A stretch of DNA of 63,423 bases, the filler included. It is 4 parts of 4 records of this genome, joined end to end, with 100 filler letters (N's around TTAATTAATTAA, not from the genome) between each part and the next. Parts side by side here need not be neighbours in the genome. Positions count along the whole stretch, not along the records: positions 22,509 to 45,994 come from SRR20825019_870; 3 more parts are not named here. One strand, written 5' to 3'. A program made the position numbers and the translations under genes. The notes beneath the pieces were generated by a model. That model was not told where the DNA came from. It made no database searches and saw only the letters and a program-made list of their open reading frames with translations. Position 1 is the first letter of the stretch. Each line of letters starts with the position of its first letter. This document shows, in pieces, positions 1 to 63,423 of the stretch.

Positions 1-3000
1 TCCTCCTCCTCCTCCTCCTCCTCCCCCTCCGCCTCAGTTGGCGCTGCCACAATCGTAGGTAAAGTCCACGAAGTCTCATCAGTCACGGTGTTCCAATAGT
101 AAGTCTGTCCATCATCTGTCCGCTGTTCCTCCCAGGGGTACATGGCAGCCTTGTCGGCTTCCGACATCTCGCCCGGCCCATCGTCCTCGGGCACCTCGTC
201 AAGAGACTTCTCTGGGGCTACCTTGATGGCCAGCCTGGAGCGATAGGCCTCCTCCATGCGGGCCAGTTTCTCTCTGTCGTCTCCATCATCAAGCTGTGGC
301 AATCCGGCGGACTCCACGTGGCTATGGACATTACTGAAGGAGGTCGATGCATCCGCCTCAAAGGAATCTTCATATGACGCAGGAATGGATTGGTTGAGGC
401 GAGCCGACGATCGGGCGGTCTCGGTTCGCGAGCGAGAAGTGGTGTTTTGTGCACTTGAGGAGTGTTCCATGGGGGGCGGCGACCATTCCATTTCTCCCTG
501 AAGTCACGTCAGACGCACGGCCACAAACAAGTCTTCCTTAGTGCATACCCTGTCCCGCCCGCTGGACTGAATGTCTTCACCGGTCTCCGTCATTGAGTAC
601 TCGCGGTCGTAATCGAAGTCTCCGTCTTCGTATCCTTGGTGGTCATAGCCGCCATCGTCATCGTAATACGAATCGCTCTGCATTAGGTCTTAGTTGGAAG
701 GCATGCGAGTGCTGCAAGGGCCGACTGTACCGTTTCCGTCTCCGACTCCGAGGGCGGGATATCGTCCAAGCGCAGCGGTGGCACCGAATCCGGCCGCTTC
801 CACGGTGTTGTGTCGGCAGGGGGAAGTCTGCATCACCCACATCAGAATACCCAGTGGGCCCAGGCCCTGGCAGATCCAACTCACCTGTCTTGCTGCTCGG
901 CCTCGTCTCTGGAGTCACCATCGTCCTCGGAGTGGGAGGCTCGGGAGCTGTTCGGTTCCTCTGTGTGTGTCTCCCCGTCGTTATCGTTGACATCGACAGC
1001 CTCGTTCTCGTCCTGGCCGTGCCCGTCGTCCGTCGGGTCCTCACCACTGCTTTCTTCGGGCGCTGTGCCTGTCTTATCCTGGGCATCTTGCTTCGGGGCT
1101 GCCAGTGCCTTCAGGAAGGTCCGGTTAGGATTGATTTTGGATATCTGCTCGAGTAGTTCTGCCTCCATCGCGGCGAGCTTGTTGAGTTCTTGCTCCTTTC
1201 TGTTGGCGTCATGCGCGATTCTGTTCAGCCGCTCTTGGTTCCTCTTGGCGGCCTCCTCCTCCCTCTTCTTCCGGAGCATCTCCTGCTTCTCTAGTTGCCT
1301 CTGCCGCTGCTCCTTCTCACGCTGCAGCTTCTGGCGCCGGTACTGCTCTTCCCACTCCAAGCTCTTCTTGATTGTGGTCTCCCTCATACGAGACTCCTCC
1401 TTCTGCTTATGTGCAATGAATTTCTTGCACGACACCAGCTCGTGGTTCAGATTCCCTGTCGAGGTCTGCGAATCCAACACCTCCGCCCTGAATGAGCGGT
1501 TCAGGCTCATGCGGATGTCATTCTCTACCTGCAACTTCTCACGAAGGTCATCTTTCTGGTCACGGATCATGTCGGCCAGTCGGGCGTTCAGGCGGTCCCG
1601 GGCCTCACGCGAGCCCTTTGACAATTTCTCCTCTTTCTTGCGCTCCTGCACCAGTTGCCGCAGCTTGCGCTTCCTCTCCTCTTCCTCCTTGCGAATGACC
1701 TCGTTTATACCCTGGCGCTGGTGCCGGAATCTCATCTTGCTCGCTAGCTCTTCCTGCTGCTTCCTTTCTTTCTCCTGTCGCGCCTGCTCCTTCTTGAGCT
1801 CCGACTGCAGGAAGGCTATCCTGTTCTTTTCAATAACAAGCTCATGCTCCACCTTCTGATCACGGATCTTTGCTGCAAGAAGCGGGCTTTCAAACTCCCT
1901 GAACAAAGTCGATGGCGCACCAATAGAGGCGTTAGAAGGGCTGGGAGAAGGATCTGCGCTACCCCGAGACGACGAGATCGACTGGTTAGTGGACCCGGGG
2001 CCACGTTGCTTCTTGCCGGCAGGAGCGGTAGTGGGCCTTGTCGCCAGCCCGCCAACTGCTTTTCGGTTCTGGAGGACTGGCTGGAGATTTGCTGGCCGCG
2101 GCGGGAGAATTGACCTCGTCTTTGGGGGGGCAGGCGGCTGCGGCTTGGTTGCCTTCTTCTTTTTAGTTTTCTTCTTCTTTGCCGCAACGCCCTCCTTCCC
2201 CGGGGCACTGTTCTCCTTGTTGAACTCGTGGTCCATCTCGTCAAGCTCCTCCACGTCCGGCGTGCTGTGGTCCCTGCTCCCGCTCCCTAAAGACGCCAAT
2301 CCACCATGCCCTATATCCACTTGCGAGTCCGTTCCTGAGGCGTTCGTCACTTTGCGAATGCTCTTTTCGTTCTGGCTGGACTTGTTAGATCGTGCCGAAT
2401 TGGCCCCCTTTCGATCGTCCTGCAGTTGCACTGGTGCGTTGTGAGTAGGGGCAACGGGTGGGCCTCAAGGAACTTACGTGGCTTGAGTCTCCTCTTCGGG
2501 GCGACGGAGATGTCAATCACGGGCATCTCACACGATGCGAGCAGCTGCTGCAGACTCTCCAAGGTGCCCGTCGGAATGGACACGCGGAGGCAGTGGCTAC
2601 CGATCTTGAGAATCCGGGAGGGCTTGTACCGTCCCGCCTCGGTCTCTATACCGTGGGCCAAGTCCAGCATGTTCTCGTACGATACGTTACCCATGGTATT
2701 CACCAGAAATGATTCAACCGCACTCTCCTCGTCCGGGGTGCTTGGCTGGGCCAGGCCCCCCTCCCGGGAAGGTGTCGCGGCTTGAGGAGCATCACTCATG
2801 ACTGCCAGCTGCCTGGCCATTCCAAGTGACTTCCGTTCTCTAACGGCAACAGTCTGCAGTAATTTCTGAGGTAGCCCGCTCAACGACCACTCATCCATCA
2901 GGGAGGCTGGGTCCGCCGCCGAGCTGATGCGATTCGACAGCTCTGACATGGCATTGCTCACTTTCTCACTATCCATATTCCTGTTAGCTCTGATGTAGCT

Positions 3001-3684
3001 ACCTACACGTCTAGACTCACCGGTATGTGTTTATGAACTCAGAGTTGTTGAACGCCGTCCCTTCAAGTGTCCTTATCAGCTCCCCAAGTCGCCTCCTCTC
3101 CAGATCGTCTGACCGAATGAGGGGCTCGAACTTCCCCGTGATACCAGTGAGAGTCTGCAGCCTGTCCTCATATAGCATTGATGACACCTGCCACTGGGTG
3201 AGATAGGCACCGGGCCAGTCACGCCAACGCACCTTGCCCTCAGATACCACGCCCTCCAGAGCTGCAGCCATCTTTGCAATTACCTGTTGAGCACACCCGC
3301 TGTATTCTTGTGCTGTGAACGATGAGGAACTGCTATTCAAGTAATGCCATATATATATATCGCTTTGTAGGGCGACGTTAGACATGACAGGTTTGTCTGT
3401 CAAGGGGGGGGGGCGCATCCTCTGAGGAGCTGTGCTGAGTCTACGATATGCCGTTCCGAGTGCAAACGGGCTGGCCAATGGGCATTATCATCGGCAGCTC
3501 TGTGGTAGCTCGCTCTAGTAGAGAGTGGACCAAGAGCCACGGGATGACGTGCCCCACAGCGGCCGCAGGCAGCCCACGGCTCAAAGTCCGCAACTATCGG
3601 GCAGCATCGTGCATCGACCTCGAGACAAGTGCCGGTCTCTTCTCCGGACAGATTCAAATCAGGCAGGGTAAATTCAATGGACAC
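1..3684 (-). CDS. Large multi-exon coiled-coil/low-complexity protein with a WW domain (3' end runs off the window)
   Basis: ORFs 3017-3478, 2347-2976 and 881-2431 and downstream exons join in frame via GT-AG introns at 2981-3020, 2431-2477, 828-884, 678-730 and 498-548. The last exon encodes YPWEEQRTDDGQTYYWNTVTDETSWTLP (WW domain, ~58-143) and poly-Glu. Linking the first segment (3400-3684) needs a frame change at the G10 run 3404-3413, so the start is uncertain. Confidence 0.65.
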
Positions 3685-4292
3685 GTGTATACTGTTCTAA
3701 ATCTAGCGGTTGGCACGGTCGTTCAAACGTGACTTTCCCTGGACTGGCCCGAGGTGACCGCCACCCGCACGCCGCATGGCAGCACTGGTGTTGCAGTCCG
3801 GCGGCTCCCGTGAGCATTGAGATTGGCGACAGTTGCACGAATCAGGGTCACGGGCCGGTCGGACGCCGCAAACGGCTCTCAACCCAAGACTGTATGGTGA
3901 GTGATCTCTGGTGTCCGGGGCGGTGAGGTGCAAGTTTTCGGAACCGGAGGTGCGGGAGCCGGCCGTACTCGGACCAGACTGAGAGACAGACGAAGTCCGA
4001 CCTGAGCGCCTTTCACCAGAAGGACGGCACTGTCACGACCCTGAACGGCGGATGACTGATCGGCCAAGAGAGCCGAAGCGCCGGTGCTGCTACACACGGG
4101 ACAAGGGCCGCCGTGTCCTCAACCGTGAGAAGCCGCTCCTCGGCCTGGCCACACTAGCCAAGTGTGTCGTCAGGGCCGTGTGGTTGAGAGCACTGACGCT
4201 CCCACGGGGGGGCTTTTGGGTATGTTATATGTGTGGAGAAGCCAGATGTACGAGTGTAGTTACCTTTTTGTGAGTGCACCAAGAACATCAGG

Positions 4293-5413
4293 ATGCCTCG
4301 CACGGAGAGGTCACAAGTGTTCGCTCCGGACCTGAGGAATCTCGGGGGACGGACAGAGGTCATTGAGGAGAAGAAGGCCCATACTAAGCTTCTTGCCACA
4401 ATGAAACCGCAAATAGACTCCTCACGCCCAAAGACGATGGCTCTGAGCAGAAACTTGAGCGCCAGTATGTACTGAGGCACTTTAACCATTGACTCCACTA
4501 ATTGAAACACTTAGATCGGGCTTCGCGGCAGAGAAGCGGGGCGGAAATGGATGTGCTGCGGGAACAGCGGGAGACATATAGAAGGGTTGTGGCAGTGTCC
4601 ACAGGGCAGACGGACAGGAAGGGGACTAACACAAACTATCCATCGACGTATTTTCGGTGGGTGGATGCGGAGCTGTGGTGGGGCCTGAGTTGACTCGAGA
4701 TGCAGTGCGAAGGCAGTCAGCCGGAATAAGAAGTGCAGGTCGAACTATGAAGACGAAATGCACAGGAAGCGCATGGCGAATATGCAGCGTAGGATAGCTT
4801 CTTATGATTCGGTGACGGAAAAGAAGAAGAACATATACAATGCCGAGGTGTATCCTTCATTAATCATGAGGAGAGAAATTTTGGATAACACCGGTATTTA
4901 ACTGTGCACAGAGGCTGCATATATGGTTCTCATGGTGTTTTAGGGGTACCATTCTCCGCAAAGCAGAAAACTCCTCGTCAGCGCTCGACGCCTCGCCCCT
5001 CTAGTGCGCGTGGGCCGACTCGCCCCTCCGAGGAAACTGGTGCAACCTCCCGCCCGCAGTCTGCAAGGTGGCAGTTATCAGGCCTCGTAGTCTCCCTTGC
5101 TGCATGTTCACCCTTCTTGTGCAGGTCCAGCGGTAGCCACTTCCGGGGCACAGACCCCGCCATCTCCATGGACGCCGGGGACGACTATGAAAGATTCCGC
5201 CAAGGTTTACTTGACACCATCATCAACGACAGGATATACCGTGCAAAGGTAATGTGGTCATTTGTGTGCACAGCGCTCGGGCTGAGCAGTAGCACACAGG
5301 ACCTTCGGAGCCTATTCGACAACCACTTGGAAAACGCGCCCTCTCACCTTAACAGGGTCAAGCTGGAGCGCATTGTCGACGGGCTCAGGTCGGTATTCTT
5401 GGACCCAGAATAA
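4293..5413 (+). CDS. SPATA7-like ciliary protein (6 exons)
   Basis: Introns at 4465-4514, 4657-4705, 4894-4943, 5068-5124 and 5249-5299 give a continuous frame. The N-terminal HTKLLATMKPQIDSSRPKTM and C-terminal GLLDTIINDRIYRAKDLRSLFDNHLENAPSHLNRVKLERIVDGLRSVF resemble the two conserved SPATA7 blocks. Confidence 0.55.
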
Positions 5414-5461
5414 AATGGCGACTCCATCTCTGAGCAACTTGCCAAGTTCCCAATCCCTGCC

Positions 5462-6547
5462 CTACGGTGCAATGCTGTGCCTCCTCTCCTGCCCATTGTT
5501 CGGATGGATTGCGAGGAAGAGCACCCGGCCAATATTTCCCATCGCAAACTCAAAACGCCCTGGCATCACGTGCACACCAATGTACAGCCCCTTGTCACGG
5601 ATTTCAGGAAGGTTGCTGTGCCGCTCTATAGTCACCTCCACCTTCTCGAGAGCCGCAGTCAGCGTTTTCTCAATCCTTTTCCTCCACATTAGTGCATGGA
5701 CGCAATAGCAGGGGCACCCGATACAGCACGTCACAAGGCACCCCGCGAGCATGAGCACTGGAATCTTCGAGTGCAGCATTTTTAACGGAGCGTCCAAATC
5801 CTGACGTATCTCTGAAATCATCTGGTAAAAGTTTGGCTCGGACATTAGCGGCGCCCAGGCCACAGGCATAGGCCCATACTCTCCGTCTTCGAAAGCAAGT
5901 TTAAGATACTCAAAGACATGAAAGAGCGTAGGATTGGAGAACAAGGCATCATCCTCCAAACCCACTTGCCTCGCCCAGTTCGACCTCATTTGTATTGCAT
6001 ACTGTAGCTGTCTCCTCATAAGCTGTTGGCTGCCACCGCCTGGTGCCCCACCAGCGCCCGGAATGCTACTCTTGCGACGGGACACCTTGGGCACCTCAGG
6101 CTTGGCTCTTTTCGCAAGGTTATGCTCCTTTTCTTGGTGATCCTCAAACTCAGCCACTGTGCCCTCCCATTTACAGTTATCTTGGTCGCAAGTCAGTTTC
6201 AGTTGGTTGATGATGTTTCTCAGTGCTAGACCCGGAATAATGCGACGGACTGTCAACTTTGCACGGTCCACCGGGCAGGTTGCGTTATTCTCCAGCCATT
6301 TCATGATGCACTCAAAGCAGAAAGTGTGGCCATGGTTGCAAGACACAGCACCGGCAGCGACATCCAAGCATATAGTGCACAGCAGGCTATCATCCACGTC
6401 AGTCGTGAAGCAGTCCTTTGGATATCCACCACGGCCAGTCAGTTTCAGCGCTTCCAAAGCCATCTTTCCATCCGGGCTACTGGGGTCGTCCGCACCCGCA
6501 GGCTCCGGCCCACCAGTCATGGTTAGTGGGGCGGGAGCGCTTGCCAT
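5462..6547 (-). CDS. RING-HC (TRAF-type) E3 ligase with zinc finger and Cys-rich hydrophobic C-terminal domain
   Basis: RING CTICLDVAAGAVSCNHGHTFCFECIMKWLENNATCPVDR; TRAF-like finger CDQDNCKWEG...HQEKEH; C-terminal LAGCLVTCCIGCPCYC segment. Confidence 0.8.
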   Translation of the reverse strand: MASAPAPLTMTGGPEPAGADDPSSPDGKMALEALKLTGRGGYPKDCFTTDVDDSLLCTICLDVAAGAVSCNHGHTFCFECIMKWLENNATCPVDRAKLTVRRIIPGLALRNIINQLKLTCDQDNCKWEGTVAEFEDHQEKEHNLAKRAKPEVPKVSRRKSSIPGAGGAPGGGSQQLMRRQLQYAIQMRSNWARQVGLEDDALFSNPTLFHVFEYLKLAFEDGEYGPMPVAWAPLMSEPNFYQMISEIRQDLDAPLKMLHSKIPVLMLAGCLVTCCIGCPCYCVHALMWRKRIEKTLTAALEKVEVTIERHSNLPEIRDKGLYIGVHVMPGRFEFAMGNIGRVLFLAIHPNNGQERRHSIAP

Positions 6548-7601
6548 GGTGTGCTACCAAGCGTTGTCTAAGCACTAATGGATGAACCCAGCTTTTCTAA
6601 CCGTGTGAAGGTGCCGCGAGCTGGCGGTACCTGTGGTAAAAGTGACTATGGGGATGGACAGTGCCGGCGGTACTGTGGCGGGACCGAGGGACTGGGGCTG
6701 GTTGTCAGTGGCCGAGCGCCGGATTCCGTTCACAGCCAGCCTCGCTGGGCGGGAAGCCTGAGCGGTGCGCTGCTTGGACATGATGGTCCTGGGACTTTCT
6801 GCTGTAAGGTTCGATAATCCTGGCCGCCTATGACGTGTTGGCTCGGACCATCCTGGCAGGGGCCAGGTCACCACACTGGCTTGCTATAGGGACAAGGTTG
6901 ATGACTGCTCGGCCACTCGGCCGTGGCCGGGTCTCGGTGCCGGATCCCGATCAGCACTCATGCATCGGGGTCCGTGGCTCTCAGACTTGTCTCGCGGCTG
7001 CCGCCGCGTGACTGGGTCTGGCGCCGCGGCCGGGGGTCAGCGGCGGCCGGGTCGGACAATGCGGTGGCACTGGCAGTTCCAATACAATCTGCGCGGAACC
7101 AGCGCGGGGAAGGGTATTCCGGTATTGAACTCAACCTCTTAGTTTAACATATGATCTCTATACAACGAATATTGAATGTGTCATCCTGTAACCGTTCCCA
7201 ACTGAGCGCACGTCCGCCGTCCGGCATCTGAGATGCCCCGGCACCCCGTGCGTCCGTGATGGGGGAGCAACCGCTGACGCTGCGGCCCCCGGCCCAGGGC
7301 CCCGCGGCTCGCACGCCGCGGCGCCTCAGCAGGAGTCACGGTTGGGCGACGGCGGCGGCGGCCGAGGAGCACCGTGGCGCTCCGGCACCTCTCTCGCCTT
7401 TCCCTCCTGTGGCGACCTACGCCCGCCCGACTCCAGCTCACTCCGACTTTCGTTCTCGGTCGTTGGCCGGTGTCAAGGACCAGACAGGCTCGCCGGGGCC
7501 GCGTGCCCCTCCCGCGTTAAATACACTATCCTTGCCCTCTGGTGTCTAGAGTAAGAGTGGTGCGCACACATTGTTATGTTCCTAGCCTGACCTGACTCCT
7601 C

Positions 7602-10600
7602 ATGGCTAAGAAGGACAAACCAGCAGCCGGCCGGGCAGATGCTCAAAGGATGAGCGACGCCCAAGAAACTGCACAGGCCCCGGTGGCCGAAACGCACATA
7701 TCTCACACAGATGGCCTGTTGTCGCTTTCCTCTTTCACTCGCCAGGCGACGGATTTGGTCGGAGCGTCTGAGTCTGTAAGTATTCGTCGGAAAGGCACTG
7801 AAGCGCGAACTCACGGTCGCCAGCAGGACAGGGAAAGGCAGATGACGTTGCTCAAGGACTCTTTGGGCAACCCTCAGAACTCCTTCAATGGTGCGCACAT
7901 GGAAAGCTTCCGTGGGTATGCCCAGAAGCTCTACGAGGGCCTCGAGTCATACCTGGAGTACATCAAGCCGAAGGTCAGTGAGCCCGCAGTCGAGGGCGAG
8001 GATGAGCCGGAGGAACCTGAGGAGAAGAAGGAAGTGTCTTTCCGGGCGGCAGATATTGCAGAGCGGATCCGGGCTATCGGCGAGTCGGTGCAGCCCGTTT
8101 ATGACGAGCTCATGGTTGCTTGTGACGGGAAGGCAGATGACGATACCATCATGAGATTCGGTGACTCATGGCAGAACCTCAGCGCTGCACTGGACGACTT
8201 TGTGGCGAGCGAGGTGGAGACCAACATCAAGAAGTCCCTAGAGATTGCTCTGGTGGCGCATGATGAGGAGGCACTGGCGGCTGCGATCAACGATGCAAAG
8301 GAGAACAATTTGGGAAATACAGAGGAGGTCGAGCGCGCAGTCGCGTCCCTGAGCTCCATTCAGCATCGCAAGAAACTGCAGAGGCTCGGGGAGGAGATGG
8401 AGTCGTTGTTTGAGAACAAGGACAGGGATGTGGACAAAATCATGGAGACCCTCATCACAGGTCACAACATGGCGATGGACACAAGTCCGCAGTTTGTGAA
8501 ACTTGGAAAATGGCTGCAGGAGGTGATCCGACTGAAGTTGGTGGACGCGATCAAAGGGAACAACTTTGAAGGGATGATGGAGCTTATGGAAGTTGTAGAA
8601 TCTTTTGGCAAGGACTGGTTCAAGTGGGGGGTACGTGCTTGGGGAACGTGGTGATCTGATTGTGCACTAACAGCAGCGGGCGCAGGTGACGGAGGAGTTT
8701 GAGGAGGTGTACCAGCAGTTGGAGCGCCATCTTAAGACATCCGAAGCTAAGGACATTGAGCAGCGCCTCGCTGAAACATCTGCTTCAGTGTCCCACCAGC
8801 TGCAGGTGGTACCAGTCAAGGATGACACCTGGACCAAAGACCGCAAGCCCGTGGCGATGATCGGAGAGAATCTGGACAAACGCGGTCTCAGCGACCTTGT
8901 CACGGCCTTCCTAGAGACAGCGGATGACCTCAAGTCTTCATCACAATTTCCACGCATGGAAATGACACAGTCCGCATCCGTTATTCCAATTAGGCAGACC
9001 CGGAATGGCCGCTCTTTTGAGGTGTTGGTTGGGCAGACGTTTGTGCAGAATATCGCCACGAGCACACCGGAGATTGTGCGTTTGAACCAGTTCCCTGGTG
9101 AACTCGTCTTTCCTACAGCGGCGAGTGGTGGCAGCGGAAAAGAGGATGAGGACGAAGTCCGTGATCAGGTCACGCAGCAGATTGAGAAGGAGTTCATGGT
9201 ACGCGTGCCTAAGACAGGCATCAAGACGTATCTCTATCAGAAGAAGGGCTCCCTTCTCCCCTCGCGCCTACCCAAGGAGGGTGAGTACGGCTACTTCAAG
9301 CCCAAGATGCCCTCAGCACCGCGGACAGGCGATACCGACCTAGAGGCAAGGCGCGCAGAGCTGGCACATCTTGTTGGTGTATCCCGTCATGTTGTCACGG
9401 ATTTTGAAGTGCACCAATGGCTTGCACGTCGTGCCCGTCGCCGTGCCTTCCTGGTACAAAAGGTGTTTGTGCTCCTGCGTAGCCTCAGCACCCGGCAGTG
9501 TGTAGCCATGGAGGAGAAGATCCGCCAATTCCCGGATTATCCCACGCCACAAGTGTTCACAGACTTGGAGACCGAGCTAAAAACTATGATCCCGGACGAA
9601 ATGGAGGCTATGAAGCCTGTCTTTGCAGAGCTTCGCGATCTTTGTGAGAGGTCGGAGGAAGACAAGAAGATTGCGGAGATGGAGGAACGAAGGCGGGCGC
9701 GGGAGAAGGCTAAGTCGGATGTTGCCACGCCAGCAGCTGCGACCACGGAATCCGCAGTGGATGGCCTTGAAGGCCAAGAGGCGAATGAGACTGAAGAGAA
9801 ACTTGCGACCCCCGCCAATGAAAGCACTGGCCGAGAAGAAGATGAAGTGATCAACGTGGATTCCGCCGTGCCTGATAATGTGGATGACGGTGGTATTGAT
9901 GCAAATGATAATCAGGAACCTTCGGGCTCGGTCCAAGACGCGCCGGCCGCAGCCCCGGCTAATGTGTCGCCCACGGATATCTCCGAGGCAACATCCAAGG
10001 GCGGACTGCCATCGCGTGTTGACCGCAGCAATAATGCCGCGAAGCAGCCTCCACCACAGTCAACCAGCAAGGCCACCAAGCCCTATGCCCCCGAGCGAAA
10101 GGCCGTGGAGCAGACTTTCATGCAGAAATTCGGGTCGTGGTTCATGCGGCTGATCCGACCCACGTACAAGCCCAGTGACGAGTCAGGCTATGCTCACAAC
10201 ATCGATACTGACGAGGCCGGGCAGAACCGCGTTGTTGACACGACCAAGCAGTGGTACACCGGGACCCGTCATTACGTGCTGTTTTGCCGCCTTCTGGAGA
10301 AGTTTGGGAATGCCTTCGGTACATTCAGCCCCAAGGAGCGGGAATTCAAGTACAAGGCAGCTCTCGCATACATGGGTACGGAGCGCTGTTTCTCCCCGGA
10401 GTACATCAGAAAGAACCCGCAGGCGGGTGTCCTGGCCAAGTTCATCCATGCGTTGCTCAAGAACTTGCGTGATCTTGATGTAGGCGAGGAGGACCCTTCC
10501 TTACAGAGCGTCCGCCGTAGCTTCTGGGCGGTGCGGAGGTTCTTGAATGAATTCTGCGATGAGCAGGAAGTGGATTCCAAGGCCCGTGAGCCCCTCATGA

Positions 10601-13600
10601 GTGCGCTGCATAAGAGGCAGGAAGCAGTTGAGGAAGACGTTTGCTACAGGATTGCCAACGAATCATGCAAGACTCTTCACTACGAGACCATCGTGGCCGC
10701 TCTGCAGTACGCCAAGAAGGAGTGCCCGCGCTTTGTCATCCTCGAGAATGTGCGGGAGGCCGTCCATGAGTCCCTCAAACTGCAGATTCACCGTGGTGTA
10801 CAGGAGGGGGCGTACCAGAGCGCCCTTGATGCCGTGAAGGTCGGTGAGACCAAGTGGCACTTCATGGACCTGGAAGGGTTCCTCCTCGACTGCCGCGAGG
10901 CCAAGAATGAGAATGTTGTCAAAGATTGGTTCACCGCACGGACATGGAACGACATTCAGGCGGCCACAGTGAGCTGCGATAACTCTGAAGATGACCCTCT
11001 GGGCACCGAAGTGTATGAAGTGGTCCAGGACTACACCGCAGAACACCCGAGCGAGCTCTCCGTTACCCGCGGCGAGATTCTGGTGTACCTGGGCTGGAAG
11101 GCACACGGAGACACGCGGACTAGGAAGTACCTCCTCTGCCAGAAGCGTCAGGTGCCCAATCCCCAGGGTTATGTCCCCGGTTGGATGCTGCAGAAGTTGG
11201 ATCACGAGGATGCCAAGTCACGCAATATCTTGATCGACTCGAGGCCTTTGGGTGAGGGCCTCAAGCTCCTCGGCGATAATGCTCTCGCTGCTGCCCGGGC
11301 ACGAGTGCGAAGGGCTCAGGCGGAGAGCGCGAATCCGCTGATGAGCAAATTTCTCGACGATGGAAAGTCTATTCGACCCCTGCAGAGCCACCACGAGGAG
11401 GCCGACGAGATGGACTCTAGAAAGGTTGATCCCGAGGCTGCGGCCATGTGGGACGTGGTGCAGGAGGTGGGCGCAATGCCCGCGGCCCACCCGACCTTCA
11501 TGCTGCGCAAGGAGAACAAGGTGGGCGCCAAGCGGATGCGGATCCACAGCACGTACCTAGCATTTCTGGCGGACAATCCTTGCCTCGATATTGATGTTGA
11601 TCGAGTCAACCGCAAGCTTGACACACGTCTGGAGCGTGTGAAGCAGCTGATGGTCAAACCCGAGCCCAAGCCCAAGCCGGAGAAGGTGCCAACACCCCCA
11701 GCATCAGTGCGTGGCGAGGGTGAGGCCACGGCCGCTGCAGCCGAGGAGATGTCTGGTGGCGACGGGGACCAAGACGCGCCTCCTTTGCAGGAGCGCAAGG
11801 TGTCCTCCGCTCCAGAGGCACAGAATCAGATCACTGGAGGGACTCGTGCCGGGCGGAATGCTAAGCAGGCCGCCGGGCGGAATGCCAGGCCCCAGAAGGG
11901 AGGGAAAAGCGGGCGGCCCCAGAGCAAATCGCCGCCTCGTGGGCGCGGAGGAAAGGCAAAGGACGCTCCTCGGGCGAAAAGCAAGAGCAAGAGTCCACCA
12001 CGCAAGCCCCAGCCACCTAGGTCCAAGGCCAAGGGTGGCCTCGGGGGTCGCGCGGGAAGGGTACAGAAACAGGCTCAGGCGGCCGAGGGCGGTGGCAATG
12101 AAGACGCGCCTGTGGCAGTGGAGCCCGAGGTGAACGTCGCAGCCCCTCGTCCGGTATCTGCCCCTGATGCGCCAGCACATGAGCCCCCGGTGAAGGAGCC
12201 AGTTGCTGTGGAGGAAGAGGAAGAGGACTTGCGGTCCGAGTGGGAAAAGCTGACGGAGGATGCGCGCCACGAGGTTATGCCGCGGTTGCGTAGGGTGATG
12301 TGGATGCCGGTGGAGGAGTTCCTCAAGAAGGAGCACGGCTTCATCAATGGTTTCCAGTACAACGAGTTCCAGAAGTACGGGGTATCCGTGCGCAATATTC
12401 CTCACATGCTCTACAGCATGGTGCGCCACGTCAAGGAGTCTTTCAAGGACCTCCGCGACCTCCACGCTTTCCTCACACAGCGCGATCTTCATGTGTTTGG
12501 CTATGATTCCGACACTATTGGTCTTCGCAAGGTGCAGGAGGAGCTAGACCTTCTCCAATGGAAGCGCTCGGAGCTGATGAAGTTCCAGAAGCTCTTCTCG
12601 TCGGAGATTGCGTCTACTGATCGCAATATTCGTTATTACGATATGAAGAGAAGCCGGCTGGAACAGCAGCAGCGAAGGATCAATAGAGTGCAGAAACGTC
12701 TTCCGCCGCCGCTACGTGAATTCAATAACCCTAGTGACCTCGAGGAGCGCCGGCAGAAGTTCAAAGAAGAGTCGCAGTCGATGCGAAAGGTTGTAGATAC
12801 CATGCAACCCGCCACCGACATCGCCCACGTGGACCGCCCGGAGACAGGCCGGCTCTTCATGGAGATTGTCGAGACGGCGGGAATGAATGAGGAGAAACGG
12901 CTGCCTCTGTTCGTTAAGGTACTGGTGGAGGACAAGGTGATCAAGACCCGCAAGATAGATCCCGAACCTCCTGTTAGCATGCACAACAAGGAGAACACCA
13001 CCAAGACTCCCGCAGTGGTGGTGTCCACGAAGAAGATCCCCTTCTGGGAAGCTCTAGAGGATAGCGCTCCAGCCCCGGTCCGGGCCGAGACGAATGAGGA
13101 GACCAACCGAGCGATCGTGCCAGCCCCCACGAAGGCCACCTCGGATGAATCCAACGGGAATCGGCACGTCTTTGAAGTCCCGATTGAGGTGGAGCTGAAC
13201 ACACCATCCCCGGTCATGACGGTGGAGGTGTACGACTATGATGTGCTGCGCAACCATGAGTTCAGGGACCTGCTCATGGCGCGCTTCACCTACCCACTGG
13301 CGATGCTCAAAGATGAGAAGGCCGTTGACGAGTGGTGGCTCCCCGACTATGGCGTGGAGAACTGGCAGGATGGCGAGGGCGAGTGGCTGCCCAGGCCCCT
13401 CTCTAACTGGTACAAGCCTCCCCAACGCAGCAGCATGAGGGTCCGCATGAAGATGCTCTGCGGCCGTATCCAGATCGAGGACTGCGACCGCCACGAGGAC
13501 AAACGAGTCTGCGCTCACTTCAAGGGAGACCGTACCAGGCGGAGACTGCACGATGTTCCGTCGGCCGTGATGAATGATTTCAAGCCCCGCGGTAGCTACA

Positions 13601-13965
13601 CGGGGATGAAGAACCACAGGCTCGAGTGGGCGCCCCAACACGCATACAGCCGGACGAGCAGCTTCCAGGGCACCGAGGTGATGCGACTGCAGGCAGCACA
13701 GGAAGTAGCAGGCCAGGGGAGGGAGGTATCCTTTGGCGGAGCACTGGACCCGGAAGGAAGTCAGACGCAGTCGCAGTCAGCGCGCGGCAGCGCCGTCGCG
13801 TCACAGAATGGTCAAGGAGCAAATGAACCAACGCAGCAGGAGTCTCAGGAGGACGTGGGCGAGTTGCCACAACCCGAACCAGTGGTCCCGGTCGTGAAGG
13901 GCAGACCAGGAAGGGGGAGGCCTGCCAAGCCTGCCAAGGCCAAGCCCAAGCGTGGAAGAAAGTAG
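7602..13965 (+). CDS. ~2,090-aa multidomain protein: degenerate split Nudix-like fold, SH3, coiled coil, C2
   Basis: ORF 7602-8654 joins ORF 8686-13965 through a phase-0 intron starting at 8631 (acceptor 8673, 8676 or 8685). A probable in-frame intron lies at 7776-7823. SH3 YEVVQDYTAEHPSELSVTRGEIL...GYVPGWML (~11011-11200); C2 GRLFMEIVE...MTVEVYDYD...DEWWLP (~12847-13345). Confidence 0.75.
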
Positions 13966-14052
13966 ATATAAACCCGGTAGTAATTGCACAGATTTTGTGA
14001 TACCATATTTGTTTATTCCATGATGTAAGTAGTACGGGATGCCATTGACGGC

Positions 14053-15905
14053 TCAGATCTTCATCCGGGCCAGCTCAGCAGTATACTTGTTGGGGACGCC
14101 CGATCCCTGGAGCACACGTCAGCACACCCTCGGCACAGCAGACCACAACAAGCCACCTACCTTGAGCTCCTCGATCTTCTGGTGCTTGATCATCTCAATG
14201 CGCCGCCGTTCTTCCGCCTGTTTCTTGCGGATCAGTCGCCCCTCCTCCAGGTAGTCATCACGCGCCTTCTTGCGCTCTCGCGCGTTCTGCTCGATTTGCT
14301 CCTGCATCCAAGTCAGTACAAGCCTGGTAATCAAATATGGCACTAGTTGCTGGCGTACCCTGAGGCCAGTAATGTGGCGCTTGATCCTCTCTCGCTCGGC
14401 CTCCTCCTTCTCTCTCTCCCTCCGTTCATATTCACGCTGCACTAAGATGACGCGATTGTGGTCAGCCTTCTCCAACTGTGCCTGTTCCATCATCCGAGTC
14501 TCCTTCTCCAATCTTTGGGCCTCACGTGCCTCATGGAGATCTTGGATAATGGCCGCCTGTCTATCAGCGGCAGCCTTGGGAAATCGTCAGTCATGGCACT
14601 TGGCAGTTACAGGACTGCTCATACCTTTTCCTTCTTTCGCCACTCTCGCTCGTAGGACTCATGTGCTCTCTTTGCCCGGAGCGCATCTAGTTCGGCCTGC
14701 TTGTCGCTCGCCTTTTGTTGTTGTGCTCTCATCTTGGCAAGTTCTTTCTCCTTCTCTGCCTTGAGGCGTTCTTCTTCTTCCATTCGTCCTGCAGCCTCGG
14801 CATCGCGCTGCCGGATGTACTCTTGGATCTTTGCCTCCTCCGCGCGCTCTTCATCCTTCTCACGTTGCTTGCGGGTGATCTGCTCTTCGTTAAATTTGGC
14901 AACTTCCAATAGCATTTGGCGCCCCCTCTCCTTCCTCGCGTTCTGGGCGTCGACTTCTTCTTGCTTCATACGTTCGATCTGGCGGAGCACCTCCTGCCTC
15001 TCCAGGTCTTGGACCTCAAGCTGGTCCAAACGCTCCTTTTCTCTTTCCTGTTACCCCAGTCAGTACTACAGCCCCAGCACACACAATATCATTGCTCGCA
15101 CCCGTATTTGATCCGTGATGACGCTGGCTCCCTTCTTCCGCTGGATTTCCCGCTCCTTCTCGCGCTCTTCGTACATTTCAAGGGCCTTGAGGCGGTCAAT
15201 TTCCATCAGCATGTCGAGCCTCCTCTCCTCTTCATTGTTCTCCTTCGCGATCAGGCTCTTCTCCGCCTTTTGGGCATCTCGGATGGTCACGCATCTCGCA
15301 TAGAGCATCATTTTGTTCATTTCTTTGACTTCATCCAGGTTTTCATCTAACTTTGCGCGTGCCATGGATACCATCTTGGCGTCGGTATCCATCTTCTCCT
15401 TTTCCAAATCTGATAACTGAATCTTCCGCTTCCGCTCGTCCTCCATGGCAAGGATACGCTCCTTCTTCTTCCGGGCCTCTGCTCTTGCTATGTCCTGCTC
15501 CGCCTTGGCCTTTGCTGCCACGCGCCTCTTTTCTGCTTCTGTCATAACCACTGAAGCACTCTTGAATAACAAGTTAGACACTCTACAACCGCGATAGCGT
15601 ACTGTCAATACCTTCAGCCTGGAGAGTTCGGTGGATGAAATGACAACACTGTCAACATCGCGGACCGCGAATGGGTTCACTGGGCGGGGCCCTTGGTGGC
15701 TTCGTGACTTTCGGGACATGGGGCTCGCTACCTTTTGGGGAGACGGAGCATCCCCGTACGGATTCGAGTTCTCATTATTCTTATCGAAGAGCGAGTCGTC
15801 CACATAAGAGCGCGAACTGAGGGTCCTGTACTTCTTGCGCGAGGGGCTTCGACTGTGGTCTGAGCGAGCTGACAGCCTCGATGACTGGGGCGACCGGGCT
15901 GACAT
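14053..15905 (-). CDS. CFAP45: Cilia- and flagella-associated protein 45 (CCDC19; trichohyalin-plectin homology domain), 6 exons
   Basis: Characteristic DEVKEMNKMMLYARCVTIRDAQKAEK, ERRLDMLMEIDRLKAL, QAELDALRAKRAHESYEREWRKKE and C-terminal GVPNKYTAELAR. Introns at 15561-15611, 15048-15101, 14575-14624, 14302-14358 and 14107-14160. Confidence 0.88.
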
Positions 15906-16645
15906 CCTTTTAGTATTGTACTTACATTCAGTGGCGCACATATAGATATGACGTGAACGACTAAGAGACGTGCATACAATCAGCGGCGGCGCCGTCATGC
16001 GTCCCCGGCCCGGGGCCCTCCCAATCGATTGAAGCGTGGTGGGTACACCCCCGGATGTTCACAGAGCAGGGTCGTCCGGTCCATCAAAACTGATCAACAG
16101 GATGACTGAAACGTGAGATGATAAGGTGGCGGTTTCAGATGGGTTTTCTTCAATCACACGAACCGAGATCATATATCGGATTTGCTGATTCCATATTGTC
16201 TATATTAATGGATATTTGCCCTGGCCAGGGGCTTTTTTTCAGGTGGGCTTCGGCCGCCGCGGTGACCGCCCTGCTCTGCCCGAGTCGCTACCCGCGTGAT
16301 CCCTCGGGCCTCGTGAGGCGCGCCTCGACACTGGGCGAGGCCGAACGATTATCCCAACACTCACCCCTGGTGACGATTAGGGGGCCTGATTGGGCGTGGA
16401 TCGGCGCGGCAAAGTTGCCCGGCTTTGACGGTAGTAGGCGTGGCGGCCCGCGGCCACCTGTGCTTTCGTCTCCGGGTTTGCGCTTCTGGCGGGCTCCCCA
16501 CAGCAGTCTCAGCCTGCGCGACGGACCCAAGGCCGACGAATTCGGCCTGCACCGTTTTGGATTGCTCGTCCCTTGTGATGAAGATTTCCTCGGGACCCCT
16601 CGTAACCGGCACTTCATCCAAAGTGCTCGCTCGCAGTACAATCAT

Positions 16646-17980
16646 ATGAGTCTCTTCCGGATAATTAATTTCGTTGAAGTATACTACAGGAAGGGTTTGC
16701 CACTATGGCCACGACAGTGTCCAAGACAGGGCCAAAGCACGTATGTGTTGAACTCTTCAAAATAAGGAGTTCTGTGCTCTCCCTACCAAGCAGGGATGAT
16801 CGCATGAAGATTGCCGATGAAGTCGCTGTTACCGAGTCAGGTCCTGGCGGTTTCAAGGATGGTCAGTTTGCCGGCTCTTGTCCGACTTCAAAGCTCGAGG
16901 AATTTTTCGTATCCATCGTATTCGTATTCATGTTTGCTGGACCGTACCTTTTTGCCTTCACTTCTTTAATCATTTACTTCTTTGGATCATGGGTGCACTT
17001 TGTGGCTCTGGTTGCGACGACGGTGTTTCTATGCGTTCACCCTGTTCCAAAAGCAGCGAACGAGGCTTCCTATTTTCAGAGCAAGCTTGGAGTATTCCTT
17101 TATCGTGCCTTTTCGCGATATTTTAGCTATCGCTTCATCTTCGTTGAGGGTACATGGGACGAATTGGTAAACGACAAGGAGGCATGGCTGGGAGGAGCAC
17201 CTCCTCATGGCGTGCTTCCCGTAGCAAATCTTCTGACTATGCCATTTGTGAATGCTCTGGGCCGTCGGTTTTTGGGGGCACCTGCATCAGTCGTATTTCG
17301 TACCCCCTTTTTAAGATATATGACCTTTGGTGGGAGTGTAGAGGTATCAGGGAAAGCTCTTGCCGCTGAAATCAAGAAAGGGAATTGCTGCGGTCTTGTT
17401 CCAGGTATTCCTGGTTTGTGCTTGTCGAATAGATAGGTCTCGTTGACAGAGCATCGCAAATGCAGACGGAATCGCAGGTGTATTCCAGATTGACCAGAAC
17501 ATCGAAAGGGTATCTTTGAAAGATCGCACTGGACTTGCTCGACTCTGTTTGCGCAATGGAATCAACATTGTCCCTGCATATTCCATTGGCAACACCAAAG
17601 TGATGAAGGCATTTCATGATCCATGGGGCATCATGGAATACTTCTCCCGCAAATTGAGAATGACTTTTATCATCCCTTATGGAAAGTTTGGTCTACCTGT
17701 GCCGTATCGGACAAATATTACAATGGTATGATAGCTCTATGTGTTAGTGTCTGACCTGATTACTGGCCCAGGTTTTCGGAAAGTTGATTAAGGTCAAGAA
17801 AGTTGAGAATCCAACCCAAGAGCAGGTATTGTTGTGGTTTAATCCCAGTGTAGTATCTTATGTATGTGTCAAATTAAGATTCAGGAACTGCATGACCGAT
17901 GGTTGAAGTCTATCAAAGATACCTTTGATGCGCATAAAGCAGCAGTTGGTTGGAAAGAAAAGGAACTTCAATTCCTTTAA
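16646..17980 (+). CDS. DGAT2: Diacylglycerol/monoacylglycerol acyltransferase, DGAT2 family
   Basis: N-terminal TM helices, YFSY, PPHGVLP (HPHG-equivalent), VPDGIAGVF, RTGLARL, VPAYSIG, GLPVPYRTNITMVFGK. Introns at 16741-16790 (probable; alternative start 16705 without it), 17405-17465, 17726-17771 and 17826-17878. Confidence 0.85.
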
Positions 17981-19002
17981 GTGGCAACAGCAACTTTCCC
18001 TAGTTATCTATCTAAACCCGTAAATTTAAACTTATACTCGGCTCTAACAAATCTGAACAGTAGGACTACCTTATGATGAATTGTTTGATCTTTCTTGAAT
18101 ATTGCTGCTGATCCATCAATCACCTGCAAAAGGTTCTTTTGGCTAGAACCAGGTTTACCTATACATGTTGTAATTAATAACATTTCATACGCCTTTGGTA
18201 TCTTTTATGCCGGAGGTCAAAACATTTGAGGCGCATCACCTGACTATGCTAGGACTGTGCTATGGAAGTATACTAAACTTCATTTGCGCAACGAGCACCC
18301 TGGCAAAGGCAAGAAGGTAGGAGAAACACGTTGCCCTCTTCCCCCACCTAAAACCGCCGTTCCACACACAATGCTCGGCTGCCGGCAGTGCAGTAGGTAG
18401 GTTCCTTCATGCAATTCCGGAAGGCAATACATGTGAAAGTGATAAGCGCTTGGGCATTTAATGCGAAAGGCTGCGAGGCGCTCACGATATCCAAAGTGCT
18501 CAAAAAGAGTATACGTCAACCTTTGCAGATGACAGATAACTTAGGATAAATTACCTGCGATACGCCCAAACGGCAAGTTTTAGAACCCTGAAAAAATGAT
18601 GTCCAAAGCCAGTTTACGGTATGGACCAGTCCTAACTTGAAGAAAGAGGCATGCATGTGCATGTGGTCGCCACCAATCCATCCGGAGTGGCCTGGTTAGC
18701 TGGTCTGACAAGGTATATATCATCGGCACCATGACCAAGGAACGCATGCGGTTCATCTTGAATGCTCTTCCACGATTCGACTAGTACTCGACTAAAAGTA
18801 AGATTGACGTGTTGCTTTCTTCTCATAATGTACAACGAAGAAGTTTTGCCAGTGTGCGCTTAAGTGTAAGAACAAGCTCGAATGCAACATTAATGGTGAT
18901 CTTATTTCTTTTTTGTTTTCTTCTTTCTCTTTCGTGTTTACGAACAACGTACATCCAACCAATGCATAACTGGAAGCATCATAAGAAGTAGCGTTTTACA
19001 GC

Positions 19003-19207
19003 AGAAACTTTAGAATTCAGTGTATAATATGGGCGTGCGCATCGCCTGGATCAGCGACACCAAGACCAATCTTTATCTTCTTCCCCAATGATGAAGAAAC
19101 TTCAGAATTCAGTGTATAATAATATTATTGGCCAAGCGCATCGCCTGGATCAGCGACACCAAGACATCCGTTTTGGGGTCCAATCTTGATCTTCTTCCCC
19201 AATGATG
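19003..19207. repeat. Imperfect tandem duplication (~91 nt and ~113 nt copies)
   Basis: 19003-19093 and 19095-19207 share AGAAACTTYAGAATTCAGTGTATAAT, GCGCATCGCCTGGATCAGCGACACCAAGAC and ATCTTCTTCCCCAATGATG; the second copy has extra sequence. Confidence 0.9.
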
Positions 19208-20665
19208 TGTGTGGTCACAAAATATTGAAGTAGATCCTTTACGATACTTGGCAGCAGCAAGTAGACCAGAAAAGGATAATGGAACCGGTGTGGGTTATCA
19301 AGAATGATTAATGACTTCTCGGCATGAGTGCCTGCTATGCCCCACGTGGCCAGTAGGTAATGTCAGCACAGATGGCAGTACTTTTCCAAATTGAAACATT
19401 ATTCTACACAGTAATCTATCTATCTACTGATTCTGAACCTGTACTCATGTGTGAATCTTCTCTGTTCCCCGATGTGCTCCTTCCAACCAGCGGGAGGCTC
19501 TAGACCAACTACGTCCATCGAAGTTGCTGACACAAAGAGTATGATCGCTTTGAAGTGATACACATGGAAGTAGTTGGTCCCATGGAAGTTGAAGGTATTC
19601 ATGGTAACAGGTTTCAGTTCCGTCAATCCTATAGACCGGAGGACGCGTATCGGGTTGACTTGTACCCCTCCTACTAAGGAAGCCAAGTATACTATTGCTA
19701 ATTGCCGTTGTTGCTAAAGCTCGTTGATACGGGTGGGCTACCACGTGGCTCTGCAGCCTGGTATTATTCACTTCATTTAATGACGGCTCCAGCTATGTCC
19801 TCGTCGTTATCTGCGTACTGTTTCTCCAAGTTCCGATGTGGCTTGAGAACTCGCGATCCCTAACCTGATTCTGCCGAGAAGCAAGGGTTCGCCCTAGAAT
19901 GTACTAGGGACTGAGTCCCATACTATGTGAAATGGGACTGACTGAGCCATGCGGCCAGCTACGTCTCACGGCGGGAGCCAGTGTTACGGCTGGTGGGCAA
20001 TATCAGGTGGAAGGCGGGCATAGTACTCAAACGGCCTTGAAAGGCCCCTATATTCCTACGCAGCGAGTGAAAGCCCTATGGGGCCTAATTAGGGCCCTTC
20101 ATTCATGAAGGGGTGAAATTTTTATTTGAAAATCTGGTCATCGTCAGATCAAAATACATCAATGAACCCAGCGCGATTCGGATGATGGGCTTGCCCCATG
20201 GCGGCGCTCCCCGGACTGAGCCCGCCGGGGCCGTGCTGCGGGGCCGGGCCCGCCCCGGGTCGGAAAGGGGCCGTTCCGGTTCCGGTTCGGATGACTCCGT
20301 AAGGGCGAAGCCTCGGGTCTCTGAGTGCCCGGAGGACGCCGGCGACACAAGCATGCGGGAGTGTCCAGCTCACTCTTTCACTCACGCGGGCCCGGGCCTG
20401 GCCGGCGGTGGGGCCTGCGGCATCGTCCACCCGGCCCAACCCCAATCCCGCGGCACAGCACAAGCCTCCCAGGCACCGTAGTGAACGGACTGTCGACGGT
20501 ACGCACCCGGCGTGGCCGCGGCCGTCCGGCGACAGCCCCTACTGCCGCGGTAGCGGCGTCGGGCCCGGGCCGGCGGCGGACTCCACGGGCGCCAGCATCG
20601 CCGAGCGTAGCGTCGGAGAAACAGAGCACACCAGGAAATTAACTGTGTAGATACATAAGTCTCTG

Positions 20666-21988
20666 ATGGCATCTGGTACATCGGAAGAGACGGAACCTGC
20701 CGCGCACATGGACATACCCGAGCTCAGCCGGGAGGAGGCACTTGCCCGCCTGGAGGCTCACGGGCGGGACAAGACGTACATCCGCGCCTTCTACTCGTCT
20801 ATCCTGGGAGGCCTCGTGCGTGACCCGGACCTTGCCTTAGTGCCCCTGGATGACCACATGGTCCACCGTGGCCATGCTGTGTTCGACACATGCACTGTCA
20901 TCGACGGCACTGTCTACCAGCTAGACCAGCACCTCGCCCGGTTCCAGCGGTCCGCAGACCTTGCCAAGCTCACACTCCCCTTCCCAATCGACCAAATCAA
21001 AGGTAGGGATCTGCTGGTCGGCCTGCCAGCATGCTAACTCCGCGACCAGACATCATCCTGCGTGTGTGCGGGGTCGCGAAGGATGGCCGGTCGCTCATCC
21101 GATACTGGGCCTCCGCAGGTCCCGGTGGTTTTGGAGTCAGTCAGAAGGAGTGCACCGCGGCCTTTTATGTAGTGGCGACTGTGTTCCCCATCTCCAAGTG
21201 GGCCGCCATGAAGGTGGGCGGAGTTGGATTGCTGTGGCCTTCGCTGACCAGGTGGTGCAGGGTGTCCATCTCGTGACCAGCAGTCTTCCTGTCAAGCCAG
21301 CGATCCTGGCCAACATGAAGTCCAACGTATGTGTGGTGTGGGCGGGGGCATGCAGGAGGAACTGACCGGTGCTAGAACTACATGCTCAATGCGATCCTCC
21401 AGACGGAGGCGGAGGAGCGGGGTGCCACCTTTGCCCTCCAGGTCGACCACAATGGCCACATTACCGAGAGTTCCATGATGAACATCGCCTATCTGGATGC
21501 CGGCGGCGTGCTCTACCACCCGGCGTTCGATCTTATTCTCCGGGGATGCACCATCTCACGCGTGTTTGAGCTGGCCGAGTCAGACGAGGGCAAGGCGCTG
21601 GGGATCTCCAAGGTAGCACCATAGGGGTTGTGTGAGGTGGTGGCCCGTGGTGACGACAGGTCAGGTTGTGGTGGGGGACATCCCAGTGGAACGCGCACGT
21701 GCGGACGCCGTGGAAATGATCATAGTTGGAGGAACAACAGTGATCCCTATCATTAGCTGTGGGTGACAGTGCACGGAGTTGCCGGTGGCGGTGCTGATGT
21801 TGCTTTACTGCAGGGGACGGTAAGCCTGTGGGGAGCGGCGGGCCAGGTAAGACACCCCTCTCGATTGCCACCGTGTCCTCACACACTATACCACCCCAGG
21901 GGAGGTGGCCCAGGGACTGGAGGCGATGCTGCGGCGGGATGAAAAGGGCGGCGGCACCAGCCAGTGCATTGAATTGCCGGACGAATAA
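20666..21988 (+). CDS. Class IV PLP aminotransferase, plant-type D-amino-acid transaminase/ADC-lyase-like (7 exons)
   Basis: FYSSILGGLVRDPDLALVPLDDHMVHRGHAVFDT, catalytic MKSNNY, ESSMMNIA, ILRGCT, WDGKPVGSG. Introns at 21003-21049, 21214-21260, 21327-21375, 21613-21664, 21759-21813 and 21847-21899. Confidence 0.88.
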
Positions 21989-21991
21989 GAC

Positions 21992-22408
21992 CTACAAATC
22001 ATTGAGATGTGACGGTGTGGGCGGATGGTCTGGCTGGGCTCCAGTCAGGTGTTGCACGATGGCCACCCCAAATGAATCCCCGGCGATGTTCAGCGCAGTC
22101 CACATGCGGTCCATGAGCCAGTCCACACCTTCATCCACAGTCAGCACACCACCCACCAGCATTCCCCCGGGCCACCTACCAAGGACCACTCCAAACAGGC
22201 TGGTCTGCGGCACGTGGGCCGAGTTCAAGCAGAGGGAGATGTACATGAGCCCAGCACTGGGAAGGGGCGATGAACCAATTGCACCCACGGATGCGGAGAT
22301 GAGCAGTGCAATGGTGTCCGCGGGGCCCAGCGTGATGTCTTGCGAGTACGCCATGTAGTAGACTGCAAATGTGTATCCCAATGTGGACCCTGTGTCCCCG
22401 TCAGTCGG
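21992..22408 (-). CDS. SLC1/DAACS dicarboxylate-amino acid:cation symporter, 3' part
   Basis: ASVGAIGSSPLPSAG (HP2-like) and VDWLMDRMWTALNIAGDSFG (TM8 DxxxDRxRTxxNxxGD variant). Intron at 22129-22179; truncated by the contig end. Confidence 0.85.
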   Translation of the reverse strand, partial: PTDGDTGSTLGYTFAVYYMAYSQDITLGPADTIALLISASVGAIGSSPLPSAGLMYISLCLNSAHVPQTSLFGVVLGRWPGGMLVGGVLTVDEGVDWLMDRMWTALNIAGDSFGVAIVQHLTGAQPDHPPTPSHLNDL

Positions 22409-22508
22409 NNNNNNNNNNNNNNNNNNNNNNNNNNNNNNNNNNNNNNNNNNNNTTAATTAATTAANNNNNNNNNNNNNNNNNNNNNNNNNNNNNNNNNNNN
22501 NNNNNNNN
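22409..22508. other. Artificial contig spacer
   Basis: N runs flanking TTAATTAATTAA (stops in all frames); composition changes abruptly across it. Confidence 0.98.
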
Positions 22509-22796
22509 ACGTTTTTCCCAATCTTCTAAATCTTCTTTAGAATAAGAATTGTCTAGAGAATACATACGATAGTCATGGGTAGTTGTATCGAAGTTTTTAG
22601 TGACTTGCCCACCAACTCTCAACGTTGGCGAATTTGCATCATAAAACTCAGGGTTTTCTGTCTCTAAATCCTGTAACTGTTTTAATTTTTGATCAAAATC
22701 ATAGTCCGAGATTTCTGGCTTGTCTAATACATAATAATTGTAATTATGTTGCCTTAGCTCTTCTCTAAGTTGTTGTATCTGATCTTTAACTGTCAT
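22509..22796 (-). CDS. ligA: NAD-dependent DNA ligase, N-terminal part
   Basis: HNYNYYVLDKPEISDYDFD, SPTLRVGG, MYSLDNSYS. Confidence 0.95.
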
Positions 22797-22803
22797 ACTA
22801 TAC

Positions 22804-23343
22804 TTACTCTAATGTTTTATACATATTATGCATTCCTCTATATTTTGGATGCATTCGTTTAAAATCTAACCTAAAGTTACTCGTTATTTTATACCCGCAA
22901 CGTTTATAAAATTCTAATGCTTGCACTTTAGTATCCATAGCTTCTAGCCAGACACCGTGAAACTTATTATCTTTTGCATACTGCTCTACCCAAGTCATTA
23001 TATGTTTGCCTACACCTATTCCATGAATGCTATCATCTAAGTACAACCTATGCAATTTTAAAGATTTTAGATCTTTTTTGTCTTTAAACTCTGCATCTCT
23101 TACAAACCTTAAAATACCTTTCGCTTCATTTTCAACTAACACAAAATAATAGCTTGCATTAGGATCGCTTAATTCTTTTGATATCTGACTAGGTGTCCAG
23201 TTAAGGTTTAAATACCATTCGCCTTGTTCTTCCCAAAGATAACTATAGGCTTTTGTATAAACGACCTTCATTAATTGAAAAAGTGAGGTCGAATCTTGTT
23301 GTGTAATCTCCTTTAAGCTTATTTGGTTGGTAATGCTTATCAT
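22804..23343 (-). CDS. GNAT N-acetyltransferase
   Basis: LHRLYLDDSIHGIGVGK motif A; ALEFYKRCGY. Confidence 0.9.
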   Translation of the reverse strand: MISITNQISLKEITQQDSTSLFQLMKVVYTKAYSYLWEEQGEWYLNLNWTPSQISKELSDPNASYYFVLVENEAKGILRFVRDAEFKDKKDLKSLKLHRLYLDDSIHGIGVGKHIMTWVEQYAKDNKFHGVWLEAMDTKVQALEFYKRCGYKITSNFRLDFKRMHPKYRGMHNMYKTLE

Positions 23344-23345
23344 TT

Positions 23346-23936
23346 TTAAGCTTGGTCTTTATTCATCCACTCAGGAACTGGTAGTGGTGTAAAGCTTTCC
23401 ATCTTTTTAATTAATTGGTCTAAATCTGAATCTACCAACAAGAGTTCAAAATTTTCTTTAGAAAGCAATTCTTTGTTAACCATTGTTTTTAACATCACTA
23501 GCAAATCATCATAGTACCCATTAGTATTTAAAATTCCTATTGGTTTTTTATGAAGTCCTAATTGTGCCCAAGTTAGCATTTCAAAAAGCTCTTCAAAAGT
23601 GCCAAAACCACCAGGTAACGTTATAATACCATCACTTAATTCGTGCATCTTAAGCTTTCGCTCTTGCATAGAGTCTGTAATAATTAACTCGGTTAAATGA
23701 TTGTGTACTACTTCTTTTGTTCTTAGAAACTCTGGAATAACACCAATTACATTTCCGCCTGCATCTAAAGCTCCTTGTGCGACCTGACCCATTAAGCCCA
23801 ATTTGCTTCCACCAAAAACAATATCTAATTTATGAGTGGCTAAGTGTTTTCCAACACCATAAGCTGCTCTAAAAATTGTATCATCATTACTTGGGCTGCT
23901 CCCACAAAATACTGCAATAGCGGTTAGTTTACTCAT
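23346..23936 (-). CDS. LOG-family nucleotide monophosphate nucleosidase (TIGR00730)
   Basis: VFCGSS, GLMGQVA, MQERK, LPGGFGTFEELFE. Confidence 0.93.
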   Translation of the reverse strand: MSKLTAIAVFCGSSPSNDDTIFRAAYGVGKHLATHKLDIVFGGSKLGLMGQVAQGALDAGGNVIGVIPEFLRTKEVVHNHLTELIITDSMQERKLKMHELSDGIITLPGGFGTFEELFEMLTWAQLGLHKKPIGILNTNGYYDDLLVMLKTMVNKELLSKENFELLLVDSDLDQLIKKMESFTPLPVPEWMNKDQA

Positions 23937-23940
23937 AATT

Positions 23941-24789
23941 TTATAAAGTTAAAGTGGCTTTAAGCATTCTATCTTTTCCAAAGATATCTTTCTTTAATTC
24001 TATATTGGTAAAAGAATCTGAATCTAAAAGAGCTTGAGTTGCCTCTCCCAAAAATTCATTAATCTCTAAATATAATGTGCCATTTGGTTTAAGGTGCGTT
24101 TTAGATAGACTTATTATTTTACTATAAAAAATTAAAGGGTTATCATCTTCAACAAATAATGCTAAATGTGGCTCGTGCTCAAGTACATTGTTACTCATTA
24201 AATCCTTCTCTAAATTTCTCACATAAGGAGGATTAGAAACTATAACATCATAGTGTTGTGGTAAGCTGTCTGAAGTAAGAATATCTTTAAGTAAAAAATG
24301 AATATTAGCATTATTATTCTCAGCGTTTTCTTTAGCGATAGCCAATGCACTAGTAGATATATCTAAAGCAGATACAGTTGCATCTTTTAAATATTTACTA
24401 AGACTAATTGCTATACAACCACTGCCTGTACAGAGGTCTAAAACGTCTAAATTCGTTTTGTGTTGGTCCTGTATAATCCACCTAACTAAATCTTCGGTTT
24501 CTGGACGTGGTATTAATACATCTGGAGTCACTTTAAAATTAAGGTCGAAGAATTCTGTTTCTCCAATTATATATTGAATTGGTTCAAAAACTTTTAATCG
24601 TTTAAATGCTTCAGTAAATTTAGCAAGAATAGCAGCTGAAACTACAGTATTAGGATTCATTACAATATCTAAACGAGACATTTTTAAATAAGCTTCAGAA
24701 AGTATTACAAAAAAATTGTGAATTTCTTGTACAGGATACACATCTTTTAATTCTTCTTGAATAGTATGTTTTAATGTAGAAACCGTCAA
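23941..24789 (-). CDS. prmC: Release factor glutamine methyltransferase
   Basis: EPIQYIIG, VLIPRPETE, DLCTGSGCIA, NPPY. Confidence 0.95.
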   Translation of the reverse strand: MTVSTLKHTIQEELKDVYPVQEIHNFFVILSEAYLKMSRLDIVMNPNTVVSAAILAKFTEAFKRLKVFEPIQYIIGETEFFDLNFKVTPDVLIPRPETEDLVRWIIQDQHKTNLDVLDLCTGSGCIAISLSKYLKDATVSALDISTSALAIAKENAENNNANIHFLLKDILTSDSLPQHYDVIVSNPPYVRNLEKDLMSNNVLEHEPHLALFVEDDNPLIFYSKIISLSKTHLKPNGTLYLEINEFLGEATQALLDSDSFTNIELKKDIFGKDRMLKATLTL

Positions 24790-24792
24790 AAC

Positions 24793-25359
24793 CTAAACCT
24801 TTACTGTATTAACTTGTACTGCAGGATTTCCTGCCACTATAACATTACTAGGAACGTTTTTAGTTACAACTGCATTACTGCCAATAACTGCATTTTCTCC
24901 TATAATAACACCTTTTAAAATCACAACATTATTACCTATAAAAACATTGTTCTCAATTTTAACTGAAGAAGATGTTCCTTTATTTTCCATTCGATTAGTT
25001 GAATGTAAGTCGTGAAAATTAGAATCATATATCTGTACATTGTACCCGCAAACCACATTATCTCCTATTGAGATAGAAGCATGTTCTGCAACTATGCTAA
25101 GATTATTGTTTGCATTAAAATTATGACCAATTGAAACACTAGCGGTTACTTCTCTAGCCTCTATATAACTATATCCTGTATAATAATGTGGAGATCTTAT
25201 GACACCAAAATGATTGGCACTCCCAAATTTTAACTCTCCTAACCCATTAAGCAAAAGAGGTTGGTGTTTAATAGGCGAACCTACAACTCGTTTAGCTGAA
25301 GATAGCCACGTGTATTTTACACGTCTTAACGTAACAAACAAAAGATTTGACAAACCCAT
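24793..25359 (-). CDS. Hexapeptide-repeat (LbH) sugar O-acyltransferase
   Basis: DSNFH, NVFIGNNVVILKGVIIGENAVIGSNAVVTK, VAGNPA. Confidence 0.88.
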   Translation of the reverse strand: MGLSNLLFVTLRRVKYTWLSSAKRVVGSPIKHQPLLLNGLGELKFGSANHFGVIRSPHYYTGYSYIEAREVTASVSIGHNFNANNNLSIVAEHASISIGDNVVCGYNVQIYDSNFHDLHSTNRMENKGTSSSVKIENNVFIGNNVVILKGVIIGENAVIGSNAVVTKNVPSNVIVAGNPAVQVNTVKV

Positions 25360-25398
25360 AAGAATAGTATCTTTACAAAGATAGCATTATCCATCATT

Positions 25399-26547
25399 AT
25401 GAAGATTCTTCTTATTGGCGAATATAGTGGGTTTCATAACTCCCTAAAAAAAGGCTTGCAACAATTAGGACATACTGTTGTTTTAGTTGGTGATGGTGAC
25501 AACTATAAAAACTATCCAGTAGATATTTCAACAAAGCCTGTTTGGTTCTCTAAATATTATATTCCTAGAAAATTTAAAAATGCAATTTACACCTTATTCA
25601 AAATAGATCTTCTAAAGGTAGAACAAGGCGTACGTTACCAATTTCTAAAATCTAAGTTTAAGAATTATGATGTTGTACAACTTATAAATTCAGATGCTTT
25701 ATTTACATATCCTTGGTTGGCAAAATCTGTATTACAATCAATTTTTAAACATAATAAATCTGTTGTTTTAAGTGCTTGTGGAGATGATACTCACTTTGTA
25801 GATTGGTTGCTAAATAATGACAAACCCTATAATTTATTAACACCTTTAAAGCATAAAAAGGTAACTGCAAGTGCGTTTAAATATACTTTAAAATACACTT
25901 CAAAAGCTTATAGGTCTCAATATAGCTATGTTGTAAATAAAGTAGATGCCATAATTCCTACAGATATGGACTATCTATTATCACTAAAAGGGAATCTTAA
26001 AACGACAAAATTAATACCAACGCCAATTGATCTTAATGCATTAGAATTTCCTTCTGAATTGCCTACAACGCCTATTCATATTTTTCATGGTATAAGTAAC
26101 AGTAATTATATTAAGAAAGGAAACGCCTATTTTGAAGATGCTTTAAAGAGTATTAAAGAGAACTATAAGGATCAAGTTAAAATCACTTCTACGTATAGTT
26201 TGCCGTACAACGAGTATGTTAGAGCTAATAATTCTGCTCATATACATTTAGACCAAATTTATTCTTACGATCAAGGCTACAATGCTCTAGAAGCTATGGC
26301 AAAAGGAAAAGTTGTCTTTACAGGAGCAGAACGCTGTTTTTATGAGCACTACAATTTGCAGGAAGACGTCTGCATAAATGCAAAACCTGATGTCGCATAT
26401 TTAGTGGAAAAGCTTAGTGAGCTTATTGAGAACCCTAAGAAGATAGCATCAATAGGATATAATGCTAAACTATTTGTATCCAAGTATCATAATCTTGAAA
26501 CCGTGAGTAAACAATATATTGAAGTTTATAATTCAGTAAAAGAATAA
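25399..26547 (+). CDS. Glycosyltransferase (GT-B, family 4-like)
   Basis: MKILLIGEYSGFH, KG...GYNALEAMAKGKVV. Confidence 0.85.
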   Translation: MKILLIGEYSGFHNSLKKGLQQLGHTVVLVGDGDNYKNYPVDISTKPVWFSKYYIPRKFKNAIYTLFKIDLLKVEQGVRYQFLKSKFKNYDVVQLINSDALFTYPWLAKSVLQSIFKHNKSVVLSACGDDTHFVDWLLNNDKPYNLLTPLKHKKVTASAFKYTLKYTSKAYRSQYSYVVNKVDAIIPTDMDYLLSLKGNLKTTKLIPTPIDLNALEFPSELPTTPIHIFHGISNSNYIKKGNAYFEDALKSIKENYKDQVKITSTYSLPYNEYVRANNSAHIHLDQIYSYDQGYNALEAMAKGKVVFTGAERCFYEHYNLQEDVCINAKPDVAYLVEKLSELIENPKKIASIGYNAKLFVSKYHNLETVSKQYIEVYNSVKE

Positions 26548-26558
26548 ATTCTCCTTCC

Positions 26559-27845
26559 TTAAAATTTGAGATTAAAAAGAGCTTTCCTAAATATTATAAG
26601 CACTACTATAAAGTGTATAGTATAACTAAATAGATGTGCCATAGAAGCACCTACAAAACCATAAGTATTTATAAAATAAAGACTAGAAAAGTAAATGGTT
26701 AAAACTGAACCTACCTCGACAAAAATATAATGCCAAAACATATTCTTTGCTAGGAATTGATAAGCGATTACAATACTTGCAATTTTTACTAGGTCTCCAC
26801 TTAGCTGCCAAAAGAATAAAGACGACATTGGTAAAAATTCATCTGTAAGAACAATTTGTATGATATAGGTTTTTAACACATATATAATTAACATTCCAGC
26901 AGCAAATAATGGTAAAATGGTTTTATAGAAGCCAAATATTTCTTTTCTAAATGCTTTAGGGTCATTAATCTCAGAGAGTTTAGGAAGAATATATAGTGTA
27001 AGTAATGTGGTGAAAAAGACCAAGTAATAGTTAGAAATTCTATTCATTGCTTCCCAGTAACCTGCTTCTGTGGCACTTTGTACTGTTACTATTTCAGTTC
27101 TTATGGCAATCATAATTAATGGTAAACTAATTGCCGAAACTAATTTCATAATAGCAAAACTCCCTAACCGTTTTATGTAACTATTAGAAATTGATTTTAA
27201 AGTAAGAAACGATGCAAAGTTCTTTTGGTTTAAGATAAGAACCAACGTGACTAAAAAATTTAATGCAGGTACTACCACAATAGCATACAATGCGCCTGTT
27301 AATTGCTGTTGCCATATTAATGTAACAGTAATGAGCATACCAAGTAATGTTGATGCAAATGTTATTAACACATAATTTTTGTACTTAGAAAATCCATTTA
27401 TTATTGCAATACAAAAAAAGTTAAGCGAATAAAATGGTAACGCAAAGGATATGGCTTTAATTACACTTGCATAATCTTCGCCTTCAAAAAGATATGCATT
27501 TATAACACCAGCATTAAAATATATGATAAGTGCACTAAGTATGGTCGAGAACGCACCAAAATAGAAGCTTGTAGAAAATAGCTTTTTAAGCTCAAGGTTG
27601 TCGTCTTTAAATTCTGCGGTATATTTTACAATACCATTATACATACCTAGAATACTAACTTGTTGTGCGGCGCCTAAAAAATTTCTAAGATTTCCTATAA
27701 GCGTCATTCCTTGTGGCCCTACAAAAACTGCTATTACTTTAGATATTATTAAACCACAAACCATTTGGGCTATAACACTCAAAGAATTAAGAGATGTTAC
27801 TTTTAAAAGTACATTACCACCTATAAGCCGATTTAAAAACTTCAT
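26559..27845 (-). CDS. wzx: O-antigen translocase/flippase (WzxE-like)
   Basis: Many TM helices; KVIAVFVGPQG, GIVKYTAE, AGYWEAMNRIS, WQLSGDLVK. Confidence 0.88.
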   Translation of the reverse strand: MKFLNRLIGGNVLLKVTSLNSLSVIAQMVCGLIISKVIAVFVGPQGMTLIGNLRNFLGAAQQVSILGMYNGIVKYTAEFKDDNLELKKLFSTSFYFGAFSTILSALIIYFNAGVINAYLFEGEDYASVIKAISFALPFYSLNFFCIAIINGFSKYKNYVLITFASTLLGMLITVTLIWQQQLTGALYAIVVVPALNFLVTLVLILNQKNFASFLTLKSISNSYIKRLGSFAIMKLVSAISLPLIMIAIRTEIVTVQSATEAGYWEAMNRISNYYLVFFTTLLTLYILPKLSEINDPKAFRKEIFGFYKTILPLFAAGMLIIYVLKTYIIQIVLTDEFLPMSSLFFWQLSGDLVKIASIVIAYQFLAKNMFWHYIFVEVGSVLTIYFSSLYFINTYGFVGASMAHLFSYTIHFIVVLIIFRKALFNLKF

Positions 27846-28945
27846 TTATAAGCATTAATAACGTTAATAATGGTAGACACTTCTGTATCAGTTAACATAG
27901 GATGGCAAGGTAAACTAATTACTTCATCATGTATTTTCTCTGAAATTGGAAAACTCAATTTACTTAACTCTTGTAATGCTTGCTGCTTATGTGGAGCAAC
28001 AGGATAATGTATATTATATCCTATTGCGTTATTTTTTAGATAGGTTGAAAATGCAGTTCTGTTAGCTACCCTTACAACAAACAGATGAAATACATGACTT
28101 TGAGAATTATCATATAATGGTAAAATTATGGCCTCGTTTTGTATCTCAGTAACATACCTTTTAGCAATATGTTGCCTAGAGGCATTATCCTCATCTAGGA
28201 ATTTAAGTTTTATATTTAAAATGCTAGCCTGCACGTCATCTAATCTTGAGTTTACGCCTTCATAATCTGCCACGTAGCGTTCATTAAACCCATAATTTCT
28301 CAAACTTTTTATGCGTTCTGCTAATGTGTTATCGTTTGTGGTTACAGCTCCAGCATCTCCTAAAGCTCCTAAATTTTTTGTTGGATAAAAACTATGTGCA
28401 GAAGCATCACATAAATTACCACTAATTAATTTGCTGTTTAATCGCGCGCCATGAGATTGTGCGCAATCATCAATTAATATTAATTGGTGGTTATCACATA
28501 TACTTCTTATTGCATTTACATCACACAATTGTCCATATAAATGCGTCATTAAAACCACCTTAGTATTTGGGGTTAGGCTATTTTTAATTAAACGACTATC
28601 AAGGTTATACGTGTTAATATTTGGTTCTACCAATATAGGCGTTAATCCAGCTAGTTTAACTGCTAAAATTGTAGCTATGTATGTGTTAGATGCTACAATA
28701 ACTTCATCACCTTTACTTATTTTACCTAAAGACATATAGCCTTTTAAGATTAATGTGAGTGCATCTAGACCATTTCCTGTTCCAATACAATGCTCTACCT
28801 GACAGTAATTTGCGTAGTTATGTTCAAAAAGAGAAACTTGTTCACCTAATATATAATAGCCAGAATCTAAAACATCACGATATGCATTTTTAAAAGCAGT
28901 ATCGTATTTAGAATTAAGTTGACGTAGATTTAAAAAAGGAATCAT
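27842..28945 (-). CDS. DegT/DnrJ/EryC1/StrS sugar aminotransferase (FdtB-like)
   Basis: GNGLDAL, DDCAQSHG, SFYPTKNLGALGDAG, NSRLDDVQA. Confidence 0.92.
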   Translation of the reverse strand: MIPFLNLRQLNSKYDTAFKNAYRDVLDSGYYILGEQVSLFEHNYANYCQVEHCIGTGNGLDALTLILKGYMSLGKISKGDEVIVASNTYIATILAVKLAGLTPILVEPNINTYNLDSRLIKNSLTPNTKVVLMTHLYGQLCDVNAIRSICDNHQLILIDDCAQSHGARLNSKLISGNLCDASAHSFYPTKNLGALGDAGAVTTNDNTLAERIKSLRNYGFNERYVADYEGVNSRLDDVQASILNIKLKFLDEDNASRQHIAKRYVTEIQNEAIILPLYDNSQSHVFHLFVVRVANRTAFSTYLKNNAIGYNIHYPVAPHKQQALQELSKLSFPISEKIHDEVISLPCHPMLTDTEVSTIINVINAYK

Positions 28946-29919
28946 AATAAAGACTGTGTTATAAGTTTATGATTCTTTGTATTAATGCTATAGGTATCAT
29001 GTACTACTGTTCTCGCTCCAAAACATTCTTTCCAATAATTTAAACCTTTATTTAGGGTCTTACCATTATTTGCATTTGAAGTTCCAAAACTAAAGTAAGA
29101 CTTATCAGAATATCTTTCATTAATTAAATAATTAAATAGAAAATCTAAGCTGCCAAAAGCTTGCCTATCTTCATTACTCGCTATGTACTGAGTATGAGCT
29201 ACCACATCTGTTTCAAAAATAGTGGCTCCAGCAATTATTGTATTATCGTGGTATACATTAAATTGTTTTATATGCTGTGGAAAATTATTTGCCAGTGTAG
29301 TTATTTCATTCAATGAGTGCACAGGATTGGCATCAAATTGTGTACGTAATGTTGGTATTAAAATTGACTCCCAAAATCTATTAAAATTTATTTCTTCTTT
29401 TATTTCAAGTTGATGAGCTTTTGCTTTCTTTACACCTTCTTTTCTGTTAGATTGAATTTTAAATGGCTTTTGTAAATTAATAACAGAAGCTGCTTCACGC
29501 TTTTCTAATTTGGCGTTCACCAAGAACAAGGCATAATCTAGGTCTTCAGTAAATTTAGATTCATAAATTTTAGGAAGCGGCTTAAGCTCTAAAGTTTCAA
29601 TAGAATTATCCTCTAGATATTTAAGTATAGTCTTTAGAATTTCTAGAACTTTTGGCAGCTTTACTTTAGGACTCAAAACCAATCCGCCATAAGTAAGGCC
29701 ATTATGACTATAAAGTGCAAAATCTGTTATATGAGCCGGCAATACAGCTACTAAAGCTTCATCCTCAAAAACCATTAAAGAGTAGTCTTTAAACCTATCC
29801 TTATGGTATTCCATAAAATCACGTTGCAAAAGAAATGTAGCATTCTTAGATTCTTGGCAAAACCGATTCCATAGATCTTTAAATTTGCTTGAATAACGGG
29901 AAATCTTAAGGGTTTTCAA
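28942..29919 (-). CDS. FemAB-like/GNAT acyltransferase associated with the sugar cluster
   Basis: NATFLLQRDFMEYHKDRF, SHNGLTYGG, FGTSN...GLNYWKECFGAR. Confidence 0.8.
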   Translation of the reverse strand: MKTLKISRYSSKFKDLWNRFCQESKNATFLLQRDFMEYHKDRFKDYSLMVFEDEALVAVLPAHITDFALYSHNGLTYGGLVLSPKVKLPKVLEILKTILKYLEDNSIETLELKPLPKIYESKFTEDLDYALFLVNAKLEKREAASVINLQKPFKIQSNRKEGVKKAKAHQLEIKEEINFNRFWESILIPTLRTQFDANPVHSLNEITTLANNFPQHIKQFNVYHDNTIIAGATIFETDVVAHTQYIASNEDRQAFGSLDFLFNYLINERYSDKSYFSFGTSNANNGKTLNKGLNYWKECFGARTVVHDTYSINTKNHKLITQSLL

Positions 29920-30002
29920 TAGTAACAGTCTTAATTCTGAAAAATACGATAATTATGTCAATCACAATTTTTCAGTATCTTAGTTTTCATAAACCAATTA
30001 TA

Positions 30003-31625
30003 ATGAAACAAATTGTATTTTCTCTGCTATTTCTAGCACTTCTTCAAAGTTGCAACACCAAAACACCTGTTGATTTAATTGTCTACAATGCAAACATTTA
30101 CACTGTAGATGATAATTTTAGCAAAGCCGAAGCAATGGCTATTAAAGACGGTAAGTTAGTTGCTGTAGGAACTTCTGAAGACATAACGAACTCCTATACC
30201 TCTGATGTTCAAAACGATATTAATGGCCAAACCATATTACCTGGTTTTATTGATGCACATTGCCACTTTTACAACTTAGGTATACAACAACAACGTGTAG
30301 ATTTGGTAGGAACTAAAAGTTTTAGTGACGTTGTTGAGCGTGTAACAGCATTTCAAAAAGAAAAAAATGTTCCTTTTATTACAGGACGAGGTTGGGATCA
30401 AAACGACTGGGATGTTAAAGAGTTTCCAAATAAGGATACGTTAGATGTTTTATTTCCAGATACACCAGTAGCTTTAACAAGAATAGATGGTCACGCTCTT
30501 ATTGCCAATAAGAAAGCTTTAGAGCTTGCCGGTATTACAAACACTACAAAAGTTGAAGGTGGCGAAGTAGAATTAAAAGATGGTAAGCTTACCGGTATAT
30601 TAATAGACAATCCAATGTCTCTTGTTAGAGATGTTGTGCCTAAGCCAGGAAGAGAGCAACAAATAGCGGCTTTAATGGAAGCTCAAGATATTTGTTTTAG
30701 CTATGGCCTTACTACTGTAGATGATGCTGGATTAAGTAAAGACGAGTATCATCTTATTGATAGCTTACAACAAGCAGGCGATTTAAAAATGCGTGTGTAT
30801 GGTATGATTAGTAATACCGAAGAAAATTTAGACTATTACTTAAATAAAGGAATTATAAAAACAGACCGACTTAATATTAGGTCAGTAAAAGTATATGCAG
30901 ATGGTGCTTTAGGTTCTAGAGGTGCTGCACTTAAGCAACCATATTCAGATAAGGGCAATCATTTTGGAGCAATGGTTATAGGTCCAGAAGACTTTAAAAC
31001 TCTTGCAGAACGTATTGCAGCTTCAGAGTATCAAATGAATACTCACGCAATTGGAGATTCTGCTAATATTGTGGTGTTACGTACGTATGACAAATTACTT
31101 TCTAAAGAAGAAAATAGAAGATGGCGAGTTGAGCACGCACAAATTATAACAGATCAAGATTTTGATTATTTCTCTACAAATATAATTCCGAGTGTACAGC
31201 CAACTCACGCTACTAGTGATATGTATTGGGCTGAAGATCGTGTGGGTGAAGAAAGAATAAAAGGTGCTTATGCTTATAATACGTTACTAGACCAAGCTGG
31301 CATAGTAGCATTAGGGACAGATTTTCCTGTAGAGCAAGTTAGCCCATTCTTAACATTTTATGCTGCAGTTGCAAGACAAGATACTTCTGGATTTCCTGAA
31401 GGCGGATTTAATATGAAAGAAGCCTTAACTAGAGAAGAGACTTTAAAAGGGATGACAATTTGGGCAGCTTTCTCAAACTTTGAAGAAGATGAAAAAGGTA
31501 GTTTAGAAGCTGGTAAATTTGCAGATTTTATTGTTTTAAATGAAAATATAATGGAAGTTGAAGCTTCTAATATACCTTCAATTAAAGTCCTTGAAACCTA
31601 TGTGAACGGTGAACAGGTTAACTAA
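30003..31625 (+). CDS. Amidohydrolase 3 (YtcJ-like) lipoprotein
   Basis: Lipobox-like LLQSC; PGFIDAHCH, DGALGSRGA, HAIGD, RVEHAQ, GTDFP. Start set at ATG 30003. Confidence 0.92.
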   Translation: MKQIVFSLLFLALLQSCNTKTPVDLIVYNANIYTVDDNFSKAEAMAIKDGKLVAVGTSEDITNSYTSDVQNDINGQTILPGFIDAHCHFYNLGIQQQRVDLVGTKSFSDVVERVTAFQKEKNVPFITGRGWDQNDWDVKEFPNKDTLDVLFPDTPVALTRIDGHALIANKKALELAGITNTTKVEGGEVELKDGKLTGILIDNPMSLVRDVVPKPGREQQIAALMEAQDICFSYGLTTVDDAGLSKDEYHLIDSLQQAGDLKMRVYGMISNTEENLDYYLNKGIIKTDRLNIRSVKVYADGALGSRGAALKQPYSDKGNHFGAMVIGPEDFKTLAERIAASEYQMNTHAIGDSANIVVLRTYDKLLSKEENRRWRVEHAQIITDQDFDYFSTNIIPSVQPTHATSDMYWAEDRVGEERIKGAYAYNTLLDQAGIVALGTDFPVEQVSPFLTFYAAVARQDTSGFPEGGFNMKEALTREETLKGMTIWAAFSNFEEDEKGSLEAGKFADFIVLNENIMEVEASNIPSIKVLETYVNGEQVN

Positions 31626-31627
31626 AT

Positions 31628-31656
31628 AAAAAGCTCGCAAATTGCGAGCTTTTTTT
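31628..31656. terminator. Bidirectional intrinsic terminator
   Basis: AAAAAGCTCGCA-AAT-TGCGAGCTTTTTT between convergent genes. Confidence 0.85.
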
Positions 31657-31672
31657 ATGATGTTTCCTAAGG

Positions 31673-32443
31673 CTATCTTCCGCCGTTAGCTTGTAAATCA
31701 TTAATACATTGAGGATCTAGAGAAGGTACACTATTCATACCTATCATACCAGATGCAAACTCAATAGAAGCTATCATAAGGCAATCTTCTACATTACAGT
31801 GACCTTGAGAATCTGGATCTACGTGTGGAGTTTGTGCTTCAGTTCCTATATCTACCAAACCAAATAAATGAGCAAACTCGTGTTGTAAAGTAGCAGACTC
31901 AATTTCTGAAACAGATGGTGTATTTAAAGGTTGCCCTGCATTATCTATAGTTTCTTTATATAATACTAAAGATGTGTTTCTATATGCAGTTCCTAATGTA
32001 ACACTGTTACCTTCATCATTTTCACTTTGTCCACTTAAATAAAGAATAAATACTGCTATTGTATCTTCTGTATTATATAATGTTCTGTTATTATCTTCTA
32101 TACTCACAATTTCAGAATTAGAATATGGAGACATCTCTGGAGACTCAATTGTACGCTGTGTAATTGTAATATTAGTCTTAAACGTTCGTGCCTCTAAAAA
32201 TTCTTCTAAATCTATTAAAGCAGAATTACTTACACTTACATTATCATCTACTGCAATTTCAATTGCTAAATTCGAGAAGTTTTGATCACTAAGCAAATCA
32301 TTTGCAGAACTCCCTAAAGGTAATTGGTTGCCAGCTTTTGGGTTATTAGGATCTACATTTCCATTATCATTATCTGAATCACTACTACAACCCATTAAGA
32401 AAACTCCTACAAATAGGTAAATAATAATTGTATTTAATCTCAT
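31673..32443 (-). CDS. Zinc metalloprotease-like lipoprotein
   Basis: FLMGC lipobox; HEFAHLFGL, GHC...CLM. Confidence 0.8.
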   Translation of the reverse strand: MRLNTIIIYLFVGVFLMGCSSDSDNDNGNVDPNNPKAGNQLPLGSSANDLLSDQNFSNLAIEIAVDDNVSVSNSALIDLEEFLEARTFKTNITITQRTIESPEMSPYSNSEIVSIEDNNRTLYNTEDTIAVFILYLSGQSENDEGNSVTLGTAYRNTSLVLYKETIDNAGQPLNTPSVSEIESATLQHEFAHLFGLVDIGTEAQTPHVDPDSQGHCNVEDCLMIASIEFASGMIGMNSVPSLDPQCINDLQANGGR

Positions 32444-32496
32444 AACTCTTTTTTAAATTTATATTAGCGTATCAAAATTACAATAATAACGACCCT

Positions 32497-33039
32497 ATGA
32501 GATTATTTGGTATAGCAATTACAATTATTTTAACGTTTAATACAATTACCTACGGGCAAAGCAATTCTTATAATGAAGATATTGTAAGTTATTTAGAAGT
32601 GAATGGAACTGAGACGCAATATGCACAAGCAGTAGAGCAATTATTTGTAATGCTTTCAAAACAATATGCAGGAAACAATATATCTAATGATGTCTGGAGA
32701 CAATTAGAAACTAAATATAAAACCAAAGCCCTTAAAAGTATTAAGCTATTACTTGTTACACCTTATAGAACTACGTTTTCCCACGATAATATTAAACGTA
32801 TGTTAGCATTTTATAATACAGAGGCTGGCAAACAAATGATGACAGATCCTACAAAACTTACAAAAGCTCAAAAAAGTGTAGCTGGAGATTTTTATGCATC
32901 AGATGCTGGAGCTAAACTTTTAGAAAATAAGACCAACCTAGAACAACGCGTAGCAGAAGTTTCTGAAATTTGGAGCAGAGATTTATATAGAATGGTAACA
33001 GAAGATTTACAACAAATGGGCTATACTACTGGACAGTAA
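32497..33039 (+). CDS. Secreted DUF2059-like protein
   Basis: Signal peptide; two FYxxxAG repeats (AFYNTEAGK, DFYASDAGAK). Confidence 0.7.
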   Translation: MRLFGIAITIILTFNTITYGQSNSYNEDIVSYLEVNGTETQYAQAVEQLFVMLSKQYAGNNISNDVWRQLETKYKTKALKSIKLLLVTPYRTTFSHDNIKRMLAFYNTEAGKQMMTDPTKLTKAQKSVAGDFYASDAGAKLLENKTNLEQRVAEVSEIWSRDLYRMVTEDLQQMGYTTGQ

Positions 33040-33709
33040 GCTTTGCTAAATAGTCATAATGCTCACCTTCATAAATTATATCGCAATTAAAACCGTGTAG
33101 TTTAGCTTCCTCCTTTAAATTATCTTTATCTAAAAACAGCCAATTAAACCAGTCTGTCTCTATAGATTTATAGGACAATTTATATTCCATTTGACCGTAA
33201 TAACCTTGTACTAAATCATCTTCATCAAACAGGTAAATCAAGTCTGAAGAATCTATCAAAACTTGTCCGTTTTTGGAAAGGAGAGATTTTAATTTATCAA
33301 AAAATGCAGGTATCTCTTGTAACGACCCAATAATTCCTGTACCATTCATTAATAGAATAATTGTATCAAAAGTACCTTCTACTTCTAAAAATGGGAGTTG
33401 ACGAGCTTGAACAACACCACGCCTTTTACAAGTGGTTATTGCACCTTCTGAGGTATCAATTGCTAAAACATCATGACCTTGCTCTTGTAGGTATAAAGCA
33501 TGACTGCCAGCACCACAACCAACATCTAATACAGAGCCTTTAGTATTTTGTAATGCAAGTTGTTCAATCTCTGGCATCTCACTAAAATCTCTAAAAAGAT
33601 AATGAACAGGAATTGTGTCATCTTCAAAATCTTTAGAGTGTACAGAGATATCTGCATCGTTTATACCATTAAAATAATCTGTAATTGCCTTACCAAATAC
33701 ATCTTTCAT
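33026..33709 (-). CDS. Class I SAM-dependent methyltransferase
   Basis: VLDVGCGAGSH; FDTIILLMNG. Confidence 0.9.
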   Translation of the reverse strand: MKDVFGKAITDYFNGINDADISVHSKDFEDDTIPVHYLFRDFSEMPEIEQLALQNTKGSVLDVGCGAGSHALYLQEQGHDVLAIDTSEGAITTCKRRGVVQARQLPFLEVEGTFDTIILLMNGTGIIGSLQEIPAFFDKLKSLLSKNGQVLIDSSDLIYLFDEDDLVQGYYGQMEYKLSYKSIETDWFNWLFLDKDNLKEEAKLHGFNCDIIYEGEHYDYLAKLTVQ

Positions 33710-33769
33710 AAGAGATGGTTTAATTTATTATAAGCTGAACTAATTTAAAAATACAAGTACCTTTGCAGG

Positions 33770-34261
33770 ATGAAAGATTTTATAGACCAGCTTCCAAATT
33801 TGGCCAAAGATAAGCAACAAGAAAATAAGAAATTCTTTTCTAAGCTTAAGAAAAAAACGCCTAAGCACTTGGATAGTTTAATGGTAGAGTTACACGAAGA
33901 AGAGTTTTCAAGAACAGACTGTTTAGATTGTGCAAATTGCTGTAAGACAACTGGTCCCCTATTTACAAATAAAGATATTGAACGCATTTCTAAAAAATTT
34001 AAGCAGAAACCGCAGCAATTTATTGACCAGTATTTAAGAATAGATGAAGATAATGATTACGTGCTACAATCTGTACCATGTACATTTTTAGACGCAGAAA
34101 ACCATTGTTTAATTTACGATGTAAGGCCAAAAGCTTGTGCAGAGTTTCCTCATACAGACCGCAAAAAGTTTCAACAAATATCTAATCTTACTATAAAGAA
34201 TGTAGGTATTTGTCCTGCAGCTTACAATATAGTTGAAGAGATGAAAAAAAGAATTAAATAA
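33770..34261 (+). CDS. YkgJ-family cysteine cluster (CxxCxxCC) protein
   Basis: CLDCANCC, PCTFL...CLIYDVRPKACAEFP. Confidence 0.9.
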   Translation: MKDFIDQLPNLAKDKQQENKKFFSKLKKKTPKHLDSLMVELHEEEFSRTDCLDCANCCKTTGPLFTNKDIERISKKFKQKPQQFIDQYLRIDEDNDYVLQSVPCTFLDAENHCLIYDVRPKACAEFPHTDRKKFQQISNLTIKNVGICPAAYNIVEEMKKRIK

Positions 34262-34267
34262 TATATT

Positions 34268-35386
34268 TTACTTCTGTCGTATCTGTGAAAAACTAATACC
34301 TAAAGTCTTTTCAAAAAATCTAAGCTGCTTTAATTCTTTTGAGTTTACTATAGCTAAAGACATTCCTTCTTTACCAGCACGAGCTGTACGACCACTTCTG
34401 TGAGTATAAAATTCATCTTGGCTAGGCAATTCATAGTGAACAACAAAGGCTAAATCTTCTACATCTATACCTCTTGCAGTTAAATCTGTTGCTACTAAAA
34501 TACGTAAGCTTTCATTTTTAAAGGCACGCATAACTTTATCTCTTTCCTTTTGAAGCAAATCACCATGAATAGCATCTGCAGAGATGTTCTTAGCTATTAA
34601 TTGCTTTGCTAAAGTCTTGGTGGTGTTTTTAGTTTTACAAAAAACGATACCACGTTCTTTACCTTTAAATTTTAAATATTGTAATAATGTGGTTAGCTTA
34701 TCTGCATCTTCAACAAGAATATATTTATGCTCAATTTTCTTATTTACTACATTTTTTCCGCTAACCTTAATTTTAATGGCATTACTAGATAAATGAGAGT
34801 TTATAATCTGCCTGATGCCTTCTGGTAATGTTGCAGAAAATAACCATCTGTTTTTTGTAGCTGGTAAAGCACTTAAAATGGTATCCAAATCTTTTTTAAA
34901 ACCCATACTCAACATTTCATCTGCTTCATCTAAAACCACAGTTTTTACGTTAGTGAGGTCTACTACTTTTTTCTTCATTAAATCTACCAAACGGCCTGGC
35001 GTTGCCACGATAATATGTGTTGGCCTTTGTAAGGCTTTAATTTGTTTATCTATTTGAGCGCCACCATAAACTGTTTCAGAGAATATTTTATCTGAGTATT
35101 TTGTAAACTTAAATAGTTGCTTAGAAACTTGCATAGCTAACTCTCTTGTAGGACAAAGTACTAAAGCCTGTACATGATTTTTAGAAGCATTAATAAGCTC
35201 TAACATTGGTAAACCATAAGCTGCAGTTTTACCTGTACCTGTATGTGCTTGGCCAACAAAATCTGTAGGCTTTTCCAATAGTACTGGAATAGCCTGTTCT
35301 TGTATTTCGGTTGGGTTTATAATCCCAAGTTCAGTAAGTCCTTTAACGAGTTTAGGAGAAATGCCTAAGTCTGAAAATGTCTTCAA
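34268..35386 (-). CDS. DEAD-box RNA helicase (core only)
   Basis: Q motif, TGTGKT, PTRELA, TPGR, DEAD, SAT, HRSGRTAR. Confidence 0.95.
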   Translation of the reverse strand: MKTFSDLGISPKLVKGLTELGIINPTEIQEQAIPVLLEKPTDFVGQAHTGTGKTAAYGLPMLELINASKNHVQALVLCPTRELAMQVSKQLFKFTKYSDKIFSETVYGGAQIDKQIKALQRPTHIIVATPGRLVDLMKKKVVDLTNVKTVVLDEADEMLSMGFKKDLDTILSALPATKNRWLFSATLPEGIRQIINSHLSSNAIKIKVSGKNVVNKKIEHKYILVEDADKLTTLLQYLKFKGKERGIVFCKTKNTTKTLAKQLIAKNISADAIHGDLLQKERDKVMRAFKNESLRILVATDLTARGIDVEDLAFVVHYELPSQDEFYTHRSGRTARAGKEGMSLAIVNSKELKQLRFFEKTLGISFSQIRQK

Positions 35387-35539
35387 AATATATATCTTTA
35401 ATGAAGTGCAAAGGTACAGATTATAAGCGGTCTAATACTAAGTTCTAATTAGAATAGAACTAAAGTTTTAATATCCATTTAACACTACATTATTTTAGCA
35501 GTTTTTAATTGATTGTATCTTGTAGTGAAATCTGTAATT

Positions 35540-36535
35540 ATGAAATATCTTATATACACGCTTTTATTATTTTCTACAGTACTTACTGCACAACAGGACT
35601 CCATTAAAGCCTTAGATATTAATTTGAGTAACTATTCATATCCTTACGAGGTTTCTACCCTTACTATTCAAGCTCAAAACCAAAACCTTTCTTTTGCCTA
35701 TATGGATGTTAAGCCCGATAACTATAATGGTAAAAATGTTATGCTCTTGCACGGTAAAAATTTTAATGGAGCATATTGGGAAACAACTATTAATGCTTTA
35801 GCAAAAAAGGGATATCGTGTTATTGTACCAGACCAAATAGGGTTTGGAAAGTCTACAAAACCTGAACATTTTCATTATACATTTCAGCAATTGGCTTTAA
35901 ACACCAAGACCTTGTTAGATACTTTAAACATTAACAAAACTGTAGTTTTAGGACACTCTATGGGAGGAATGCTGGCTACTCGTTTTGCTTTAATGTATCC
36001 TGAAACTACACAATAATTGGTATTGCTTAACCCTATTGGTTTAGAAGACTGGAAGCTTAAAGTGCCTTATAAACCTATAGAATGGTGGTATGCAAATGAG
36101 TTAAAGAAGGATTATGAATCAATTAAAGCATACCAGAAAAAAAATTATTACGACAACACTTGGAAACCTGAGTATGATGCTTGGGTAAACCTTTTAGCAG
36201 GTTGGACATTAAGTGAAGATTATGAAAGAATATCTTGGAATGCTGCACTTACCTATGATATGATTTTTACACAACCAGTAGTATATGAATTTAAACAAAT
36301 TGAAAGTCCTACTTTATTAATCATAGGCACAAGAGATCGTACTGCGTTAGGAAAACCATTAGTGTCTGAAGACGTAAGAGCAACAATGGGATTATACGAC
36401 CAACTAGGTAAAGAGACTCGAGATAAAATACCAAATGCTACTTTGGTAGAGTTGGAAGATTTAGGCCACTTACCTCATATAGAAGATTTTGAAAGGTTTA
36501 TAACACCTTTATTAAACTATTTAGAGCGCCAGTAA
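35540..36535 (+). pseudogene. Secreted alpha/beta hydrolase interrupted by one in-frame TAA
   Basis: ORFs 35513-36016 and 36017-36535 are in the same frame. HGKNF, DQIGFGKS and GHSMGG lie before, and GHLPH after, the TAA at 36014-36016. Confidence 0.75.
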
Positions 36536-36575
36536 CACTAGCGCTCTAAACTCAATCTTATATATGTTTCTTTTA

Positions 36576-37214
36576 TTAAAGTGCCTTTAGTGCATCTTTA
36601 ATAGGAGTTTCACCTTCAATCATTTCAAAAATTGCATTTTGAGCATAATCATCTGAAACTACTGTAGCTAAAGTTTCAGCTACATCTGCTCGACTAATTT
36701 TTCCGCCTTTTTCAAATTGATCTTTAGTTTCAATCTTGCCAACAGCATCATCATTCTTTAAAGTACCTGGTCTTACAATAGTGTAAGTTAAACCACTTGC
36801 TTTTAAATGTTCATCTGCTAAATGTTTTGCTTTTAAATACACTTGTAATGAGTCACTGTCTTCCGGATGTCCTGCTCCTATTGAGCTTAACATTACAAAT
36901 TTTTTGATGCCGCTAAGCTTAGAAACATCTATTAAACGTTTAGCACTTTCTTGGTCTATAACTATTGTCTTCTCGTCTGATGTACCACCACCAGAACCAG
37001 CTGCAAATACAACGCGATTTACATCTTTAACTACATGAGTTAAATCTTTTTCAAGGTCTCCTAATATTGTTTGTATGTTTTCGGTTTCAAATTGAGCTTT
37101 CTGGTCTTCTTTTCTAACCATTGCTACGGGTTCAAAATTAGATGAATCTTTAAGTTTCATCACAATTTGCTTTCCTGTTGTTCCGTTTGCGCCTACTATA
37201 AGTACTTTTTCCAT
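36576..37214 (-). CDS. Atypical SDR / NAD(P)H-binding oxidoreductase
   Basis: GANGTTG, FAAGSGG, YLKAK, IVRPG, ISRADVA. Confidence 0.9.
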   Translation of the reverse strand: MEKVLIVGANGTTGKQIVMKLKDSSNFEPVAMVRKEDQKAQFETENIQTILGDLEKDLTHVVKDVNRVVFAAGSGGGTSDEKTIVIDQESAKRLIDVSKLSGIKKFVMLSSIGAGHPEDSDSLQVYLKAKHLADEHLKASGLTYTIVRPGTLKNDDAVGKIETKDQFEKGGKISRADVAETLATVVSDDYAQNAIFEMIEGETPIKDALKAL

Positions 37215-37458
37215 ATCTGTTTTTTATTTAAAATTAAAGGAAAAGAACAACCTAGGTAGCTGTAAGGTGAACTTTATCATTTTATTAATACTCTTACTTA
37301 ACTCAGATTAGCTTTAAATGTTAAACCCTTATTAAGAGTAACTTAAAAAGCACTTAAAACTCCTAAAACACACCGCATTTAAGGGTGTTTTAACAAGTGC
37401 TACTATTCTATATTGTTTAAAACAAAGTATCTTGTGCTAAACAAAAATTCACGTTACT

Positions 37459-40371
37459 TTGAATCGAAAAATTACATTTCTAGTACTGTTTTCAATATGT
37501 ACTTTTAGCTTTTTACAAGCACAACAATTATCTAACCAAGACATATCTAATCGAATTGAAGAGTACAAATCTTTAGATCGTGGTCCTTATAAAAAAATTG
37601 AATGGTTTTGCGAAGATGGTACTCGTAGAGACTCTAAAGACCCTTGTCCAGATAAAATTGGTGGTGGTATACAACACGCTAGTTACAAGGATAATTTAAT
37701 TGAAATTCAGAAGAAAAATCATTTATTTTTCTCAGATATCTTAGCTTACACAGAGCAAGGAGAGTTTTGGGATAGCAGAAATAACAATTCTCGCATTAAA
37801 CAATATCAACTTAATAAATACCTACAACGTATAGATGATGGTTGGGTAAACAGACGCGCACAATATTACAGAGGTTCTGTTCAATCTGAAGATGAAGAAG
37901 AATGGGGTATAGATTTTTATAACTGGTTATTATGGAGTGATGCTCGTATAGATGCAAATTACTTTTTAATTAGAGAATCTGTAAAAGACATTCCTCACAA
38001 ATCTGAAACACAAGAAGGTGCAATTATCAGAACACTATCTAAAACTATAGGCGATAATTACTCTAGGTTTATGGATATCAGGACTAAAATTCATAACCAA
38101 CCAGAAAAGGCCAATATTCAATTAGTTAAAGAGTTTCAAGAGAAAAATGCTGAAAAGCTTCCTGAGAAAATAAAAAAACAAACCGATTCACTTATAAAAG
38201 TGATGACTGCGTATTACCAACCTATTGATATTAATGAATTTAAAGCTAATGCAAGGGTGCTACCAAACGGTTCATACTTAAGGACTAAAATTGAAAAATT
38301 TACTGAAATTCATAAAGACACTATTATAACTTCTGAGTTTATTGAAGATGCATCAAACCTAATGTGTGATATAAGAACAGAATTAACAAGTATTAGAAGC
38401 ACATCAGACAGGCTTGCAGCTTTAGATATTTCAACAGATTTAGAAAATCTTATTTTTAAAACAGCTCCAGATTGGACACCTACAACTGTCGCAGAACTTT
38501 TAGATAAGATTTACGCACTTAGTCAAGCTTCAGCTAGTGCAGGATTTGTAGAATGGTGGGAATGGAATGAGGTAGACCATTTACTGCAAAATTCAAAAAA
38601 CAAAGCGCTTACATTAGATGAGCTTAACCAAAAATTAGATGTTGCCAGGAGTCAAGTTGAATGGAGTGCAGGAATGGTAAATGCCATTTATGGTGACGAT
38701 GTTGAAACTTATGCAGGTTTTGAGCCTAAAGCAAATTCTTTTATAGACGATCGCATAAGATCTTCATTAGCATTACAATTAGGGAATAGTGTTGGAGAAC
38801 TTGGTAACTTTATTGCAGAAGAAGCTAATCTCTCAAATAAAGTAGAAGGTGTAAGCAACCAAAGCAGTATAAGAGGTCTAAATCCTGGGTATGCACTTGG
38901 TGAACTTGTAGTTGTAAAAAATGCAGTAGACCATTACGATGTATCTCCTAATAAGATATATATTTTTCAAAGACCACCTTCAGATCTTAAACCAGTTGCT
39001 GGTATTGCTACAGTTACAGAAGGTAACTTGGTATCACACGTGCAATTGTTAGCTCGAAATTTAGGAATTCCAAATGCTGTTATTTCTAATGAAACTATAG
39101 ATGATATAAGCAAGTATCATGGCAAACAGATGTTTTATGCTGTTTCTAATAAAGGAACTGTTATCTTGAAGCCAGCAGATGATATGAGTAATGATGAAGA
39201 AGAGCTTTTTGAAGTAAAAAAACGAGATCAGGAAAAAATTGCAGTACCTACTCAAAAAATAGATTTAAGTAGAACAACTCCTATGGATCTTAGTGAGTTA
39301 AATGCTGCAAGTTCTGGTAAATATTGTGGTCCTAAAGCAGCCAATTTAGGACAATTAAAACAAATGTTTCCAGATAAAGTGGTTAATGGTTCTGTTATCC
39401 CTTTTGGGATATTTAAGGAGCATATGAACCAAGATATGCCATTACAAGAAGGCAGTTATTGGGATTATCTTACAGAGACTTTTGCTCAAGCTTCTAAAAT
39501 GAGAGCAGAAGATTTTTCTGAAGAGCAAGTACAATTATGTACTTTGGACAGAATGCTTCAGCTTAGGGAAGCTATCGCAAAAATGCCATTAAAGCAAAGC
39601 TTCTTAAATGATTTAGAGCAGAGTTTTCAAAAGAACTTTAATACTTCAATTGGCGGTACACCTGTATTTTTAAGAAGTGATACTAATATGGAAGATTTAG
39701 ATAGCTTTACAGGAGCAGGTTTAAATCTAACTGTTTTCAATGTAAGAGATAGAGAAAAGATTTTAAAAGGAATTAAAGATGTTTGGGCTTCTCCATATAC
39801 AGAACGTAGTTTTAAATGGCGACAACAATATTTAAATAATCCTGAAAATGTGTATCCGTCTATTTTGATCATTCCTTCTGTAGATGTTGAGTATTCTGGT
39901 GTATTAATTACAAAAGGCATAAGCAACAATAATGAAGACGACTTAACAGTAGCTTTCTCAAGAGGTGCTGGTGGCGCAGTAGATGGTCAATCTGCCGAGG
40001 CTTGGTTAATTGACACCTTTCAATCTGCACGTTTACTTTCTCCTGCTAGAGAACCTTATTACAACAGGCTACCTGCAAATGGTGGATTAGAACGAAACAT
40101 TGCAACGTTTGAAGCTCCTATACTCTCAGAAAAAAATATTGGAGATATAAGAGATTTGGCCAAAGATATAAGAGTAACCTTGCCTAAAGCTACTACGGCA
40201 GATAATACTGGACCTTATGATGTAGAGCTTGGCTTTTTAAATAATAAACTCTGGTTATTTCAAATTAGGCCTTTTGTAGAAAATGACAATGCCAAAAGTT
40301 CTGAATACTTAAAATCTATTAGCCCAGAAGTTGATGGTTCAAAAACTATTTCTTTAAACACAACATTATAA
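37459..40371 (+). CDS. Signal-peptide-bearing PEP/pyruvate-binding (PPDK/PEPS ATP-grasp) protein with phospho-His swivel domain
   Basis: Signal peptide MNRKITFLVLFSICTFSFLQA-QQ; EGNLVSHVQLLARNLGIPNA (His527); GPKAANLGQL, FLRSDTNMEDLDSFTGAG, IKDVWASPY, DVELG...LFQIRPF. Confidence 0.88.
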   Translation: MNRKITFLVLFSICTFSFLQAQQLSNQDISNRIEEYKSLDRGPYKKIEWFCEDGTRRDSKDPCPDKIGGGIQHASYKDNLIEIQKKNHLFFSDILAYTEQGEFWDSRNNNSRIKQYQLNKYLQRIDDGWVNRRAQYYRGSVQSEDEEEWGIDFYNWLLWSDARIDANYFLIRESVKDIPHKSETQEGAIIRTLSKTIGDNYSRFMDIRTKIHNQPEKANIQLVKEFQEKNAEKLPEKIKKQTDSLIKVMTAYYQPIDINEFKANARVLPNGSYLRTKIEKFTEIHKDTIITSEFIEDASNLMCDIRTELTSIRSTSDRLAALDISTDLENLIFKTAPDWTPTTVAELLDKIYALSQASASAGFVEWWEWNEVDHLLQNSKNKALTLDELNQKLDVARSQVEWSAGMVNAIYGDDVETYAGFEPKANSFIDDRIRSSLALQLGNSVGELGNFIAEEANLSNKVEGVSNQSSIRGLNPGYALGELVVVKNAVDHYDVSPNKIYIFQRPPSDLKPVAGIATVTEGNLVSHVQLLARNLGIPNAVISNETIDDISKYHGKQMFYAVSNKGTVILKPADDMSNDEEELFEVKKRDQEKIAVPTQKIDLSRTTPMDLSELNAASSGKYCGPKAANLGQLKQMFPDKVVNGSVIPFGIFKEHMNQDMPLQEGSYWDYLTETFAQASKMRAEDFSEEQVQLCTLDRMLQLREAIAKMPLKQSFLNDLEQSFQKNFNTSIGGTPVFLRSDTNMEDLDSFTGAGLNLTVFNVRDREKILKGIKDVWASPYTERSFKWRQQYLNNPENVYPSILIIPSVDVEYSGVLITKGISNNNEDDLTVAFSRGAGGAVDGQSAEAWLIDTFQSARLLSPAREPYYNRLPANGGLERNIATFEAPILSEKNIGDIRDLAKDIRVTLPKATTADNTGPYDVELGFLNNKLWLFQIRPFVENDNAKSSEYLKSISPEVDGSKTISLNTTL

Positions 40372-40372
40372 T

Positions 40373-41683
40373 ATGAATACATTTTTAAGATACATAGCGG
40401 TTATAGGTGTTTGCCTTATCGCATTTGCATTTACAACCACTAAGTCTTATCCTATAGATGGATATGCAACAACAGGTATAAAGCGCCTATTACAATTAGA
40501 ACGTATACAAAAAGACAGTACTAAAGAATTTAGAAGAATTAGAAAAGGAGCCCTACTTCCTTTAAACTGCATAAAACTTAATCTTACAGGAAAACAGAAC
40601 AGTACTCTGAATGAACTTTTAGTAGAAGACCCAGAGTTTTCTAAAAAGCTTAAAGCAATCTTACCAAGTACTAGAGGTTATTCTGTAACTGTAATGGATA
40701 TGACAAATCCAGACAATTTAAAATATGCAGGTTATAATGAACGCGCAGGTTACCAACCAGGTAGCGTAGGAAAAATAATGGTAGCTAATGCTTTATTTAC
40801 ACAATTAAAAAAAATATGTCCTGAATCTTGGGATGCTCGAACAGAGATTTTAAAAAATAAGGTTATAAGAGCTGGAGATTGGGCATTATACGATCACCAT
40901 ACAGTGCCAATTTACGATGTAGAAGATGATAAACTTATAAAACGTACAGTAAGAGCAGATGATACGTTTACACTTTATGAATGGGTAGACCATATGATGA
41001 GTGTAAGTAACAACGGTGCTGCAAGTGTGGTTTGGCGAGAAGCTGTATTAATGGAAGCCTTTGGTTACGATTATGTTAGCCTTACAGAAGAACAAGCTAA
41101 TGCGTATTGGAAAGATACAGACCGTAGAGAGTTAACTCAACTCTCTAATGATGTTGTAAACAAACCAATTCGGTTTTTAGGTATTACTGAAGATGAGTGG
41201 CGTTTGGGTAGTTTCTTTACAAGCGGAGCAAACAAACATGTAGGTGATATTGGTGGAAGTATTGGTACACCGCTCGGTCTAATGAAATATTTAGTACAGT
41301 TAGAACAAGGTAAAGTTATAGATCCTGAAAGCAGTTTAGAAATTAAACGTTTGTTGTATATGACGGACCGTAGAATTAGATACGCCTACTCTCCTACTTT
41401 AAATGATGCTGCAGTTTTCTTTAAATCTGGTAGTTTATACAGTTGTGATCGTAGTAATGGCCAATCTTGCGCAAAATATGCAGGAAACGTTTACAATTAT
41501 ATGAATAGCGTTGCTATAGTAGAGCATCCTGATGGAAAAAAATATTTAGTATGTCTTATGACAAACGTATTAAGGAAAAACTCTGCGTATGATCACCAAG
41601 CGCTTGCTGGTAGGATAGATAATTTAGTAACAGAACGAAATGCACCTGTCGAAGTTTTAGAAGAAACAAAAGACGAGAGCTAG
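40373..41683 (+). CDS. Secreted serine hydrolase, beta-lactamase/PBP fold
   Basis: Signal peptide; S131-V-G-K, S212-N-N and K351-S-G active-site motifs. Confidence 0.8.
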   Translation: MNTFLRYIAVIGVCLIAFAFTTTKSYPIDGYATTGIKRLLQLERIQKDSTKEFRRIRKGALLPLNCIKLNLTGKQNSTLNELLVEDPEFSKKLKAILPSTRGYSVTVMDMTNPDNLKYAGYNERAGYQPGSVGKIMVANALFTQLKKICPESWDARTEILKNKVIRAGDWALYDHHTVPIYDVEDDKLIKRTVRADDTFTLYEWVDHMMSVSNNGAASVVWREAVLMEAFGYDYVSLTEEQANAYWKDTDRRELTQLSNDVVNKPIRFLGITEDEWRLGSFFTSGANKHVGDIGGSIGTPLGLMKYLVQLEQGKVIDPESSLEIKRLLYMTDRRIRYAYSPTLNDAAVFFKSGSLYSCDRSNGQSCAKYAGNVYNYMNSVAIVEHPDGKKYLVCLMTNVLRKNSAYDHQALAGRIDNLVTERNAPVEVLEETKDES

Positions 41684-41711
41684 ACTTTTTAATATATATA
41701 TATATTTAAAG

Positions 41712-41749
41712 AAAGCCTCTTCCGGATAATGTGAAGAGGCTTTTTTTTT
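41712..41749 (+). terminator. Intrinsic terminator
   Basis: AAAGCCTCTTC...GAAGAGGCTTTTTTTTT. Confidence 0.85.
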
Positions 41750-42059
41750 ATTGCTTTAAATCATTCTCACCCCATTGGTCCAAACCTATAAGAATATCTT
41801 TTAAGCTGAAACCTCGAGAGGTTAATTTATATTCTACTTTAGGAGGTACTACTGGATAAACTTTTCTAGCAACCAAGCCATCTTTTTCTAATTCTCTAAC
41901 AGTTTGTGTAAACATTTTGTTTGATATCTCTGGTACTTTCTTCTGAAGCACACCAGATCGTAAAGGACCATCTAACAAATGAAATAACACTAAAGGTTTC
42001 CATTTTGTTCCAATTAATGACATTGTATAATGTAACGGACAAGAAATAGTTGTCTTCAT
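41748..42059 (-). CDS. HxlR-family winged-helix regulator
   Basis: SCPL, GTKWK, LEKDGLVARKVYPVVPPKVEYKLT. Confidence 0.93.
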   Translation of the reverse strand: MKTTISCPLHYTMSLIGTKWKPLVLFHLLDGPLRSGVLQKKVPEISNKMFTQTVRELEKDGLVARKVYPVVPPKVEYKLTSRGFSLKDILIGLDQWGENDLKQ

Positions 42060-42090
42060 AATCTATATAACATATTGTAATTCTGCATTT

Positions 42091-42143
42091 TACTCTTTTA
42101 GGTAACTATAGCACTTTTAGGTAAGTTATTGCTTTTGAGGTAA
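42091..42143. promoter_or_regulatory. Putative HxlR operator repeats
   Basis: Three CTTTT(A/GA)GGTAA direct repeats, GGTAA spaced 19 nt apart, in the divergent hxlR-VOC intergenic region. Confidence 0.55.
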
Positions 42144-42177
42144 ATATAAAGTATTTTTACATCATAAAATTATAACT

Positions 42178-42690
42178 ATGAAAGCTAATAAGAATTATCC
42201 TAAGTCTTTTTCACACATAGGTATTACCGTTCCAGATATACAGAAAGCAGTGTCATTTTACTCAGATGTTATGGGCTGGTATGTTATTATGGAACCTTCA
42301 AAAGTTAAAAAGGAAACAGATACAGCAATAGGCCAAATGTGTATCGATGTATTTGGTAATGATTGGGAAGAGTTTGAAATTGCTCACTTGGCAACTTCAG
42401 ATGGTATTGGTGTAGAGCTTTTCTCTTTTCCGCAAGGTGTAAAGGAAGCTCCAGAATTTAATCCTTTTAATACTGGTTTATTTCACTTTTGTATTCAAGA
42501 TCCAAATATTGAAGACCTTATTGAAAAAATTAAAGCTTATGGTGGTAAACAGCGTATGCCAATTAGAGAGTATTATCCTAAAGAAAAACCTTTTAAAATG
42601 TGTTATGTAGAAGATCCTTTTGGGATTGTTTTCGAAATCTATACACACAGTTATGAGTTAACTTACTCTTCTGGTGCTTACACAGGTTAA
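42178..42690 (+). CDS. VOC/lactoylglutathione lyase-family protein
   Basis: FSHIGITVPDIQKAVSFY, GLFHFC, YVEDPFGIVFEI. Confidence 0.9.
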   Translation: MKANKNYPKSFSHIGITVPDIQKAVSFYSDVMGWYVIMEPSKVKKETDTAIGQMCIDVFGNDWEEFEIAHLATSDGIGVELFSFPQGVKEAPEFNPFNTGLFHFCIQDPNIEDLIEKIKAYGGKQRMPIREYYPKEKPFKMCYVEDPFGIVFEIYTHSYELTYSSGAYTG

Positions 42691-42697
42691 TACTATT

Positions 42698-42733
42698 TAC
42701 AGGTAGTAGCCCTATAAATAGCTACTACCTGTA
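42698..42733. terminator. Terminator hairpin between convergent genes
   Basis: 13-bp perfect stem TACAGGTAGTAGC / GCTACTACCTGTA. Confidence 0.75.
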
Positions 42734-42734
42734 T

Positions 42735-45554
42735 TTATAAAGACTGTAAATTGTCCTTAGCCTGTATTGCAAACGTTCTAATTTTTTTGTGATGATGATT
42801 AATAAGTGGCTTTACCAATTTTAAATAACGCTTATCATTTAAATGCTTGAGAAGATACAATACTGCTAGTTTAATTTTAAGATCTCTTCCCTTAAGCAAG
42901 CGTTTAAAACACGTATATTCTGAAGGAATGTCACTTAACATAGTATCAGACACATCATTAGATGCAACAAGAGTTGTATTTTCGACAATTGGTAATAAAG
43001 TACTTTTTAAGTTAGGTGTTAGCAGCGTATCTAAAAACTCGATAGCATTGGCTTGCATATCTTTCTTTTCGCTTATAATACCTTGATATGCAATATCTAT
43101 ATCCTTTTGCTGGTAACGTAATCCTAATAACTGAAAAATTTGTTCCAAACCATTTTCTAAACGTCTGTCTAACAAATCTATTAAACTTTGTCGCGCAGAA
43201 AATTCATCTAAATCGTAATCAAAATTATTTTGATCTTCAAACCTAGAACTTATTTGTTTCTGTAAAGACATAGCACTTAATGTTTCCTGATACATTTTAC
43301 ATTCAGTTAAAAGACGTCTTACAATTCTACGTTTACTAAATGTTAGTTTTGGTTTGTTATTCTTAATCTTGTTTAATGCTTTGGCAGACTCTAACCTTAA
43401 CACAATGTCTTTATGCCTTAGGAGTTTAAATAACTCGTCTACAGCAGACTGTGTTTCAAATTTAGCCATTATTGCAGGAATAAATTGCTTTGCATTTTCT
43501 GCTACAGAGCCCTTATGAAGCATAATTCGTAACGTCTTAATCATTTGTGGGCCAAACTTAAACAGAGCTTCCATAGCTTCTTCTCTGAATTTTTTTAATA
43601 GAAGAAAGTCTAATAAATAGTTTATAAAGACTGCAGCTGCACTATCTCCTGCTGCACGAATAGCAGCCAATACTACACGTTCATCTCTATTGTTAAAATG
43701 TGCTGTTATAAATGAATAATATTTAGGGTCGTGAGAATAACCAACAGCTCTTAAAAGCTCAATTGTTTCTTCAGTACGATGGTGTTCACTAGGTAGGTTT
43801 ATGTTTATTATAGCTTGCTCCAGTCTATTATGTAAATCATATTGTCTTCCTATTGATGCGTTATCTCTAGATTCTTTAGACAAACATAAAAGAGCCACAG
43901 ATGAGATATATGGATCGTCATGATTTAAATAGGAATTAAAAATCTTTAGATTGTTTACGTACGTATGCGTTAAAAGATATTCCATTGCTGAAAATACAAC
44001 GTAATCATTCTTAGAGTGTACGAGTTTTTCAACCTCAACAATAGCGGTTCCTTTGTCTAAATGATATAGATTAGAAATAGCTTCAGCTTGAATTCTTGGG
44101 TTTTTATGATGAAGTAATTGAATAACTAAAGTCTTTAATCGTTTATCTGAAATAGAATTGATACGTTTCAACATATATAATATTTCAGAATCTTCACCTT
44201 TTTCTAGTACCTCTATAACTGTTTCCTTTGTAGCTTTTGTTACTTTTTTGGGTGTTGTAGAAGATGTTTTTTCAGCGAAGCTTAATAAATTACTTCTAAA
44301 CGCATTATAATAGCTTTTCCTTACCTTAAAGATTACGATAACCCAAACTACAATTAAGATTAAAATAATAAGGGTAACATATATTGTAGGCAGTTTTAAA
44401 CCTCTTATTACAAAGATGAGAAGACAACCTGCTATACCAGTTGCAATACTATCTACAACAACATCTATAAAAGCTTTAGTTTTATTTTTTAAATCATTAG
44501 AAACTGGTAGATAAAGTAACTCTGTAGATGCTTTACTAACAGATTGCTTAAAGCTTCCATCTATCGCTTTTATTATAATTACAACCCATAATTCTGGGAA
44601 TACAAGGAACAGGACAGCTGCAACACCAATTCCTATTGGCAATAGTAATAAACTGGTTGTAACACCTAGAAAATTGAGTACACGTCTTGTAAAGAATAAC
44701 TGTATTCCCAATGAAATAACATTAAAGGTGGAAAACCAAAATCCGAAGAATGAAGCCAATTCATCTGAATCTGGAATCTTACGATATGCCAAATCACTAA
44801 ACTGATAATCTACCAACTTAGCCATTAAAACTCCCAAACCAATAATTCCCGCTATGTAAGTAAGGTGTTTAGATTTTAAGACAAGTTTAAAAGAGGTGTC
44901 TTTAGAGTATTCACTTCGTTGTTTTTGCCTGAAAAACCCTAGTTTCTTAACGTGTCTATTCCATATGAAATTTAGTATTGGTATACACGCTAGTATTAAT
45001 ACAGCCGCAATTAAAATTAAGTTTTCATTTCCGATTTTTGGCGCTAATAAGGTTGTTAGGTAACCTCCTACAATACCACCAGTTATGGCACCTGCACCAA
45101 TGAACCCGAAAAGTCGTTTTGCTTGCCGTATATTAAATACAAGATTGGCAAGCAACCAAAATTGAGATGTAGTTAATAACGCGAATAATGCTACCCATAC
45201 ATAGTATATATACAAAAGCCATTCTGCAAAAAACTTAAGGCTGAGAATAATTTTTAGTGATATAAACACTAAACTGGACACCAAGATGGTTACCGTAATT
45301 ATCTGATTTAAGGGAAAGTGCTTTAATGCTTTATTATAAAAAAAAGATGTGGCAACAGCTACTAGAGCTACCAGCAAAAAAGCATAAGGAAGCGCCTCTG
45401 ATGTAAGCTCAGAAAGAAATAATGCATTTACCGTAGGCTTTACAATTAAAAGCGTAGAAATAATGATAAATACATAAAGCTGTAATAGCAAAGAAACGGC
45501 AAATTCGCCGCTTCTTATGCCAAATGTTTTTAGAAAAAATTGTTTAATTTTCAC
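42735..45554 (-). CDS. Npt1/Npt2 (TLC ATP/ADP translocase)-family transporter fused to HEAT repeats
   Basis: N-terminal ~410 aa multi-TM domain with KPTVNALFL, QFWLLANLVFNIRQAKRLFGFIGAG, LVDYQF, ELLYLPV...KAFID; C-terminal HEAT-like repeats; ANAIEFLD. Confidence 0.85.
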   Translation of the reverse strand: MKIKQFFLKTFGIRSGEFAVSLLLQLYVFIIISTLLIVKPTVNALFLSELTSEALPYAFLLVALVAVATSFFYNKALKHFPLNQIITVTILVSSLVFISLKIILSLKFFAEWLLYIYYVWVALFALLTTSQFWLLANLVFNIRQAKRLFGFIGAGAITGGIVGGYLTTLLAPKIGNENLILIAAVLILACIPILNFIWNRHVKKLGFFRQKQRSEYSKDTSFKLVLKSKHLTYIAGIIGLGVLMAKLVDYQFSDLAYRKIPDSDELASFFGFWFSTFNVISLGIQLFFTRRVLNFLGVTTSLLLLPIGIGVAAVLFLVFPELWVVIIIKAIDGSFKQSVSKASTELLYLPVSNDLKNKTKAFIDVVVDSIATGIAGCLLIFVIRGLKLPTIYVTLIILILIVVWVIVIFKVRKSYYNAFRSNLLSFAEKTSSTTPKKVTKATKETVIEVLEKGEDSEILYMLKRINSISDKRLKTLVIQLLHHKNPRIQAEAISNLYHLDKGTAIVEVEKLVHSKNDYVVFSAMEYLLTHTYVNNLKIFNSYLNHDDPYISSVALLCLSKESRDNASIGRQYDLHNRLEQAIININLPSEHHRTEETIELLRAVGYSHDPKYYSFITAHFNNRDERVVLAAIRAAGDSAAAVFINYLLDFLLLKKFREEAMEALFKFGPQMIKTLRIMLHKGSVAENAKQFIPAIMAKFETQSAVDELFKLLRHKDIVLRLESAKALNKIKNNKPKLTFSKRRIVRRLLTECKMYQETLSAMSLQKQISSRFEDQNNFDYDLDEFSARQSLIDLLDRRLENGLEQIFQLLGLRYQQKDIDIAYQGIISEKKDMQANAIEFLDTLLTPNLKSTLLPIVENTTLVASNDVSDTMLSDIPSEYTCFKRLLKGRDLKIKLAVLYLLKHLNDKRYLKLVKPLINHHHKKIRTFAIQAKDNLQSL

Positions 45555-45574
45555 AAAGTGAAACTAAACATAAA

Positions 45575-45994
45575 TTAACTGTTTTCAAAGGATCGCAGTT
45601 TTTTTATGATTTTTTCAACAGGAACTACTAGGTTCCGTATAATCTGTTCTCCATTAGGATCATCGACCAAGGCTACTAATATATATTTCCTGCCATCTTC
45701 TCCCCAAACAAGTATAGAATCTGAGTGGAAATTTCTCCAAGATCCAGATTTTCTAAACAACCTTGCATTAGGTGCTATTCTGTCTAAGGTATTTACAAAT
45801 TTATGATGTAATGCTGGGTTTTCCATGATATCCAACATTTCTTGGGAGCGTTCTTTATTAACCAAGTTACCAGTAACTAATTTGTAGTAAAACCTACAAA
45901 CTTGCTTTACTGAAGCTGCGTGACTTAATCCCTTAATAGGATCTGGCACTCTATTTCCTTGTGCAGCATAACGCTTGCCTACCCAAAGACCACC
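45575..45994 (-). CDS. Serine hydrolase (class A beta-lactamase-like), C-terminal part
   Basis: GGLWVGKRYA..., RKSGSWRNFHSDS (KSG motif), YILVALV; 5' part cut by the contig end. Confidence 0.75.
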   Translation of the reverse strand, partial: GGLWVGKRYAAQGNRVPDPIKGLSHAASVKQVCRFYYKLVTGNLVNKERSQEMLDIMENPALHHKFVNTLDRIAPNARLFRKSGSWRNFHSDSILVWGEDGRKYILVALVDDPNGEQIIRNLVVPVEKIIKKLRSFENS

Positions 45995-46094
45995 NNNNNN
46001 NNNNNNNNNNNNNNNNNNNNNNNNNNNNNNNNNNNNNNTTAATTAATTAANNNNNNNNNNNNNNNNNNNNNNNNNNNNNNNNNNNNNNNNNNNN
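45995..46094. other. Artificial contig spacer
   Basis: N runs plus TTAATTAATTAA. Confidence 0.98.
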
Positions 46095-46160
46095 TTCCTA
46101 CCCTTGCTATGTTCCCATCCTGGGGGATTCAGAAGGAGCTGGTCGTACAAGACTTACCCC
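46095..46160 (-). ncRNA. ffs: Signal recognition particle RNA (small type), 3' end truncated
   Basis: Minus strand reads GGGGTAAGTCTTGTACGACCAGCTCCTTCTGAATCCCCCAGGATGGGAACATAGCAAGGGTAGG, with a domain IV-like CAGG..GGAA..AGCA; Bacteroidota -7 element TAATTTTG at 46165-46172. Confidence 0.85.
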
Positions 46161-46207
46161 GCCGCAAAATTAGTACTTTAATTAAAATTCAAGCAATAAA
46201 ATGAAAT

Positions 46208-46240
46208 AAAAAAAGGGAAATCATTTCGACTTCCCTTTTC
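46208..46240 (-). terminator. Terminator of the ferredoxin gene
   Basis: AAAAAAGGGAA...TTCCCTTTT hairpin. Confidence 0.7.
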
Positions 46241-46260
46241 AACATTATTAAAACGCACTG

Positions 46261-46668
<408 letters not shown>

Positions 46669-46722
46669 TTAAAAATCGTTAATCAAATAGGATTTTCCCT
46701 TCAATGGGAATACTTTTGCACC

Positions 46723-47766
46723 GTGAAACAGGAAGAACTACTTAAAGGATTTTCTCAATTAGGCGCTGTAATGCGTGCGTTGGGGAAAAATGAGTCTTGG
46801 ACGGGCTTTGAATTAGGGTTAACAAAAGATGAATTTGATGAAATGATTGGTTTGATCAATCGTCAAGTGTCTCATAATGGCTGGTTTACTGCGGGAAATG
46901 TCCGGAAAAGTTTGCTTTCCTTAGGCGAAATGCTCGATTCTGATAAATTGGAGGAATGGTGCTCTGCTTATTCATTCGCGCAAACACCGAAGAGAGTAGG
47001 CCTGATCATGGCAGGGAATATCCCTATGGTTGGATTTCATGATTTTCTATGTGTGCTCGTTTCTGGAAATGTAGCGGTGTGTAAACTGAGTTCTACAGAT
47101 AAACACCTTATTCCAGCAGTATCTTCTTTGTTGATTAAATTTTTGCCAGAATTAAAAGAGAGAATTGTTTTTGTAGAAGGTAAGATTGGAGTGCTAGATG
47201 CTGTAATCGCTACAGGAAGCAATAATTCGCTAAAATACTTTGAACAGTATTTTGGACATTATCCTCACGTTTTCAGAAAAAACAGAACCTCAATTGCCAT
47301 TCTTGAAGGAAATGAAACCAAGGAGGAAATAGAACAACTAGGTGACGATATTTTTAGCTATTTCGGACTTGGTTGTCGAAATGTATCTCACTTGATGATT
47401 CCGACTGATTTTGAGCTGAGTCGCTTTTTCGAAGGGATTTTTACGCACAGTGAAGTCGTGAATAACAATAAGTATGGTAACAATTACGACTACAATAAAG
47501 CGGTCTATTTAATGAATCAATTACCATTGCTGGATAATAATTTTGTTTTGCTTCGAGAGTCTTCCGAATTGTTTTCTCCGCTTGCAATGATTCATTATCA
47601 GCGGTATAGTTCGCCTAAAGAAGTGGAGGATTATTTAAAAAATCATGAAGAAGATCTTCAAGTTATTGTTGGTAAAAAGTATACACCGTTCGGAATAGCA
47701 CAGAATCCCTCCTTAAACGATTATGCTGATGGAATGGATGTGATGGAATGGTTGTCAAAGTTGTAA
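46723..47766 (+). CDS. Acyl-CoA reductase (LuxC-like)
   Basis: IMAGNIPMVGFHD, IATGSNNS, YFGLGCRNVS. Start set at GTG 46723 just after TACTTTTG. Confidence 0.88.
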   Translation: MKQEELLKGFSQLGAVMRALGKNESWTGFELGLTKDEFDEMIGLINRQVSHNGWFTAGNVRKSLLSLGEMLDSDKLEEWCSAYSFAQTPKRVGLIMAGNIPMVGFHDFLCVLVSGNVAVCKLSSTDKHLIPAVSSLLIKFLPELKERIVFVEGKIGVLDAVIATGSNNSLKYFEQYFGHYPHVFRKNRTSIAILEGNETKEEIEQLGDDIFSYFGLGCRNVSHLMIPTDFELSRFFEGIFTHSEVVNNNKYGNNYDYNKAVYLMNQLPLLDNNFVLLRESSELFSPLAMIHYQRYSSPKEVEDYLKNHEEDLQVIVGKKYTPFGIAQNPSLNDYADGMDVMEWLSKL

Positions 47767-47806
47767 GATTTCGTTACCTTTCCTAGTTAAACTACGATTA
47801 CTAGAG

Positions 47807-49753
47807 ATGCCAGACGGAATTGCGCGAAAGAAAATTTACACGGATTATTTAATCATGAATTCTTTGGAGTGCATTTGTGCTTCAGACGAAACTGGATTCA
47901 TATTTGAATTTAATCCAGCAGCAGAGCAGGTATTTGGTTATACAAAAGCAGAAATTCAAATTCTTGGAGCAGGAGAAATGTTTGCTACAGAGAAAGAATT
48001 TGAGCGAGTTTCAGAAATTTTAGTGCAACGTGGAAGGTACTTCGGTGAAGTTGTCAATAAGCGTAAAAATGGCGAAATATTCGTTTCATATTTAACTGCA
48101 AATGTCATCTTTGACGAAAATGGGGAGCAAATCGGTACGATGGGTGTTTCCAGAGATATTTCGCGTGAGAAAGAACTTGTTAGAGAAGTGGAGCGTTCCC
48201 AGAAAGAAAAAAGCGGATTGATTTCTGAGATTGAAGAACTGTCGCAAATCGCTACATCAATTACCAATGGGATTGTAATCACAGACGTAGACGGAAGGGT
48301 AAAGTGGTGTAATTACGGTTTTACCAAAATGTCGGGATATGAATTGGACGAATTGAAAGGGTATTATCCAAGTCAGGTGATTCGCATTCCACATTTTTAT
48401 CAAGAAGATTTTAAAAGAATAACGGCGAATGGGCCAAATTTTAAGGAAGCTGTTCAAGTGCCGCATTATACAAAATCGGGTGATTTATATTGGATTCTCG
48501 TTGAATCAACACCCGTTTATGATTCGGATGGACAGTTGACTCAAATTATCGAGGTTTGTACCGAAATCACAGATCAGAAACGTGCGGAAATTGCGCTCGT
48601 TGAAAGTGAACAAAACTTTAGAAAAATTTCTGAAACCATCAGCGATGCTTTTTATCTCTACAATATTTTTGAGCAAGAATATGAGTACATGAGCCCAAAA
48701 TGCTTTGAAATATTGGGCGTTTCGGATGACTTCTTTTATAGTGGAAAGGCGTTCAGTGATGTGATTTATCCAGAAGACAAGTACATTTTCAAACGAAGCT
48801 ATCTTGGCTTGAAGAATAAAATGTCCTTTGATATTGAATACCGAATAATAAAGAACGGAGAAATTAGATGGATTCACGAACGCGGATATCCAATCGAAGA
48901 TTCAGATGGTAAAGTGATTAAAACCAGCGGAGTTTGCGCAGATATAACAGAGGAAAAATACACGAGAGAACTGGTTCAACGTCAGAATATTGACATTCAG
49001 GAAAGTATTTCCTATGCGCGCTTGATTCAGGAAGCTACGCTAACCGAGGTAGAAGAAATGAAAGAGGTTTTTCCTGAGTCGTTTGTTCTTTTTAGACCAA
49101 AAGGTGAATTGAGTGGAGATTTTTATATGACTGACTTGATTCGAACGACGGCAGGTCATGAAATGAAATCTTTTATTGTAGCAGATTGTACTGGTCATGG
49201 AGTTCCCGGGGCAATTTTAAGCATCCTTTGTAATAGTCTTATTAAGCAGACATTCACAAATCCTCAGGTAAACACGCCGGGGCAAGCATTGGATACCGTG
49301 AGAAGTCAGTTAATTAAATTGTTCAAAACACGAGTTACTGATCAAATGCGAGATGGAATGGACATTGGCTTCGGATTGGTCGATGATAAACGAAGAAAAA
49401 TTTTCTTCGCCGGCGCAAATATGTCGTGTGTAATCGCTCGAGGAAACGGACTTTTGGAAATCACAGGAGATCGACAACATGTTGGATACAACACTGAATT
49501 GAATCCATTCACAGATCATACGTTTAATTATGAACCGAATGATACCGTTTATTTATTCACCGATGGATTCGTGGATCAATTTGGGGGAGAGAAAAATAAA
49601 CGTTTCATGTCGCGTCGCCTTTATGACCTTATTGGGAAAGTAAGTCATCTTCCAATGAGAGAACAGCAGGAAAAATTTACACATGCGTTCGAATCTTGGA
49701 AAGGGATTGATGAGCAGACGGATGACATGACTTTCCTTGCAGTAAGATTGTAG
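47807..49753 (+). CDS. Triple-PAS SpoIIE/PP2C-type serine phosphatase
   Basis: Three PAS/PAC units; SGDFY, ADCTGHGVPGA, DGMD, FTDGFVDQFGG, QTDD. Confidence 0.92.
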   Translation: MPDGIARKKIYTDYLIMNSLECICASDETGFIFEFNPAAEQVFGYTKAEIQILGAGEMFATEKEFERVSEILVQRGRYFGEVVNKRKNGEIFVSYLTANVIFDENGEQIGTMGVSRDISREKELVREVERSQKEKSGLISEIEELSQIATSITNGIVITDVDGRVKWCNYGFTKMSGYELDELKGYYPSQVIRIPHFYQEDFKRITANGPNFKEAVQVPHYTKSGDLYWILVESTPVYDSDGQLTQIIEVCTEITDQKRAEIALVESEQNFRKISETISDAFYLYNIFEQEYEYMSPKCFEILGVSDDFFYSGKAFSDVIYPEDKYIFKRSYLGLKNKMSFDIEYRIIKNGEIRWIHERGYPIEDSDGKVIKTSGVCADITEEKYTRELVQRQNIDIQESISYARLIQEATLTEVEEMKEVFPESFVLFRPKGELSGDFYMTDLIRTTAGHEMKSFIVADCTGHGVPGAILSILCNSLIKQTFTNPQVNTPGQALDTVRSQLIKLFKTRVTDQMRDGMDIGFGLVDDKRRKIFFAGANMSCVIARGNGLLEITGDRQHVGYNTELNPFTDHTFNYEPNDTVYLFTDGFVDQFGGEKNKRFMSRRLYDLIGKVSHLPMREQQEKFTHAFESWKGIDEQTDDMTFLAVRL

Positions 49754-49788
49754 TTAACTCTAATTGTTTTCTATTAACTTTGACTATC

Positions 49789-50202
49789 ATGTTATCTAAG
49801 AAAACCAAATATGGATTAAAAGCCTTGAGCTATCTTGCTAAGCAAGAGGATAAAAAGCCGATTCTTATTTCTGAAATTGCCGAATGTCAGAATATCTCTC
49901 AGAAGTTTCTAGAATCCATTCTCTTAAACCTTAAGAAAGATGGGATTTTGGGCTCGAAAAAGGGAAAGGGTGGAGGATATTACCTTCTTAAATCACCAGA
50001 AGAGGTTTCCATGGCGAAAGTAATCCGATTGCTCGAAGGTCCAATCGCATGGTTGCCATGTGTCAGTCTCAATTATTACGAAAAATGCAACGACTGTGAT
50101 AGCGAAGAAGAATGTACTCTAAATCACTTGATGATTGAAGTGCGTGACAATACGCTGAAAGTGCTCGAAAGCAAAACACTCCGCGACTTAAGTCAAAAGT
50201 AG
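49789..50202 (+). CDS. Rrf2-family Fe-S transcriptional regulator
   Basis: MLSKKTKYGL, SKKGKGGGY, CVSLNYYEKCNDC..EEC. Confidence 0.93.
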   Translation: MLSKKTKYGLKALSYLAKQEDKKPILISEIAECQNISQKFLESILLNLKKDGILGSKKGKGGGYYLLKSPEEVSMAKVIRLLEGPIAWLPCVSLNYYEKCNDCDSEEECTLNHLMIEVRDNTLKVLESKTLRDLSQK

Positions 50203-50244
50203 TGATTCCAAAAAATACCTTGATCTAACCGAAATATCGAGCGC

Positions 50245-50490
50245 ATGATTATTGATAAACTAATTGCTGGACGACCAAACAGCACGCGAGTTTCCTTAAT
50301 GAAAACAATTTCTTGGAGAATTTTAGGAACGCTTGACACCATCGTTATTTCCTATTTAATGACGGGCAAGTTAAAAATTGCTTTGAGTATTGGCGGTTTG
50401 GAGGTAATCACGAAGATGCTTTTGTACTATTTACACGAGCGCGCATGGATCAAACTCTTGGGGCGCTCCCAACGAAATGAAATAACTTAA
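50245..50490 (+). CDS. DUF2061 small membrane protein
   Basis: SLMKTISWRILGTLDT...YYLHERAW. Confidence 0.85.
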   Translation: MIIDKLIAGRPNSTRVSLMKTISWRILGTLDTIVISYLMTGKLKIALSIGGLEVITKMLLYYLHERAWIKLLGRSQRNEIT

Positions 50491-50581
50491 GGATCAATAT
50501 AACCCCAATTCCACTTTCAACCAATTCATGTATTACATTAACTTTTACTGGTTGACACAAGCAAATATGTACATTTACGCC

Positions 50582-51571
50582 ATGAAAAAATGGTTATTGT
50601 TCAGTTTTATTGTTTGCTCACTTCCAATGCTCGTTGGGGTGAATACACAACCTTCGCCAAAAACAGCACCAGAAATACCCTCCTTTGAATCCGAGCGAAT
50701 GATCGCAAAATATCATATTGTGGTAGTAGTTGATGGACCTAGATGGTCGGAAACTTTTGGAGATACTACGTATCAATATATACCAAACCTTGGAAATAAG
50801 CTGAGAAAAGAGGGAACATTGTTCACAAACTTTAGAAATGGAGGGAGAACGTATACCAATTCTGGACATACAGCAATTTGTACAGGAGTTCATGAGAATA
50901 TTTCAAATCAGGGAAAGGAACTCCCAAGACATGCCAGTATTTTCCAACATTTAATCAAAGATAGACAGCTTGATAAGCGAGATGCTTGGATACTAACCAG
51001 TAAGGGGAAGTTGGATATCCTTGCGAACACAAAGGATAAAGAGTGGTGGAATAAATATATGCCATCAACTTATTGTGGACTGAATGGATCGGGAATAGGT
51101 TATCCCGACGACAGGTTTATGTTGCCTATTTTCAAAGAAATTATTGCTGAACATAAACCGATTTTGACACTCATTAACTTTTTGGACATTGACTCATGGG
51201 GGCACGCAGGCGATTGGGGGCGTTACATTCAAGCTCACAGAGACGTGGATAGCATGGTGATGGAGTTGTGGAATATGATCGAGAGCGATCCTGTGATGAA
51301 AGGAAAAACGGCTTTATACATTACAAATGATCATGGAAGACATTTGGATGGACACAAAGACGGGTTTAAAAGTCATGGAGATGGCTGCGAAGGTTGCAGA
51401 CACATTAGTTTACTCGCCATTGGTCCTGATTTTCAGAAAAACAGAGAAGTATCTGGAAAGTATGATCAAATTGATTTGACCGCAACACTTGCCACTTTTT
51501 TAAGTCTCACTATGGACGACGCTAAGGGCTGCCCAATTCCAGAGTTACTAGAACAGCCAATTTCAAAGTAG
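50582..51571 (+). CDS. Secreted alkaline phosphatase/sulfatase-superfamily hydrolase
   Basis: Signal peptide; VDGPR, TNSGHTAICTG, DSWGH, TNDHG metal ligands. Confidence 0.8.
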   Translation: MKKWLLFSFIVCSLPMLVGVNTQPSPKTAPEIPSFESERMIAKYHIVVVVDGPRWSETFGDTTYQYIPNLGNKLRKEGTLFTNFRNGGRTYTNSGHTAICTGVHENISNQGKELPRHASIFQHLIKDRQLDKRDAWILTSKGKLDILANTKDKEWWNKYMPSTYCGLNGSGIGYPDDRFMLPIFKEIIAEHKPILTLINFLDIDSWGHAGDWGRYIQAHRDVDSMVMELWNMIESDPVMKGKTALYITNDHGRHLDGHKDGFKSHGDGCEGCRHISLLAIGPDFQKNREVSGKYDQIDLTATLATFLSLTMDDAKGCPIPELLEQPISK

Positions 51572-51622
51572 ATTTTTCTTTAAGAATAGATCATTAGAAA
51601 AGGGTCTTTTGGGCAATTCTCA

Positions 51623-53644
51623 TTAAAGAGATTTAATTACGAACTCTACGCGTCTGTTTAACTGTTTATTTTCCTCAGTGTCGTTTGGAGCAACCGGATT
51701 ATTTTCTCCCTTTCCAACGCTAATGATTCTCTCTGAAGCGATTCCAGATGAAATTAAGTATTCTTTTACCGATTTTGCACGATTTCCGCTGAGTGTTAAA
51801 TTGTAGGCATCGTTTCCTACATCATCCGTGTGACCTTCAATTTCAACGTGCATAGTTGCATTCTTTTTCATCAAAGAAGCGAGTTGCTTCAACTCCACAG
51901 AAGATTCTTGACGTAGGTTCGATTTATCAAAATCGAAGTAAATATTGTTCACAACGATTCGGGTTCCAACTTCGATAGGGACAAGGTAAAGATCACGGAC
52001 AATTTCTTGGTAAGTCGTTACAGTGTCCAAACGGATGTCTGAAGAAATCCCAATAAAGCCGTCCTTTTGAGCAGAAAAGCCATAGTGATCACCAGCGGGA
52101 AGTACGATCTGATAGGAACCGTCCTTTTCCGTAGAAATCGCGGTTCCCATCAGTTTTTCAGATGTTAGTGAATAGTACTGAATCGTTGTCGCTAAATATT
52201 CTCCCGTTTTCTTGTTTCGAATCTTTCCTTTAATCAGCGTCACAGGACTTGGACGTAATTCATTCGGCACTTGAATTCGAAATAAATCAATTTTATTTGA
52301 AGGTGTTTTACTTGTAAAATAAGCGAAATCACCACTCGCTGGGAGTGTGTAGTATGCGTCAAACCCGTTTGTGTTTATGGAACTCCCCATATTAACCGGT
52401 GTCGACCAATCTTCCCAACCATCTCCTAATCTTCTTGAAAGGTAAATGTCCTTACCGCCATAACCAGGAAAGCATTCACTTGCAAAATAGAGCGTTCGAT
52501 TATCTGATGCTATGAATGGAGAGGTTTCGCTTCCAACTGTATTTAGGACTTTTCCCATGTTTTTCGGAGCGGTCCACGTTCCGTCTTCTTTTAAAAGCGA
52601 ATAATGTAAATCTTTAGATCCCACGCCGTCTTTTCGCTGAATGGTAAGAATGATAACATCACCAGAATTAGAAAGAGAAAATTCGGCATACGTGTTATCG
52701 TTGTAGTAATCGTCCATAGGAACTTGAACTGGAAATTCCCATCCGTTCGACCCTTTGGTTGTCATAGAAAGTCCTTTTCCCATGGTTCCGTTAGAATTGT
52801 AGACATTGAGCAGAAGCGCTTTGTTTCCGTCGGGAGTAATAGATGAAAGCGTATTATTTGACTGACTATTCAAAGGAGTCCCGATGTTTACAGCTTTGCC
52901 AAACTGACCAGATGAATCAATTTGAGATGTCCAAATATCTTGATATTTACCGCCTGTATTATCAGGATGTCCGTCACGAGTGAAATAAATTGTTCTACCG
53001 TCAGGAGCGATTACAGGAGATAATTCGTCTACTTGAGAGTTGATATTGTTACCCAAAGATTCTTTTTGTACCGACTCTAAACCGCCAGAAATTACATTGA
53101 TGAAACTTTTAGGAAGATCAAGATGATTGGCGATTCCTATAGCATCTATTTGATTGAATCCGTTGACTTTATCTGTGTTCATTTCAACGAATACAGCAGC
53201 TACATCGTATGGTGTTTTTTCAAAAGTAATTTGGAGAAGACGTCCATTTGGCCAATGATTAATAGTCGTATCAAGGTACACAACGTGACTTACTGCTTTC
53301 GTATCAATGAGTGAAACACGGGAAATAGAACCAGCGTTAAAGTTCTCATTAATTAATACCTGTTGAATTGGCATAGGATGAGCAAACGATACTTCGATAA
53401 ATTCTCCATATTTAGTTGGATTCTTTTCTTTCGATGGAGACCAAGCTGCAGAAGAAGTTCCTCCTTTAATTTCTACAGATGGAGCACCCAAAGCTTGATT
53501 TGCTCGAAACTGGGACGGAACTTTTTCATTCGAAAACTCAGATGAAACGCGTTTCACTTTATCAGCCCATTGGATTTCCTGAGAAAATGAAAATCCCACA
53601 GATAGTAAAGAAATGAACCCAAGAATTATACGATTAGCCATCAT
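51623..53644 (-). CDS. OmpA-family protein with PD40 propeller repeats
   Basis: SPVIAPDGRTIYF and SPFIASDNRTLYF repeats; C-terminal NIYFDFDK, IEGHTD, LSGNRA, NRRVEF. Confidence 0.92.
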   Translation of the reverse strand: MMANRIILGFISLLSVGFSFSQEIQWADKVKRVSSEFSNEKVPSQFRANQALGAPSVEIKGGTSSAAWSPSKEKNPTKYGEFIEVSFAHPMPIQQVLINENFNAGSISRVSLIDTKAVSHVVYLDTTINHWPNGRLLQITFEKTPYDVAAVFVEMNTDKVNGFNQIDAIGIANHLDLPKSFINVISGGLESVQKESLGNNINSQVDELSPVIAPDGRTIYFTRDGHPDNTGGKYQDIWTSQIDSSGQFGKAVNIGTPLNSQSNNTLSSITPDGNKALLLNVYNSNGTMGKGLSMTTKGSNGWEFPVQVPMDDYYNDNTYAEFSLSNSGDVIILTIQRKDGVGSKDLHYSLLKEDGTWTAPKNMGKVLNTVGSETSPFIASDNRTLYFASECFPGYGGKDIYLSRRLGDGWEDWSTPVNMGSSINTNGFDAYYTLPASGDFAYFTSKTPSNKIDLFRIQVPNELRPSPVTLIKGKIRNKKTGEYLATTIQYYSLTSEKLMGTAISTEKDGSYQIVLPAGDHYGFSAQKDGFIGISSDIRLDTVTTYQEIVRDLYLVPIEVGTRIVVNNIYFDFDKSNLRQESSVELKQLASLMKKNATMHVEIEGHTDDVGNDAYNLTLSGNRAKSVKEYLISSGIASERIISVGKGENNPVAPNDTEENKQLNRRVEFVIKSL

Positions 53645-53699
53645 TTTTTTTTATTCAAAATTGATGAAATCCTGAAAACAAAAAAATACGATGATATAC

Positions 53700-54662
53700 T
53701 TATTTATTCATTTTCGCACTCTCTAGAAACTCGTAAGCTTGTTGAATATGCAGAAATCGCTCATGTGCGATCTTTTGCTGCTCTTCAGATTGATCCATGA
53801 ATTTATCAGGGTGATGAAGCTTTACCATTGTCCTGTATGCCTTCTTTATTTCCTCAATTCCTGCATTTACGGAAACGTTTAACACAGTAGATGACTGTTC
53901 AATAAGCTTCAGTAATTTCAATTTCTCAGACCTAGATGAACTCGGCTCATGATTTTGCTCCGTTTTCTTCTGATACATGCTGATCACACTTCGCACATCC
54001 GCTAACGAAAGATGGAGCAATTCGCCAAGATCGTAGAGCATTTTTTCTTCCCTAGGAGCAATGCTACCGTCTATAATTGATAAACCCGCAAGAAAATAAA
54101 GGAGTTGTAATTTTTGAGATTGATCGCTTAAATGATGATTGAGCCATTTAGACACAATTTCGAGTGAAATAGGATTTCGATAAGCACTCTTTAGGATTTC
54201 TTCAAAATCGTATTTGCTTTTAGGGAAGTAATTGCGCAAATAAGTATTCAAATAAGCTAACTTTCCGCCAATATCTACACGATCGTAAATGATCATATTC
54301 ACTCCTAAACGCATGTAAGCTTCAAGTAAGTGATCTTGCTTCAGCGGTCGCTTTTTATTGAATACATCCTTTTGCCAAAGATGATCATATCTGCGTTTTT
54401 CACGAACTTTCATGTATATGATTCCCCCAATTCCAATTAGGAAGAAGAGCGTCATCCAAAAATTTCGTTCTTTGAATTTCTCATTTTCACTTCCGGACCC
54501 ATTGTAGGGTGAGTAATTATCAGAAGTAGATTTTCTTGATTCATTGAGAAGAGAATCAAGCTGTTCATTAACAGTTAGCCTATTCGTCTCCTCCTGTGCT
54601 GTGGACTTAAGCGAGAATGTGCAGAGTATTATTAGTAGAAAAGAAGTCAGCCGTAAAATCAT
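53700..54662 (-). CDS. TerB-like + DnaJ (DjlA-like) membrane co-chaperone
   Basis: IDGSIAPREEKML (TerB-like); IKKAYRTMVKLHHPDK J-domain; N-terminal signal and TM segment. Confidence 0.85.
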   Translation of the reverse strand: MILRLTSFLLIILCTFSLKSTAQEETNRLTVNEQLDSLLNESRKSTSDNYSPYNGSGSENEKFKERNFWMTLFFLIGIGGIIYMKVREKRRYDHLWQKDVFNKKRPLKQDHLLEAYMRLGVNMIIYDRVDIGGKLAYLNTYLRNYFPKSKYDFEEILKSAYRNPISLEIVSKWLNHHLSDQSQKLQLLYFLAGLSIIDGSIAPREEKMLYDLGELLHLSLADVRSVISMYQKKTEQNHEPSSSRSEKLKLLKLIEQSSTVLNVSVNAGIEEIKKAYRTMVKLHHPDKFMDQSEEQQKIAHERFLHIQQAYEFLESAKMNK

Positions 54663-54695
54663 CGATTAAAACTAAGGATTCTACGGAAATCAACA

Positions 54696-54723
54696 AGTCC
54701 CATCAACAAAAGTTAATGGGACT
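54696..54723 (-). terminator. Hairpin/terminator downstream of the paralog pair
   Basis: AGTCCCATCAAC-AAAA-GTTAATGGGACT inverted repeat. Confidence 0.55.
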
Positions 54724-54778
54724 GTCTTCGTTAGCTATTGGTTATGAAAAAACTACGAAAAATGAAGGCCAATAGAAA

Positions 54779-56158
54779 CTATTTATATTTCATTGCAGTG
54801 TTGCAATCAACGGGAATGATGACTGTTGTTTCTCCGCCAAAATAAGAAGCACCGTACGTTGAACCGTTGTAATCTTGACGAATAGAGATCTCTTCCCATC
54901 TACACGATCCATCCTTGTCTTTCATAATAGCAACAGCTGAAATGCCGCGTCCTGTTATTATGCCTGTAACTTTGTTTCGTAACGTGTACCATTCTTTACC
55001 CGTAATAAAGGCATATTGAACTTCTTGAGCCCATCTTCCTTTTGCGAATTCTTTGGTAAGGGTCGTAGCTTCTGTTTTGAGAGTTCCCGTATTCAATGCA
55101 CTTGCTGCTGGCATTGGTTTTTCAGCTGCTTCTAATGCGTCGGAAATTTTACAATTTTTAACGGCCGCTTGACCCGCAAGTGTTTCCAACTCTGGTAGAT
55201 TATTGAGTAATTCTTCCATTCGTTTTTGATCCTTCCCAAGAAGAATATATCGTTTGGTTTTGTTGTCTAATTCAGCTTGCGTGCCACCTCTGCGCTCTGG
55301 CTCTGAACAACCACTTTTTGTTCCAAACCAGTACGAGTAATTGACCATAAACAATCCGTCTTCGAGTTTTGTGATGCTTGACCTCAAGACTTTTACATCA
55401 TTCATGTTATCTGCTGACATCAAGCCAATTTCTTTCATGCGACCTTCTTTAAATGCCTTAAACATTCGAGAGCCATCAAAATAGAACTTGTCGAATCTAT
55501 CTTCAGTGAAATAAGCTTTGAGAACATAGTTATCTGCTTTGTCCAAATGCAAGTAAACTGCATTTACACTTTTACCATCGATTTCTCGTTTACTTGAGCT
55601 GATAGTAACCAATTCAGAAAAGTAGTACAACCCAGAGATTCCAAATTCATCTTGAAGAGTCAAGTTTGGAACGGGGAGTGTATTTGCCACCATTTTGGCT
55701 TTTTCTGCTTCTGCTTTCGATTTTTCTAGAATAGCATCAAATCCACTAAACACTGGCGCATACTTAGCTTGCTGCGCTTCAGTTGAAATTGATTTGGCTT
55801 CCTTTTTATCTTCATGACCAGCGATCACTACGCTGTATTTTCCTCCTTCTTCATTGAAGAGTGAAACCGTTTGTCCGTCGATTACGATTCCTTTCTTGTT
55901 TTTTGGGTCCAAATAACCCGTTGCTCCAGAACCAAAATCAATTTTCAGGGTTCCTTCATAGGCTTTTGAACACACGAGATTTACCAATGTGAATTTTGCC
56001 GATGCATCTGTTTTTTCAACAGTTACTTTTTTTCCTAGATCGGCCATTCCGGTGGCACATCCGACATTTACCGATTTACTAAGCGTATATTCTGTTGTTT
56101 CTTGTCCCATTGCGATGCTCGTAACACAAAGGAATAAATAGATTAATTTTCTTTTCAT
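54779..56158 (-). CDS. Secreted hypothetical protein (paralog A)
   Basis: Signal peptide ending AMG-Q; C-terminal W..RN..TG.I.GR...C.W.E...QDYNGSTYG domain. Confidence 0.8.
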   Translation of the reverse strand: MKRKLIYLFLCVTSIAMGQETTEYTLSKSVNVGCATGMADLGKKVTVEKTDASAKFTLVNLVCSKAYEGTLKIDFGSGATGYLDPKNKKGIVIDGQTVSLFNEEGGKYSVVIAGHEDKKEAKSISTEAQQAKYAPVFSGFDAILEKSKAEAEKAKMVANTLPVPNLTLQDEFGISGLYYFSELVTISSSKREIDGKSVNAVYLHLDKADNYVLKAYFTEDRFDKFYFDGSRMFKAFKEGRMKEIGLMSADNMNDVKVLRSSITKLEDGLFMVNYSYWFGTKSGCSEPERRGGTQAELDNKTKRYILLGKDQKRMEELLNNLPELETLAGQAAVKNCKISDALEAAEKPMPAASALNTGTLKTEATTLTKEFAKGRWAQEVQYAFITGKEWYTLRNKVTGIITGRGISAVAIMKDKDGSCRWEEISIRQDYNGSTYGASYFGGETTVIIPVDCNTAMKYK

Positions 56159-56190
56159 TTATTGTAAGATTATGGTGTGATCGAATTGGT

Positions 56191-57084
56191 TTAATCGCAT
56201 TTAACAGCAAATCCTCCAGGGACTTCTCCTGTTCCGTACCCTTTTCCATACGTTGATCCATTATAGTCTTGCTTAACAACGAATTCTTTCCACTCGCAAG
56301 TACCGTTTTTACTATAAATAACAACACCTCTCAACTGACGTCCAATTATTGTATTGCCTCTTCTGAGTGTTTCCCATTCGGTTGACTTAACAAATGATTT
56401 TTCAACGTTTTGTGGCCAATTTCGAGACTTAGCCCATGATAGAATTGCTTCATGCACCTCTGATTTCAGAGTATTGTCGCTCATGCCTTCTTTTGGGAGA
56501 GGATAGGCTTCCGCTTTTGAGTCGTTTAACAGTTTACATTTTGCGATCACTGCTGTTTCAAGAAGTTTTTGGAATTCCGTAGGATTGGCGCAAAGAGCAT
56601 CAACTCTTGCTTTGTCTTTTCCAAGAATAAACTCTCTCACAAGAGATTCTACAGGATAAACTTTTCCTCCTTTCGCAGGTGCAGTCGATTTTGTTGCGCG
56701 CTTAACTTCTGTACAACTCATATCAACAGAGGTGGCTGGTTGTACAACAAAAATGCCTGGTTCAATTTGCAATAGATCAGCATTTATGAGTGAATTTGGT
56801 CCAACATTACCGAGTGTAAATGTATAGAGAGAACCATTTTTCACGGCATCTTCAGCCAATTTATGTGGATTCCCAAACATCGATTTTTGATCCTTATTGT
56901 GGCTTAATTCGATCGATGCTTTTGCTTCATCATACTTGATTGTAACTTCGGTAAAACCTCTTTTCCAAGGATGCTCTAGATTGGCATCATAGTTCGGTTC
57001 TCCAACGTAATACGTTCCAGAAACGTCTTGTCCGATTGATGTACTTGCAAACAGAAGTGATAAATAAATTAGTGCTTTTTTCAT
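56191..57084 (-). CDS. Secreted hypothetical protein (paralog B)
   Basis: Signal peptide ending SIG-Q; same C-terminal QDYNGSTYG domain as 54779-56158. Confidence 0.8.
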   Translation of the reverse strand: MKKALIYLSLLFASTSIGQDVSGTYYVGEPNYDANLEHPWKRGFTEVTIKYDEAKASIELSHNKDQKSMFGNPHKLAEDAVKNGSLYTFTLGNVGPNSLINADLLQIEPGIFVVQPATSVDMSCTEVKRATKSTAPAKGGKVYPVESLVREFILGKDKARVDALCANPTEFQKLLETAVIAKCKLLNDSKAEAYPLPKEGMSDNTLKSEVHEAILSWAKSRNWPQNVEKSFVKSTEWETLRRGNTIIGRQLRGVVIYSKNGTCEWKEFVVKQDYNGSTYGKGYGTGEVPGGFAVKCD

Positions 57085-57151
57085 TTTTTATAGGGTTTAC
57101 GATTGTTTAATAAATTTTTGAGTAATTCCAGTTTTTGTTTGAATGAAGTAA

Positions 57152-57251
57152 NNNNNNNNNNNNNNNNNNNNNNNNNNNNNNNNNNNNNNNNNNNNTTAAT
57201 TAATTAANNNNNNNNNNNNNNNNNNNNNNNNNNNNNNNNNNNNNNNNNNNN
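57152..57251. other. Artificial contig spacer
   Basis: N runs plus TTAATTAATTAA. Confidence 0.98.
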
Positions 57252-57252
57252 C

Positions 57253-58569
57253 TATCCCGGCGGCAATTTCGTCTCGGCCTATAACTGGGAAGACGGCATC
57301 GGCCCGAAGGAGGAGCGCCCGGTGCGGCTGGACCTTGCCTGGCACACATCCGAAAGCAATCAGGTCGGCATCCATGAATTCTCCAAATGGTGCGATTCTG
57401 TCGGCACAGAGATGATGCTGGCGATCAACCTCGGCACACGCGGCATCAACGAGGCACGCAACTTTCTCGAATACGTCAATCATCCGGGCGGCAGCACATG
57501 GTCTGATTTGCGCCGCGAAAATGGCCGTGAAGAACCATGGGACGTGAAACTCTGGTGCCTTGGCAACGAGATGGATGGGCCATGGCAGACCGGACACAAG
57601 ACGGCAGAGGAATACGGCCGGCTTGCCTATGAAACAGCAAAGGCCATGCGGCAGTTTGACCGCAGCCTCGAACTCGTTGTCTGCGGCTCCTCATCATCTC
57701 ATATGGAAACCTACCCCGAGTGGGAAGCAACGGTTCTCGACCATACATATGACGCGGTCGACTATATTTCACTGCATATGTATTTCGAGAACTACGCGAA
57801 AAACACCGCAAGCTACCTGGCCAAGTCTATCGAGCTGGATAACTATATCGGTACCGTTGCAGGCGTCATCTCTTATATCAAATCGAAAAAGCGCTCGAAC
57901 AAGGACGTCTACATCTCGTTTGACGAGTGGAACGTCTGGTATCACTCGAAAAAGCGCGATGAAGCAACACTGGCCGGCGAGGAAGGCTGGCCATTTGCCC
58001 CACCGCTTCTGGAAGACGACTATAATTTTGAAGACGTGCTGCAGGTTGGCTGCATATTGAACACCTTCATCAATCGCGCCGATGTTGTGAAGATCGGCTG
58101 CCTTGCACAGCTCGTCAACGTCATCGCACCGATCATGACCGAGCCGGGCGGCGCAGCATGGCGCCAGACAATCTTCTATCCGTACTACTTTGCCTCCCGC
58201 TACGGACGCGGCACAGCCTTGAAGCTTGCAGTGAACTCGCCATCCTATCCGGTGGAGGGCCTTGGCGAGGTTCCACTCATCGACGTCTCGGCTGTTCACA
58301 ACGAAGACGACGGCACACTGTCTTTCTTCATCGTCAACCGCAGCGAAAGCGAAACCGTTGCACTTGATCTGGCTCTGGAAGGCTTCAGTCCCGGCTCCGT
58401 GCTCGATGATCAGGTGATTGCGCACAACGACATCAACATCACTAACACGGCGGCCACACCGGACAACGTTGCGCCGAGCGCTGCCGATGATGCAAAAATT
58501 GCAGATGGCGGACTTGCGGCCTCCATCGCTCCGCTCAGCTATCGCTTCATCCGCCTGAAACTCGTTTAA
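57253..58569 (+). CDS. abfA: Alpha-L-arabinofuranosidase, GH51 (5' truncated)
   Basis: YPGGNFVS at the contig start, LGNEMDG (acid/base), SFDEWNVW (nucleophile), AQLVNVIAPI. Confidence 0.93.
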   Translation, partial: YPGGNFVSAYNWEDGIGPKEERPVRLDLAWHTSESNQVGIHEFSKWCDSVGTEMMLAINLGTRGINEARNFLEYVNHPGGSTWSDLRRENGREEPWDVKLWCLGNEMDGPWQTGHKTAEEYGRLAYETAKAMRQFDRSLELVVCGSSSSHMETYPEWEATVLDHTYDAVDYISLHMYFENYAKNTASYLAKSIELDNYIGTVAGVISYIKSKKRSNKDVYISFDEWNVWYHSKKRDEATLAGEEGWPFAPPLLEDDYNFEDVLQVGCILNTFINRADVVKIGCLAQLVNVIAPIMTEPGGAAWRQTIFYPYYFASRYGRGTALKLAVNSPSYPVEGLGEVPLIDVSAVHNEDDGTLSFFIVNRSESETVALDLALEGFSPGSVLDDQVIAHNDINITNTAATPDNVAPSAADDAKIADGGLAASIAPLSYRFIRLKLV

Positions 58570-58583
58570 ACCATGGTTCTTGG

Positions 58584-58629
58584 TTTACATCGATATATAT
58601 GTTGACAAATCGTTAAATTATCCTAACGT
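58584..58629 (+). promoter_or_regulatory. LacI-type operator beside a sigma70-like promoter
   Basis: TTTACATCGATATATA (14/16 to the palindrome TTTACATCGATGTAAA) at 58584-58599; TTGACA (58602)-N16-TAACGT (58624). Confidence 0.55.
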
Positions 58630-58809
58630 TCCTAAAAAGGCGTTGGATGTGCATTGGGAGGAAGCAATGGAAACGAGCGTTTCTGTTTCGGCACTCAATC
58701 CGACGGGTGAGAAACTGAGCGGCACCGGCCCCAAAAGCCGGGTCCGCCCTGCCGAAACATCATTTTCGGCATTACCGCCCATCGTTCGCAAGCAAGGGAG
58801 TGCTGCGCG

Positions 58810-59937
58810 ATGACTGCCCATATCGAAATCAAGAATGTAACCAAGCGCTATGGCACGCTGACCGTTCTCGACAACATTTCTCTGTCGATAGCACCGAATG
58901 AATTCATGGTGTTTCTCGGGCCGTCAGGTTGCGGAAAATCCACACTTTTGCGGATGATCGCAGGACTGGAAGCTGTCAATGAGGGCGAAATTGCCATCAA
59001 TGGCAGACGCATCGACAACCTCCCGCCCGGACAGCGTGGCCTTGCCATGGTGTTCCAGAATTACGCCATTTATCCGCATATGACAGTCGCGGAAAACATG
59101 GCCTTCGGACTGAAAAACATCGGCACCGAAAAAAGTGTGATCGATGCACGCATCAAAGAAGCGGCGCGTATGCTGGAAATCAGCCACCTTCTGGAGCGCA
59201 AACCAAACCAGCTTTCCGGTGGTCAGCGACAGCGCGTCGCCATTGGCCGGGCGATTGTCAAGGAACCGGAAGCCTTTCTGTTTGACGAACCGCTTTCAAA
59301 CCTCGATGCCGCGCTTCGAACCCGTACCCGCGTGGAGCTGGCACAGCTGCGAAACCGCGTCGCATCGACCATGATCTTCGTCACCCATGACCAGATCGAG
59401 GCAATGACGCTCGCCGACCGGATTGTGGTGCTGAACAACCGCAAGATCGAGCAGATTGGCGGACCGATGGAAATCTACAGCCGCCCGGTCAGTGAATTCG
59501 TGGCCCGCTTCGTCGGCTCGCCGACAATGAACTTTCTCAACGCGGAAATCACATCGGAAGAAGGATACGCAAAGGCGACGTTTCCGGATGGCACCAGCCT
59601 TCAGACCGGCATCGCCACGAAGATCCTTCCCGAAGGCTCGATGAAGCTCGGTATCCGCGCCGAGGGGGTCAAATGCGTTCACGATGAAGCCAAGGCCACA
59701 ACGAAAGGCAAGGTCGACGTGCTGGAACGCCTCGGTGATCGTACCCTCCTGTACACGAAGCTTGCTGACGGCACGGTTGTCGTGGCTGAGGATATCGGTC
59801 TGAGCCAGGCCACGATTGGCGATACTGTTCATCTCGCTTTTGATGGTTATGCCTGCCATCTTTTTGATACCGACGGCAAGGCCTACCATAATGACGAGGC
59901 GGCGGCAGAACGGCAGCGGGAGACAGATCATGCCTGA
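58810..59937 (+). CDS. Carbohydrate ABC transporter ATP-binding protein (MalK/UgpC-like)
   Basis: GPSGCGKST, LSGGQRQR, DEPLSNLDA. Confidence 0.95.
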   Translation: MTAHIEIKNVTKRYGTLTVLDNISLSIAPNEFMVFLGPSGCGKSTLLRMIAGLEAVNEGEIAINGRRIDNLPPGQRGLAMVFQNYAIYPHMTVAENMAFGLKNIGTEKSVIDARIKEAARMLEISHLLERKPNQLSGGQRQRVAIGRAIVKEPEAFLFDEPLSNLDAALRTRTRVELAQLRNRVASTMIFVTHDQIEAMTLADRIVVLNNRKIEQIGGPMEIYSRPVSEFVARFVGSPTMNFLNAEITSEEGYAKATFPDGTSLQTGIATKILPEGSMKLGIRAEGVKCVHDEAKATTKGKVDVLERLGDRTLLYTKLADGTVVVAEDIGLSQATIGDTVHLAFDGYACHLFDTDGKAYHNDEAAAERQRETDHA

Positions 59938-60871
59938 TGCCGTTGAAACCCGTTCAACCACGACTTCCAAGGCCCCAAAAGGCTTGAAGAACGGAACGGC
60001 CAATATCAACGCTTCGCGCTGGAGCAACGGGCTGTTCATCCTGCCTTATATGATTTTCTTCGTCACGCTTCTGGTGTTCCCGATGATCTGGAACATCTGG
60101 CTCAGCCTGCATCGGGCGGATGCTTTCTCGATGGGCCGCTTCATCGGCATTGGAAACTATGTTCGCCTGTTCAATGATGAAGTATTTCTGAAGGCCGTCT
60201 GGAACACCTTTTATTTCGTTTTCCTCACAGTGCCACCACTGGCGGTGATCGGATTATTCCTGGCAATTGCGCTAAACCGGCAAACCAGGACGGCGGCAGC
60301 ACTCAGAACGCTTTATTTCTCTTCATCCGTGCTGTCTGTCACGATCGTCACGCTGATCTGGCGCATTGTCTTTATCGGTCAGTTCGGCCTCCTGGCCACT
60401 ATTTACGGCTGGTTTGGCGCAACACCTCCTGCCTTTCTGTCCGATCCGGATCTTGTCATGATTGGCATTGCAATCGCCACGATCTGGTGGTGTATCGGCC
60501 TGCCGATGATGCTTTATCTTTCAGCGTTACAGCAAATTCCGCAGGAGATTTACGAGGCAGCAGCGCTGGATAACGCCAATCGCTGGCGCACACTCTGGTA
60601 CATCACCCTGCCCTCGATCAAACGAACCATTATTCTGGTCGTGATCATCCAGATCGTCATGCAGTTCCAGCTCTTTGGTCAGGCCAGATTGATGACCAAT
60701 GGCGGCCCGAACAATGAGTCTCTGCCTCTGGTTCTGTTTATCTATCAGATGGCATTCACCCGATGGGATATCGGCCTTGGCGCCGCCGCATCGGAAGTCC
60801 TGTTCGTGCTCATCCTGATTGCAGCCATGACACAGTTTATCATTTCGCGCCGCAAGGGAGATCACCAATGA
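59930..60871 (+). CDS. Carbohydrate ABC permease 1
   Basis: TM helices; EIYEAAALDNA EAA loop; start ATG 59930 after GGGAG. Confidence 0.93.
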   Translation: MPDAVETRSTTTSKAPKGLKNGTANINASRWSNGLFILPYMIFFVTLLVFPMIWNIWLSLHRADAFSMGRFIGIGNYVRLFNDEVFLKAVWNTFYFVFLTVPPLAVIGLFLAIALNRQTRTAAALRTLYFSSSVLSVTIVTLIWRIVFIGQFGLLATIYGWFGATPPAFLSDPDLVMIGIAIATIWWCIGLPMMLYLSALQQIPQEIYEAAALDNANRWRTLWYITLPSIKRTIILVVIIQIVMQFQLFGQARLMTNGGPNNESLPLVLFIYQMAFTRWDIGLGAAASEVLFVLILIAAMTQFIISRRKGDHQ

Positions 60872-61713
60872 GCAGTTTTGGCCTCTCAAACAAAAGCACA
60901 CTCGGTGACAAGCTGATCCTTGGTTCCGTCATCGTGCTGGCGCTGATCATGGTCGCCCCTGTTGCATGGGTGATAGGGCTTTCATTGAAAGACAACGCCG
61001 AGCTCATGGCCAACATGAATGCGGTTTTCAATGCCCCTTACACATTGCAGAACTATTTCAATATCTTCGGCAACTCCTCAGTGTTCCGCTGGATACTGAA
61101 CAGCATCATCGTGTCGGGAAGTGTCACCTTTGGCATTCTGGTGCTGACCTCACTGGCCGGTTATGGCTTTGCCCGGATGAACTTTCCTTTCCGCAACACA
61201 ATCTTTGTAATCGTGCTGCTGGGGCTGGCCATTCCTGAACAGGCAGTTCTGATCGCACGCCATCAGATTTTCTCCGAGCTTGGCCTGCACAACACATACT
61301 GGGCACTGATCCTGCCGGGGCTCTCCGCACCGTTCGGCGTATTCCTGATGACCCAGTTTTTCCGGGCCATTCCGAAGGAAATGGATGAAGCCGCCCTTCT
61401 GGATAACGCCAGCCGGTTCAAGATATTCTGGAAAGTGCTGCTGCCATTGACACTGCCAGCCCAGGCAACACTCGGAATTTTCACCTTTCTCCTGGCCTGG
61501 AATGACTATTTCTGGCCGTTGATCACCGCCACACGCAAAGAAATGTATACGCTGACGGTTGGGATCGCCTCATCGCAAATGAATTTTGCACAGACTGAAG
61601 GTCTTGGTTTTTTGATGGCGCAAGCCGTTTTTGCCAGTGCGCCGATCCTGATCGTTTACCTGTTCTTCCAGAAATACATCGTTACCGCGGTTTCCGGCTC
61701 ACCGGGTAAATGA
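60868..61713 (+). CDS. Carbohydrate ABC permease 2
   Basis: AGYGFAR, EMDEAALLDNA, WNDYFWP; ATGA overlap with the upstream gene. Confidence 0.93.
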   Translation: MSSFGLSNKSTLGDKLILGSVIVLALIMVAPVAWVIGLSLKDNAELMANMNAVFNAPYTLQNYFNIFGNSSVFRWILNSIIVSGSVTFGILVLTSLAGYGFARMNFPFRNTIFVIVLLGLAIPEQAVLIARHQIFSELGLHNTYWALILPGLSAPFGVFLMTQFFRAIPKEMDEAALLDNASRFKIFWKVLLPLTLPAQATLGIFTFLLAWNDYFWPLITATRKEMYTLTVGIASSQMNFAQTEGLGFLMAQAVFASAPILIVYLFFQKYIVTAVSGSPGK

Positions 61714-61881
61714 TGACTTTCCGCGCGGGCGACAACACAACGCGCGGAGCAGAAAACCGGAATTCGGGCCCGTTCGAAAACGGACCTCTTTAGAATGGAG
61801 AGATACTTTCAAGAGCTTTCGCCCGGGCGGGTGGAAACTTTCAACTGGGTCAGACACGGCCCGTTTCGTGGAGGAGTAGAC

Positions 61882-63207
61882 ATGAAACATCGCATGAAAA
61901 CCGCACTTCTGGGCGCATTGTCTGTCGCCGCCCTTTCTGCCGCATCTCCAGCACTTGCTGAAACCACCATCGACTTCCAGCGCTTCTTCGGTGCCTGCGA
62001 AGCAGAGTTCGGTGAAAACACCGATGTCTCTGCAGCCGTTGGCGAATGCGGTATCATCACCTCAATGGTGAACAAGTTCGAGGCAGAAAATCCTGACATC
62101 ACGGTCAATGTCACGACCGTTGAGTGGCCCGGCTATGACCAGTTGACGGCACAGTTTGCCGCCGGCGATCCACCGGATGTGGTCACCATTCACCAGTCCG
62201 TATTGGGTGACTATGCCTCCAAACGCCTGCTGGAACCGCTCAATGACCTGCTGGCCGAAGAAGGTATCAGCCCCGAAAGCTTTACGCCTGCAAGTCTTGC
62301 CGGTGTAACCCGTGACGGCAAAATATATGGTCTGCCCATCGATAACTGGAGCCAGCTCTGGCACATTAACCTGGCTCTGTTTGACGAAGCTGGCCTGCTG
62401 AACGACGATGGCACCCCGGTCCTGCCGACCAGTGTTGATGAACTGATCAAGCAGGCGGCGCAGTTTAAAGAAGCAACCGGCAAACCTTACTTCACTATGC
62501 CGTTGGCCAATGAAACCGCACTTTATACACGCGATTTCTATACTTACCTTCAACAGCAAGATTCAGACTTCTTCGCCAATCCCATCGAAATCAACATTGA
62601 AACACCGGAAGCCAAAGCCATTCTGGAAATGTACAAGTCGCTTTATCAGAATGGCGATGTAACGCATGACCTGGATTATGGCGCTTCGCTGAATGCGTTC
62701 CTGGCTGGTGATGCCGGTGTTCACGAAGGCGGCACCTGGGTTATCGGCGATTATGATGCCGAATCCAAGAAAGACGGTACGGCGCTGAATGCAGGCGGTT
62801 ACACCGTTTACCCCTATCCGCAGCTTTTCGACGGCACACGAAGCCAGTATGCTGACGGCCACAGCCTTGCCGTTTCGCAAATGGATCGCTCCGAAGAGGA
62901 ACAGGCTGCGATCGGCAAGTTTCTGAAATTCATGTATGACAATGACTATGACTGGGCACGCACCGGGCACCTGCCTTCGGTTCAGGCCGTTCTGGATTCT
63001 GAAGAATTTCAGGCCCTGCCACATCGTGAAACAGTGCTGGAGGTCGCCGAGATCGGTACGCCACTGCCCGGTGATGTTCAGCGTCAGTTCGCCATTCAGG
63101 ATATTATCGGTCAGGAAATGAACGCTGCCATGACTGGTCAGAAAAGCATTGATGACGCGCTTTCTTCCATGCAGGATCGTGTAAACGATCTTCTGCGCTA
63201 CCTCTGA
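61882..63207 (+). CDS. Extracellular solute-binding protein (likely arabino-oligosaccharide)
   Basis: GGAGGAG SD; signal peptide ...SPALA; GDPPDVV, DGKIYGLP; operon context with GH51. Confidence 0.9.
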   Translation: MKHRMKTALLGALSVAALSAASPALAETTIDFQRFFGACEAEFGENTDVSAAVGECGIITSMVNKFEAENPDITVNVTTVEWPGYDQLTAQFAAGDPPDVVTIHQSVLGDYASKRLLEPLNDLLAEEGISPESFTPASLAGVTRDGKIYGLPIDNWSQLWHINLALFDEAGLLNDDGTPVLPTSVDELIKQAAQFKEATGKPYFTMPLANETALYTRDFYTYLQQQDSDFFANPIEINIETPEAKAILEMYKSLYQNGDVTHDLDYGASLNAFLAGDAGVHEGGTWVIGDYDAESKKDGTALNAGGYTVYPYPQLFDGTRSQYADGHSLAVSQMDRSEEEQAAIGKFLKFMYDNDYDWARTGHLPSVQAVLDSEEFQALPHRETVLEVAEIGTPLPGDVQRQFAIQDIIGQEMNAAMTGQKSIDDALSSMQDRVNDLLRYL

Positions 63208-63233
63208 TCATTTTGCGTAAACATGACGATAAC

Positions 63234-63268
63234 GGCGTGGACCGAAAGGCCCGCGCCTTTTTTCTTTT
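63234..63268 (+). terminator. Intrinsic terminator
   Basis: GGCGTGGACC-GAAA-GGCCCGCGCC followed by a T-run. Confidence 0.75.
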
Positions 63269-63393
63269 CCGGGCGACTCGTGCATCGCACCTTCAGTTTG
63301 ACAAAGTGGGTTACCAAACGGGCAAGCCTCGAAAAAGCAGACCAAGGTCACCCGATCGTTCCAAAACGCACCAAATATCTTCAGGAAATTAAA

Positions 63394-63423
63394 TGGTGCC
63401 CCTTGCCGGAATCGAACCAGCAC
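63394..63423 (-). tRNA. tRNA 3' end (probably tRNA-Leu), truncated by the window end
   Basis: Minus strand reads GTGCTGGTTCGATTCCGGCAAGGGGCACCA: T-arm GGTTCGA, acceptor strand and encoded CCA. The anticodon is not visible. Confidence 0.8.

Follow-up and report, generated by a model that had tools for sequence, protein, structure and literature searches.

Four genes, encoding a predicted exported dikinase (DIK), two predicted exported serine enzymes (bla1 and bla2) and a carrier in which an NTT membrane domain is fused to HEAT repeats (NTT-HEAT), are best explained as a single envelope module in which two operons of two genes each, DIK-bla1 and bla2-NTT-HEAT, converge. The set points to an ATP-fuelled envelope reaction that has not been described; we found no description of such a module in the literature on NTT-HEAT, periplasmic ATP and kinases, dikinases, or ADP translocases.

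The window, by which we mean the whole 63,423-nucleotide stretch analysed, consists of four contigs joined by N44-TTAATTAATTAA-N44 linkers (22409-22508, 45995-46094 and 57152-57251), with abrupt shifts in GC content from contig to contig. The four open reading frames lie where the first-pass annotation had placed them, with the same gaps of 1 and 20 nt; its account of this 8.5 kb named these four genes and passed over two others, for an HxlR regulator and a VOC/glyoxalase:

37459..40371, + strand: DIK, putative exported His-dependent dikinase, 970 aa, TTG start; Pfam PPDK_N
40373..41683, + strand: bla1, predicted exported class-A-beta-lactamase/PBP-fold serine enzyme, 436 aa; Pfam Beta-lactamase2, E 9.7e-11
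41748..42059, - strand: HxlR-type regulator; Pfam HxlR, E 1.7e-29
42178..42690, + strand: VOC/glyoxalase-family protein; Pfam Glyoxalase, E 4.9e-16
42735..45554, - strand: NTT-HEAT carrier, 939 aa; Pfam TLC, 55.1 bits, and HEAT_2, 64.7 bits
45575..45994, - strand: bla2 fragment, C-terminal 139 codons; Pfam Beta-lactamase2, E 8.6e-11 on the fragment

The 1-nt gap separates the DIK stop from bla1, and the 20-nt gap the bla2 stop from the NTT-HEAT start on the same (-) strand. The second KSG serine hydrolase of the first-pass annotation is indeed a Beta-lactamase2 gene preceding NTT-HEAT, but the window holds only its C-terminal fragment, which ends at 45994 because the linker begins at 45995. 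A 99%-identical complete genome (G001) carries the entire four-gene locus, including a complete bla2 (P0001) of 303 aa with a signal peptide and the SxxK motif. In the window the HxlR and VOC/glyoxalase genes separate the DIK-bla1 pair from the bla2-NTT-HEAT pair; among the 21 loci mapped they occupy this position in the lineage of G001 and the window only, and are lineage-specific insertions outside the conserved module.

The first-pass annotation had staked its proposal on the four genes keeping company in other genomes, and they do. Across 101 genus-level representative genomes of the family, counting full-length DIK and NTT-HEAT, the four genes are all present in one set of 21 genomes and all missing from the other 80, so that their patterns of presence and absence are identical. 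In a 301-genome sample of the phylum, the genomes with a close NTT-HEAT (E <= 1e-140) are exactly the 8 that carry DIK. The genes form a single cluster in 23 of 26 genomes examined, among them genomes of another family in which gene order is rearranged. Of 45 metagenome loci that extend 7 kb or more downstream, 39 have the whole set together, and bla1 lies immediately 3' of DIK in all 66 metagenome loci whose flank reaches 1300 bp or more. This grouping is well past chance expectation. The flanks are not conserved, every other neighbouring gene being common to at most 6 of 21 loci, and the neighbouring genes of these 21 loci showed no mobile-element context. The carriers of the set are free-living marine genera.

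DIK matches Pfam PPDK_N (PF01326) over residues 623-950 (E 3.4e-20; 73 bits against a cut-off of 27), and its AF2 model has a pLDDT of 89 and a pTM of 0.84. The protein divides as follows:

residues 1-22: signal peptide, followed by a small beta unit with Cys51/Cys63 and a helical N-domain to about residue 460
about residues 460-590: phospho-His swivel domain, with His527 at 39037-39039
about residues 604-950 (39268-40308): ATP-grasp domain

The ATP-grasp and swivel domains, the latter with the catalytic His, are homologous to those of PEP synthase, PPDK, rifampin phosphotransferase and HpeI. Residues 604-941 match rifampin phosphotransferase 5hv1 (VIA Z 31.6, rmsd 3.2, 310 aligned residues), with further ATP-grasp fold matches to HpeI (9goj, Z 27.1) and to 1vbg (Z 17.0), and in the fold search residues 460-583 match phospho-carrier domains at Z 7.8-9.2. 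The DIK family profile also matches both domains of PEP synthase 8a8e; the swivel alignment (479-558, domain E 5e-6) places the SH of DIK on the catalytic TSH. Pfam at E <= 0.01 did not report the swivel family PF00391 on DIK itself, and PF00391 is precomputed on some distant relatives. The conserved motifs are GPKAANLG, RSDTNxEDL..GAGLN, DIEFGF..FQIRP and GNxLSHVQLLARNLGIPN; His527 is conserved in at least 90% of DIK sequences, and the nucleotide-site and catalytic-His motifs are kept at 90-100% down to about 28% identity. With these motifs intact, DIK is predicted to be catalytically competent.

Unlike PEP synthase, PPDK and rifampin phosphotransferase, DIK has permuted domains, the His domain preceding the ATP-grasp, is predicted to be exported, and is without the rifampin-binding domain. 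Pfam gave no match on DIK to the PEP/pyruvate TIM-barrel, and NCBIfam PEP-synthase equivalogs scored at most 91 bits against cut-offs of 598-883. The order of N-domain, His domain and C-terminal ATP-grasp is instead like that of plant GWD/PWD; according to PMC13553574, GWD runs from a substrate-binding part through a phospho-His domain to a C-terminal ATP-binding domain. This likeness is set by domain order, as no GWD chain is among the PDB sequence or fold matches of DIK, and it would extend by analogy to the expected chemistry (X-OH + ATP + H2O -> X-P + AMP + Pi). Unlike GWD, DIK is bacterial, has a signal peptide and an all-helical N-domain, and is without CBM45/CBM20. No Pfam family covers residues 1-620, and fold searches with the whole model and with the N-domain alone returned generic helix bundles only (best Z 10.6); the ESM Atlas gave two clusters for the N-domain at 0.84 and 0.76, below the useful range. 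The putative substrate-binding domain is therefore without a recognised fold, and there may be a phosphorylated compound, from the envelope or exogenous, still to be discovered. A predicted complex of DIK residues 23-595 with bla1 residues 22-436 scored 0.00, in a run without controls that gives no verdict.

The first-pass annotation had called the dikinase secreted, and its export is supported: signal peptides were seen in all 20 orthologues read of each of DIK, bla1 and bla2, a hydrophobic N-terminus is present in 103 of 109 full-length distant proteobacterial relatives of DIK, and the DIK Cys pair is nearly invariant.

Both serine enzymes resemble class A beta-lactamases and PBP-A-type DD-peptidases in the Beta-lactamase2 profile (PF13354; 41.9 bits for bla1, 74.6 bits for full bla2) and in their SxxK/SxN/KSG motifs. 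In 20 orthologues of each, S131xxK134, S212-N-N214, K351-S-G353 and Cys358/Cys366 of bla1 are invariant, as are S95xxK98, S131-N-N133 and K246-S-G248 of bla2. Unlike class A beta-lactamases, bla1 carries about 80 extra N-terminal residues, opening with an invariant YPIDGY, reaches 21 bits with NCBIfam bla_class_A, for which the cut-off is 200 (the bla2 fragment has no match), and matches nothing meaningful among solved structures, by sequence or by profile. The sole solved relative of bla2 is the DD-peptidase-like Tll2115 protein 2j7v, presumably PBP-A, which is matched weakly (E 0.0098) and, with the bla2 profile, marginally.

NTT-HEAT comprises two parts:

about residues 1-420 (44295-45554): NTT/TLC membrane domain
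about residues 421-939 (42738-44294): HEAT repeats, presumably on the cytoplasmic side

Pfam places TLC (PF03219) at residues 60-319, above its cut-off of 21, and HEAT_2/HEAT at 476-734. The protein aligns with the solved plastid ADP,ATP carrier 9j3j (phmmer E 4.5e-9) over a region spanning ..E..Y.P.. and the K.K.KA.IDVV stretch, Kyte-Doolittle hydropathy shows a K/R-rich central loop and some 12 segments, about 10 of them clear and 2 weak, and 113 positions of residues 1-440 are at least 95% conserved across 21 orthologues. This profile and alignment connect it with plastid NTT1 and with the Tlc/Npt carriers of Rickettsia and Chlamydia; unlike these characterised carriers it is very divergent, bears a 520-residue C-terminal HEAT domain and has a free-living host. 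Judged by sequence, the resemblance of the NTT domain to characterised carriers is a distant one. It shares its architecture, an NTT domain followed by HEAT repeats, with the fusion family of Major, Embley & Williams 2017 (PMC5381601), described there as monophyletic, uncharacterised and widespread in bacteria including Bacteroidetes. The part of PMC5381601 available stresses that the roles of NTT relatives are unknown and names no partner enzymes. In the present module, a clade of NTT-HEAT proteins goes with a predicted exported dikinase and a pair of PBP-fold enzymes.

We propose, at about even odds (roughly 0.5), that NTT-HEAT swaps cytoplasmic ATP for periplasmic AMP or ADP (+Pi) and so feeds DIK, which phosphorylates an envelope substrate processed by bla1 and bla2. 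DIK, bla1 and bla2 all carry signal peptides, through which Sec would export them to the periplasm. NTT-HEAT would sit in the inner membrane, its HEAT repeats facing the cytoplasm, and, to judge from the NTT family, would exchange cytoplasmic ATP for periplasmic AMP, or for ADP plus Pi. By homology, DIK would spend this ATP in the manner of PEP synthase, rifampin phosphotransferase and glucan,water dikinase: the beta-phosphate would pass from its ATP-grasp to His527, and the swivel domain that bears this residue would deliver it to a substrate hydroxyl at the helical N-domain, with AMP and Pi leaving. bla1 and bla2, as SxxK acyl-serine enzymes, could cut or remodel an amide or ester of the same substrate before or after phosphorylation; we would guess, with low confidence, at an envelope compound that derives from peptidoglycan or otherwise contains D-amino acids. 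By homology, adenine nucleotides and Pi would be the only ligands shared by the dikinase and NTT families. DIK should release AMP, whereas characterised NTTs swap ATP for ADP, a mismatch with this reading; relative to those carriers, the exchange we propose runs outward, perhaps with AMP as counter-substrate. PMC2606016 describes two-way exchange by NTTs, with Pi as a co-substrate of ADP, and a mechanism that permits ATP export. The periplasmic phosphorylation system put forward in the first-pass annotation is thus borne out in part, by co-occurrence, clustering, predicted export and intact motifs; adenine-nucleotide transport by NTT-HEAT, its outward direction and the substrate of DIK are what we infer beyond these.

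Related proteins also occur apart. Distant NTT-HEAT proteins (27-32% identity) were found in genomes without DIK, beside different envelope genes; one such clade adjoins an Omp85-like protein and a lipoprotein metallophosphoesterase, and by hhalign an uncharacterised lipoprotein encoded beside distant NTT-HEAT genes shows no relation to the DIK family. Conversely, other signal-peptide proteins with His and ATP-grasp domains (628 aa and >1100 aa) occur in genomes for which two queries found no NTT; the Pfam control recovered only 2 of 3 known carriers. Dikinase-like exported proteins in genomes where no NTT was found, and NTT-HEAT without DIK, cut against a simple need for an NTT to supply ATP.

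These same proteins lend something to a reading that we consider unlikely, in which the four genes still belong to a single module while its carrier brings in the phosphorylated product, or some other solute made by the pathway, and DIK has another source of phosphate, for example leaked or environmental ATP or another nucleotide. The linkage evidence fits it as well as it fits ATP export, the cargo of NTT relatives is varied (NAD, SAM and other nucleotides), and the distant clade beside the Omp85-like protein and metallophosphoesterase resembles an uptake or scavenging system. It leaves the periplasmic ATP source for an intact ATP-grasp unexplained, however, and in this family carrier and DIK are never found one without the other. 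We give little credence to periplasmic inactivation of antibiotics or xenobiotics, with DIK phosphorylating a hydroxylated drug and bla1 and bla2 hydrolysing lactams. Rifampin phosphotransferase is the top fold match of the ATP-grasp (Z 31.6) and both serine enzymes show the fold and the motifs of class A beta-lactamases, but NCBIfam scores fall far under the equivalog cut-offs (RIF_Ptrans_rph 43 bits against 999; bla_class_A 21 against 200), the domain order differs from that of rifampin phosphotransferase, the fold searches related the N-domain to no solved drug-binding domain, and the only solved relative of bla2, a weak one, is DD-peptidase-like. Strict four-gene inheritance in free-living marine genera, at loci without a mobile-element context, speaks for a physiological role more than for acquired resistance.

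The remaining alternatives concern DIK and its location. DIK might not turn over external ATP, acting as a binding or sensor protein or using PPi or polyphosphate as donor, its link to the carrier reflecting regulation or an unrelated shared substrate. The general view is that the periplasm has no ATP, which favours this idea, as does an N-domain without a known fold; we nonetheless think it improbable, since motifs kept at 90-100% in sequences with as little as about 28% identity are difficult to account for in a protein that is not catalytic. It is very improbable that the hydrophobic N-termini are not export signals and that the grouping reflects an ordinary cytoplasmic pathway: signal peptides were read here without a dedicated predictor, but three different proteins have N-termini with a short n-region and an h-region in every orthologue, Cys pairs are conserved in DIK and bla1, and SxxK PBP-fold enzymes are typically extracytoplasmic.

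ATP supply by NTT-HEAT would have parallels elsewhere. GWD acts in a compartment supplied with ATP by NTT carriers, and in the endoplasmic reticulum (AXER/SLC35B1) and peroxisomes antiporters feed ATP to lumenal enzymes and return ADP or AMP. The proposed module would share the logic of this ER and peroxisomal supply, through unrelated carrier families; we know of no bacterial periplasmic counterpart. As far as we are aware, textbooks treat the periplasm as ATP-free and its enzymes as ATP-independent, and an all-or-none module pairing an exported, intact ATP-grasp/His dikinase with a relative of ATP/ADP translocases is a concrete, testable case against that rule. The fuller claim is that a bacterial periplasm here runs, as the first one known, an enzymatic pathway fuelled by ATP. 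One NTT-HEAT clade would export ATP, taking back AMP/ADP and Pi, to power an exported enzyme akin to glucan,water dikinase, whose substrate for phosphorylation would be captured or belong to the cell envelope. This is possible, and we hold it tentatively. If true, by extension, NTT-HEAT proteins in other free-living bacteria, cyanobacteria and chlamydiae may energise the extracytoplasmic space. The module is the first functional lead for these fusions, which were reported in 2017 to be widespread among free-living bacteria, without a known role (PMC5381601).

An Rfam scan of the G001 locus gave no RNA family, and no PADLOC anti-phage defence model matches any of the four proteins (0 families). 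A sigma-70 and terminator scan of the locus did no better than shuffles, as is expected for Bacteroidota. Contigs from 4 marine metatranscriptome libraries cover the whole stretch, which is consistent with expression and no proof of it. The DIK family as a whole comprises 326 representative clusters at E <= 1e-30 and ranges over Bacteroidota and several proteobacterial classes.

The locus occupies the 3' end of the window's second contig (22509-45994). It comprises a putatively exported dikinase, two Beta-lactamase2-family serine enzymes (bla1 and bla2), and a nucleotide-transporter-family carrier, NTT-HEAT, in which a TLC membrane domain is fused to HEAT repeats.

Features of the locus (window coordinates)
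37459-40371, plus strand: dikinase, 970 aa, with Pfam PPDK_N at residues 623-950
40373-41683, plus strand: bla1, Beta-lactamase2 family, 436 aa, beginning 1 nt past the dikinase
41748-42059, minus strand: HxlR regulator, between the dikinase-bla1 and bla2-NTT-HEAT pairs
42178-42690, plus strand: VOC/glyoxalase protein, between the same two pairs
42735-45554, minus strand: NTT-HEAT, 939 aa, TLC and HEAT
to the contig end at 45994, minus strand: bla2, Beta-lactamase2 ORF, stop 20 nt upstream of the NTT-HEAT start

The ORF listing and Pfam bear out all four genes that the first-pass annotation had grouped as a candidate ATP-dependent periplasmic system; the HxlR and VOC/glyoxalase genes that separate the two pairs had gone unmentioned. 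Because the bla2 frame is open up to the contig end, just its last 139 codons fall within the window, and we read the full gene from G001, a complete 2.95-Mb genome carrying the same locus at 99% protein identity, where bla2 encodes 303 aa that include a signal peptide and an SxxK motif. Four contigs, and not one molecule, make up the window; linkers of the form N44-TTAATTAATTAA-N44 join them at 22409-22508, 45995-46094 and 57152-57251. GC content differs sharply between the contigs (about 57%, 32%, 38% and 54%, in order), so adjoining stretches need not be one organism's; only 30% of sampled words of the window are present in G001, its nearest genome. The HxlR and VOC/glyoxalase insertion (41748-42690) is confined, among 21 loci mapped, to the lineage of the window and G001.

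The four genes are inherited together. In a family sample of 101 genomes around G001, one per genus, full-length dikinase orthologues (49-99% identity) occur in 21, full-length NTT-HEAT in the same 21, and the profiles built from family alignments of bla1 and bla2 match those 21 genomes, but none of the 80 others, at E <= 1e-5; the presence profiles are thus identical across the 101 genomes, which, being related, are non-independent samples. Absence of such co-occurrence had been named at the outset as grounds for rejecting the proposal. Across a sample of the phylum (301 genomes) a full-length dikinase was found in eight, comprising 6 of 23 genomes of the same family, one of another family of the class and one of another class, and close NTT-HEAT homologs (E <= 1e-140) were found in exactly those eight. 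By source name, marine flavobacteria with the module include Dokdonia, Cellulophaga, Maribacter and Winogradskyella.

Gene order is likewise conserved. Extracting 20-kb neighbourhoods, all from Bacteroidota, and clustering all their ORFs gave the arrangement bla2>NTT-HEAT> <bla1<DIK (DIK being the dikinase), with all four genes present, at 19 of 20 dikinase-bearing loci from the family sample. At the twentieth, in genome G039, the dikinase adjoins bla2-NTT-HEAT, and a second NTT-HEAT lies elsewhere with bla1. The standard cluster recurs in three further family genomes; in G015 the dikinase-bla1 and bla2-NTT-HEAT pairs are split over two contigs, in G244 (another family) all four are present with the carrier orientation reversed, and in G265 (another class) the contig stops inside the carrier. 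Overall, 23 of 26 genomes examined hold all four in one cluster. An independent scan of metagenome contigs recovered 80 loci, some probably from one organism sampled repeatedly: bla1 lies directly downstream of the dikinase at all 66 loci whose flank reaches 1300 bp or more, and all four genes are present at 39 of the 45 with at least 7 kb downstream, the other six being five with dikinase-bla1 alone within 8 kb and one with the carrier at the locus edge. No other neighbouring gene family is common to more than 6 of 21 loci, and the neighbours that do recur have housekeeping roles (propionyl-CoA carboxylase subunits, an MFS transporter and an amidohydrolase). We conclude that the four-gene module is real, with a probability of about 0.95.

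Two variations were seen at these loci. The two NTT-HEAT genes of G039 (L068:6071-12807 and L069:7126-11303, in coordinates of the extracted loci) lie one with bla2, abutting the dikinase, and the other with bla1. In two genomes a TerC-family membrane protein sits between the carrier and bla1 (L072:9400-10341 and L074:9765-10751); TerC proteins are tied to the metal supply of exported enzymes.

By sequence, the predicted proteins belong to known superfamilies, namely His-dependent dikinases, NTT carriers and class A beta-lactamase/PBP-A-fold enzymes, and none attains the score of a characterised NCBIfam equivalog. Full-text literature searches found no system that combines an exported dikinase with two PBP-fold enzymes and an NTT carrier, and we know of no precedent for such a linkage. 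The closest parallel is in the plastid: there an NTT imports ATP into the compartment that holds glucan,water dikinase.

The dikinase family is large: it counts 2880 representative clusters at E <= 0.001, of which 326 reach E <= 1e-30. Among the 150 matches listed, many are full-length proteins with 28-35% identity. In an alignment of 39 members the (near-)invariant motifs are an N-terminal RGP..W.C.DG...C holding Cys51 and Cys63, a stretch GN.LSHVQLLARNLGIPN holding His527, GPKAANLG, and RSDTN.EDL..F.GAGLN.T with DIEFGF...L.LFQIRP. The profile of this alignment hits PEP synthase structures twice, once with positions 701-953 on the ATP-grasp and once with 479-558 on the phospho-His swivel domain, where SH falls on the catalytic TSH. 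The AlphaFold model (pLDDT 89.1, pTM 0.84) begins with a signal helix and a small beta unit; the chain is then all-helical until about residue 460, a beta-rich domain follows at 460-583, and an ATP-grasp occupies 604-941, after which come about 30 residues and no extra domain. In structure searches the ATP-grasp gave Z scores of 31.6 against rifampin phosphotransferase, 27.1 against HpeI and 17.0 against maize PPDK, and residues 460-583 scored Z 7.8-9.2 against phospho-carrier domains (pyruvate kinase, Enzyme I, PPDK). A search with the whole model returned nothing but generic bundles for the helical region, and the N-domain folded alone (pLDDT 79.5) retrieved only designed or generic bundles, its best Z of 10.6 being below the meaningful level for helical proteins; this domain is without a recognised fold. 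The resulting order, N-domain, His domain, ATP-grasp, differs by permutation from that of PEP synthase, PPDK and rifampin phosphotransferase. It matches the order reported for potato glucan,water dikinase, whose fourth domain holds the catalytic His and whose C-terminal domain binds ATP (PMC13553574). Pfam found no starch-binding module in the dikinase.

The dikinase is predicted to be periplasmic. In 20 of 20 orthologues each of the dikinase, bla1 and bla2 the N-terminus is a short basic and then hydrophobic stretch, and no twin-arginine motif was found in the dikinase. A clade of roughly 30%-identical dikinases with 109 full-length members, which by source names are Delta-, Gamma- and Alphaproteobacteria MAGs plus two named isolates, retains a hydrophobic N-terminus in 103 (by a crude hydrophobic-window test), SH[VIL]Q in 107 and WFC.D in 108. 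Conserved cysteine pairs in the dikinase and in bla1 (Cys358/Cys366) are consistent with an oxidising compartment. In both bla1 and bla2, SxxK, S-N-N and K-S-G are invariant, and their scores fall far under the class A beta-lactamase equivalog cut-off. The sole solved sequence relative of bla2 is the Tll2115 protein 2j7v (E 0.0098), known as PBP-A, which resembles DD-peptidases and is related to class A enzymes; for bla1, no solved structure is a relative by sequence.

In the carrier, residues 1 to ~420 match TLC above the Pfam cut-off, and a match to the solved plastid ADP,ATP carrier 9j3j (E 4.5e-9) covers the conserved ..E..Y.P.. and K.K.KA.IDVV stretch. Because hydropathy points to a 6+6 layout of helices around a K/R-rich central loop, with a positive stretch past the last helix, the 520-residue HEAT domain should face the cytoplasm. 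Mean column identity is 0.70 in the membrane domain, which has 17 conserved charged positions, against 0.53 in the HEAT domain. Major, Embley and Williams (PMC5381601) described NTT-HEAT fusions as a monophyletic group that is widely distributed in bacteria, Bacteroidetes among them, and has no characterised function.

From the all-or-none inheritance of the genes we infer that the carrier handles a compound of the dikinase pathway. By homology, the dikinase ligands would be ATP, AMP, Pi and a substrate X-OH and those of the NTT family nucleotides and Pi, an overlap of adenine nucleotide and Pi. Liposome-reconstituted NTTs catalyse both ATP-in/ADP-out and ADP-in/ATP-out exchange, with Pi moving with ADP (PMC2606016); outward ATP flow is thus mechanistically possible. 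NTT-HEAT would then exchange cytoplasmic ATP for the periplasmic products of the dikinase, which would phosphorylate a substrate held by its helical domain, and the two acyl-serine enzymes would cleave or remodel that same substrate. Against this scheme, the counter-substrate of characterised NTTs is ADP, not AMP. What the analysis shows is that the genes are linked, which domains the proteins contain, that their motifs are conserved and that they carry export signals, and each biochemical step is inferred; we give ATP supply of the dikinase through the carrier even odds, and the broader claim of an ATP-energised periplasmic pathway is tentative, with the balance somewhat against it. As a weak guess, made solely from the PBP-like fold of the partner enzymes, X might be a peptidoglycan-derived or D-amino-acid-containing compound, or possibly a drug or a glycan.

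Relatives of the carrier and of the dikinase weigh against a simple reading in which the NTT is required for ATP supply. Distant NTT-HEAT proteins (27-32% identity) occur in four genomes without the dikinase. At L109:7940-15337, L110:8646-16016 and L111:4048-11422 genes for an Omp85-like protein, a lipoprotein of ~561-568 aa, a metallophosphoesterase lipoprotein and a MarR regulator come after the carrier, and at L112:962-6148 a 573-aa lipoprotein lies just upstream; this envelope context fits nucleotide scavenging equally well as export. Genomes of the family also encode further proteins with a signal peptide that share the His and ATP-grasp domains but have different N- or C-terminal parts, among them one of 628 aa (L026:895-2781) and one of >1100 aa followed by a long repeat-rich tail (L024:1-3339, minus strand). 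The five genomes with such proteins gave no match to the carrier protein or to Pfam TLC, in a search whose TLC control recovered two of three known carriers, so exported dikinase-like enzymes may not always depend on an NTT. Enzymes of this exported, dikinase-like kind may make up a wider and unstudied group in Bacteroidota.

Contigs of four marine metatranscriptome libraries span all 30 bins of 37300-45990, every contig at >=95% identity, which is not proof of transcription, as RNA libraries can contain DNA. Across 11 studies, 19 public runs contain DNA near-identical to 37300-45990, sharing 0.58-1.00 of its sampled words; most of them come from seawater, from algae-associated material or from marine metatranscriptomes.

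Follow-up and report, generated by a model that had tools for sequence, protein, structure and literature searches.

The window analysed here is a stretch of 63,423 nucleotides, filler included, in which four parts of four records of one genome are joined. Within it lies a gene for a predicted exported dikinase, and the gene for a serine enzyme with an SxxK motif begins 2 nt past the dikinase stop codon. An HxlR regulator, a glyoxalase-fold gene, a nucleotide-transporter gene of the TLC/NTT type and the 3′ part of a gene for a second, penicillin-binding protein (PBP)-like serine enzyme follow (Table 1). A 124-codon Beta-lactamase2 ORF (45575-45949) was considered as a truncated gene and ruled out, since the cut is an N-linker assembly joint. 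The second PBP-like gene is intact elsewhere, encoding 303 aa in G001 (L161:5916-6827) and about 305 aa in 62 of 80 loci. G001 is a 99%-complete, 99%-identical relative genome, and it served as our genome-wide reference.

Table 1. Genes and features of the dikinase locus, in window coordinates.
Feature	Position	Strand	Remarks
Predicted exported dikinase gene	37459..40371	+	970 aa, TTG start
Predicted Sec/SPI signal peptide	37459..37521	+	residues 1-21, cleavage before Q22-Q23
N-terminal domain, conserved head	37528..38154	+	residues 24-232; three beta-strands plus helices
N-terminal domain, helical body	38155..38853	+	residues 233-465; conservation lower than in the head
Phospho-His swivel domain	38860..39258	+	residues ~468-600; His527 codon 39037-39039
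PPDK_N ATP-grasp, C-terminal	39271..40308	+	residues ~605-950
Exported SxxK serine enzyme (predicted)	40373..41683	+	436 aa, Beta-lactamase2 family
HxlR regulator	41748-42059	-	inside 41748..42690
Glyoxalase-fold gene	42178-42690	+	inside 41748..42690
TLC/NTT nucleotide transporter with C-terminal HEAT repeats	42735..45554	-	939 aa; TLC ~residues 1-410
Second exported PBP-like serine enzyme (predicted), 3′ part	45575..45994	-	139 codons

Start codon and export signal

Within codons 1-204 of the dikinase, an ATG, GTG or TTG occurs in frame only once, as the TTG at 37459, and an in-frame TAA lies upstream of it at 37438. As this TTG is the sole possible start, no alternative would keep the conserved residues 30-204 and lose the signal peptide. 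The initial annotation had named a different true start, one that deletes the signal peptide, as one of its possible weak points; no such start is possible before codon 205. The N-terminus reads LNRKITFLVLFSICTFSFLQA up to the predicted cleavage point and QQ after it, and a Q-rule of signal-peptide cleavage in Bacteroidetes is described in the accessible part of PMC5837995. Residue conservation and signal-peptide features were assessed on 76 aligned family members with 27-52% identity. A strict h-region test was passed by 63 of them; 12 of the other 13 were narrow misses and one was without a hydrophobic N-terminus. With a forced start and signal-like N-termini across the family, the signal peptide first proposed for this 970-aa ORF holds. 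These sequence features suggest that the dikinase is exported to the periplasm. The Cys51/Cys63 pair of the dikinase and C358/C366 of the adjacent SxxK enzyme were also counted as favouring export.

Domain organization and catalytic residues

The full-length dikinase was modelled with a mean pLDDT of 93.1 and a pTM of 0.91. Residues 623-950 match PPDK_N (PF01326; E 3.4e-20, 73 bits against a cut-off of 27), and Foldseek matches of this ATP-grasp were 5hv1 (E 2.6e-12), 9goj and 2ols. Its key residues are nearly invariant among the 76 members (K626, R739 and D921 in 74, Q935 and R937 in 75, E923 in all), and we take them to be the equivalents of PPDK K22, R92, D321, Q335, R337 and E323. The swivel domain was harder to recognise, as the PF00391 match to residues 510-541 is weak (E 0.029, 14.4 bits, under the cut-off of 23.1). 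Nevertheless, phmmer aligned residues 469-546 to the swivel of PEP synthase 8a8e (residues 379-461) with the S-H motif in register; H527 is retained in 74 of the 76 members and S526 in 75. With PPDK_N above its cut-off and the S-H motif aligned, the protein belongs to the His-dependent dikinase superfamily. The motifs reported earlier, WFC51EDG...DPC63P, S526-H527-VQLLARNLGIP, GPK626AANLG and FLR739SDTNMEDL, were all recovered at the residues assigned to them, as was the order of His domain before ATP-grasp (469-546, then 623-950). In 8a8e this order is reversed, with the ATP-grasp at 62-361 and the His domain at 379-461. The family is large, with 326 representatives at E<=1e-30, and the full architecture is retained down to 27% identity.

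The region ahead of the swivel is the N-terminal domain. In its head, conservation centres on the motifs RGP..WFC.DG, GG.QH, DDGW..R.A..YRG..Q.EDE and K.H..P...D, and Cys51 (75/76), Cys63 (74/76) and E146 (76/76) are retained almost throughout. We propose that the head may form the acceptor site. The whole domain of about 440 aa has no Pfam match and no significant PDB sequence match, and a confident model of residues 24-465 (pLDDT 94.9) gave zero Foldseek matches to the PDB at E<=0.001, the outcome of a check that the initial annotation had called for. A wide VIA-align search returned generic helical-hairpin or bundle matches alone (best Z 11.3 over 84 residues; Z 9.1), and as the fold matches were confined to model residues ~155-440, the head (24-175) was barely probed by them. 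A 66-sequence profile of the head found among PDB sequences RNase H 2lsn alone, at a non-significant E of 0.33, and ESM Atlas yielded nothing usable for residues 24-232. Thus neither fold nor sequence searches produced a relative that would name an acceptor, and the earlier description of an unrecognised domain of some 450 aa stands: the domain is conserved and without a recognisable relative. Complex prediction of the N-terminal domain with the SxxK enzyme scored 0.00 in both runs, which, without controls, counts neither way.

Partner enzymes and transporter

The 436-aa neighbour is a member of Beta-lactamase2 (PF13354, 41.9 bits against a cut-off of 22) with an N-terminal hydrophobic segment. 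It carries the SxxK, SxN and K(T/S)G motifs that define penicillin-recognising serine enzymes, and S131, K134, S212, N214, K351-S352-G353, C358 and C366 are invariant in 48 sequences. Its score against the class A beta-lactamase model NF033103 is 21 bits, far below the cut-off of 200. No PDB sequence matched it at E<=0.01, and its profile reached only E>=0.16.

The transporter matches PF03219 with 55.1 bits (cut-off 21) and TIGR00769 with 42 bits against a cut-off of 387, which marks it as a divergent TLC/NTT member. Since the TLC match is modest, the substrate carried could be other than ATP. Twelve hydrophobic segments were counted manually, the automatic hydropathy segmentation being poor. 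Together with the positive-inside rule, this count places the HEAT domain in the cytoplasm, where it could not dock the dikinase. According to the accessible part of PMC5381601, the characterised NTTs, which come from intracellular bacteria and plastids, are importers or exchangers, and NTT-HEAT fusions are monophyletic, widespread among free-living bacteria and, as of 2017, functionally uncharacterised; titles in its reference list name carriers of the NAD/SAM type.

The HxlR regulator and the glyoxalase-fold gene are both present in G001 and have homologues in 0 of 80 related loci. Within the cluster, this pair is an insertion specific to the lineage.

Conservation of the gene cluster

The gene neighbourhood, which the initial annotation had not covered, is to us the more interesting part of the locus. 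The SxxK enzyme lies downstream of the dikinase in 79 of 80 genome loci, and the NTT-HEAT gene (65/80) and the second PBP-like gene (64/80) are found near it, compared with 0-3 of 80 for all remaining window neighbours tested; related genomes are non-independent observations in these and the co-occurrence counts below. When only the 62 genome loci with at least 6 kb on each side were counted, the SxxK gene was present in 62, NTT-HEAT in 53 and the second PBP-like gene in 54. The transporter was missing within 8 kb in the remaining 9 of these 62, and all five of the genomes tested without a nearby NTT have one elsewhere (E<=2.5e-239). Across Flavobacteriaceae genera the cluster is conserved at 50-66% identity in a vertical-looking manner, and no mobile-element context was seen. 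Culturable carriers include strains of Mesonia, Dokdonia, Maribacter and Winogradskyella.

The association extends to 80 distant metagenome loci, mostly of high GC (0.35-0.73), whose dikinases share 28-37% identity with the window protein. On these contigs, many of which are short, the SxxK enzyme was found in 61, the transporter in 39 and the second PBP-like gene in 45 of the 80; at the 12 loci with at least 6 kb on each side the figures were 12, 9 and 10. The gene order around the transporter is unlike that of Flavobacteriaceae, with proximity retained. At the two distant loci that were scanned for it (L093 and L153), the transporter is a stand-alone TLC protein of 432-444 aa without HEAT repeats.

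Among 301 sampled Bacteroidota genomes, eight carry the dikinase, and the best eight NTT-HEAT matches (E<=1.3e-140), the orthologous transporters, are in the same eight genomes. NTT-HEAT paralogues at E<=1e-20 occur in 15 of the 301, in genomes without the dikinase. G001 has a single PPDK_N gene and a single TLC gene, and these two are the neighbours described here.

Contigs from marine metatranscriptomes (four runs from four studies) cover 36500-45990, and in each run one contig bridges the dikinase/SxxK junction, although contigs from RNA libraries may include DNA and reveal neither strand nor transcript ends. A scan of 37150-42800 was uninformative: promoter-like sites were less numerous than in shuffled sequence, and terminator-like sites were absent.

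Discussion

We consider it moderately probable that the gene encodes a periplasmic, His-dependent ‘X, water dikinase’ that is supplied with ATP by the linked transporter. The overall reaction would be X + ATP + H2O -> X-P + AMP + Pi. ATP would be bound by the C-terminal ATP-grasp and His527 on the swivel would be pyrophosphorylated, after which the swivel would deliver the beta-phosphate to whatever acceptor the conserved N-terminal head binds. As the periplasm cannot supply ATP itself, we propose that the linked transporter, a TLC/NTT protein fused to HEAT repeats in Bacteroidota, exports it, perhaps with AMP, ADP or Pi moving the other way. Both exported penicillin-binding-type serine enzymes would act on the substrate of the dikinase, most likely a cell-envelope or D-amino-acid-containing compound. 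Within this scheme, we infer export itself, the His phosphorylation, the nucleotide transport, the direction in which ATP moves and the nature of the acceptor. Our literature search found no precedent for net ATP export by NTTs, and no description of an exported or periplasmic dikinase or of an NTT-HEAT function, although the supplements of PMC5381601 might list these transporters.

A wider reading can be offered tentatively: several free-living Gram-negative lineages may maintain a dedicated periplasmic ATP economy, in which ATP exported through the inner membrane by the NTT powers the dikinase, and an envelope substrate, possibly peptidoglycan or a D-amino-acid peptide, is phosphorylated and remodelled with the help of the PBP-type enzymes. 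A model for such remodelling is the glucan, water dikinase (GWD), which phosphorylates starch and thereby opens it to hydrolases. Most accounts treat the periplasm as a compartment free of ATP, and periplasmic phosphorylations are thought to use lipid donors. If true, our proposal would contradict the rule that periplasmic chemistry works without ATP, and it would assign a first function to the NTT(-HEAT) transporters that are still orphans in free-living bacteria. A predicted exported enzyme has an intact ATP-grasp, and its gene stays linked over deep divergence to one for an ATP/ADP-carrier-family protein. Both the deliberate delivery of ATP to the periplasm and the role of NTT(-HEAT) proteins in free-living bacteria thereby become testable. 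The analysis also defines a large, mis-named protein family with a putative acceptor domain of about 440 aa that has no known relative.

Some public records name relatives of this protein ‘phosphoenolpyruvate synthase’, ‘pyruvate, water dikinase’ or ‘PEP/pyruvate-binding’. These names would fit a conventional PEP synthase or PPDK paralogue of the cytoplasm whose start had been mis-called, a reading that we regard as extremely improbable. No in-frame start other than the TTG precedes codon 205, signal peptides occur family-wide and the domain order is opposite to that of PEP synthase. Against the NCBIfam PEP-synthase equivalogs (TIGR01418, NF005057 and NF004881, the last scoring highest) the best scores, in descending order, are 91.3, 71.8 and 59.8 bits, compared with cut-offs of 883, 598 and 739.75. 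The initial annotation had stated that the pyruvate-binding barrel is absent, and indeed neither PEP-utilizers_C (PF02896) nor any other barrel matched the dikinase at E<=1, and the secondary structure of the model contains no beta/alpha barrel. PF02896 also had 0 matches in the whole of G001, compared with matches in 14 of 14 control genomes. The warning in the initial annotation that the label ‘PEP synthase’ would be wrong is borne out by the low equivalog scores and by the missing barrel in both protein and genome.

Other roles for the cluster have to be weighed against a periplasmic dikinase fed with ATP. We think it unlikely that the system runs in reverse for energy or nucleotide salvage, making periplasmic ATP from AMP, Pi and an environmental X-P for import by the NTT. 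PPDK does run in the ATP-making direction in some microbes, and the linkage and co-occurrence would fit equally well; Pi-releasing water dikinases are, however, strongly exergonic in the forward direction, which counts against salvage. A PPi-type site and a donor-binding barrel are absent, and salvage would leave both PBP-type enzymes without a role. More in keeping with it, import or exchange is what characterised NTTs carry out (accessible part of PMC5381601), and the presence of a gene for a class B acid phosphatase close to the cluster at roughly 10 of the 80 distant loci hints at periplasmic handling of phosphate or nucleotides. The two Beta-lactamase2 enzymes invite a different reading, an exported detoxification or resistance module in which the dikinase phosphorylates an antibiotic or xenobiotic in the periplasm beside two beta-lactamase-like hydrolases. 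Rifampin phosphotransferase (RPH), the cytoplasmic parallel to such an enzyme, supplies the best structural matches of the ATP-grasp, the nearest NCBIfam models are of the RPH-like PRK06241 group, and the patchy distribution (8/301 genomes) resembles that of an accessory trait. Nevertheless, the dikinase falls well short of the RPH equivalogs (NF041857, 43.3 bits against 999; NF000283, 20.5 against 1700), with no RIF-binding domain among the fold matches listed for its N-terminal domain. The low class A beta-lactamase score, the PBP-type Tll2115 as nearest solved relative of the second enzyme (E 0.0098) and the deep, vertical-looking conservation of the cluster also make a resistance module a poor prospect. 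Finally, the transporter might carry the substrate or phosphorylated product of the dikinase, which would then use extracellular or leaked ATP, or another donor. This would suit the divergence of the TLC domain, whose TIGR00769 score is far below cut-off, and the weak match of a distant homologue to MFS_1; moreover, some NTT-family members transport NAD or SAM instead of ATP. Yet the nearly invariant ATP-grasp residues mean that a nucleotide triphosphate donor would still be required outside the cytoplasm, and the cluster encodes no other route of ATP supply, so we give a non-ATP carrier little credence.

Comparison with known systems

PEP synthase (PpsA) and PPDK share with the dikinase the PPDK_N ATP-grasp and the His swivel, and in the alignment with 8a8e the D-x-E...Q-x-R nucleotide/Mg motif is matched, as is the S/T-H motif. 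In contrast, the dikinase has no TIM barrel, its domain order is reversed and it is predicted, from its N-terminus, to be exported.

The transporter has the TLC plus HEAT architecture of the NTT-HEAT proteins of Major et al. 2017 (PMC5381601). The accessible part of that paper does not propose a link to an exported ATP-using enzyme, and the two distant cluster relatives that were scanned differ from its proteins in having TLC without HEAT. Both partner enzymes match Pfam Beta-lactamase2. The nearest solved sequence to the second PBP-like enzyme is Tll2115 (PDB 2j7v), a class-A-beta-lactamase-like protein of the cyanobacterial PBP-A type; the relationship is very distant.

The domain order had been likened to that of the plant alpha-glucan water dikinases, and it agrees with the layout of potato GWD1, whose catalytic His lies in domain four and whose C-terminal domain binds ATP (accessible part of PMC13553574). 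Plant and algal GWD1 and phosphoglucan, water dikinase (PWD) also share with our protein an acceptor-binding N-terminal part and the implied chemistry, in which a phospho-His is the intermediate and ATP yields AMP, Pi and a phospho-acceptor. In contrast, no CBM45, CBM20 or other Pfam carbohydrate module was found in the dikinase at E<=1, and a bacterial signal peptide and partners of the PBP and NTT types set it apart. No GWD chain was among its PDB sequence or fold matches, and a comparable chain may be absent from the PDB set. The likeness to GWD seen in these searches is architectural only.

By structure, the nearest ATP-grasps are those of the RPH/PRK06241-type dikinases (PigC/HapC, HpeHI, MarK), with 5hv1 as the best match and HpeI (9goj) at E 3.3e-11; sequence scores (NF004881 91 bits, PigC 59 bits) point the same way. 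RPH is cytoplasmic, its equivalog cut-offs are missed widely, and its acceptor domain was not among the fold matches listed for the N-terminal domain of the dikinase. Enzymes of this type are built of three modules, ATP-grasp, acceptor domain and His swivel (accessible part of PMC4844700), which follow each other in that order in RPH. The dikinase, with the acceptor domain first, then the His swivel and finally the ATP-grasp, is circularly permuted relative to this cycle.

Sequence, domains and predicted export of the dikinase

Up to codon 204 the dikinase reading frame offers a single start codon, 7 codons after a TAA, so both the start and the N-terminus are fixed. This N-terminus reads LNRKITFLVLFSICTFSFLQA followed by QQ and has n-, h- and c-regions as in a Sec signal, and the Gln after the predicted cleavage site fits the Bacteroidetes Q-rule (Gln after the signal-peptide cut; abstract of PMC5837995). 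The signal peptide before QQ claimed in the initial annotation is thus borne out; an alternative start removing it, named there as a refuter, does not occur in frame before codon 205. The predicted export signal is unavoidable in the sequence.

A Pfam scan placed PPDK_N at residues 623-950 (E 3.4e-20) and a sub-threshold PEP-utiliser match at residues 510-541, and found no match in residues 1-470. Using phmmer against PDB sequences, residues 469-546 and 633-941 were aligned to the swivel domain and ATP-grasp of PEP synthase 8a8e, respectively. S526-H527 is in register with the catalytic T/S-H of 8a8e, and D921-x-E923...Q935-x-R937 with the corresponding PEP-synthase motif. NCBIfam equivalog scores for PEP synthase, RPH and PigC were all far under cut-offs; the earlier contention that the name 'PEP synthase' is wrong agrees with this. 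No PEP-utilizers_C domain was found in G001, a 99%-identical relative genome. Judged by its residues, the predicted protein lacks no sequence feature expected of an active His-dikinase and shows none that would make it a PEP synthase.

The AlphaFold2 model of the full-length dikinase (pLDDT 93.1, pTM 0.91) gave Foldseek matches confined to the C-terminal ATP-grasp, namely rifampin phosphotransferase 5hv1 (E 2.6e-12), HpeI 9goj, PEP synthase 2ols and PPDK entries. Modelled alone (pLDDT 94.9), the N-domain opens with a small head of three strands and continues in long helices. Fold searches with this whole model, including Foldseek against the PDB, returned no significant or specific match, which fits the initial description of an unrecognised domain. 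The first strands of the head (WFC.DG ... GGG.QH; residues 24-100, window 37528-37760) gave a non-significant profile match (E 0.33) to the first strands of RNase H 2lsn, a lead for fold testing only.

The dikinase family

In a word-index search 8000 candidates were scored, of which 1807 proteins reached E<=0.001. The top 120 measure 951-992 aa at 54-99% identity, and their source names include 'PEP/pyruvate-binding domain-containing protein' and 'phosphoenolpyruvate synthase'. Exhaustive searching gave 2879 representatives at E<=1e-3, of which 922 reached E<=1e-10 and 326 reached E<=1e-30. From 150 listed, 75 full-length representatives (27-52% identity) were chosen; all could be aligned over the full length of the window dikinase, giving 76 sequences. 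The catalytic positions hardly vary: H527, K626, R739 and D921 are each kept in 74/76, E923 in 76/76, and Q935 and R937 each in 75/76. A strict test for signal-like N-termini was passed by 63/76; 12 of the 13 failures are narrow misses, and the one member lacking a hydrophobic N-terminus may have a mis-called start. Cys51 (75/76) and Cys63 (74/76) are conserved, a pattern compatible with disulfide formation in an exported protein. Strongly conserved motifs of the head (residues 24-232) are RGP..WFC.DG, C63, GG.QH, DDGW..R.A..YRG..Q.EDE, R191 and K210.H212..P215...D219, as would be expected if the head held another active or binding site.

Gene neighbourhood and its conservation

Features of the dikinase region and assembly joints
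Feature	Position	Strand	Remarks
Exported alpha/beta hydrolase	35513-36535	+	In-frame TAA at codon 168 (36014-36016)
Dikinase	37459-40371	+	970 aa, TTG start
SxxK enzyme	40373-41683	+	Beta-lactamase2; starts 2 nt past dikinase stop
HxlR-type regulator and glyoxalase-fold gene	41748-42690		Between SxxK enzyme and transporter
Transporter (NTT-HEAT)	42735-45554	-	939 aa; TLC/NTT fused to HEAT repeats; convergent to SxxK enzyme
Second PBP-like gene, 3' end	45575-45994	-	Beta-lactamase2; upstream of transporter
Joints	22409-22508, 45995-46094, 57152-57251		Two 44-base N runs each, 12 bases apart

The SxxK enzyme has a hydrophobic segment at its N-terminus; across 48 sequences its SxxK, SxN and KSG motifs do not vary, nor does a Cys pair. 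Given the N-run joints, the window looks like four contigs concatenated; the one spacer read, at 45995-46094, is ttaattaattaa, with stops in all frames. Genes that run into these joints are broken by the assembly, not by biology. The second PBP-like gene is one of them, and in G001 it is intact (303 aa) and adjoins the transporter. The hydrolase is likewise intact in G001 (340 aa, L161:15861-16883), and its TAA in the window reflects a nonsense mutation or else an error in sequencing.

Partner genes at dikinase loci
Loci	SxxK enzyme	Transporter	Second PBP-like gene
80 genome loci (51-66% identity)	79	65	64
62 genome loci, >=6 kb both sides	62	53	54
80 distant metagenome loci	61	39	45
12 distant loci, >=6 kb both sides	12	9	10

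The genome loci were drawn from Flavobacteriaceae, Saprospiraceae, Lewinellaceae and Marinilabiliales; the distant loci (28-37% identity to the window dikinase, GC 0.35-0.73) have lowered raw counts because many of their contigs end near the dikinase gene. Remaining window neighbours occur in 0-3/80 genome loci, and the HxlR and glyoxalase-fold genes, with homologues in 0/80, are a lineage-specific insertion also present in G001. Order and strands around the transporter in distant loci are unlike those in Flavobacteriaceae. In two scanned distant loci from high-GC relatives (L093:13204-14538, L153:13266-14564) the transporter is a stand-alone TLC of 432-444 aa without HEAT, so that what is conserved as partner would seem to be the transporter module as such. 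About 10/80 distant loci carry nearby a class B acid phosphatase (PF03767, E 2.6e-35; L096:12237-13127) with a hydrophobic N-terminus, which could handle periplasmic AMP or phospho-products.

The dikinase occurs in 8 of 301 evenly sampled Bacteroidota genomes, six of them among 23 sampled from the same family. Those 8, and no others, have NTT-HEAT matches at E<=1.3e-140; the genomes are interrelated, so the numbers do not amount to independent trials. In a further 15 genomes there are weaker NTT-HEAT paralogues (E 1e-102 to 1e-23). Those of four dikinase-less genomes (G105, G003, G213 and G261; two on one contig in G105) show 27-32% identity at E 1e-95 to 1e-102. The transporters of these four genomes must have other partners or roles. 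Nine well-flanked loci lack a transporter within 8 kb; in the five genomes tested, a strong orthologue lies elsewhere in 5/5. G001 has one PPDK_N gene and one TLC gene.

Six metatranscriptome runs contain 63-79% of sampled words of 37300-41700. Contigs of four runs, from four studies, fully cover 36500-45990 at 95-99% identity, and in each a single contig bridges the dikinase/SxxK junction. This hints only weakly at transcription and co-transcription, since such libraries can include DNA and the contigs carry no strand information.

Interpretation

The dikinase's only nucleotide-related partner is the transporter, a member of the ATP/ADP-carrier family whose NTT-HEAT branch is described, in a passage of Major et al. 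(PMC5381601), as uncharacterised and widespread among free-living bacteria. The simplest account of the data would be a periplasmic 'X, water dikinase' that would receive ATP through the linked TLC/NTT carrier and would act together with two PBP-type serine enzymes. From these partners, we would guess at a cell-envelope or D-amino-acid-containing acceptor. There are three rival readings: the dikinase could run in reverse, forming ATP, with import by the transporter; it could be an exported antibiotic phosphotransferase; or the transporter could carry cargo other than ATP.

The domain locations give the order unrecognised domain, His swivel, ATP-grasp, and both Pfam and the 8a8e alignment uphold the initial placement of the swivel before a C-terminal ATP-grasp. 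In PEP synthase this order is reversed, whereas potato GWD1, as portrayed in a passage of PMC13553574, has the same order as the dikinase.
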